A stretch of 32,361 nt of DNA, from positions 1 through 32,361 of IMG/VR virus record IMGVR_UViG_3300006482_000007. The stretch is one strand, 5' to 3'. The stretch's first letter is position 1, and each line of letters starts with the position of its first letter. The notes beneath the pieces are model-generated. The model did no database searches and was not told the DNA's origin. It worked only from the letters and a program-made list of their open reading frames with translations. The DNA is from a virus (Duplodnaviria; Caudoviricetes). Below, piece after piece: positions 1 through 32,361 of the stretch. A program made the translations under genes and the position numbers.

Positions 1-1
1 G

Positions 2-223
2 AGATATTTAAATTCTGGAATGAGCCTACATGAAAGAAAAAAAGGAAAACTTACAGGGTACCAAGGTTTTGAAAAAGGTGTAGAAGTAATATGGACAATT
101 GATGATAAAGGAAATGTAAATAAAGAAATGATTACTTACAAAGAATTATCGAAGCAAATAGATTTATTTATAGATGGAAACAAGAAAATAGACAATTCAA
201 CAGAGCAACTAAGTTTATTTTAA
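2..223 (+). CDS. Hypothetical phage protein, probably 5'-truncated by the window edge
   Basis: Frame is open from position 2 through the track ORF 20..223, which ends ...STEQLSLF; no RBS is visible before ATG 20. Confidence 0.6.
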   Translation, partial: RYLNSGMSLHERKKGKLTGYQGFEKGVEVIWTIDDKGNVNKEMITYKELSKQIDLFIDGNKKIDNSTEQLSLF

Positions 224-245
224 CAAATGAAAAAGAGGTGATTGA

Positions 246-362
246 ATGTTAGAGGAATTACAAAGCATTTTAAGTGACCTATATTGTCGATACGGTTTAA
301 CTAGTGAAATTTTAAGACTAAGTCAAACCTTAGATAAACTTATATATCAAAGTATGAAATAG
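246..362 (+). CDS. Spo0E-like aspartyl-phosphate phosphatase family small protein (38 aa, not in ORF track)
   Basis: RBS GAGGTG at 235-240, ATG 246, TAG 360-362. Translation MLEELQSILSDLYCRYGLTSEILRLSQTLDKLIYQSMK carries YGLTS..L.LSQ.LD.LI, matching the Spo0E SQELD signature. Fills the gap between neighbouring genes. Confidence 0.7.
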   Translation: MLEELQSILSDLYCRYGLTSEILRLSQTLDKLIYQSMK

Positions 363-372
363 GGGTGAGGAT

Positions 373-687
373 ATGGATGAAAGAAAGATAGATCTGTATA
401 ACAAGATAGAAAAAATAGTTGAGTATAAAAATGAAATAGATACAATGCAGGACAATGTATCAAGATTAAAAATGCAAGTAGTAAAAGGTATGGCAGATTT
501 GGGAGTTAATGAAATAATATCTATTTCAGCAAAAGCAACAATAATGGATTTTGATAGAGGAATACTCAATAAAGACTTGACTAAAGAAGGCTTGGAGAAA
601 GCAACAGTAGGTAAAAATATAAGTATTGAAGATTGTAAAAAGTTTAGACATATTAGTTTCTTGCTAGTTAAGAGATTAAATAAATAG
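373..687 (+). CDS. Hypothetical phage protein
   Basis: ORF with RBS GGGGTGAGG; co-directional in a tightly packed operon. Confidence 0.75.
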   Translation: MDERKIDLYNKIEKIVEYKNEIDTMQDNVSRLKMQVVKGMADLGVNEIISISAKATIMDFDRGILNKDLTKEGLEKATVGKNISIEDCKKFRHISFLLVKRLNK

Positions 688-699
688 GGAGATGATGTA

Positions 700-987
700 A
701 TGCTATTCAATAGAGCCTACATAAATGAGTTAAAATCAGAGAATGAAAAACTTAAAAAGGATATAGAAAACAAAGAAAATAATGTATGCAACTTACTAGA
801 AGCAAACAAGGAACTTAGTTTATCTAATAATTACTTAGAAAATAAGATAAAACTGTTAGAACAAGTTATAAAGCAACATGAAGAGAATGAATGTAGATTA
901 AACCAGCAAGTTGTTAAATATAAAGGAATGCTTGATAAGATAGATAATTGCACAAGAATGTTGAAAGGGAGAGGAATAAATGAATAA
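700..987 (+). CDS. Hypothetical coiled-coil protein
   Basis: RBS GGGAG; heptad-like L/E/K/N-rich sequence. Confidence 0.75.
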   Translation: MLFNRAYINELKSENEKLKKDIENKENNVCNLLEANKELSLSNNYLENKIKLLEQVIKQHEENECRLNQQVVKYKGMLDKIDNCTRMLKGRGINE

Positions 988-1228
988 AAGTACAGAAGGC
1001 TTCTCAATGCTTTGGATAATAGGGGCAACTTTACCAATGTGCTTGGCAACTCCAGGCGAAGTGTTGCATCTTGTGGCTAATCACAAAGACTACAAAGCAG
1101 CATTGTTAATTTTTAGTATAGGACTGCTTAGTTTTATACTCGGTTCGTGGGCATTTGGAACATTAAGAAGGCAATTAAAAGAGTTGCTGAGAGATAATTA
1201 CAACGTAACAAGAAAGGATAATAAATAA
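980..1228 (+). CDS. Hypothetical membrane protein
   Basis: RBS GAGAGGA; two hydrophobic segments (MLWIIGATLPMCLA; AALLIFSIGLLSFILGSWAFG). Confidence 0.7.
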   Translation: MNKSTEGFSMLWIIGATLPMCLATPGEVLHLVANHKDYKAALLIFSIGLLSFILGSWAFGTLRRQLKELLRDNYNVTRKDNK

Positions 1229-1229
1229 A

Positions 1230-1490
1230 ATGAATAAATTTCCTATTTTAGATATAAGTGAAATAAGTCTAGCAACAGAAGTAGACAAGCTTACAGAAGA
1301 AACACATGAGTTTATAAATGCAATAGTTAACAATGATGAGGATAATATGATAGAGGAAGCTCTAGACGTGTTTCAAGTTGTAATTAATATATTATACAGA
1401 TATGAATTGACAGATAAGTTGGAGGAAGGCTTGAAGATTCATATTGAGAAGTTAAAGAGCAGAGGTTGGGATATACAAGAGTGGATATAG
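1230..1490 (+). CDS. MazG-like all-alpha NTP pyrophosphohydrolase
   Basis: KLTEETHEF...MIEEALDVFQVVINIL matches the EExxE...EExxD metal-binding pattern of MazG-like proteins. Confidence 0.65.
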   Translation: MNKFPILDISEISLATEVDKLTEETHEFINAIVNNDEDNMIEEALDVFQVVINILYRYELTDKLEEGLKIHIEKLKSRGWDIQEWI

Positions 1491-1502
1491 GAGGAAAATG
1501 CG

Positions 1503-1697
1503 ATGACGAAAATAAAAATAAATGGAATAGATTTGATAGAAATAAAAAAATATATTGAATTTGAACTTAAAGAAAAAATAAAAGTACTTGGAGAAGAATA
1601 TATAATAACATCAATATCTAGTGGTTATAACGATATAGAGATAGATTGCGAAAGCTATTCTAAGTACAAGTATGAAAATAGCTTAGATAGGGGTTAA
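1503..1697 (+). CDS. Hypothetical phage protein
   Basis: RBS AGGAGG; compact operon context. Confidence 0.7.
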   Translation: MTKIKINGIDLIEIKKYIEFELKEKIKVLGEEYIITSISSGYNDIEIDCESYSKYKYENSLDRG

Positions 1698-1704
1698 AGA
1701 ACTT

Positions 1705-1893
1705 ATGATAAAAATAAAGGAAGGTAATGTTATATATTTAATACCGAAACAAACAGATACAATGGATCTAAGATGTTCATCATGTGGAATTGTTAAGAAT
1801 GAACTTGATATAGATGTTTTAGAAGGGGTTTATAGATGTGAATGTGGCTCTAGTAGTTTTGTACCACAAATTGATATAGAAGAAATGATGTAG
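1705..1893 (+). CDS. Small zinc-ribbon protein
   Basis: CSSCG...YRCECGS, two Cys pairs. Confidence 0.65.
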   Translation: MIKIKEGNVIYLIPKQTDTMDLRCSSCGIVKNELDIDVLEGVYRCECGSSSFVPQIDIEEMM

Positions 1894-1912
1894 AAAACTG
1901 GAGGGAATATAC

Positions 1913-2407
1913 ATGACTAAAGAGGAATTTGATAAGTTGTATAAAAATACAGAAGGAAAGCTATTTGGATATAAATATCTAGAAGGAAAGATAGAAAATA
2001 AGAATATAGAAATATTAAAAGAGAAGAATGAGTTCTTTGGATGTACTGGTATAAGATATGATGGTATAAAAACAAGTAAAACCTATAATGTACCTAAAAG
2101 TATTGAATTAGAACTTATAACAAAAGAGAAAAAAATGAATAAATTAGAATATGAAAAAAATGATCTAGAATATGAAAAAAGAGAAATTGAAATAGCGATT
2201 AATAATTTCAATATGCAACAGAAAGAATTATTTGAAATATTGTATATGAGCAAAAGAGTTAGAGTGAGCAGAAGAGAAATAACATCAAAAATGCATATAA
2301 GTAAGACTACATATTATGAGTTAAGAAAATCACTTGTGGTAAGTGCTATTAATAGTATGCATCCACAAATACTGATAGATGAAATATATACTAAAATGGT
2401 AAATTAA
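1913..2407 (+). CDS. Late transcriptional activator, RinA/ArpU-like
   Basis: N-terminal coiled coil plus C-terminal sigma4-like HTH (REITSKMHISKTTYYELRKSLV); canonical position just upstream of the late promoter repeats and terminase. Confidence 0.7.
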   Translation: MTKEEFDKLYKNTEGKLFGYKYLEGKIENKNIEILKEKNEFFGCTGIRYDGIKTSKTYNVPKSIELELITKEKKMNKLEYEKNDLEYEKREIEIAINNFNMQQKELFEILYMSKRVRVSRREITSKMHISKTTYYELRKSLVVSAINSMHPQILIDEIYTKMVN

Positions 2408-2724
2408 TGATTGATTTAGAAGCGGGCTGTTGCATATATGCTATATTGCTTATGCTTATATGGATAATACAATTCTTTCAAAATGGAAGTGAAAAAACTA
2501 AATGGAAATACGAAATTGGAGATGAAGTTATAATATATAACAATGGTAAATACTTTGGATGTAAAGTATTAGAAAAAAGATATTATACAAAAGGGAAAGT
2601 AAAAAATAAGCCATGTTATAAATTAAAAATATTCAGCAAATGCATAGATATAATGACAGTGAATGAAGATGAAATATTGTGCACTTCAAATGAATATGGA
2701 AGATTTCCAAGATATGATAAATAG
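2407..2724 (+). CDS. Hypothetical protein with N-terminal membrane anchor
   Basis: Coupled by TAATG overlap; hydrophobic CCIYAILLMLIWIIQFF followed by a KYEIGDEVII beta-rich domain. Confidence 0.65.
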   Translation: MIDLEAGCCIYAILLMLIWIIQFFQNGSEKTKWKYEIGDEVIIYNNGKYFGCKVLEKRYYTKGKVKNKPCYKLKIFSKCIDIMTVNEDEILCTSNEYGRFPRYDK

Positions 2725-2726
2725 AG

Positions 2727-2789
2727 GGACACTTTTAGGACAAAGTACGGACAAAGTACGGAAAAAATATGTAAAATCGATGCTAAACT
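2727..2789 (+). promoter_or_regulatory. Late promoter: four 11-bp tandem repeats (activator sites) plus extended -10
   Basis: GGACACTTTTA (2727), GGACAAAGTAC (2738), GGACAAAGTAC (2749), GGAAAAAATAT (2760), spaced one helical turn apart, then TGcTAAACT (2781-2789) with no consensus -35. Typical architecture of RinA/ArpU-activated promoters. Confidence 0.7.
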
Positions 2790-3158
2790 ATTAATATAGA
2801 ATAGTTTCATAATTTTTCACTGTCAAAGAAATGGCTTAAATTCTCATACATATTTAAGTTTCTGGAGGAAGGTACGGTAAAGCCTTCCTCAATATGTTGG
2901 CATTGGATTATAAGTAATTAAATCATATCGAAGGCCAAGAATGATATTAAAAACTTATACTGTGGTTCAAATCCATGGGCTGACTAATACGTATTATGAG
3001 TTTATCAAGTTTTTAGCGTGATGAAGGCAACATCTCAAATGCCAAATTAATTAATCGTAGGGTAATGCGATTAATATTTAATTAAAAATAGTAGTAGTAA
3101 AAAATAGTTTAATTATTTCAATAAACACTATATATTGTATAGACCTAATGACTTTTAA

Positions 3159-3197
3159 AAAGCCTAGTTCTAGCGATGTTAGAACTAGGCTTTATTT
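3159..3197 (+). terminator. Intrinsic terminator-like hairpin in late leader
   Basis: Perfect 14-bp stem AAAGCCTAGTTCTA/TAGAACTAGGCTTT followed by ATTT. Confidence 0.55.
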
Positions 3198-3280
3198 GTG
3201 AAGGTGAGGGTATCTTTAATTGTTAGTTCGAATCTAACAACCTTCTTATATGTAATTCCTCATAATATTCCCCTAAATTT

Positions 3281-3315
3281 AAGGAGTATCTTAATAGATG
3301 CTCCTTTTTTATTTT
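3281..3315 (+). terminator. Intrinsic terminator
   Basis: AAGGAGTATCT-TAAT-AGATGCTCCTT followed by TTTTATTTT. Confidence 0.7.
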
Positions 3316-3334
3316 GTTTGAAAGGTGTGTTGAT

Positions 3335-3703
3335 ATGGCTAAGAAATGGTATGGAATAGAAAAATTAGTAGATAAAGAAATTAATATACCTAAGGATCTA
3401 TGGCAATATGAAGAAACTATGCGAGGAATACCTAACCATGACAAGACTAATGGTGCAAAAAAGATATTTCAACGTAAAGAGTATTCTATATATAAAGCTA
3501 GTAATGGATATATAGTACATAACACTAATAAAGAATTTAGGATAGGTCATACTCATGTGAGAAGCTTTAATAAAGCTAAATCAATAGTGGATTTATGTGT
3601 TAGAAAGAAATTGCCAAATACACCTAGAAGATGGGAAATAGAAAGTTTAATGAGAGTGACGAATAATAATACTTATAGAAATAAGTTAAGAAATATGCTA
3701 TAA
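3335..3703 (+). CDS. Hypothetical phage protein (likely start ATG 3335)
   Basis: RBS AAAGGTG at 3321-3327 fits ATG 3335 better than the track start at 3314; basic protein with a GHTH motif. Confidence 0.7.
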   Translation: MAKKWYGIEKLVDKEINIPKDLWQYEETMRGIPNHDKTNGAKKIFQRKEYSIYKASNGYIVHNTNKEFRIGHTHVRSFNKAKSIVDLCVRKKLPNTPRRWEIESLMRVTNNNTYRNKLRNML

Positions 3704-3709
3704 AAAAGA

Positions 3710-3734
3710 AGGAAAACCTCGAATTAAGTAGAAT
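3710..3734 (+). promoter_or_regulatory. sigmaH-like promoter for the YfbU-family moron
   Basis: AGGA (3710-3713), 17 nt, GAAT (3731-3734); fits the RNAGGAWWW-N11/12-RNNGAATWW sigmaH consensus. Confidence 0.5.
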
Positions 3735-3762
3735 TATATACTTGAAAGAGAGGTGATTGGTT

Positions 3763-4272
3763 ATGGAGTTGACTGAAAAAGAAAGACTTATTTTATATAA
3801 TCAATATGAAATACTAAAATTATTAAACCCTGAAGAAAAGGAATATTATGAGAGAGATCAAGAAATACTTATTAATGGATTTAAATACAATTATGATAAT
3901 TTAGTAGAGGGGTTTATGAATGAAACCTCAGAAGAAGTATCACAATTCGTAATTGACGTATTGCAAATGCATAGAGTATTAAATAATTCATACGATAAAT
4001 TAAAGGATGATGAAAAATCTCAAATAGATCTATATGATATAAGTTTTAAAGGTTTTGACGGTAATGAAGAAATTGACTATTATGTTTATGCTAAGTTCTA
4101 TTTAGAAAAATTAGATAGATTTGGAGAGTTAAAAGAATCTAAATATTATGCGGTAAACTCACACACAAACATGCTTAATGATTATCGTAAAATGGTAAGT
4201 TTATGGAAAGAAGTTAAAACTGGTAGATACAATAATGTGTCATTAAAAAATATGCAATATATAATAGGTTAA
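3763..4272 (+). CDS. YfbU (UPF0304) family protein, moron
   Basis: MELTEKERLILYNQYEIL...FKGFDGNEE...NSH..M...Y..M is characteristic of YfbU. RBS GAGGTG fits ATG 3763; has its own promoter and terminator. Confidence 0.75.
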   Translation: MELTEKERLILYNQYEILKLLNPEEKEYYERDQEILINGFKYNYDNLVEGFMNETSEEVSQFVIDVLQMHRVLNNSYDKLKDDEKSQIDLYDISFKGFDGNEEIDYYVYAKFYLEKLDRFGELKESKYYAVNSHTNMLNDYRKMVSLWKEVKTGRYNNVSLKNMQYIIG

Positions 4273-4275
4273 GCT

Positions 4276-4306
4276 AAAAGAACTCTAGAAATAGGGTTCT
4301 TTTTAT
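4276..4306 (+). terminator. Intrinsic terminator after YfbU-like gene
   Basis: AAAAGAACTCTA-GAAA-TAGGGTTCTTTT followed by TATT. Confidence 0.7.
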
Positions 4307-4358
4307 TGAATAAATTTACAAAAAGAATAAATAATTAGAAAAGAAAGGAGTGGTATTA

Positions 4359-4856
4359 ATGGCTAAACTAACAGCTAAACAAAAAAGATTTATAGAAGAA
4401 TATTTAATAGACCTTAATGCCACTCAAGCATCAATTCGAGCGGGTTATAGTCCAGAAACAGCAAAAGAAATAGGTTGTGAAAACTTAACAAAACCTAACA
4501 TAAAAAATGAGATAGACAAATCTATAGCTGAAAGAAGTCGAAGGACAGGGATAAATCAAGACAGAGTGCTAAGGGAAATAGCTAAGATAGCTTTTGTAAA
4601 TCCAAGTGATGTAATTAATTTTAATCAAGCTACAGTAAAAGAAAATGCTAGTGATGATGATTTAGCAGTAATATCAGGAGTAAAAATAAAATCTATTCCT
4701 ACAGACGATGGAAACATACAAGAAAGAGAAGTCAAGTTGTATGATAAGCTTAAAGCTTTAGACATGTTAGGAAAGCATTTAGGCATGTTTACTGACAAAA
4801 TAGAGTTAAAGGGTGATATGGGCGTAAAAATTATAGACGATATACCAGATGAGTAG
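4359..4856 (+). CDS. terS: Terminase small subunit
   Basis: LTAKQKRFIEEYLIDLNATQASIRAGYS HTH and KLKALDMLGKHLGMF motifs; RBS AAGGAG fits ATG 4359. Confidence 0.95.
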   Translation: MAKLTAKQKRFIEEYLIDLNATQASIRAGYSPETAKEIGCENLTKPNIKNEIDKSIAERSRRTGINQDRVLREIAKIAFVNPSDVINFNQATVKENASDDDLAVISGVKIKSIPTDDGNIQEREVKLYDKLKALDMLGKHLGMFTDKIELKGDMGVKIIDDIPDE

Positions 4857-6120
4857 CTTAAAAGAAATAATAGCTCCTAGTTTTTACAATGCTCATACTG
4901 ATATTAAGAAAGAAGCTCATACTCACTATTGGTTTAAAGGTGGTCGTGGTAGTACTAAATCATCGTTTATATCTGTGGAAATTGTTTTGAATATAATGAA
5001 GGATGCATCAAATGATGAATATACGAATGCTGTTGTATTTAGAAGAGTTAAAGATGTTTTAAGAGGTTCTGTATTTGAACAAATATTATGGGCTATAGAT
5101 GTGCTAGGAGTTAATAATAAATGGAAAGCTAGTTATTCACCTCTTAAATTAACCTATATACCGACAGGTCAGCAAATTATATTTAAAGGTGCAGACAACC
5201 CTAAGAAGGTAAAATCCATAAAAGTATCTAAAGGATATTTAAAATATATTTGGTATGAAGAAGTAGATGAATTTGAAAATTACGATAAAATAAGAAATAT
5301 AAACCAATCTCTTATGAGAGGTGGAATTAAATTCTTTGTTTTTTATTCTTTTAACCCTCCAGAAAGTCAAAGAAATTGGACGAACATGGAAGTATTAGAG
5401 GAGAGAAAAGATAAATACATACATCATAGTGATTATAGAAGTGTACCTAAAAAATGGTTAGGAGAACAATTTATAATTGAAGCAGAACATCTTAAAAAAG
5501 TAAATCTAACTAAATACGAGCATGATTATTTAGGAGCTGTAACAGGAACCGGAGGAGAAGTATTTTTAAATATTACTGTAAGAGAGATTACAGATAAAGA
5601 AATAAAAACATTTGATAGAATCAAAAGAGGTTTAGACTGGGGGTATGCAGCAGACCCTCTTGCTTATGCAGTTATGAATTATGATAAAACTAGAAAAAGA
5701 TTATATATATTTAGAGAAATATACAAGACTAGATTGTCTAATAGCAAGGCCGCTAAATTAATAAAACAAATAGATCCTAATCCAAAGCTTATTATTGCTG
5801 ATAGCGCTGAACCTAAATCTATAGATGATTTAAAAGATGCAGATTTAAAGATTAAAGGAGCTAAAAAAGGAGAAGGAAGTGTTGAATATGGCATTAGGTT
5901 CTTAGCTGAAGAATTAGAAGAAATTATCATTGACCCAATAAGATGTCCTAATGCCAAAATGGAGTTTTTGGGTTATGAAATAGAAAAAGATAAAAATGGC
6001 AATTTAAAAGGAGAATATCCAGATAAAAATAACCATTTTTTAGATGCTACAAGATATGCTTTAGAAGATGAAATAAGACAAAATAGAATGAAGTCTAAAA
6101 AATTAAATCTAGGAATCTAG
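4849..6120 (+). CDS. terL: Terminase large subunit, PBSX family
   Basis: Walker A KGGRGSTKS, Walker B WYEE, SFNPP, nuclease GLDWGY and NHFLDATRYA. Confidence 0.95.
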   Translation: MSSLKEIIAPSFYNAHTDIKKEAHTHYWFKGGRGSTKSSFISVEIVLNIMKDASNDEYTNAVVFRRVKDVLRGSVFEQILWAIDVLGVNNKWKASYSPLKLTYIPTGQQIIFKGADNPKKVKSIKVSKGYLKYIWYEEVDEFENYDKIRNINQSLMRGGIKFFVFYSFNPPESQRNWTNMEVLEERKDKYIHHSDYRSVPKKWLGEQFIIEAEHLKKVNLTKYEHDYLGAVTGTGGEVFLNITVREITDKEIKTFDRIKRGLDWGYAADPLAYAVMNYDKTRKRLYIFREIYKTRLSNSKAAKLIKQIDPNPKLIIADSAEPKSIDDLKDADLKIKGAKKGEGSVEYGIRFLAEELEEIIIDPIRCPNAKMEFLGYEIEKDKNGNLKGEYPDKNNHFLDATRYALEDEIRQNRMKSKKLNLGI

Positions 6121-6131
6121 GAGGTGATAAA

Positions 6132-7517
6132 ATGGCGATAAGAAAGAAAACACCGTTTTTTCAAACATCAAGTATAAGTATAGATCCACAAAGCGTGTAT
6201 AAACTTATAGCTAGACATAAAGAATTTCAAGAGAAGTTCAGAACAAATGAGATGTATTATTCTGATGAACATAAAATACTTTCTAGGCAACAAAAGGATG
6301 ACAGCAAACCTAATAATAAGATAATACAAAGCTTGCCTGCTTATACAGTTGATATAAGAACAGGCTATTTTAGTGGAGAACCTCTTACTTTTGCTTGTGA
6401 GGATGAAGAGCAGCAAGAACAAATAACAAATATATTAGAATATAACGATTTTCAAGATATAAACTCGGAGCTTGACCATTATAGCTCAATACATGGTCAA
6501 GCTTTTTTAATTGTCTATATTGATGATGATAATAATATAAGATTAGCAGTTGAAACAGCTGATAATTGCTTTGTAATCCATGATAATTCACTATCTAAAA
6601 ATATGATTGGTGCAATAAGATACTATGAATATGAGGATATAGTTGATAATGAAATAAAAATGGATGTAAGACTTTATACAAAGGATAAAATATATCATTT
6701 TAAAGGTCCAGAAACTTCATTAGCTTTAGTTATAGATGAAGATGGAAAAGAAGACGTACAACCTCATGACTTTGGAGATGTGCCTGTTATAGAATTTGTT
6801 GAAAATGCAGAAAGAAGAGGATGTTTTGAAAAGCAAATTACTCTAGTTGATGCAATAGAAAGTATATTATCATCTTCAATAAATGAAGTAGAGTACTTTG
6901 ATAATGCTTATTTATTATTAAGGAATCTATCTGGTACAGAAGAATCAGATATAGATGACATGAAAAATAATAGAGTTATGTTAGTGGATGAAGATGGAGA
7001 TGCTAAATTTTTAACCAAAGAAATTAATGATACTTATATACAAAACAATTTAAATAGATTAGTAGCTGACTATCACAAATTAACTAAAACTCCACCACTG
7101 ACAGATGAAAACTTTGCAGGCCAAACAAGTGGAGTTGCTCTTAAATTTAAGCTATTTGGATTAGAAAAAGATATGGCCAAGAAGGAAAGTAAGTGGAGAA
7201 AGTCTATTCAAAGGATGCTAGAAATTGTAACTAATATCTTAAATATTAAGAATGGAAGTAGTTATGACTATAGAAAAATAAAAATTACATTTACTAGATC
7301 ATTACCAACTAATATAACAGAAACTGCTGATATGGTTAGTAAACTATCTGGAATGCTTTCAGATGAAACATTAATATCTCAATTGGATTTTGTTGAAAAT
7401 GCTAAAACTGAAATAGAAAAGAGAAATAAAGAACAGGAAGAACAAGTTAAGAATATGGATTTGTATAATGATTTTGGAAGTGATAAAGGTAAAGCTATAG
7501 AGGAGAATGAGGAATAA
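6132..7517 (+). CDS. Portal protein, SPP1 gp6-like
   Basis: Follows terL; GYFSGEP, HDFGDVPVIEF, SGVALKFKL and ITFTRSLP motifs. Confidence 0.92.
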   Translation: MAIRKKTPFFQTSSISIDPQSVYKLIARHKEFQEKFRTNEMYYSDEHKILSRQQKDDSKPNNKIIQSLPAYTVDIRTGYFSGEPLTFACEDEEQQEQITNILEYNDFQDINSELDHYSSIHGQAFLIVYIDDDNNIRLAVETADNCFVIHDNSLSKNMIGAIRYYEYEDIVDNEIKMDVRLYTKDKIYHFKGPETSLALVIDEDGKEDVQPHDFGDVPVIEFVENAERRGCFEKQITLVDAIESILSSSINEVEYFDNAYLLLRNLSGTEESDIDDMKNNRVMLVDEDGDAKFLTKEINDTYIQNNLNRLVADYHKLTKTPPLTDENFAGQTSGVALKFKLFGLEKDMAKKESKWRKSIQRMLEIVTNILNIKNGSSYDYRKIKITFTRSLPTNITETADMVSKLSGMLSDETLISQLDFVENAKTEIEKRNKEQEEQVKNMDLYNDFGSDKGKAIEENEE

Positions 7518-8062
7518 TGAATTTATATTTTGATACAGAATTTACAGGATTACATAAAGATACAACATTAATAAGTATAGGAATTATATCAGAAGATAAC
7601 AGAACTTTTTATGCTGAATTAAGAGATTATGATAAATCTCAAGTTGACGATTGGTTACAAGAACATGTAATAGATAATTTATATTTAACAAATCTGTTTG
7701 GAGAAGAAGGAATAGTGTCACCCATTACTTCGACTGATTTTATAATGACAGGAAATATGAAAGAAGTTGCGACAGAATTAAAAAAATGGATAAAGCAATT
7801 TGATAATATAAAAATATGGTCAGATTGTTTAGCTTACGACTGGGTATTATTTAATCATTTATTTGGTCATGCTTTTAATTTACCTAAAAATATATATTAT
7901 ATTCCTTTTGATATATGTACATTATTTGAAATCAAAGGTATAGATGCGGATATATCAAGAGAGGAATTTATCAATAATTCAGTAACAGGAAATAAACATA
8001 ATGCTTTATACGATGCAAAAGTTATAAAAGCTTGTTATGAGAAGTTGATGACAAATGAGTAA
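7517..8062 (+). CDS. DEDDh 3'-5' exonuclease (Rv2179c/DUF5051-like)
   Basis: YFDTEFTG (Exo I), AYDW (Exo II), HNALYDA (Exo III); translationally coupled to the portal and MuF genes. Confidence 0.8.
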   Translation: MNLYFDTEFTGLHKDTTLISIGIISEDNRTFYAELRDYDKSQVDDWLQEHVIDNLYLTNLFGEEGIVSPITSTDFIMTGNMKEVATELKKWIKQFDNIKIWSDCLAYDWVLFNHLFGHAFNLPKNIYYIPFDICTLFEIKGIDADISREEFINNSVTGNKHNALYDAKVIKACYEKLMTNE

Positions 8063-9326
8063 GTCTAAGCAGTATTGGCTAGATAGAATGTTAGAGAGGG
8101 ATAAAGCTGCTAAGTTATCAGAAGATAAGATTCTCGAAGAATTAAACAAATACTATACAGATTCATACATAGCAATAGAAAAGGAACTAAATAATTTCTA
8201 TGTGAAATATGCTACTGAAAATGGACTATCCTATAATCAAGCTAGAAAAATACTAACTCCTAAAGATATAAGAGAATACTCTTCTAAAATAGGAGAATTG
8301 AAAAAGCTATATGAAGAAACAAAAGATATTAATGTGTACCTTAAAATGCAAGAAATAGGCTCTAGGGCTAACGTAACAAGATTACAGAGTTTATTAGATT
8401 CTATTGACATAGAATTAATAAAAAGTGCTCATAATACTCAAATAAGCATAGAACAACATCTATCAAATATGTATAAAAGAAGCTATAAGCAATCTTTAGA
8501 AGATATAGGAACTAGTAATAAAGCAATTAATAGTAGAGCAGTAAAAGAAGCTTTAAGTTATCCTTGGAGTGGTAGGAATTTTAGTGAAAGAATATGGGGC
8601 AATAAAGCTTCTACTATGAATGTGTTGAAGGAAGCTATATCAAAAGGAATTATCCAAGGCCAAAGTATTCAAAAGATGGCTAAAAACATTATGGATAAAG
8701 AAAATGTTTCTAAATATAATGCAGAAAGATTAGTTAGGACAGAAACTAACTTTCATATGACCAAAGGACATATTGATGGATACAGAGAAAGCGGAGTAGT
8801 TAAAGCTGTAGAAATATGTGTACATTGGGATGAAAGAACATGTCCGGACTGCGAAAGTATGGATAGGGAAGTTATACCTTTGAATGAAGTGAGTTACGGA
8901 AGTAATGTTCCGCCATTTCATCCATTCTGTAGATGTACTGTTGTTCCTGTAGTTGATAATAATGAAAAAACTGGCTATAATTATAATGAGGATGGAACAA
9001 TAGTTGTGACACACGATTGTAAAGGGGAACATGTTAGTATTCCAAGAGAACTTGAACCTTACGCAGTCTTAGAAACTGATGCAAAGTATAGAGATGGTTA
9101 TTATCAAATTGACAGAACTTTATATGACGAAAATAAAAAAATGCATATTCAGATACATTCGGGGCATCATGACAGACCTGATAAGCATCCATATGGAGAA
9201 AGTGGAGAGCATAAGCACATTTACACTTGGCATAAAGATAATCCAAAGCCTGATAGAACATCAGAGGAATTAAATGATGAAGATAGAAATCAAAATAAAG
9301 ATATAATTAGAAAAGGAGGTAAGTAG
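8055..9326 (+). CDS. Minor capsid protein (MuF/SPP1 gp7) with C-terminal toxin-like extension
   Basis: WSGRNFSERIW, AERLVRTET and DERTCPDC...PPFHPFCRCT MuF core, plus ~110 extra His-rich residues (RTLYDENKK..QIHSGHH..HPYG..GEHKHIYTW). Confidence 0.85.
   Translation: MSKSKQYWLDRMLERDKAAKLSEDKILEELNKYYTDSYIAIEKELNNFYVKYATENGLSYNQARKILTPKDIREYSSKIGELKKLYEETKDINVYLKMQEIGSRANVTRLQSLLDSIDIELIKSAHNTQISIEQHLSNMYKRSYKQSLEDIGTSNKAINSRAVKEALSYPWSGRNFSERIWGNKASTMNVLKEAISKGIIQGQSIQKMAKNIMDKENVSKYNAERLVRTETNFHMTKGHIDGYRESGVVKAVEICVHWDERTCPDCESMDREVIPLNEVSYGSNVPPFHPFCRCTVVPVVDNNEKTGYNYNEDGTIVVTHDCKGEHVSIPRELEPYAVLETDAKYRDGYYQIDRTLYDENKKMHIQIHSGHHDRPDKHPYGESGEHKHIYTWHKDNPKPDRTSEELNDEDRNQNKDIIRKGGK
8953..8981 (+). 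promoter_or_regulatory. Internal sigmaA promoter at the MuF/toxin junction
   Basis: TTGATA (8953-8958), 17 nt, TATAAT (8976-8981). Confidence 0.55.
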
Positions 9327-9548
9327 ATGGATTTAAAACAATTGAAAGAAGACTTATACACTAATGACGTATCATTTCAATATAATGATAAGGACTATGT
9401 AATAAATCCGCTAGACAAATTTTATGCTGGAGAAGCAGGAAATAGCGAAGATGATAATGAGTTTGATACCTTTGAAGATATGGCTGAAAATTGGATTATA
9501 GAAGGTAAAAAACTAAAAGATATTGTAAAGTTTATAAAATTAATATAA
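9327..9548 (+). CDS. Candidate immunity protein for the MuF toxin
   Basis: Small acidic ORF abutting the MuF stop codon, strong RBS AAGGAGG, followed by a terminator. Confidence 0.6.
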   Translation: MDLKQLKEDLYTNDVSFQYNDKDYVINPLDKFYAGEAGNSEDDNEFDTFEDMAENWIIEGKKLKDIVKFIKLI

Positions 9549-9586
9549 AAGCACCTTACAAATGAAAAATAGTAGGTGCTTTTTTT
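9547..9586 (+). terminator. Intrinsic terminator
   Basis: AAAAGCACCT...AGGTGCTTTT followed by TTT. Confidence 0.7.
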
Positions 9587-9610
9587 ATGCTTAAATTAGG
9601 AGGAATGTAA

Positions 9611-9889
9611 ATGATTAAAAGATATAAAACTAAACCATGTGAGATAGAAGCAATCCAATGGGCAGGCTCTAATTTAAAAGAAGTTTTAGAGTTTGCCAAC
9701 AATAAAATAATATATAACGAAATTACAGCTAAAGGTAGTGGTGAGTTATTAGGCTATGAAATTAGCATAAAAACTCTAGAAGGTATTATGTTAGCCAGTA
9801 AAGGAGATTTTATAATAAAAGGACTTAGAGGCGAATTTTATCCATGTAAGCCAGATGTATTTAAGAAGAAATATGAGGTGATTAAATAA
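9611..9889 (+). CDS. Conserved small phage protein (TLEG...GEFYPCKPDVF family), possible nucleotide-signal sponge
   Basis: YKTKPCEIEAIQW...IKTLEGIMLASKGDFIIKGLRGEFYPCKPDVFKKKYE is a recognisable widespread phage family; function is inference. Confidence 0.7.
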   Translation: MIKRYKTKPCEIEAIQWAGSNLKEVLEFANNKIIYNEITAKGSGELLGYEISIKTLEGIMLASKGDFIIKGLRGEFYPCKPDVFKKKYEVIK

Positions 9890-10065
9890 TGGAACAAGAT
9901 AAAGTTAAGCTTACACTAACATTAAGCTTAACTGATACAGAAATATTCGATCAACTCAAAGATTTATATGTTGATATTCTAGGAGATGAAAGAATAGAAG
10001 AAAATATAAGAGAAGAGTATTACTCTAGATTAGAAATCATTATGAAAGAAAATATTAATATATAA
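9889..10065 (+). CDS. Hypothetical 58-aa protein (not in ORF track)
   Basis: RBS GAGGTG, TAATG overlap; MEQDKVKLTLTLSLTDTEIFDQLKDLYVDILGDERIEENIREEYYSRLEIIMKENINI. Confidence 0.65.
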   Translation: MEQDKVKLTLTLSLTDTEIFDQLKDLYVDILGDERIEENIREEYYSRLEIIMKENINI

Positions 10066-10069
10066 TCAA

Positions 10070-10092
10070 AAGTCCGAATAGGGCTTATTTTT
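10070..10092 (+). terminator. Weak intrinsic terminator upstream of scaffold leader
   Basis: AAGTCC-GAATA-GGGCTT followed by ATTTTT. Confidence 0.45.
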
Positions 10093-10171
10093 ATGTCCAA
10101 AACGTGATGATGACTATAAAAGCTTTACGGATTATATAGCTGACGAGCTTAAAGCGGAAAGGAAGATATTT

Positions 10172-10825
10172 ATGCTACAAAATATAGAAAACAAATTAAA
10201 TATGAACTTACAATTATTAGCTGGAGAAGGTGAAGAAAGTACTGAAGCTAATTCCGGACAAGGTGAAGGTGCTGTAGAACAAACTCAAAATAATAATGAA
10301 AGTTCAGAAGGTAATCAAGAAAACACTATAACTATGACTCAAGAGCAGTTAAATTCTATGTTTGACAAGAAATATGCTCAATGGAAAAAGAAATCAGAGA
10401 AAGAAATACAAGAAAAAGCTAAGGAAGTTGAAGAAGCTGAAAAGCTAAAAGCTATGAGTGAAGCCGAAAGGCAACAAGCAGAAATGAAAAAACAATTAGA
10501 TGAATTTAATAAGATGAAATCAGAAATGGCTAGAGAAAAGTTATTAAATCAAACATCTAAAGAGCTTTCAACTAGAAACTTGCCTATAGAGTTTTCAGAG
10601 TTTGTAATGGCTGGAGATAGCGAAACTACAATGGAAAGACTTAATACTTTCAATGAAAAGTTTACATCTGCAGTAAAAAAAGAAGTAGATAAACAAGTAA
10701 ACGAAAGACTTAAAGGAACTGGTAATTTTCAAGATACTCATTTAGATACGAAAACAAGTAATGTTGATACAAGTAAAATGAGTGATGATGAATTTTACCG
10801 CAATTATTTTGCAAATAAAAAATAG
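10172..10825 (+). CDS. Capsid scaffolding protein (DUF4355-like)
   Basis: Acidic, helical, directly upstream of the capsid gene; N-terminal LNMNLQLLA motif; EAEKLKAMS..ER pattern. Confidence 0.88.
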   Translation: MLQNIENKLNMNLQLLAGEGEESTEANSGQGEGAVEQTQNNNESSEGNQENTITMTQEQLNSMFDKKYAQWKKKSEKEIQEKAKEVEEAEKLKAMSEAERQQAEMKKQLDEFNKMKSEMAREKLLNQTSKELSTRNLPIEFSEFVMAGDSETTMERLNTFNEKFTSAVKKEVDKQVNERLKGTGNFQDTHLDTKTSNVDTSKMSDDEFYRNYFANKK

Positions 10826-10840
10826 AAGGAGTGATTTATA

Positions 10841-11953
10841 ATGCCAAATCAATTTATAGAAATAAAAGAAATAGCGAGACAAATATTACCTAGATTAATA
10901 GAAAACTTAGTATTCCCTAATTTAATATACAAAGATTACTCAAATGACTTTGTTAAAGGAAAAGGAGCTAAAATACAAGTAAAGAAACCAGTTGTGTTAG
11001 AAGCAAAAGAGTTTGATCAATCTTCAGGAACATCTCCACAAGATGTAGTTGAAGAATCTGTAGAAGTAACTTTAGATAAGCTTGCTACAGTTGATGTTGA
11101 CTTTACTTCAATACAAATGGTTACTAATGTTGATGATTTAAATAGATTATACTTAGAGCCTGCAGCAGTTGCTTTAGCAGAGAAAATAAACAATGACGGA
11201 TTATTTTTATATAAAGATATACCTTATGTTTGCGGTACAGCAGGTACTACTCCAGCTGATTTAAATAGCTTAGCTAATGCTAGAAAGGTATTAAATATAA
11301 ATAAAGTTCCTGTTAAAGGAAGAGTAGCAGTGTGGGATCCAGAAGCTGATGCTTCATTCTCAACTATACCAGCAATAGTAAATGCAGAGAAGAGTGGAAG
11401 TACTCAAGCATTAAGAGAAGGTTCTATAGGTAGAGTTATGGGTCTTGATAACTATATGGCACAAGGAATAAAAGCTCATGAAGCTGGTTCGTTAGCTGGG
11501 ACAACAGGAATAAAAGCTAAAGCTAAAACTAATAAAGGATTAGATGTGATCACTTTAACTAAAGCAAGTTTATCAGGCAATGTTAAAGAAGGAGATATAA
11601 TTTCTTTAGCTAAAAATTCTTATGTTGTAACAGAAAATGCTACAAATTCGGGAGATGATATAACAATAAAAATATATCCAGCATTAGTTGCAGATGTTTC
11701 TACTACTGATACGGTAGTTATACATGCTAAACATACTGCTAACTTAGCATTTAATCCTAATGCATTTGCATTTGTTACTAGACCACTAAATCCACCAAAA
11801 GGTGTTGAGAGTTATACAACTTCATATAATGGAATAACTCTTAGAGTTACAAGAGGATATGATATGAAATATAAGAAAGAAATGCTTTCTATGGACGTTT
11901 TATATGGATATAAAACTATGTACCCAGAATTAGCAGTAAGAGTTTTAGGATAA
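10841..11953 (+). CDS. Major capsid protein (P22 coat-like, HK97 fold)
   Basis: Size and position; GAKIQVKKP, LREGSIGRVMGLD, NLAFNPNAFAFVTRPL and SMDVLYGYK motifs. Confidence 0.88.
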   Translation: MPNQFIEIKEIARQILPRLIENLVFPNLIYKDYSNDFVKGKGAKIQVKKPVVLEAKEFDQSSGTSPQDVVEESVEVTLDKLATVDVDFTSIQMVTNVDDLNRLYLEPAAVALAEKINNDGLFLYKDIPYVCGTAGTTPADLNSLANARKVLNINKVPVKGRVAVWDPEADASFSTIPAIVNAEKSGSTQALREGSIGRVMGLDNYMAQGIKAHEAGSLAGTTGIKAKAKTNKGLDVITLTKASLSGNVKEGDIISLAKNSYVVTENATNSGDDITIKIYPALVADVSTTDTVVIHAKHTANLAFNPNAFAFVTRPLNPPKGVESYTTSYNGITLRVTRGYDMKYKKEMLSMDVLYGYKTMYPELAVRVLG

Positions 11954-11957
11954 AGAT

Positions 11958-12290
11958 ATGGACATATCTATTATTAAATTAAAATTAGGATTAACTGCAG
12001 ATGACAGTCAAGATGACAGCCAAGATGATTTATTAGCTATTTTATTAAGCGATGCAATAAACTATATGAAAGTTTATATTGAAACAGATACTATTCCGGA
12101 ACAATTAGAATTTATAGCAGAGGAAGTAGCTATAAAAAGATATAGGAAAATAGGGAGTGAAGGGATATCTACTGAAAAGATAGATGTCCTATCTACTTCT
12201 TATAAGTCAGATGATTTTTACGAATATAAACCACTTATGAAACTTTATAAGGATAAGAATATCAAGGTTAAAAAGTTGAGAACTTTGTAA
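11958..12290 (+). CDS. Head-tail connector protein (SPP1 gp15-like)
   Basis: IPEQLEFIAEEVAIKRYRKIGSEGISTEK motif; position after capsid. Confidence 0.85.
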   Translation: MDISIIKLKLGLTADDSQDDSQDDLLAILLSDAINYMKVYIETDTIPEQLEFIAEEVAIKRYRKIGSEGISTEKIDVLSTSYKSDDFYEYKPLMKLYKDKNIKVKKLRTL

Positions 12291-12595
12291 TGGACTATAG
12301 AGAAAATGCTGATATAATCATTGAAACACAAAACAACGATGGAGCAGGAGGATATGAAACTCAAAACAAATATTTGAAAACCATAAAATGTAAGGTTGCT
12401 CCATTCACTATTACTGATAAAGACAGTGTAGGTAGGCCTGTATCTTATTCAAGAAATAAACTTTTTACAAAAGAGAGTATAGTTAATGATCTAGATGATG
12501 ATTTCAAAATATTATACAATAGCAAACTATATAGCAAAGTATCAATAGCTGACTATGGAAAATGCTATATGATTGTTATGGAGCGTGATAGCTAA
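12290..12595 (+). CDS. Head closure / head-tail adaptor protein
   Basis: NDGAGGY motif; synteny. Confidence 0.65.
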   Translation: MDYRENADIIIETQNNDGAGGYETQNKYLKTIKCKVAPFTITDKDSVGRPVSYSRNKLFTKESIVNDLDDDFKILYNSKLYSKVSIADYGKCYMIVMERDS

Positions 12596-13029
12596 TGAAA
12601 ATAACTGTAGATAGTGATTTGCAAAAGTTACTTAAATCATTCAATAATGATAATAAAATAATGAATGAAGCTAGTAATTTGGTTAAAAAAACACTTTTAA
12701 ATATAGAAAAAGATGCTAAAAGAAATCTTGATACAAATGGAAATGTTGATACTGGAAGGTTAAAAGGCTCTATTACAACTAATATAATAGGACAGTTCAA
12801 TGGTGAGGTTTCTACGAATTTAGAGTATGCTGACAGTGTTGAGTCAGGAAGTAGACCTCATACAATTACGGGTAATCCATGGTTATACTGGGAAGGTGCA
12901 GAACATCCAGTAAAAGAAGTGCATCATCCGGGTACTAAGGCTAGCCCATATATGGAGCCTGCAGCTATTAAAAATGAAAAGAAATTTAATGATGATCTAA
13001 AGAAAATAACTGAAAAAATACTAAAATAG
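12595..13029 (+). CDS. HK97 gp10 family tail component
   Basis: VDTGRLKGSI, EYADSVESG and PGTKASPYMEPA motifs. Confidence 0.85.
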   Translation: MKITVDSDLQKLLKSFNNDNKIMNEASNLVKKTLLNIEKDAKRNLDTNGNVDTGRLKGSITTNIIGQFNGEVSTNLEYADSVESGSRPHTITGNPWLYWEGAEHPVKEVHHPGTKASPYMEPAAIKNEKKFNDDLKKITEKILK

Positions 13030-13040
13030 GAGTTGATGCA

Positions 13041-13448
13041 ATGATTGATTTAGTGGGATTGCAAGCTAAAATATATGAGTTGCTATCAACTCTTAATTAT
13101 CCTGTATATGATTCAGTGCCTAAAGATGCTAAATGTCCTTATATTGAAATTGGATATTGTGATGCTGATGATGACAGTTGTAAAACTAATAACGGATTAG
13201 ATGTATTACAGTATATAGATATATATTCAGATTATAAAGGGCAGAAAGAAGCAAAACAAATAGCACAAGAAGTTAATAATCTAATGCAGAATAAAACATT
13301 TAATATAGATAATGCAACTGTGTTTGTATATCTTAAGAAAATGAGAATAGCGAAAGAATATGATAACGTGATTAATTCAACTAATGTAAGCAATAAAGTG
13401 AATTATACTCACGTTATTTTAATTTACAGAATTTTAGTGAAGGAGTGA
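13041..13448 (+). CDS. Tail completion/terminator protein (DUF3168-like)
   Basis: LQAKIYELL..VYDSVP...PYIEIG...IDIYSDYKG.KEAK motif; synteny. Confidence 0.8.
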   Translation: MIDLVGLQAKIYELLSTLNYPVYDSVPKDAKCPYIEIGYCDADDDSCKTNNGLDVLQYIDIYSDYKGQKEAKQIAQEVNNLMQNKTFNIDNATVFVYLKKMRIAKEYDNVINSTNVSNKVNYTHVILIYRILVKE

Positions 13449-13457
13449 TATAAGCAT

Positions 13458-13898
13458 ATGATATTAAATATGGAAAATATGCAGTTACTTGCCGGTGATG
13501 GAACAGCTACAAGAGGACTTGATTTAATTGTAAAAATCGGAAGTACTGCTATTGGTGGACAAAAGAATGCGAAGATATCAATGAAAGGTAATGTAATAGA
13601 TACATCAACAAAGACAAGCGGAGATTGGGAAAGAAAAATATCTGGAGCAAAGTCTTGGAGTGGCAATTGTGACGGATTTGTTTATTTAGATGATGCTGGG
13701 TATGATTCTGCAGTAGATGCATTTATAGAATCAACAGAAGTAGATGTAGTGTTATCTAATGCTAGTAACACATTAGGGTTTAAAGGCAAGGCATTAATTA
13801 CAGGGTTAGACTTAGATGCTCCTTATGATGATGCAATGACTTATGATATCGAAATAACAGGTACTGGTAAGTTGTCAAAAGTTACGCCTACAGTTTAA
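13458..13898 (+). CDS. Major tail tube protein (TP901-1-like)
   Basis: IDTSTK..GDW...ISGAKSWS..CDG and APYDDAMTYDIEITGTG motifs. Confidence 0.88.
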   Translation: MILNMENMQLLAGDGTATRGLDLIVKIGSTAIGGQKNAKISMKGNVIDTSTKTSGDWERKISGAKSWSGNCDGFVYLDDAGYDSAVDAFIESTEVDVVLSNASNTLGFKGKALITGLDLDAPYDDAMTYDIEITGTGKLSKVTPTV

Positions 13899-13934
13899 TT
13901 AAATATAATATTAAAATTTGAAAGGAAAATAAAT

Positions 13935-14267
13935 ATGTTAAGAATAAATGAAAAAGATTATGAACTTGTATATGATATAAATGTTATGTGTAAAATGGCC
14001 GGAGCTGGACTTGATGTTATGGGAAATGGATTAGAAAATATAGTAGAGTCATTACCTAATCTTAGAAAAGCTTTTTGCTATGGATTAGTGCACAACAATA
14101 AAAAAATTACAGAAACTCAAGCAGGTGCTTTAATGACAAAGTATTTACAAGAAGGAAACCAAATAAGTGATTTAATGGAAGAAGTTATTAAAGAACTTAA
14201 ATTTGGACTTGGGATAACTGATGATGCTATAGAAGAAGGAACAGAAGTAACAGAAGAGGGAAAGTAA
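13935..14267 (+). CDS. Tail assembly chaperone (gpG analogue)
   Basis: Lies between tail tube and tape measure genes; ends in slippery G GGA AAG TAA. Confidence 0.85.
   Translation: MLRINEKDYELVYDINVMCKMAGAGLDVMGNGLENIVESLPNLRKAFCYGLVHNNKKITETQAGALMTKYLQEGNQISDLMEEVIKELKFGLGITDDAIEEGTEVTEEGK
14258..14264 (+). other. Programmed -1 frameshift site GGGAAAG
   Basis: Same heptamer as lambda G-T, in the correct phase; the -1 frame is open from 14264 to 14578. Confidence 0.85.
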
Positions 14268-14578
14268 TTAACCTCCTTCAGATAGTTGACAATTTGTTTA
14301 AAAAATTAGTCGGTGGTATGAAAATGTCACCGGCTTCTTTTTATGAATTGACTATTAGAGAAGCCACCTTAGTTTTAGATGGATATGAAGAAGAGAAAAA
14401 AGATAATTACAACCTTAATCTTCATGCGTTTTATAATGCCCTTGGCCTAATTCACGGAGGGAAAAAATTTAAAATGAAAGATCCTTTTAAAGCTATTGAA
14501 AATACACATAAAATCTCCATGGATGAAAAACAAGAAAGATTAGATTTTCTAAATGAGAAATTTGAGAAGTGGAGGTGA
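14264..14578 (+). CDS. Tail assembly chaperone frameshift extension (gpT analogue; ~214-aa fusion)
   Basis: In the -1 frame relative to 13935..14267, lacks its own RBS; MSPASFYELTIRE motif is typical of gpGT C-terminal parts. Confidence 0.8.
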   Translation, partial: VINLLQIVDNLFKKLVGGMKMSPASFYELTIREATLVLDGYEEEKKDNYNLNLHAFYNALGLIHGGKKFKMKDPFKAIENTHKISMDEKQERLDFLNEKFEKWR

Positions 14579-14584
14579 GAATAA

Positions 14585-15172
14585 ATGGCAACAACAGTTG
14601 TAAGCACTAAGTTAAACCTAGATATAGGCAACTTCAAAAGCAAAATGCAAGATGCTAAAAAATCTATTGAAGATTTGCAGAAAAGTTTCAAATCTGCAGG
14701 TGGCAAGAGTTGGGATCCTTTTAAATCTACTGATTTAGGTAAAAAGATAGATAACATCAAAACAAAAGCCGGTAATTTAGGTGAAACATTTAAAGCATTA
14801 CCTGGTCCTGCTAAAGCTGGTGCAGTTATAATTGCAGTTACAGCATCATTAAAAAAGCTATATGATTTAGGGAAACAAAGATTCTTTGAAGGTTTATTAG
14901 ATATAAAGGATACAATATCACCAGTCCTCAATGGCATTACAACAGCTATAAATACAGTTAAACAAGCATTTACAGAAATTACAGGCTTTAATTTTAATTT
15001 TACTTCGATAATTACAACGGGTGTAAATTTTGAAGCACAAATGAAAAAAGTTGCCACGATTGCAGGTTCTATCGGTACAGAATTAAATCAATTAATTTCA
15101 AAAGCTAGAGAATTAGGAGCAGCAACTACTTTTAGTGCTACAGAGGTTGGAGAAGCTATGCAATATATGGCT
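14585..15172 (+). CDS. Tape measure protein, exon 1 (196 codons)
   Basis: FEAQMKKVATI...ARELGAATTFSATEVGEAMQYMA is the start of the PhageMin_Tail domain; it breaks off at GCT 15170-15172 and resumes at 16199. Confidence 0.9.
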
Positions 15173-15239
15173 AAACATACATGGCCAGCTATAAAGAAAT
15201 TTATAGTAAAAAACAGTGGGTTAAAATTGGAAAGCTAAG

Positions 15240-15268
15240 TTTACAAAATTATAAGAATGTACTACTAT
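15240..15268 (+). promoter_or_regulatory. Intron-internal sigmaA promoter for the HNH gene
   Basis: TTTACA (15240-45), 17 nt, TACTAT (15263-68), ~35 nt upstream of ATG 15304. Confidence 0.55.
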
Positions 15269-15303
15269 ATTAATATACAATATATGGCAGGGTGGTGCGT
15301 GAA

Positions 15304-15993
15304 ATGAAAATGTGTTCGAAGTGTAAAATAATGAAAGATGAAAGCGAATTTCATAAACACTCTAGAACTCAAGATGGATTAAGAAGTGTATGTAAGGAAT
15401 GCAGAAAGATAGAAACAAAAGAGTATAGATTTAAATACAGAGAAGAAGTTTTAGAAAGAAAAAGAAAATGGTATGAAGATACAAAAAACAGAAAAGAAGA
15501 AAGATACAGTAATGCTCCTAAAAGTAAAATTTGTTCTGAATGTGGAGAAGAAAAAGAAATTTCTGAATTTAGAAAAAGAGCAAACGGCGGATATTATGGA
15601 AAATGTAGAATATGTGAAAATAAAATAAATCGACAATACGCCAAGGATAACCCGGAAATAATTAGGCAAAATAAAGTTATAACAGAGCAAAGAAGGAGAA
15701 AACAAGCTAAAAAAGTAAAAAGCACATTTACTAGAAAAGATTGGAAAGAATGTAAGGAATATTTTAATGGAATGTGCGCTTATTGCGGAAAGAAACTAAC
15801 AAGCTTAACTCAAGACCATTTTATACCACTTTCTAAAGGGGGTACATACACAAAAGAAAATATAATACCGGTTTGTAGAACCTGTAATTCATCAAAACAC
15901 AATTTTGATTTTTATGAATGGTATGTAAAGTATGAACACTATTCAAAAGAAAGAATTAAAAAAATAGAAAGTTATTTCGAAAGCCTAAAATAA
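15304..15993 (+). CDS. Intron-encoded HNH homing endonuclease with two N-terminal zinc-ribbon repeats
   Basis: CSKC..CKEC and CSEC..CRIC repeats; CAYCG...DHFIPLSKGG...NIIPVCRTCNSSK HNH core; RBS GGGTGGTG fits ATG 15304. Confidence 0.9.
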   Translation: MKMCSKCKIMKDESEFHKHSRTQDGLRSVCKECRKIETKEYRFKYREEVLERKRKWYEDTKNRKEERYSNAPKSKICSECGEEKEISEFRKRANGGYYGKCRICENKINRQYAKDNPEIIRQNKVITEQRRRKQAKKVKSTFTRKDWKECKEYFNGMCAYCGKKLTSLTQDHFIPLSKGGTYTKENIIPVCRTCNSSKHNFDFYEWYVKYEHYSKERIKKIESYFESLK

Positions 15994-16009
15994 TAGGCTT
16001 TTTTATTTT
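15981..16009 (+). terminator. Intron-internal terminator after the HNH gene
   Basis: AAGCCTA-AAATAA-TAGGCTT followed by TTTTATTTT, overlapping the HNH stop codon. Confidence 0.55.
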
Positions 16010-16198
16010 GTAAATAAGCTAATCAATTACCAAACTACATAGGGATATGTAGAAGGTTTAGAGACTAGGAGAAATAGACTAGAACAGTTGAAACTCCCAC
16101 GAAATCCACTACCCTAACGTAAAGACGAGGGTAAAGAGATAGTCCAACTCTAGGTGAAAGCCTAGTCCTAGGATAAAGAGCCTAGGCAATGAAGTTAG

Positions 16199-19100
16199 AT
16201 GGCTGGCTGGTCAACATCGGAAATGCTAGATGGAGTACAATCAACACTTAATTTAGCTAAAATTGGTTCTACTGATTTAGGAACAGCATCGGATATTTTA
16301 ACTGATGATTTAACTGCACTTGGTATGAGTGCTAATCAAGCAGGAGATTTTGCAGATAAATTAGCAGCAACAATAACAAGAAGTAATACAGATGTTGTAC
16401 TATTTGGGGAGTCAATGAAACAAACAGGAGCGGTTGCAGGTGCTCTTGGTGTATCTATGACTGATTTGTCAACTGCAATTGGACTTCAAGCTAACGCAGG
16501 TATAAAAGGCTCAAAAGCAGGTATGTCATTAAAAAACTTGTTTACAAACATGGCCAACCCTACAGATAAAATGACTGCAGCACTTGAAAAATTAGGTATG
16601 ACTGCAGACCAATCAGGCTCTTATTTAAAAACTACAGCAGATGGATGTACAGATTTGGAAGCTACTGTTAAATCATTAAAAGAAGGAACTGATGGTATGA
16701 CAAGAAGTCAAAAGGCTTCTTTAATAGCTACTGTAGCTGGGAAAAATGCATTACCGGGTATTATGAGTTTGATAAATGCTTCTACAGAAGAATATAACAG
16801 TTTATCTGAAGCTGTAGATAATTCAACTTCTACAGTTGCAATGTTTAATGAAAATATGAGTGTACTTGGACTTAGTGGAAAAGGTGCAACAGATGCAATA
16901 CAAAATATGAAACAAGTATTTTCAGATACAGAGTTAAGTGCGACAGCTTTAGGATTATCAAGTAAAGACTTAGGATTCTCTATATCATTATTAGGTGATG
17001 ATAGTAAAGTAACTAAAGATAATGTAGAAGACTTATTAGATGTAATAGATAGCATGAATAATGCGAGCGGTAAAACTGATACTGCATGGAGAAATCTTGG
17101 AAATGCTGAAAACTTAGATTTAAATAAATATATAGATTATAACTCTACATTAGGCGAGATAGATAATTCTATAGTAGGTTTAAGTGGTTCTCAAAAAGAC
17201 CATGTAAAATCGTTAATTAAAGAAAATATGACTGTAGATGAAGCTAACAAAGTATTAAAACAATATGGATTATCAGCTAAACAAGTATCTTTATCAACAA
17301 TGACAACGTCTGAAAAAATGGATTATCTAAGAAATTCACTAAAAGGTATGTCAGATGAACAAATAAAATCTGAATTAAGCAACCTAGGTTTAGCAGATAG
17401 CTTTGAAGAAGTTAACGAAATAGTAGATATGTCAGATGATAAATATTCTAAGTATAAAAAGAATCTTGAAACTATTCAAGGTCTATCAGATAGAATGGCT
17501 AAAAGTATAGATGAAACTACAAAATCAGCATTCTTTGCTCTATCTAGTGCTATGGAAGATACTTTATTAGGCGCTTTTGATAGATTAAAACCAGCTTTGC
17601 TAAGTGGAAGTGAAGCTTTAACAGATTTCTTTGGTACATGGAGAGGTCAAGATGGTAATTATAGTTTTAGTGGATTTGAACAAGGATTAAATGATCTAGA
17701 AAGTAAAGTTGAACAAGCATCTAATAATATTCCTTCCTTAATGAGTAACATGTTTGATGGAATTAATAGGTTTATCAGCGGAGGAGCCTTAGACAACATA
17801 CTTAAAATGGGTGGAGATATAGTAACAGGTATTTGTGATGGAATTATAAAAAATAAAGATAGTATAAGTCAAGGTATAACTGAATTAATAGGTAAAGTTT
17901 GCGAATGGATAGATAAGAATGGGCCAAAAGTTATAGAGGCAACAAAGACGATAATATCATCACTTAAGGAAGGTCTTGTCAAAAATGCAGGTCCTCTAGA
18001 AAGTGCTGCTGAAACTGTCATGAACATGGTTAATGCATTTCTTATTGGAAAGCAGGATTTAATACAAACTGCGGGTACTATTGTAGGACCAGCTTTTATA
18101 AAAGGCTTTGTACAAGGAGCAGTAATAGAAGGTGTTAATACAATCGGAAACGGCATACATGCGATAGTTACTACAATAGGCTCTTTCGTAGGCGATTTTG
18201 CTAATGCAGGAATAGACTTAGCTGTCGGTTTTGTAGATGGTTTAATGGGGTTCCTATTTGACGTTGGATTTTGGGATGAAATTAAAACTAAAGTCATGGA
18301 ACTTGATGAATGGTTAGGAAACTTTAAATTTGGTGAAAACGGAGGAGCGACTACAAAAGCACAAGATGCAGGTGTTAAAATAGGAGCGGCAAGAGGGAAA
18401 GGTGAAGCCGAAGGTAGAAACAAATCATTAGAAGAAAGTTCAGAGGAAACTAAAGCGATAGCAGACAAACTTGGTGACGATTTTTCTCAAAATATGATTA
18501 AAAAACTTGAGCAAATGGATGGAAAAGAGCTTAAATCATTGCAGAATGAAATGAAAAGCTTACAAACTACAATAAGCGAGGTAGCAACAGGAATAGGTGA
18601 AAGTTTTGGAAAGATAAGAGAAAGCGTTAGAACTAATCTTATGGGAGTTACCAATATTGGAAGAAATCAATTTGTAAACTTGTCTAATATAGTAAGAAGT
18701 CAATGTGTAAATCAAGCTAATATAGTTCGTAACCAATTTACTAGTATATCTAATGTGGTTCGCAATCAATCACAAAATGCTAGAAATTCAGCTACAACAA
18801 GTTTCATAAGTATGAGTAAAGTAATATCAACTCAATGTACAAATGCTAGAACTGCAGTTGTATCTAAAATGATGAGTATTAATGCGGTAGTAAATACTCA
18901 AGCGTGGAAAGCTAGAGATAATGCAACTAGAGCATTCATGAGTTTAGCAGCAGTAGTTAGAACTCAAATGTCTAGTGCTTTGAGTTCTGTTAGAAATGCA
19001 ATGAGTCAAATTGCATCTGCCACTAATAGAACTTTAACTACTAAAGTTAATGTATCCAAGACTATTACAACTACAAATGTAGCTAAAAGTATTCAAGCTA

Positions 19101-19426
19101 AACCACAAACATTTAACTTTTCTGCAGCTAGAAGCATTCAACCGCGATTATTCAGTTTAGCTGCAACTAGATCCTTAGGAGGAATTAACTCATTAGCTAC
19201 TGCTAGTTATGGTTCACCTGTAGCTTTAGCGAGTACAAGTAGTGGAGTATCTGGAAGTACAACTTATGGAGGAACTAAAGGAACTTCTAAAACAAATAGC
19301 AAACCTGTATATTTTGATATATCTATACCTATTGATGGTAAAGAAATAGCTAAAGCATCTGCTAAGTATATGGATGGAGAATTAAAAATTATAAATACAA
19401 GAAGTAACAGAAAAAAAGGACGATAG
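16199..19426 (+). CDS. Tape measure protein, exon 2 (spliced product 1271 aa)
   Basis: MAGWSTSEMLDGV..TLNLA...GIKGSKAGMSLKN continues PhageMin_Tail; no RBS before ATG 16199; hydrophobic segments, 11-aa repeats and C-terminal IDGKEIAKA motif. Confidence 0.92.
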   Translation: MAGWSTSEMLDGVQSTLNLAKIGSTDLGTASDILTDDLTALGMSANQAGDFADKLAATITRSNTDVVLFGESMKQTGAVAGALGVSMTDLSTAIGLQANAGIKGSKAGMSLKNLFTNMANPTDKMTAALEKLGMTADQSGSYLKTTADGCTDLEATVKSLKEGTDGMTRSQKASLIATVAGKNALPGIMSLINASTEEYNSLSEAVDNSTSTVAMFNENMSVLGLSGKGATDAIQNMKQVFSDTELSATALGLSSKDLGFSISLLGDDSKVTKDNVEDLLDVIDSMNNASGKTDTAWRNLGNAENLDLNKYIDYNSTLGEIDNSIVGLSGSQKDHVKSLIKENMTVDEANKVLKQYGLSAKQVSLSTMTTSEKMDYLRNSLKGMSDEQIKSELSNLGLADSFEEVNEIVDMSDDKYSKYKKNLETIQGLSDRMAKSIDETTKSAFFALSSAMEDTLLGAFDRLKPALLSGSEALTDFFGTWRGQDGNYSFSGFEQGLNDLESKVEQASNNIPSLMSNMFDGINRFISGGALDNILKMGGDIVTGICDGIIKNKDSISQGITELIGKVCEWIDKNGPKVIEATKTIISSLKEGLVKNAGPLESAAETVMNMVNAFLIGKQDLIQTAGTIVGPAFIKGFVQGAVIEGVNTIGNGIHAIVTTIGSFVGDFANAGIDLAVGFVDGLMGFLFDVGFWDEIKTKVMELDEWLGNFKFGENGGATTKAQDAGVKIGAARGKGEAEGRNKSLEESSEETKAIADKLGDDFSQNMIKKLEQMDGKELKSLQNEMKSLQTTISEVATGIGESFGKIRESVRTNLMGVTNIGRNQFVNLSNIVRSQCVNQANIVRNQFTSISNVVRNQSQNARNSATTSFISMSKVISTQCTNARTAVVSKMMSINAVVNTQAWKARDNATRAFMSLAAVVRTQMSSALSSVRNAMSQIASATNRTLTTKVNVSKTITTTNVAKSIQAKPQTFNFSAARSIQPRLFSLAATRSLGGINSLATASYGSPVALASTSSGVSGSTTYGGTKGTSKTNSKPVYFDISIPIDGKEIAKASAKYMDGELKIINTRSNRKKGR
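18650..18980 (+). repeat. About ten degenerate 11-aa (33-nt) repeats in the tape measure protein
   Basis: TNIGRNQFVNL / SNIVRSQCVNQ / ANIVRNQFTSI / SNVVRNQSQNA / RNSATTSFISM, etc. Confidence 0.7.
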
Positions 19427-19433
19427 AGAGGGG

Positions 19434-21500
19434 GTGACGTTATTGTCTTTTTATTTTGCTTTTAATGGTGTTGATTTGACTGAATTAGTTGAAATTAAAG
19501 ATGTTGAGGTACAAGGATTACCAATACGTGAAGTTGATGGTATAGATATATGGGATAGAATAGGATCTATATTTAATTCTTGTCATGATGGCGAAAGGAC
19601 AATTAAAGTAAATTTTTTGATATATGTAGAGCAAGAAGAACACAGAGCAAATGTAGATTTAATAAATGAAATAGAAGCAGATGTAAAAAAGACTTTTCAT
19701 ACAAAAGAACCTGCTCCTTTGTTCTTAGGAAATGAAGAAAAATATATTAATGCTATTTTTACAGGAGAATATAACGTATCAGAAATAGCAGAAAATTGTT
19801 TAGAGGGTGAAATTAATTTTATATGTTTCGACCCTCTTTATTATTCTGTTGATGTAAAGCAAACAGAATGTACAAATGGAAAGGTTGAAGTTGAAAATGG
19901 AGGAAGCGAAAGTGCATGTCCTATGATTGAGGTAGGATTTAGTAAAGATGCACAGTTTGTTAATATTACAAATGAAACTAATAAACAAAAATTACTAATA
20001 GGAAAATTACCCTTTACATCTAAACCAACAAAGAAAAATAAAACTATATTGAGAGATACAATGGAAAGTACAGTAGGATGGAATGTTGGTACTGCATGGA
20101 TAGATACAGGAAGAAATGCAGAAGGAACATTAACCACTACTGAAAGTGGAGCAGGCTTAACAGTTGGAAGTTATGGAACTAAAAGTGATGATGCATGGTA
20201 CGGAGTTAGTGCAAGAAAAAGTTTATCAGCTGGTATAAATAATTTTACAGTGAGAGTTAGATGTAGTATAAATTCAACTGGAATAAACGGAGATCCATAT
20301 CATGTTTCAAATAAAACTGATGATGACAAAGAAATGGTTAAAACTTATTACTTGAAACCTTCTAAAAGTTGTATAGTTAGAGCGAGTAAAAGTACTAAAG
20401 GCAAAAAACTAGGTACAATAACTAGATCATATAAGATAACAAAATATACAACTGAGAATGGATGGGTTAAGTTTACTTATAAATCTAAAACAGGATATGT
20501 TAAAAGAAGTTATTTAAAACTAATGGCTAAGACTAAAAGTGTTACAGGTACTGCTAAAAATTTTGTAACATTAAAATCTACAGCAATTAGGACTTCACCA
20601 AGAAAATCTTCTAAAAATAAATACACTATACCTACAGGAAAGGTAGTTAGATGTTTATTTAGTAATCCTATTTCGGACCCTGATAAATTAGATAGAAAGT
20701 ACTATAAACTTGCTAAAAAATACAATGGTCATACTGGCTATGTTGCAGTAGCTAATTTAGTCCAAGCAAGTGATGCAGAATTTGAATGGGAAGAAGAGCT
20801 TGACACAGCCGATGACAAACAAGGCATACTTGAAATATATGGATATACATCAGAAGGCACTAAGCTATTTAAAATGATGATGTGCGATGAATCTGCATAT
20901 TACGAGCATGTATATCCAGAAATTTTTGTTGGTTCAACTTCGGTATATAGTTATCAGAAAAACGAGCCAGCACCAAATAAAAAAGTTACTAGCAACGGAA
21001 AAGATACAATAACAACAGATTATTTATTAAGTGGGGTATATGGATCATTAGATAAGTTTTATGGAGAATTAAAAATAGTAAGGTTTATGAATCAATGGGC
21101 TGGATATATAGAAAAAATAGTTGATGATAAAGCTGTAATACATAAAGAATGGAAAAAACTTTCGAAAGTATTATTTGCAGATGGAGACTTAGACTCTATT
21201 GTAATATACATGGGAACTATAGGAGATAAACCTAATAATGTATCTATAAGTCATATAGAAATCAAAAGTTTAGATGCTCCTGATGACGATGAAAATTACA
21301 ATGTAAAAACATTTGAAGAAGGTGATTATTTATCTATTAATTGTGAAGAAGGACAATGCTACTTAAATGGCGAGCCTTTTTATGATATAGATGTAGGAAG
21401 TGAATTTATAGAGCTAGAAGAAGGTAATAATTCATTAAATATTTCAAGTGATGATAATGAATTAAATGTAGATATTTTATTTAATGAGAGGTGGTTATGA
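19434..21500 (+). CDS. Distal tail protein (evolved Dit) with two inserted SH3b-like domains
   Basis: FAFNGVDL, GEINFICFDPLYYS and C-terminal F.ELEEGNN....FNERWL Dit motifs; insert contains ENGWVKFTYKSKTGYVKRSYL and KYNGHTGYVAVANL. True start may be TTG 19443. Confidence 0.85.
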   Translation: MTLLSFYFAFNGVDLTELVEIKDVEVQGLPIREVDGIDIWDRIGSIFNSCHDGERTIKVNFLIYVEQEEHRANVDLINEIEADVKKTFHTKEPAPLFLGNEEKYINAIFTGEYNVSEIAENCLEGEINFICFDPLYYSVDVKQTECTNGKVEVENGGSESACPMIEVGFSKDAQFVNITNETNKQKLLIGKLPFTSKPTKKNKTILRDTMESTVGWNVGTAWIDTGRNAEGTLTTTESGAGLTVGSYGTKSDDAWYGVSARKSLSAGINNFTVRVRCSINSTGINGDPYHVSNKTDDDKEMVKTYYLKPSKSCIVRASKSTKGKKLGTITRSYKITKYTTENGWVKFTYKSKTGYVKRSYLKLMAKTKSVTGTAKNFVTLKSTAIRTSPRKSSKNKYTIPTGKVVRCLFSNPISDPDKLDRKYYKLAKKYNGHTGYVAVANLVQASDAEFEWEEELDTADDKQGILEIYGYTSEGTKLFKMMMCDESAYYEHVYPEIFVGSTSVYSYQKNEPAPNKKVTSNGKDTITTDYLLSGVYGSLDKFYGELKIVRFMNQWAGYIEKIVDDKAVIHKEWKKLSKVLFADGDLDSIVIYMGTIGDKPNNVSISHIEIKSLDAPDDDENYNVKTFEEGDYLSINCEEGQCYLNGEPFYDIDVGSEFIELEEGNNSLNISSDDNELNVDILFNERWL

Positions 21501-24500
21501 TGGTTAAAACAATTATAATATTTGATAATTCATTAAATAAAATAGGAATATTAAGTAATAAAGGAGTCAAACCAAAGGCTCCTTTTTTTAATGATACATA
21601 CACACAGGAGTTAGATACAGGAGCAGAAACATACGAATTTGAAACATTCAATACTCCTGCTACAGGGGAAAAAATAATAGAAGGTAATTACATAGGTTTT
21701 CTATTTCAAGATGAATTTAAGTTGTTTCAAATAACGGAGTTAGATGACAGTCATAAGGATGGAAGAAAGACTATAATAGCGTATTGTGAAATGGTTGGTT
21801 TAGAATTGCTAACTGATTACACCGATACATTTACTATAGAAGGTAATCCAAGCGTATTTTTTAATACTGTATTACAAGATACACAATGGAAACTCAGATA
21901 TATGTCTCCTACACTTGATAATAATATACAACAAATCAAACAAGAAAAAGTAGAAAAGGTATACACTGTAATACAAAATAATTTATCTGCTTATGGTGGA
22001 ATAGAGATTGACTTTAATGTAGGTTATGTCAACGGTTATATAACTGGATTTTATATTGATGTCTATGGAAACGGTGAAAGAGGTAGAGCTACAAATAAGA
22101 GATTTGAATTTGGCAAGAAAATGAAAGGTATAAATAGGAATATAAATTTAAATGACTTTTGTAGTGCAGTTGAAGCAGAAGGTAAAGATGGTATAACTAT
22201 TAGAGATGTAGTATTAAGCAAATCAAAAGGAGATCCTTGTGATAAGCCAGCTGGTCAAAATTTTATAGTTGATAAAGGTGCTAATGAAAAGTACAATAAA
22301 CGCGGTAAATATATAAAAGGCAAATATGAAAATAACAATTGTGAAAGTACAAAGACATTAGCTTTAGAAGCGTGGAATTACTTGCAAGAAAATAAAGAGC
22401 CTAAAATAACATATGATATTGATTTAGCTATAACAGATGTTGAATTTGGAGACTTAAGAGCGGGAGATACAAATTATTTTATAGATCATTATTATAATCC
22501 ACCTATATTGATTAGCGCTAGAGTGAGTCAACTAGAAATTTCATTTACGAACCCTTCTAGTAATAAATGTACACTTGCTAATTTCAAGAAAGTAAAGAGT
22601 GACATTTGGAATAAGAATGACGTAATAAAAGATATAATAGATAAACTAACAGGTTTTACTAGTAAGCTTACACAAGCTGACATAGATGGAATAAGAGAAT
22701 ATCTTGCATCACTTGATATACAAAGTAAAGAAATTGAACAGTTATTGAAAAAATATGAAGATAGAATCAAAGATACCGTGACCGAAAAAACTGAAATAGC
22801 AGAAGATAGTGAAGATTATCGTGCGATAAAATTATCTAAAATTGATAATGGATTATGGATTGGTGATAACAGAATTTATGGTATTAAAAAGAATAAATGC
22901 GCAACTATAACTAGTAAAGTAAGTGAAAATGCATCATCTAGTGGCGCTAATGAATATAAAAATGCAGTAGCTTATTATGCTAAGTTTTCATTAGGAACTA
23001 AAGCTAATTCTTCATCTATGGATAAATTAATCAGTAAATCTAATAAATATAAAGTATCAACTATAGTTAAGTATTGGAGTAAGAAGTTTGGTTTAGATCC
23101 ATATTTAGTTTATGCAGTAATAATGGCCGAATCTAGTGGAAATCCTTATTGCAAAACTAAAAGTTCAGCAGGTGGTTATGGAATAATGCAATGTGAAAGA
23201 GCAGCTTATTTCAATAAAAAACAAACTATAAAGTTTCTTGATGGGAGTACTAAGTCATTCACTCCAAGTTATTCAACTATGAAACCAGGAGGAACTACTA
23301 CACTAAATGGTGTTAAAGTAAATAAAGGAATAAGTAATCAAATTATGTTCGGTTGTCATGAACTTAGAAAATCATTAGTGAGATTTAAATATAATATTTT
23401 TGCATCGCTCATGGGGTATAACTTTGGACTATATGGTGCAGACTGGGTAGTTTGCAAATATGTGGCAAATAAAAATGGATATACATTCGTAGATAAATTT
23501 GGTTATACTGTTCAATCAAGTAAAGTTCAATCAGCTTATTTTAAACAGTTAGCAACTTTAAAAGCACCTTGGTCAAATTTAAGAAAAACTTATGTATCAG
23601 TTAAACGCATGGGAACTGCTACAAATATAGAATACTATCTTAGATGGTACAAAAGTATTAATGGACAATTACCTTATGCGCTAGATTCAAAAGGTAAAAA
23701 GAAGGGTTACGGTGCTAATAAAACTTCTGCAGTGACTACATCTAAAAATACTACTATAAAGACAGGAGTAGCAACATCGCTTAGAAATAAAATAGTTGCT
23801 AAAGCTAAGGAAATATGTAAACTCCATCAAACTTATAAAAAAGCAACTTATGACCAAGATTATAGAATAGTTAATGATGATAAAAGGTTTAAAGCTCCTA
23901 AAACTATTTATGGTATAAAGAAGCCTTATTGCTATGATTGTAGCTCATTAGTTAGTTGTGCATATAAAGAAACAGGGCTAACGAGTGTATATGCTAAAAG
24001 TTGCCAATATGGTACGTTGGTTGAGGGAGCTACTGCTAAAAGTGGTTATAAGATGTTTAAACTAACTAAATCTTCAATTGAGGATGCAATTGCAGGAGAT
24101 ATAATTATGTTTTGTAATAACATGTGTCCTTCATCATTTACTAGAGAACAGGCAATTAAGAAAAATTTCACTCACCACACTGCAATATACTGTGGCAAAT
24201 CAAATGGAAAGTATATGTTAGCTCATGCTAGTAAATGGGCGTATCATCCAGAAGCAATTAGGTACGAGAGTTTTGATGCCTATAATAATATGTGGAAAAC
24301 AAAAGATTACCACTTGTGGAATTATTGCTTTATACTTAGACCTTGGGATTTAGCTGCTAAAGATAGAAGTTCAACTGAGACAAAAACTACAACTACTACA
24401 AATGCACCTAAGGTTGAAACAAACGAGGTAAATCTAAAAGGATTAAATGGAGCAACGCCATTGGATTATTACGATGATTCCACTTTAATTGAGGATATAA

Positions 24501-25849
24501 CAATTAACTCCATAACTGATGATGATAATTATCCTAAGACAGTATCACATTGTTTTTTACACTTTGGAATTAATGATCTAAGTGATGAAGGAATAGAAAA
24601 TTATAAATCTCTTATTAAGGCTTTGATGGCGAAATATCCTAAGAAGCCTATTTTTATTGCAAAAGAATATCATGTAACAAGTGCTTATCCTAATTATATT
24701 GAAGTAAATAAGCAAATTGATAGCTTTAATGATGTAATGTTAGATTTTTCAAATAAAACTAAATATGTAATTTTAGTACAAATACCAGGTTCACTTTTAA
24801 CAAATGGAGCAATATCACCTTCACTTACAGCAGATGGTTGGACAATGAAAGATAAAGCTGCTTGTCAAACATATTATACAGCATATAAGAAAGCTATATT
24901 AGCACTTGGAACTGGAGGTAATGTCACAAGTAGCAGTACATCTGTATCAGTTACTTTGTTGACACAAAATGTATATAAATACTCTAAACCTGTAAAATCA
25001 ATGTCAATTCATATGCCTGATTATAGAGATGATGCTTATTATTCAAAACTTGTATTTACAACAAATAAAAATAGTGAACCTACAAAATTTTATCAAAGTC
25101 CAAGGATATATTTACAAGGTACTCACTGTAAGAAGGGGAAGCTGATATTAAAGGCTGATACAACATATACGATAACTGCGTATTATAACCCAGACACGGA
25201 AATAGCAAATACTAAATATTTAGGTTCAGTAAGTGCAGTTCACAAAGGTGGAAGTTATGCTAAGTTTGATGGTTTTAAGTATGCTAATGATTTAGTTTCG
25301 TATGCAAAATCCTATTACAGCAACAATAGTAAATTTATATATAACAACACAACTCCGCTAGATTATAAATATCCATTAGATAATATTTCAAATTGGACTA
25401 CAAATGGCAAAATGCACATTGATGATTCAGCATTTCTAAATTATGTATTAATGGGTTGGAATTTCAACGGTTCTCATTATGGCAACAAAACTGCTAGAAA
25501 TCATAGAAACAAACGTAGTACTTGCAACTGGGCAATTAATTTTATAGGACATGAAGCTAACATAGGGAAATTATTTTTAGAAAACGGTTGGATACTAGAT
25601 GGAGCAGACCTAACAAATTATAGCAACTTAAATCAAGGAGATATTATTTTCATGGATGCAGATGGCTTAAATAACAATGAATTCATGGGAATTTCTCATA
25701 CTGCAATTGTTACAGGTAAAAACTCAAGCGGGATATTGCAAGCGATTGAATGTACAACAGGAGTTGCAAATGGAGCATTTAGATATGTAAATGTAAAAGA
25801 CTTGGCAAGTAAAAATATTTTATTTATCGGAAGAATCAGAGTAGGTTAG
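21491..25849 (+). CDS. Tail-associated lysin / baseplate hub (Tal) with SLT, NlpC/P60, SGNH-like and degenerate NlpC/P60 domains
   Basis: N-terminal prophage tail endopeptidase-like region; GLDPYLVYAVIMAESSGNP..GYGIMQ (SLT); YDCSSLV..GDIIMF..HHTAIY (NlpC/P60); HFGINDL (SGNH block III); HIDDSAF..GDIIFM..SHTAIV. Confidence 0.85.
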   Translation: MVMMVKTIIIFDNSLNKIGILSNKGVKPKAPFFNDTYTQELDTGAETYEFETFNTPATGEKIIEGNYIGFLFQDEFKLFQITELDDSHKDGRKTIIAYCEMVGLELLTDYTDTFTIEGNPSVFFNTVLQDTQWKLRYMSPTLDNNIQQIKQEKVEKVYTVIQNNLSAYGGIEIDFNVGYVNGYITGFYIDVYGNGERGRATNKRFEFGKKMKGINRNINLNDFCSAVEAEGKDGITIRDVVLSKSKGDPCDKPAGQNFIVDKGANEKYNKRGKYIKGKYENNNCESTKTLALEAWNYLQENKEPKITYDIDLAITDVEFGDLRAGDTNYFIDHYYNPPILISARVSQLEISFTNPSSNKCTLANFKKVKSDIWNKNDVIKDIIDKLTGFTSKLTQADIDGIREYLASLDIQSKEIEQLLKKYEDRIKDTVTEKTEIAEDSEDYRAIKLSKIDNGLWIGDNRIYGIKKNKCATITSKVSENASSSGANEYKNAVAYYAKFSLGTKANSSSMDKLISKSNKYKVSTIVKYWSKKFGLDPYLVYAVIMAESSGNPYCKTKSSAGGYGIMQCERAAYFNKKQTIKFLDGSTKSFTPSYSTMKPGGTTTLNGVKVNKGISNQIMFGCHELRKSLVRFKYNIFASLMGYNFGLYGADWVVCKYVANKNGYTFVDKFGYTVQSSKVQSAYFKQLATLKAPWSNLRKTYVSVKRMGTATNIEYYLRWYKSINGQLPYALDSKGKKKGYGANKTSAVTTSKNTTIKTGVATSLRNKIVAKAKEICKLHQTYKKATYDQDYRIVNDDKRFKAPKTIYGIKKPYCYDCSSLVSCAYKETGLTSVYAKSCQYGTLVEGATAKSGYKMFKLTKSSIEDAIAGDIIMFCNNMCPSSFTREQAIKKNFTHHTAIYCGKSNGKYMLAHASKWAYHPEAIRYESFDAYNNMWKTKDYHLWNYCFILRPWDLAAKDRSSTETKTTTTTNAPKVETNEVNLKGLNGATPLDYYDDSTLIEDITINSITDDDNYPKTVSHCFLHFGINDLSDEGIENYKSLIKALMAKYPKKPIFIAKEYHVTSAYPNYIEVNKQIDSFNDVMLDFSNKTKYVILVQIPGSLLTNGAISPSLTADGWTMKDKAACQTYYTAYKKAILALGTGGNVTSSSTSVSVTLLTQNVYKYSKPVKSMSIHMPDYRDDAYYSKLVFTTNKNSEPTKFYQSPRIYLQGTHCKKGKLILKADTTYTITAYYNPDTEIANTKYLGSVSAVHKGGSYAKFDGFKYANDLVSYAKSYYSNNSKFIYNNTTPLDYKYPLDNISNWTTNGKMHIDDSAFLNYVLMGWNFNGSHYGNKTARNHRNKRSTCNWAINFIGHEANIGKLFLENGWILDGADLTNYSNLNQGDIIFMDADGLNNNEFMGISHTAIVTGKNSSGILQAIECTTGVANGAFRYVNVKDLASKNILFIGRIRVG

Positions 25850-25860
25850 GAGGTGGTCAA

Positions 25861-28800
25861 ATGCTTACAGATATAGATAAGGAGTTTGACACTCCTATTG
25901 AAGATGAAAATGGAGAGCTTATAGAAACAATTGAAGAGGATGATGTATTCATAGAAGAAGATTTAGGATTAGAAGAACAACCAGATTCATTCTATGAAGT
26001 TGAAGATGATATCGTTATTGAAGGTGAAGAGGAAGAAGAAATTTACAGTATTCAAGAAGTTACAGTAGAAGCAAAGGAAAATTACGAGAATGTAAAAGAA
26101 CAACTAGTAGCTACATTCACATCGATACTTGAAAAGGGAGAAATTACTGCTGAAGATAACGTAGAAATTGAGCAACTGAAAGAGGAATATACACAAGCAT
26201 ATAATGACATAAAAGAAAATGTAGAAGGTGAACCAAATAAAGCATTAGAAGAAAGAGTACAAGAGTTAGAAGATGGAATGGTTGGATCTAAGCCAGATGA
26301 AATTTTAGCAATACTAACTGATAATGGAAGAAAACCTTGGCTTTATACTGATGAAGATAATAATGTTCTTATGGATGGAACTGCTATTCCAGAACTTACT
26401 GTTTTAGCACAAAAGCTAAGTTTAATAGCAACTGATGGAGATGATGAATCAAGTATAGTATTAACACCAACCATGATACAGATGATTGCAGAATCTGATA
26501 TACAACTTAGCGCTAAAAAAATATTAATTAATGGATTGCTGGAAGGAAAAGGATGGAGAGTAACTGAAGAAGGTATTTTAGATATAAAAGAACTTAATGC
26601 TGTTAAGGCTACTATAGGTACACTTGAAGCAGATGAAATAATAGCTGATATTATTCATGGTAATACAGCTGATATAGGTGATTTGACTGCTGATATAGGT
26701 AAAATAGAAACATTAGTTGGTGGAAACTTAACTATGGATAATATAGCATCATTAATACTAACAAGTAAAAAAGTAACTGTTGAGGATGCATTTATAAAAA
26801 ATGCAATGATAGAAAGTGTTAGTGCTGCTAAGATAAACACTGGGGTATTAAACACTAATTTAGTAAATATTCAAAGTGCTGATGGTAGTTTACTATTAAA
26901 TGGAACTTTACAGCAATTTAAAGATGCAAATGGTAAAGTAAGAATTCAAATGGGAAAAGATGCACAAGGTAATTTTACTTTTGGATTATTCGATTCAACT
27001 GGTACAGGCACACTAATAGATTCAACTGGTATTACAGAAAAAGCTATTGGTGACGGTATAATAGTTGATAAAATGATTGGGGATAATGCTAATATTAATA
27101 GTTCAAAATTAGATGTAGATTCCATAGTAACATCTATTAATGGGGGTACTACTTCTATTAAAGGAAGTAAGATAAAATTAGATACTCAAAATCAAACATT
27201 AGATGTAGCATTTGATACTATGAATACCACTGTAACTGAAACAGGTAAAACAGTAGAATCACAAGGTACTAGTATTGAGACTATGCAAGGAGAAATTAAA
27301 ACACTAATTACTAACACTACTATTACAGAGGGTGAAACTACAACAACTATTAAAGACGCATACTCAAGTTTAAAACAAGATGTTGACGAATATGGAGTTT
27401 CGTTAAAATCAGTAGAATCAGATTTTAGGAGTATGGAAATAGGTGGTAGTAATATTTTAGATAATGCTGACTTTGCAAAAGACTATGCTAGTTGGAGTAA
27501 ATCACATAGTTGTAATCATTATATAATAACAGGTGGTTCGTTCTCTAATTTAAATGACAAGGCAATGAAGATAGAAATTAGTGCTAACCAAACATATGGA
27601 ATGATGACGCAAACACATACACTAGTACCAAACCAAAAATATACTGTTAGTTGCTATATGTTACTAGATGGCACGTTTAGTTCAGCTAAAGCTGGTATTA
27701 GATTATATTATATGAATAATGGGTGGAATAATATAAATTCATATTCATTTATAACTACTGAACAACTAGGTAAGTGGACAAAATTATCTGTAACATTTAC
27801 ACCTAATTCAACATACCCAGAGACAGTGATAACATTCGGATTAAATGGTGTTGCTGGTCAATTCTGTTATGTTACAATTCCTCAACTAGAAAAAGGTACA
27901 ATAGCAACTGATTTTAAGGTAAAATCTGGTGATATTACATCATCTATGGATTCACTAGGAACTAGAGTTAAGGATGCAGAAAGTAAATTAACATTGAATG
28001 GTCTTACAACTATAATAAAAGACGCTTATATAACACCTAATCAATTAAGTAGTAAAGGGTATGCAACTACTTCAGATGTTACTCAATCAGTTAATAGTTG
28101 GGTTGCTAAGTTTAATGAATCTGGTGGGTACAACTTATTTTATAATGGTAACTTCAAAGGTGAATTTAATCAGTGGGGTAATAGTGGAAGTAACATTATA
28201 GTTAAAGATGTATCATGTCCTACTAATCCAACTGCGGTAAAATTAGTAGGAGTTACAGGTGCAAGTAAAGCTGTATATCAATCTGTGGGAAGTATGGAAG
28301 AACCATTAAATATAGATAAACCTTTAGTTATATCTATGTGGGGGTATGTGACTAGAGCAGGTACTAACGGAACAACTAATCCATATTTGGGATACGCATT
28401 TACCCTTACATATACAGATGGAACTAAAACATATCCCGGCGGTAATCTTACTGAAAAAGGGTATGATAAATGGAGTAGATATACGTCTATATTAACTCCT
28501 ACAACTGGTAAAAAAATAGCAAAGATTGAATTCCAAGTATTATTAAGAGATAGTACAAAAACTATGTATGCTACAGATATTATATTAAGTATAGGTTCTA
28601 CGGAAGTACCTTTCGCATGTAATCCAAATGAAGCATATGATGGCGTAACTAGAATAGATAAGAGTGGAATTAGAGTATCTCAATCTAATTACAATGGTTA
28701 CACAAACATGAGAGCTGATGGATTTTACCTTAACGATGGTAAGGGTTTAGATGTAATAAAATGCGATAGTAATGGATTATATGTTAAAGGTCAAATACAT

Positions 28801-30831
28801 GTAACTACTGGTTATATATCAGATGAAGCCTTTGCTGGAACTACTGTAGACGGTAAATATATTAAGACTAATTCAATACTAACTAAACATTTAGCTATAG
28901 GAGACTTTAGTAATTATTGTCCTGTAACTCCAGATAATTGTAGTCAATTCGGATATACAAAAAAAGTTGATACGGTAAATGGTGATTGGGTTCAATTTGA
29001 TAATTTACGAAGAGACATAGCATTATGTACTAATGGTGTATCTGAGTATAGCGGTAATGTTTCCGGAACATATAGAATATCGTTCACTATGTCTTCAACA
29101 GCACAATGTGCACTAAATCAAGATGGAACGAATATAGGATATGTTAATATAGCAATAGGGCTATATACAATAAATAATGATGGAAGTAAAGGATATTATA
29201 CAGCTGGAGGCACTGCAACAAAATCTGACGCCACAGGTTCAATTAAAAAATATACCGCTACTGTAACACTTCCAGAGAACACTAAATCATTCGGAGTATA
29301 TTTACAACATGCGGGTTGGACTAATTTTACAGGTGTTACAAAAATTAAAGACGTAATTATAAATAAAATGATGAGTGGTTCTTTAATAGTAGACGGTGCT
29401 ATTGATGGTAAAACCATAAGAGGTGCTGAAATAATAGGTGGAGAGATTAAAAGTATTGCTACAAACGAAGAAGGCAATCCTATATTTAGTTTATCTTCTG
29501 ATGGTAGAATAGCTGGTTTTTATATAGATTGTTATGGTTTGAACGTTGAAGGTGATATATCAGCAGATACTTTAAGCATAAATAGCATAAATAACTCTAG
29601 ATATCCTCAAGCATTGGATGAAGATGTTACAGTGTATATTAATGCATCAGTAATAAGTGATGAAGATATGTTTGATGGTGCTAAATTTTCGTGTATGGAA
29701 GATTTATTTGCAGTAGCACCAAGAAATCTTAATGGATATACAATATTTATAATATTTGAAACTGATTATACTGGTAATATAAATTTAAGTGCATTTAACA
29801 GTGGTACATGCTATTTATATCTACAAAAACATACAATAAGAGGTTATATAAGTTGCTATGGTAGATCTATGAGATTTGCAATATATGGAAATATTAGAGG
29901 CACTGAAGGTGGCTCAGCTAACTGTGCTAATATCAAACCACCTAAGGGAAGAAGTATGTCTGGCTATGCATATTCTTTAATATGCGATTATACAACTATG
30001 ACTGCATATGATTTAAATATATATCCAGGTGTTGATACTTCAGTTACTCCAAGTGGTATAATAGTAACTAATTTATCCAGTGCTTATTTAAATAATATAA
30101 ATGCAGTAGGAAAGCCACAGCATTTAGTTAGAAGTCATAGTACATCACAAGTTTATATAGCTGAATCAAGTGGATTAGCTTCTGGAAATGCATTTAGTGC
30201 TGTTTCTGGTTCTATTCAATGTTTAAATCCAGTAAATCAAGCTGGAAGTTCAATAGGAAAACCAACATACACAAGTGGTAACGCACAAATATTTTCAAGT
30301 GGAGTTACATTTGCACAAGCTGATAACAGTGGCTCAAATGATTCAGGATCTAGCACTACAGAAGTTACTACAGTTACATTGAAAGCAAATAGTGGTGATA
30401 CATACCGTCGTACAGTATATAAATCATGGAAGAAAGATGGTACAGTTAGACAAGGTGATTATGGTTATGGTGATTGTGATGGTTTCTGGTTCTTTGGTTC
30501 ACAAATTAGTAATTACACAGGTAAAAATATTACTAAAGTTGCAATAACTATTAAAAGAAATACAGGTGCAGGAAATTCACAACCAGTTACTCATACTTTA
30601 GTAGGACATAAATATTCTAGCAGACCAAGTGGTACACCTGATGCTATGGGAAGTGTTATAAGAAGCTCATTTAACTTATCACAAGGAAGTAGTGTAACTT
30701 TAAACTTAACAGCTGCTGAAATAGCTATATTTAAAAAATATAAAGGCATTGGATTAAAAGCTCCATATAGTCCTGGTTATTATTCTTCTTGTTCAGCTTC
30801 TTGTACAGTTAAAATAACATATGAAGATTAG
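25861..30831 (+). CDS. Tail fibre / receptor-binding protein with CBM-like modules
   Basis: 1656 aa following Tal; beta-helix-like I.A.KI..G repeats, coiled-coil segments, and modules beginning GGSNILDNADF and GGYNLFYNGNF typical of carbohydrate-binding inserts. Confidence 0.8.
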   Translation: MLTDIDKEFDTPIEDENGELIETIEEDDVFIEEDLGLEEQPDSFYEVEDDIVIEGEEEEEIYSIQEVTVEAKENYENVKEQLVATFTSILEKGEITAEDNVEIEQLKEEYTQAYNDIKENVEGEPNKALEERVQELEDGMVGSKPDEILAILTDNGRKPWLYTDEDNNVLMDGTAIPELTVLAQKLSLIATDGDDESSIVLTPTMIQMIAESDIQLSAKKILINGLLEGKGWRVTEEGILDIKELNAVKATIGTLEADEIIADIIHGNTADIGDLTADIGKIETLVGGNLTMDNIASLILTSKKVTVEDAFIKNAMIESVSAAKINTGVLNTNLVNIQSADGSLLLNGTLQQFKDANGKVRIQMGKDAQGNFTFGLFDSTGTGTLIDSTGITEKAIGDGIIVDKMIGDNANINSSKLDVDSIVTSINGGTTSIKGSKIKLDTQNQTLDVAFDTMNTTVTETGKTVESQGTSIETMQGEIKTLITNTTITEGETTTTIKDAYSSLKQDVDEYGVSLKSVESDFRSMEIGGSNILDNADFAKDYASWSKSHSCNHYIITGGSFSNLNDKAMKIEISANQTYGMMTQTHTLVPNQKYTVSCYMLLDGTFSSAKAGIRLYYMNNGWNNINSYSFITTEQLGKWTKLSVTFTPNSTYPETVITFGLNGVAGQFCYVTIPQLEKGTIATDFKVKSGDITSSMDSLGTRVKDAESKLTLNGLTTIIKDAYITPNQLSSKGYATTSDVTQSVNSWVAKFNESGGYNLFYNGNFKGEFNQWGNSGSNIIVKDVSCPTNPTAVKLVGVTGASKAVYQSVGSMEEPLNIDKPLVISMWGYVTRAGTNGTTNPYLGYAFTLTYTDGTKTYPGGNLTEKGYDKWSRYTSILTPTTGKKIAKIEFQVLLRDSTKTMYATDIILSIGSTEVPFACNPNEAYDGVTRIDKSGIRVSQSNYNGYTNMRADGFYLNDGKGLDVIKCDSNGLYVKGQIHVTTGYISDEAFAGTTVDGKYIKTNSILTKHLAIGDFSNYCPVTPDNCSQFGYTKKVDTVNGDWVQFDNLRRDIALCTNGVSEYSGNVSGTYRISFTMSSTAQCALNQDGTNIGYVNIAIGLYTINNDGSKGYYTAGGTATKSDATGSIKKYTATVTLPENTKSFGVYLQHAGWTNFTGVTKIKDVIINKMMSGSLIVDGAIDGKTIRGAEIIGGEIKSIATNEEGNPIFSLSSDGRIAGFYIDCYGLNVEGDISADTLSINSINNSRYPQALDEDVTVYINASVISDEDMFDGAKFSCMEDLFAVAPRNLNGYTIFIIFETDYTGNINLSAFNSGTCYLYLQKHTIRGYISCYGRSMRFAIYGNIRGTEGGSANCANIKPPKGRSMSGYAYSLICDYTTMTAYDLNIYPGVDTSVTPSGIIVTNLSSAYLNNINAVGKPQHLVRSHSTSQVYIAESSGLASGNAFSAVSGSIQCLNPVNQAGSSIGKPTYTSGNAQIFSSGVTFAQADNSGSNDSGSSTTEVTTVTLKANSGDTYRRTVYKSWKKDGTVRQGDYGYGDCDGFWFFGSQISNYTGKNITKVAITIKRNTGAGNSQPVTHTLVGHKYSSRPSGTPDAMGSVIRSSFNLSQGSSVTLNLTAAEIAIFKKYKGIGLKAPYSPGYYSSCSASCTVKITYED

Positions 30832-30858
30832 AAATAATATTATGGGAGGGTATTAAAT

Positions 30859-31110
30859 ATGGAACCAACACAGATTTTAAATCAAGTATACAAGCAAGAG
30901 GTAGCAAATGCAATTGAGCAAAAGGTGTTATTTCAAACTCAATTAGAAATATCAAGGGAGGCAATAAAGCAAAAGGATAATGAAATAAAACAGTTAAAAG
31001 AGGAAAATTTAAAATTTAAAAATGAAATTGAAGCTTTACAATGTGAGCAAGCATATTTAGATGATAAGATTGAACAAATGGAAGGTGAGCAAGAATGTAC
31101 GGAAAATTAA
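30859..31110 (+). CDS. Small coiled-coil protein, tail-fibre associated
   Basis: RBS GGAGGG; heptad pattern; position after the fibre gene. Confidence 0.7.
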   Translation: MEPTQILNQVYKQEVANAIEQKVLFQTQLEISREAIKQKDNEIKQLKEENLKFKNEIEALQCEQAYLDDKIEQMEGEQECTEN

Positions 31111-31439
31111 TAAATGGCGTATTACATACACCACCAAAAGATTTAGTAACTCCGGATGATAAAGTTATTATAGATTTTGACACTAACGAAGAATTACTAA
31201 AACAAATGGGATATAAATTAGTTACTAGAAATATACCAGAATATGACCCTACAACGCAAAAACTAATATTAGGGAGTTATATAGAAGAGGACAATAATAT
31301 AATAATAAACTATATTGTAGCAACTATACCAGTTGACCCTAAAGAATTAATAGAAAAGAAATTTAAAGAACTTGAAGATGAAAATGAATTTCTTAAAAAT
31401 TGCTTACTTGAAATGAGTGAGATTGTATACGGTGGTTAG
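31095..31439 (+). CDS. Hypothetical tail-fibre accessory protein
   Basis: PEYDPTTQKL motif and C-terminal LKNCLLEMSEIVY, typical of genes between fibre and lysis modules. Confidence 0.7.
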   Translation: MYGKLINGVLHTPPKDLVTPDDKVIIDFDTNEELLKQMGYKLVTRNIPEYDPTTQKLILGSYIEEDNNIIINYIVATIPVDPKELIEKKFKELEDENEFLKNCLLEMSEIVYGG

Positions 31440-31479
31440 ACACCTATTATATAAAATACTATTTGGAGGAGGTGAAGAC

Positions 31480-31611
31480 ATGATGGCTATGTTATGGGCA
31501 CAGGAAATAATGTGCGGAAATAAAACTTTTTCACAGGTACCTAAGTTATTGAAGGAACCAGTAAAAACTGTATTAATAAATTCTGGATGTGAAGAACTAA
31601 TTGTAGAATAG
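31480..31611 (+). CDS. CD1375/XkdX-like small protein (43 aa)
   Basis: RBS GGAGGTG fits ATG 31480; MMAMLWAQEIMCGNKTFSQVPKLLKEPVK motif. Confidence 0.7.
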   Translation: MMAMLWAQEIMCGNKTFSQVPKLLKEPVKTVLINSGCEELIVE

Positions 31612-31621
31612 TTCTTTTTTT
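31592..31621 (+). terminator. Intrinsic terminator
   Basis: AAGAACTA...TAGTTCTT followed by TTTTT. Confidence 0.6.
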
Positions 31622-31651
31622 ATTGCGCAATTTGTATCAATTACACAATAA

Positions 31652-31680
31652 GTTTATATAACCTAAATAGTGTCAATAAT
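31652..31680 (+). promoter_or_regulatory. sigmaF-like promoter candidate
   Basis: GTTTA (31652-56), 15 nt, GTCAATAAT (31672-80); fits GYWTA-N15-GgnrAnAnT. Confidence 0.35.
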
Positions 31681-31698
31681 CACTACCGAGGTGATTAT

Positions 31699-31800
31699 AT
31701 GAATATCTTATTGTACGTTGCTTTAATTCTATGTCTGATAGGTGTGGCCGTTGGTGTTTTATCATTTATAGGGATAGTGATACTTTATAGAAGTTTATAG
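31699..31800 (+). CDS. 33-aa single-pass membrane peptide (not in ORF track)
   Basis: RBS GAGGTG at 31688-93; MNILLYVALILCLIGVAVGVLSFIGIVILYRSL. Confidence 0.65.
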   Translation: MNILLYVALILCLIGVAVGVLSFIGIVILYRSL

Positions 31801-31801
31801 A

Positions 31802-31827
31802 AGGAATATTCTCCTAATATGTAGAAT
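31802..31827 (+). promoter_or_regulatory. sigmaH-like promoter for the Cys-rich moron
   Basis: AGGA (31802-05), 18 nt, GAAT (31824-27); same GTAGAATT -10 as the promoter at 3710-3734. Confidence 0.5.
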
Positions 31828-31863
31828 TAGTTAGAAAAATATATATTATGGGGGTATTTAATT

Positions 31864-32091
31864 ATGAGTAAGTTTAAATTGATTCCAAATGGGGTGTGTC
31901 GTTGTCGTATTTGTGAAAAGGATTATAATTTGGAAGGAAAAGAGAGTGAAATAGAAACCTGCCTATGTGGAACTACAAGCGTTGACAATGGTAAATTAAT
32001 AGATACCGATGTTGAAGTGATATGGAATTGTACAGGGTGTGGTTTCAAAAATAAAGATATTAAAAGGTTTGAAATACAATCAGAAAAATAA
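31864..32091 (+). CDS. Cys-rich putative zinc-binding protein, moron
   Basis: CRCRIC, CLCG and CTGCG motifs; flanked by its own promoter and terminator. Confidence 0.65.
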   Translation: MSKFKLIPNGVCRCRICEKDYNLEGKESEIETCLCGTTSVDNGKLIDTDVEVIWNCTGCGFKNKDIKRFEIQSEK

Positions 32092-32116
32092 ATAACTCTA
32101 AAGAGTATGATGAATC

Positions 32117-32145
32117 AAAAGGATCTAATTAATTAGGTCCTTTTT
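32117..32145 (+). terminator. Intrinsic terminator
   Basis: AAAAGGATCTAA-TTAA-TTAGGTCCTTTT followed by T. Confidence 0.7.
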
Positions 32146-32169
32146 AAATGCAAAGAAAGTGAGGTTTAT

Positions 32170-32361
32170 ATGTCAGATGATGCATTACAAGAGGTAAGAG
32201 AAAGACTTATTAAAATTGAAGTACTTTTAGAAAATATGTCACAAAATAATAATCTAAAAGATGAATTGCTAGAAGAAAAAATAAAAGTAGCAAATAATAG
32301 AATTTCTGATTTAGAAAATTCAAATACATGGATATGGAGAGCAATAGCTGGAGCTTTAATT
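32170..32361 (+). CDS. XhlA-like (haemolysin/holin-associated) lysis protein, 3'-truncated by the window
   Basis: RBS GAGG; MSDDALQEVRERLIKIEVLL...KVANNRISDLENSNTWIWRAIAGALI, a coiled coil followed by a W..R.I.GA transmembrane start. Confidence 0.75.
   Translation, partial: MSDDALQEVRERLIKIEVLLENMSQNNNLKDELLEEKIKVANNRISDLENSNTWIWRAIAGALI

Follow-up and report, generated by a model that had tools for sequence, protein, structure and literature searches.

Homing-nuclease control is known mostly from lytic T-even phages. In the td intron of T4, the gene for I-TevI is served by an internal promoter, its ribosome-binding site (RBS) is hidden in a hairpin on which efficient splicing depends, and the nuclease binds an operator resembling the homing site as tightly as the target while cutting it about 100-fold less well (PMC2988022). 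With this system, together with I-TevII and I-TevIII of the same phage, the locus described here shares an intron-loop nuclease gene and, as predicted, an internal promoter, an RBS-hiding hairpin, and a candidate operator similar to the homing site. The Bacillus cereus-group introns TMP-IVS1-3 resemble it in intron class and host gene, being IA introns in prophage tape-measure genes, one of them with an endonuclease that most have lost; the word "promoter" is absent from the main text describing them (PMC2504315). Endonuclease-bearing tape-measure introns in prophages (PMC2504315) and the regulatory trio (PMC2988022) are thus already known. Intron-encoded HNH proteins include the nickases I-HmuI and I-HmuII of Bacillus HMU phages, which cause marker exclusion (PMC2988022), as well as gp210 of PhiPA3, which attacks the intronless allele by nicking and causes interference with a related phage (PMC11620839), while free-standing HNH genes are the subject of PMC12724721. 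Prophage morons are likewise independent transcription units in phage genomes (PMC3594210).

The window, i.e., the whole stretch of DNA analyzed here, is a linear virus record (32,361 bases, 69% complete) that comprises the late genes of a long-tailed phage, and the exon and intron features given below lie on its + strand. Its tape-measure frame is broken after the codons YMA and resumed at MAGW, so that exon 1 (14585..15172, ending in ...QYMA) is separated from exon 2 (16199..19426, starting with MAGW..., with the 12-mer ATGGCNGGNTGG whole at 16199-16210) by an interruption of 1,026 nt. This interruption is a group I intron of the mobile kind, and its HNH gene probably constitutes an insulated, probably self-repressing homing cassette with predicted transcription by the host housekeeping polymerase. 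Named relatives of the HNH protein are from Paraclostridium sordellii, Clostridioides difficile, and Clostridium species.

Several features elsewhere in the window should be mentioned. Between the tape-measure gene and the first tail-chaperone-like ORF, directly 3' of the latter, a hairpin of 12 pairs followed by a U tract (14308-14345) may be a terminator or a frameshift stimulator. A YfbU-domain gene (3757-4272, E 3.5e-43), possibly an accessory gene, is inserted before the small terminase gene, and a gene for an Rv2179c-like 3'-5' exonuclease (7517-8062) lies between those for the portal and a MuF-like head protein. The latter (8055-9548) has a C-terminal extension beyond the Pfam domain, which is divergent in RNA-library relatives, and is directly followed by a 73-aa gene; extension and small gene presumably resemble a bacterial toxin-immunity pair on MuF.

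The intron (15173..16198) displays a P1 with a U-G pair, a P3-P9 core, and a terminal G in both sequence and fold, and was classified by eye as IA-type from the extra stems after P7. P1 to P9 are readable in the sequence and were mostly recovered when the intron was folded without its insert. The internal guide sequence (15183..15187) pairs with exon-1 positions 15168-15172 to form P1; the 5' strands of P3, P4, and P5 of the ribozyme core occupy 15215..15238, and the 5' strand of an extended P5 occupies 15233..15249. The 3' part (16005..16198) begins with the 3' strand of P5 (16005-16020), followed by P4', P6, P7, P3', P8, and P9, with the helix being called P5 by eye from its position between the P4 strands. 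Rfam model RF00028 aligned only around this 3' part, with 36.5 bits (E 2.7e-7) and hence under the cut-off of 50, likely because the insert splits the core; at curated cut-offs, Rfam gave no match in the window. In an annotated phage collection, 6 short matches were obtained, none spanning the intron element.

A joint of 15172 to 16199, skipping the 1,026 nt, is present in contigs from 2 of 4 RNA-library runs, whereas the contigs of the other 2 runs break at the splice sites; contigs other than the joined ones contain intron sequence. These data are contigs from a single study (two samples, four runs) that may contain DNA. The joined contig differs from the window at 1 of 278 bases in exon 1 and 43 of 596 in exon 2, and exon 2 of the intron-side contigs is similarly diverged. 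The joined contig probably reflects splicing of an intron-bearing relative; it could instead be DNA of an intronless allele.

Loop L5 of the intron contains the HNH ORF (15304..15993), which starts with ATG at 15304 (or GTG at 15292) and stops with TAA at 15993. The encoded protein of 229 aa comprises two CxxC/CxxC modules, long helices, and a C-terminal DH...N...N nuclease domain, as supported by a profile match (PF01844, E 5.9e-14), by conservation, and by a confident structure model (pLDDT 93, pTM 0.55) in which long helices and two zinc modules accompany the HNH domain. H176, N190, N199, and four Cys are invariant in 23 HNH sequences, and judged by its sequence, the active site is intact, with catalytic and zinc residues kept. 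The best solved relative is 4h9d, which matches the HNH domain only, and none of the I-HmuI structures was matched by the family profile. For 7 of 9 pairs, dN/dS values of 0.09-0.14 were obtained, with 0.32 in one near-identical pair and an undefined value in the remaining one.

In order to place the cassette within its family, 174 non-redundant HNH relatives with a usable start were collected from loci of three collections. A first intron pattern had been too loose, yielding 119 loci that were mostly chance matches, of which 17 with flanking tape-measure exons were kept by eye in addition to the window. Among the 174 relatives, 17 are located in tape-measure introns, or 16 once one with an identical upstream region is removed. 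These cassettes are inserted at three points that lie within a few bases of one another in the codons for YM[AG]xAGW, and form one clade with two subgroups in a quick tree (SH-aLRT 93); counts out of 16 therefore overstate independence. Furthermore, 25 intron records share the core motif of the window: 8 bear the HNH gene, 5 have it deleted with the terminator kept, and 12 have a short L5, so that HNH is missing from 17 of 25. The 5 deletions (L123, L128, L130, L141, and L146) are one and the same 732-nt event (window 15245-15976) that removes the -10 box and HNH, and the same deletion is found in RNA runs X6 and X7 from 2 other studies. In sister introns devoid of the ORF, P5 ends in a short loop, so that the P5 extension bearing TTTACA arrived with the HNH cassette.

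Recent transfer of the intron between alleles is well supported by comparison of sequences, since between the window and four loci, identity reaches 98-99% in the intron core and only 61-66% in the exons. This agrees with the earlier proposal, made from the sequence of the window, that the nuclease is active in homing. In one lineage, exon-1 positions -1 and -7 distinguish every one of 13 intronless alleles from the sisters that bear the intron, which suggests conversion, and hence probably cutting, on the exon-1 side. Intronless targets are common, with these 13 records in one lineage and 11 of 14 fetched tape-measure loci being uninterrupted, 9 of which carry the Ala-Gly-Trp motif. As to an HNH-bearing intron residing together with an intronless target, no genome number is shared between the 13 intronless and the 2 HNH-bearing records of that lineage; genome G001 contains only its own tape-measure match, and 383 scored genomes of one family contained no new close cassette.

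The related loci harbor additional mobile elements. A second homing gene (HTH and LAGLIDADG_3, E 5e-14) is located in P9 of the intron in L230 (3902-4663) as well as in L247 and in 6 of the 25 intron records (L126, L133, L135, L137, L138, and L139); this cassette has a near-consensus promoter with a 17-bp spacer and its own predicted RBS hairpin, with no evident terminator, and in P9 of L233, no ORF of at least 80 aa is left. In L230 (4709-4897) and in L245 (downstream of exon 2), the tape-measure frame is broken once more after some 35 codons of exon 2, and the intron-like sequence that comes next is probably a second intron in the same gene. On a Salipaludibacillus contig (L149, 5998-7000), a site-C-type HNH gene with the 3' intron half and a terminator lies antisense inside an integrase-bearing element without a tape-measure gene; no target copy is visible upstream, and the unit looks like an ectopic insertion. 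Free-standing members of the HNH family (L151, L153, L248, L249, L279, L315, and L355) often have extended -10 promoters upstream and are in this respect moron-like.

Upstream of the HNH gene, a sigmaA-type promoter, TTTACA-N17-TACTAT, is predicted at 15240..15268, with a 17-bp spacer and a predicted start near 15275. Its -35 hexamer (15240-15245) is contained in the 5' strand of the extended P5, an extension that is missing in the 12 short-loop introns among the 25 sister records. Taken alone, the window promoter is at chance level: it matches the consensus at 9 of 12 positions, 94 sites of such grade were found in 19.3 kb as compared to 102.7 in shuffles, and 10% of its own shuffles score as well (p = 0.10, 200 shuffles), which places it among the weakest of the 16 cassettes. 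Its support therefore comes from conservation in relatives. In 14 of 16 cassettes, an automatic scorer assigned a promoter with a 17-bp spacer to the corresponding position, with the -10 box being placed by hand in the other 2 (L240 and L246), and in 11 of 16 the promoter beats its own shuffles at p<=0.03. Across 10 aligned cassettes, T and A of the -10 box are invariant and the spacer is variable, and several relatives have a consensus -10 with an extended TG. About 21% of the 141 other homologues reach the same score band, suggesting that own promoters are common in the wider HNH family.

At the other end of the gene, an intrinsic terminator is predicted at 15979..16009. The loop of its hairpin (15979-16002) contains the HNH stop codon, and the U tract, which extends to 16009, overlaps the 3' strand of P5. 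The hairpin has a folding energy of -10.3 kcal/mol, and only 1 of 200 shuffles is equally stable. Terminators overlapping a stop codon can work in Firmicutes. A putative terminator was detected in 14 of 16 cassettes. Of the 11 site-A/B cassettes, 9 have it within L5, just 3' of the stop codon, and all 5 site-C cassettes have it beyond the 5' strand of P7, 38-100 nt past the stop codon; none was detected in the remaining 2. The late transcript must read through this in-intron terminator, and it still must do so in introns with the 732-nt deletion, which keeps the terminator. Other terminator-like sites are present in the late region of the window, so that read-through would probably be needed anyway. 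A role of P5 as an antiterminator was considered and discarded, as its 3' strand is mostly synthesized past the termination point.

The first-pass annotation of this DNA had described an HNH ORF looped out of an extended P5, a -35 box within the 5' strand of that helix, and a terminator hairpin with a U tract overlapping the HNH stop codon, and all three are found in place, with the P5 strands at 15233-15249 and 16005-16020, the promoter at 15240-15268, and the terminator at 15979-16009. Its conclusion that the gene is a self-contained transcription unit sparing the ribozyme core is strengthened by the relatives, where promoter spacing is conserved and putative terminators occur in two intron positions.

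A hairpin predicted at 15257..15300 from fold energies and shuffles pairs the spacer/-10 region with the Shine-Dalgarno sequence and would thereby hide the RBS. Since transcription from the predicted start would begin downstream of the 5' arm, the hairpin is predicted to form only in read-through RNA. Accordingly, opening the RBS of the window is calculated to cost 11.3 kcal/mol in read-through RNA vs 3.6 in RNA from the predicted start, and in all 16 cassettes it is dearer in the long than in the short RNA, by 2.9-13.6 kcal/mol. The hairpin beats shuffles of the upstream sequence (<=5 of 100) in 13 of 16 cassettes, and both the sequence and the register of the pairing arm vary among lineages.

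The predicted start and RBS are furthermore covered by a copy of the tape-measure homing site (15274..15295), identified by sequence match and in relatives, which is a candidate operator. In the window, it agrees with the last part of exon 1 at 14 of 15 bases, and ATGGCNGGNTGG, a 12-mer, has just two occurrences in the 32 kb, one at 15284 and the other at 16199. The 9-mer GCNGGNTGG was found with at most 1 mismatch within 85 nt upstream of all 16 cassettes (12 exact), compared to 13 of 141 homologues outside tape-measure genes (2 exact) and to 7.5% of 8,000 shuffles (0.4% exact). It lies over the RBS in 11 cassettes and over the -35 box in the 5 site-C cassettes, i.e., at two positions about 40 nt apart within diverged surrounding sequence, and its frame relative to the ORF is not conserved. 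None of the 19 other homologues with a GGnTG RBS has GCn before it, which, together with the -35 location in site C, argues against the copy being a by-product of the RBS. The codon before Ala in the copy is ATG in 11 of 11 Met-target cassettes and Leu/Phe-like in 3 of 4 Leu-target lineages, and thus tracks the host target in most lineages. Since the 16 cassettes are one clade with two subgroups, these counts correspond to about two independent positions of the copy, not 16. Two other explanations of the copy were rejected: an alternative splice site, as a U is lacking at the 5' site and a G in front of it, and a coding relic, as the frame relative to the ORF varies. Taken together, the predicted promoter and RBS hairpin and the target copy match the design of I-TevI, a known autorepressor.

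Two parts of the first-pass annotation fare less well in light of this copy. Expression of the nuclease had been called constitutive, whereas each of the 16 cassettes has a target-like site lying across its promoter region, a trait known from the I-TevI autorepressor. Likewise, it had been assumed that the intron protects its own allele by splitting the site, which is doubtful, because ATGGCNGGNTGG is whole in exon 2 and a second copy is found in the cassette. With the 12-bp core whole in exon 2, immunity would likely be conferred by loss of a cleavage element within the last bases of exon 1. Moreover, I-HmuI nicks intron-containing DNA too, so that self-protection by splitting cannot be assumed.

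We propose the following course of events. The late transcript would be spliced at 15172/16199, restoring the tape-measure frame, as seen in a close relative from contigs that may be DNA. In this long RNA, the predicted hairpin would mask the HNH RBS and spare the folding ribozyme from ribosomes. The internal promoter is predicted to fire inside the hairpin and to give a translatable RNA of about 15275-16005, ended by the terminator, that omits the ribozyme core and would not leak into tail and lysis genes. As inferred from I-TevI, the HNH protein would then bind the target copy on its own promoter and keep its level low. An intronless tape-measure allele may arrive via superinfection, co-infection, or co-residence, whereupon the protein would bind the conserved Ala-Gly-Trp codons and cut or nick on the exon-1 side, and repair would copy the intron. 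Low-level expression of HNH in lysogens is plausible, and we consider it slightly favored. In a phage able to be a prophage, nuclease kept at a low level would already suffice for homing, because it is through superinfection that an intronless allele arrives; any harm done to incoming phages would be a side effect of homing, and defence is not needed to explain the design of the cassette.

Other readings differ in what the target copy does and in when the promoter is used. The copy could be a relic of cassette formation that is held by RBS and hairpin constraints, with weak expression and no autorepression. It does overlap the Shine-Dalgarno sequence in 11 cassettes and the 5' arm of the hairpin in the site-C cassettes L313, L317, and L250, and since one arm or the other of the hairpin is overlapped in at least some members at both positions, RNA pairing could help to preserve the copy; the origin of the cassettes in one clade points the same way. 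However, constraints of this kind sit poorly with two positions in diverged flanking sequence and with a codon before Ala that follows the host target, and L149, the sole clade member outside a tape-measure gene, has no such site upstream, which makes a relic improbable. A second reading accepts the promoter and confines its activity to lytic growth, i.e., early infection or the time after induction, with the terminator merely insulating downstream genes. As the phage apparently lacks its own polymerase and sigma factor (none of the latter was found among 18 and 7 scanned proteins, one gene encoding a phage transcription regulator), the timing would follow the T4 scheme but use a host promoter, and T4 intron nucleases are confined to middle/late infection (PMC2988022). 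The RNA libraries are compatible with it: runs X1-X4 cover the whole late region including HNH, X6 and X7 represent the HNH-deleted intron, X5 and X9 contain scraps only, and HNH-only cover was found in 0 of 8 runs out of 16 listed, although contigs cannot show ends or levels. On the other hand, no repressor site apart from the target copy was seen, and a consensus -10 with an extended TG, as present in several relatives, normally fires in a lysogen. We therefore regard exclusively lytic use as unlikely, if less so than a relic.

Furthermore, the first-pass annotation had put forward steady expression from a silent prophage that blocks intronless superinfecting phages, with the cassette being kept for that benefit. 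Insulation by promoter plus terminator suits expression while the late genes are off, 3 of 8 related virus records carry a provirus classification, one related cassette lies on a bacterial genome contig, and the abundance of intronless alleles provides targets; in addition, the intron HNH nickase of PhiPA3 strongly inhibits PhiKZ (PMC11620839). Against this, constitutive output is at odds with a candidate operator in every cassette, HNH is missing from most sister introns (17 of 25, 5 of them by one deletion), and 2 cassettes have no detected terminator. HNH gain and loss fits the selfish cycle described in PMC2504315. PADLOC gave only weak matches to the generic HNH domain among defence families (best E 3.3e-7 over 44 residues), and no integrase or recombinase match was obtained in the window, a record that is 69% complete. 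Steady prophage defence is thus as improbable in our view as a relic, and a defence reading of the cassette in general is hardly more likely. An intermediate scenario combines repression with response: a silent prophage would hold a self-buffered pool of nuclease, and the higher-affinity intronless site of an invader would titrate the protein off its promoter, raising expression and cutting the essential tail gene of the invader. If true, this would be a one-gene sensor and effector, providing ambush homing plus superinfection defence; we consider it unlikely as well, marginally more so than purely lytic use. Our preferred reading therefore remains a self-repressed homing cassette.

In comparison with known systems, this cassette would, by analogy, work like I-TevI while standing outside the I-TevI family. 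T4 is strictly lytic and uses phage late/middle promoters, and I-TevI is a GIY-YIG enzyme, whereas the cassette of the window has a sigmaA-like promoter and a predicted in-intron intrinsic terminator, encodes a Zn-finger/HNH protein with a C-terminal nuclease domain, and is inserted in L5; some carriers of related cassettes are proviruses. Interference by PhiPA3 gp210 was shown for lytic jumbo phages in co-infection, while for the present cassette it is supposed, and the main text of PMC11620839 contains neither "lysogen" nor "prophage". Unlike morons, the unit lies within the loop of a ribozyme, has bases in common with the P5 helix, and codes for a homing nuclease. In mostly open-access literature, covered at the level of main texts, no paper was found on this HNH family or on a lysogen-expressed intron nuclease, nor, within the same scope, on a host-type promoter with an in-intron terminator or a target copy at two positions. 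The promoter-overlapping target copy predicts the binding site of an uncharacterized Zn-finger/HNH nuclease family, and the cassette makes intron homing from a silent prophage into superinfecting phages, as well as protection of the lysogen, testable. The same three controls known from T4 have apparently been rebuilt in tape-measure cassettes on a host promoter, with a terminator inside the ribozyme and in phages able to be prophages; even if expression in lysogens fails, the cassette would still be a clear case of convergent regulation.
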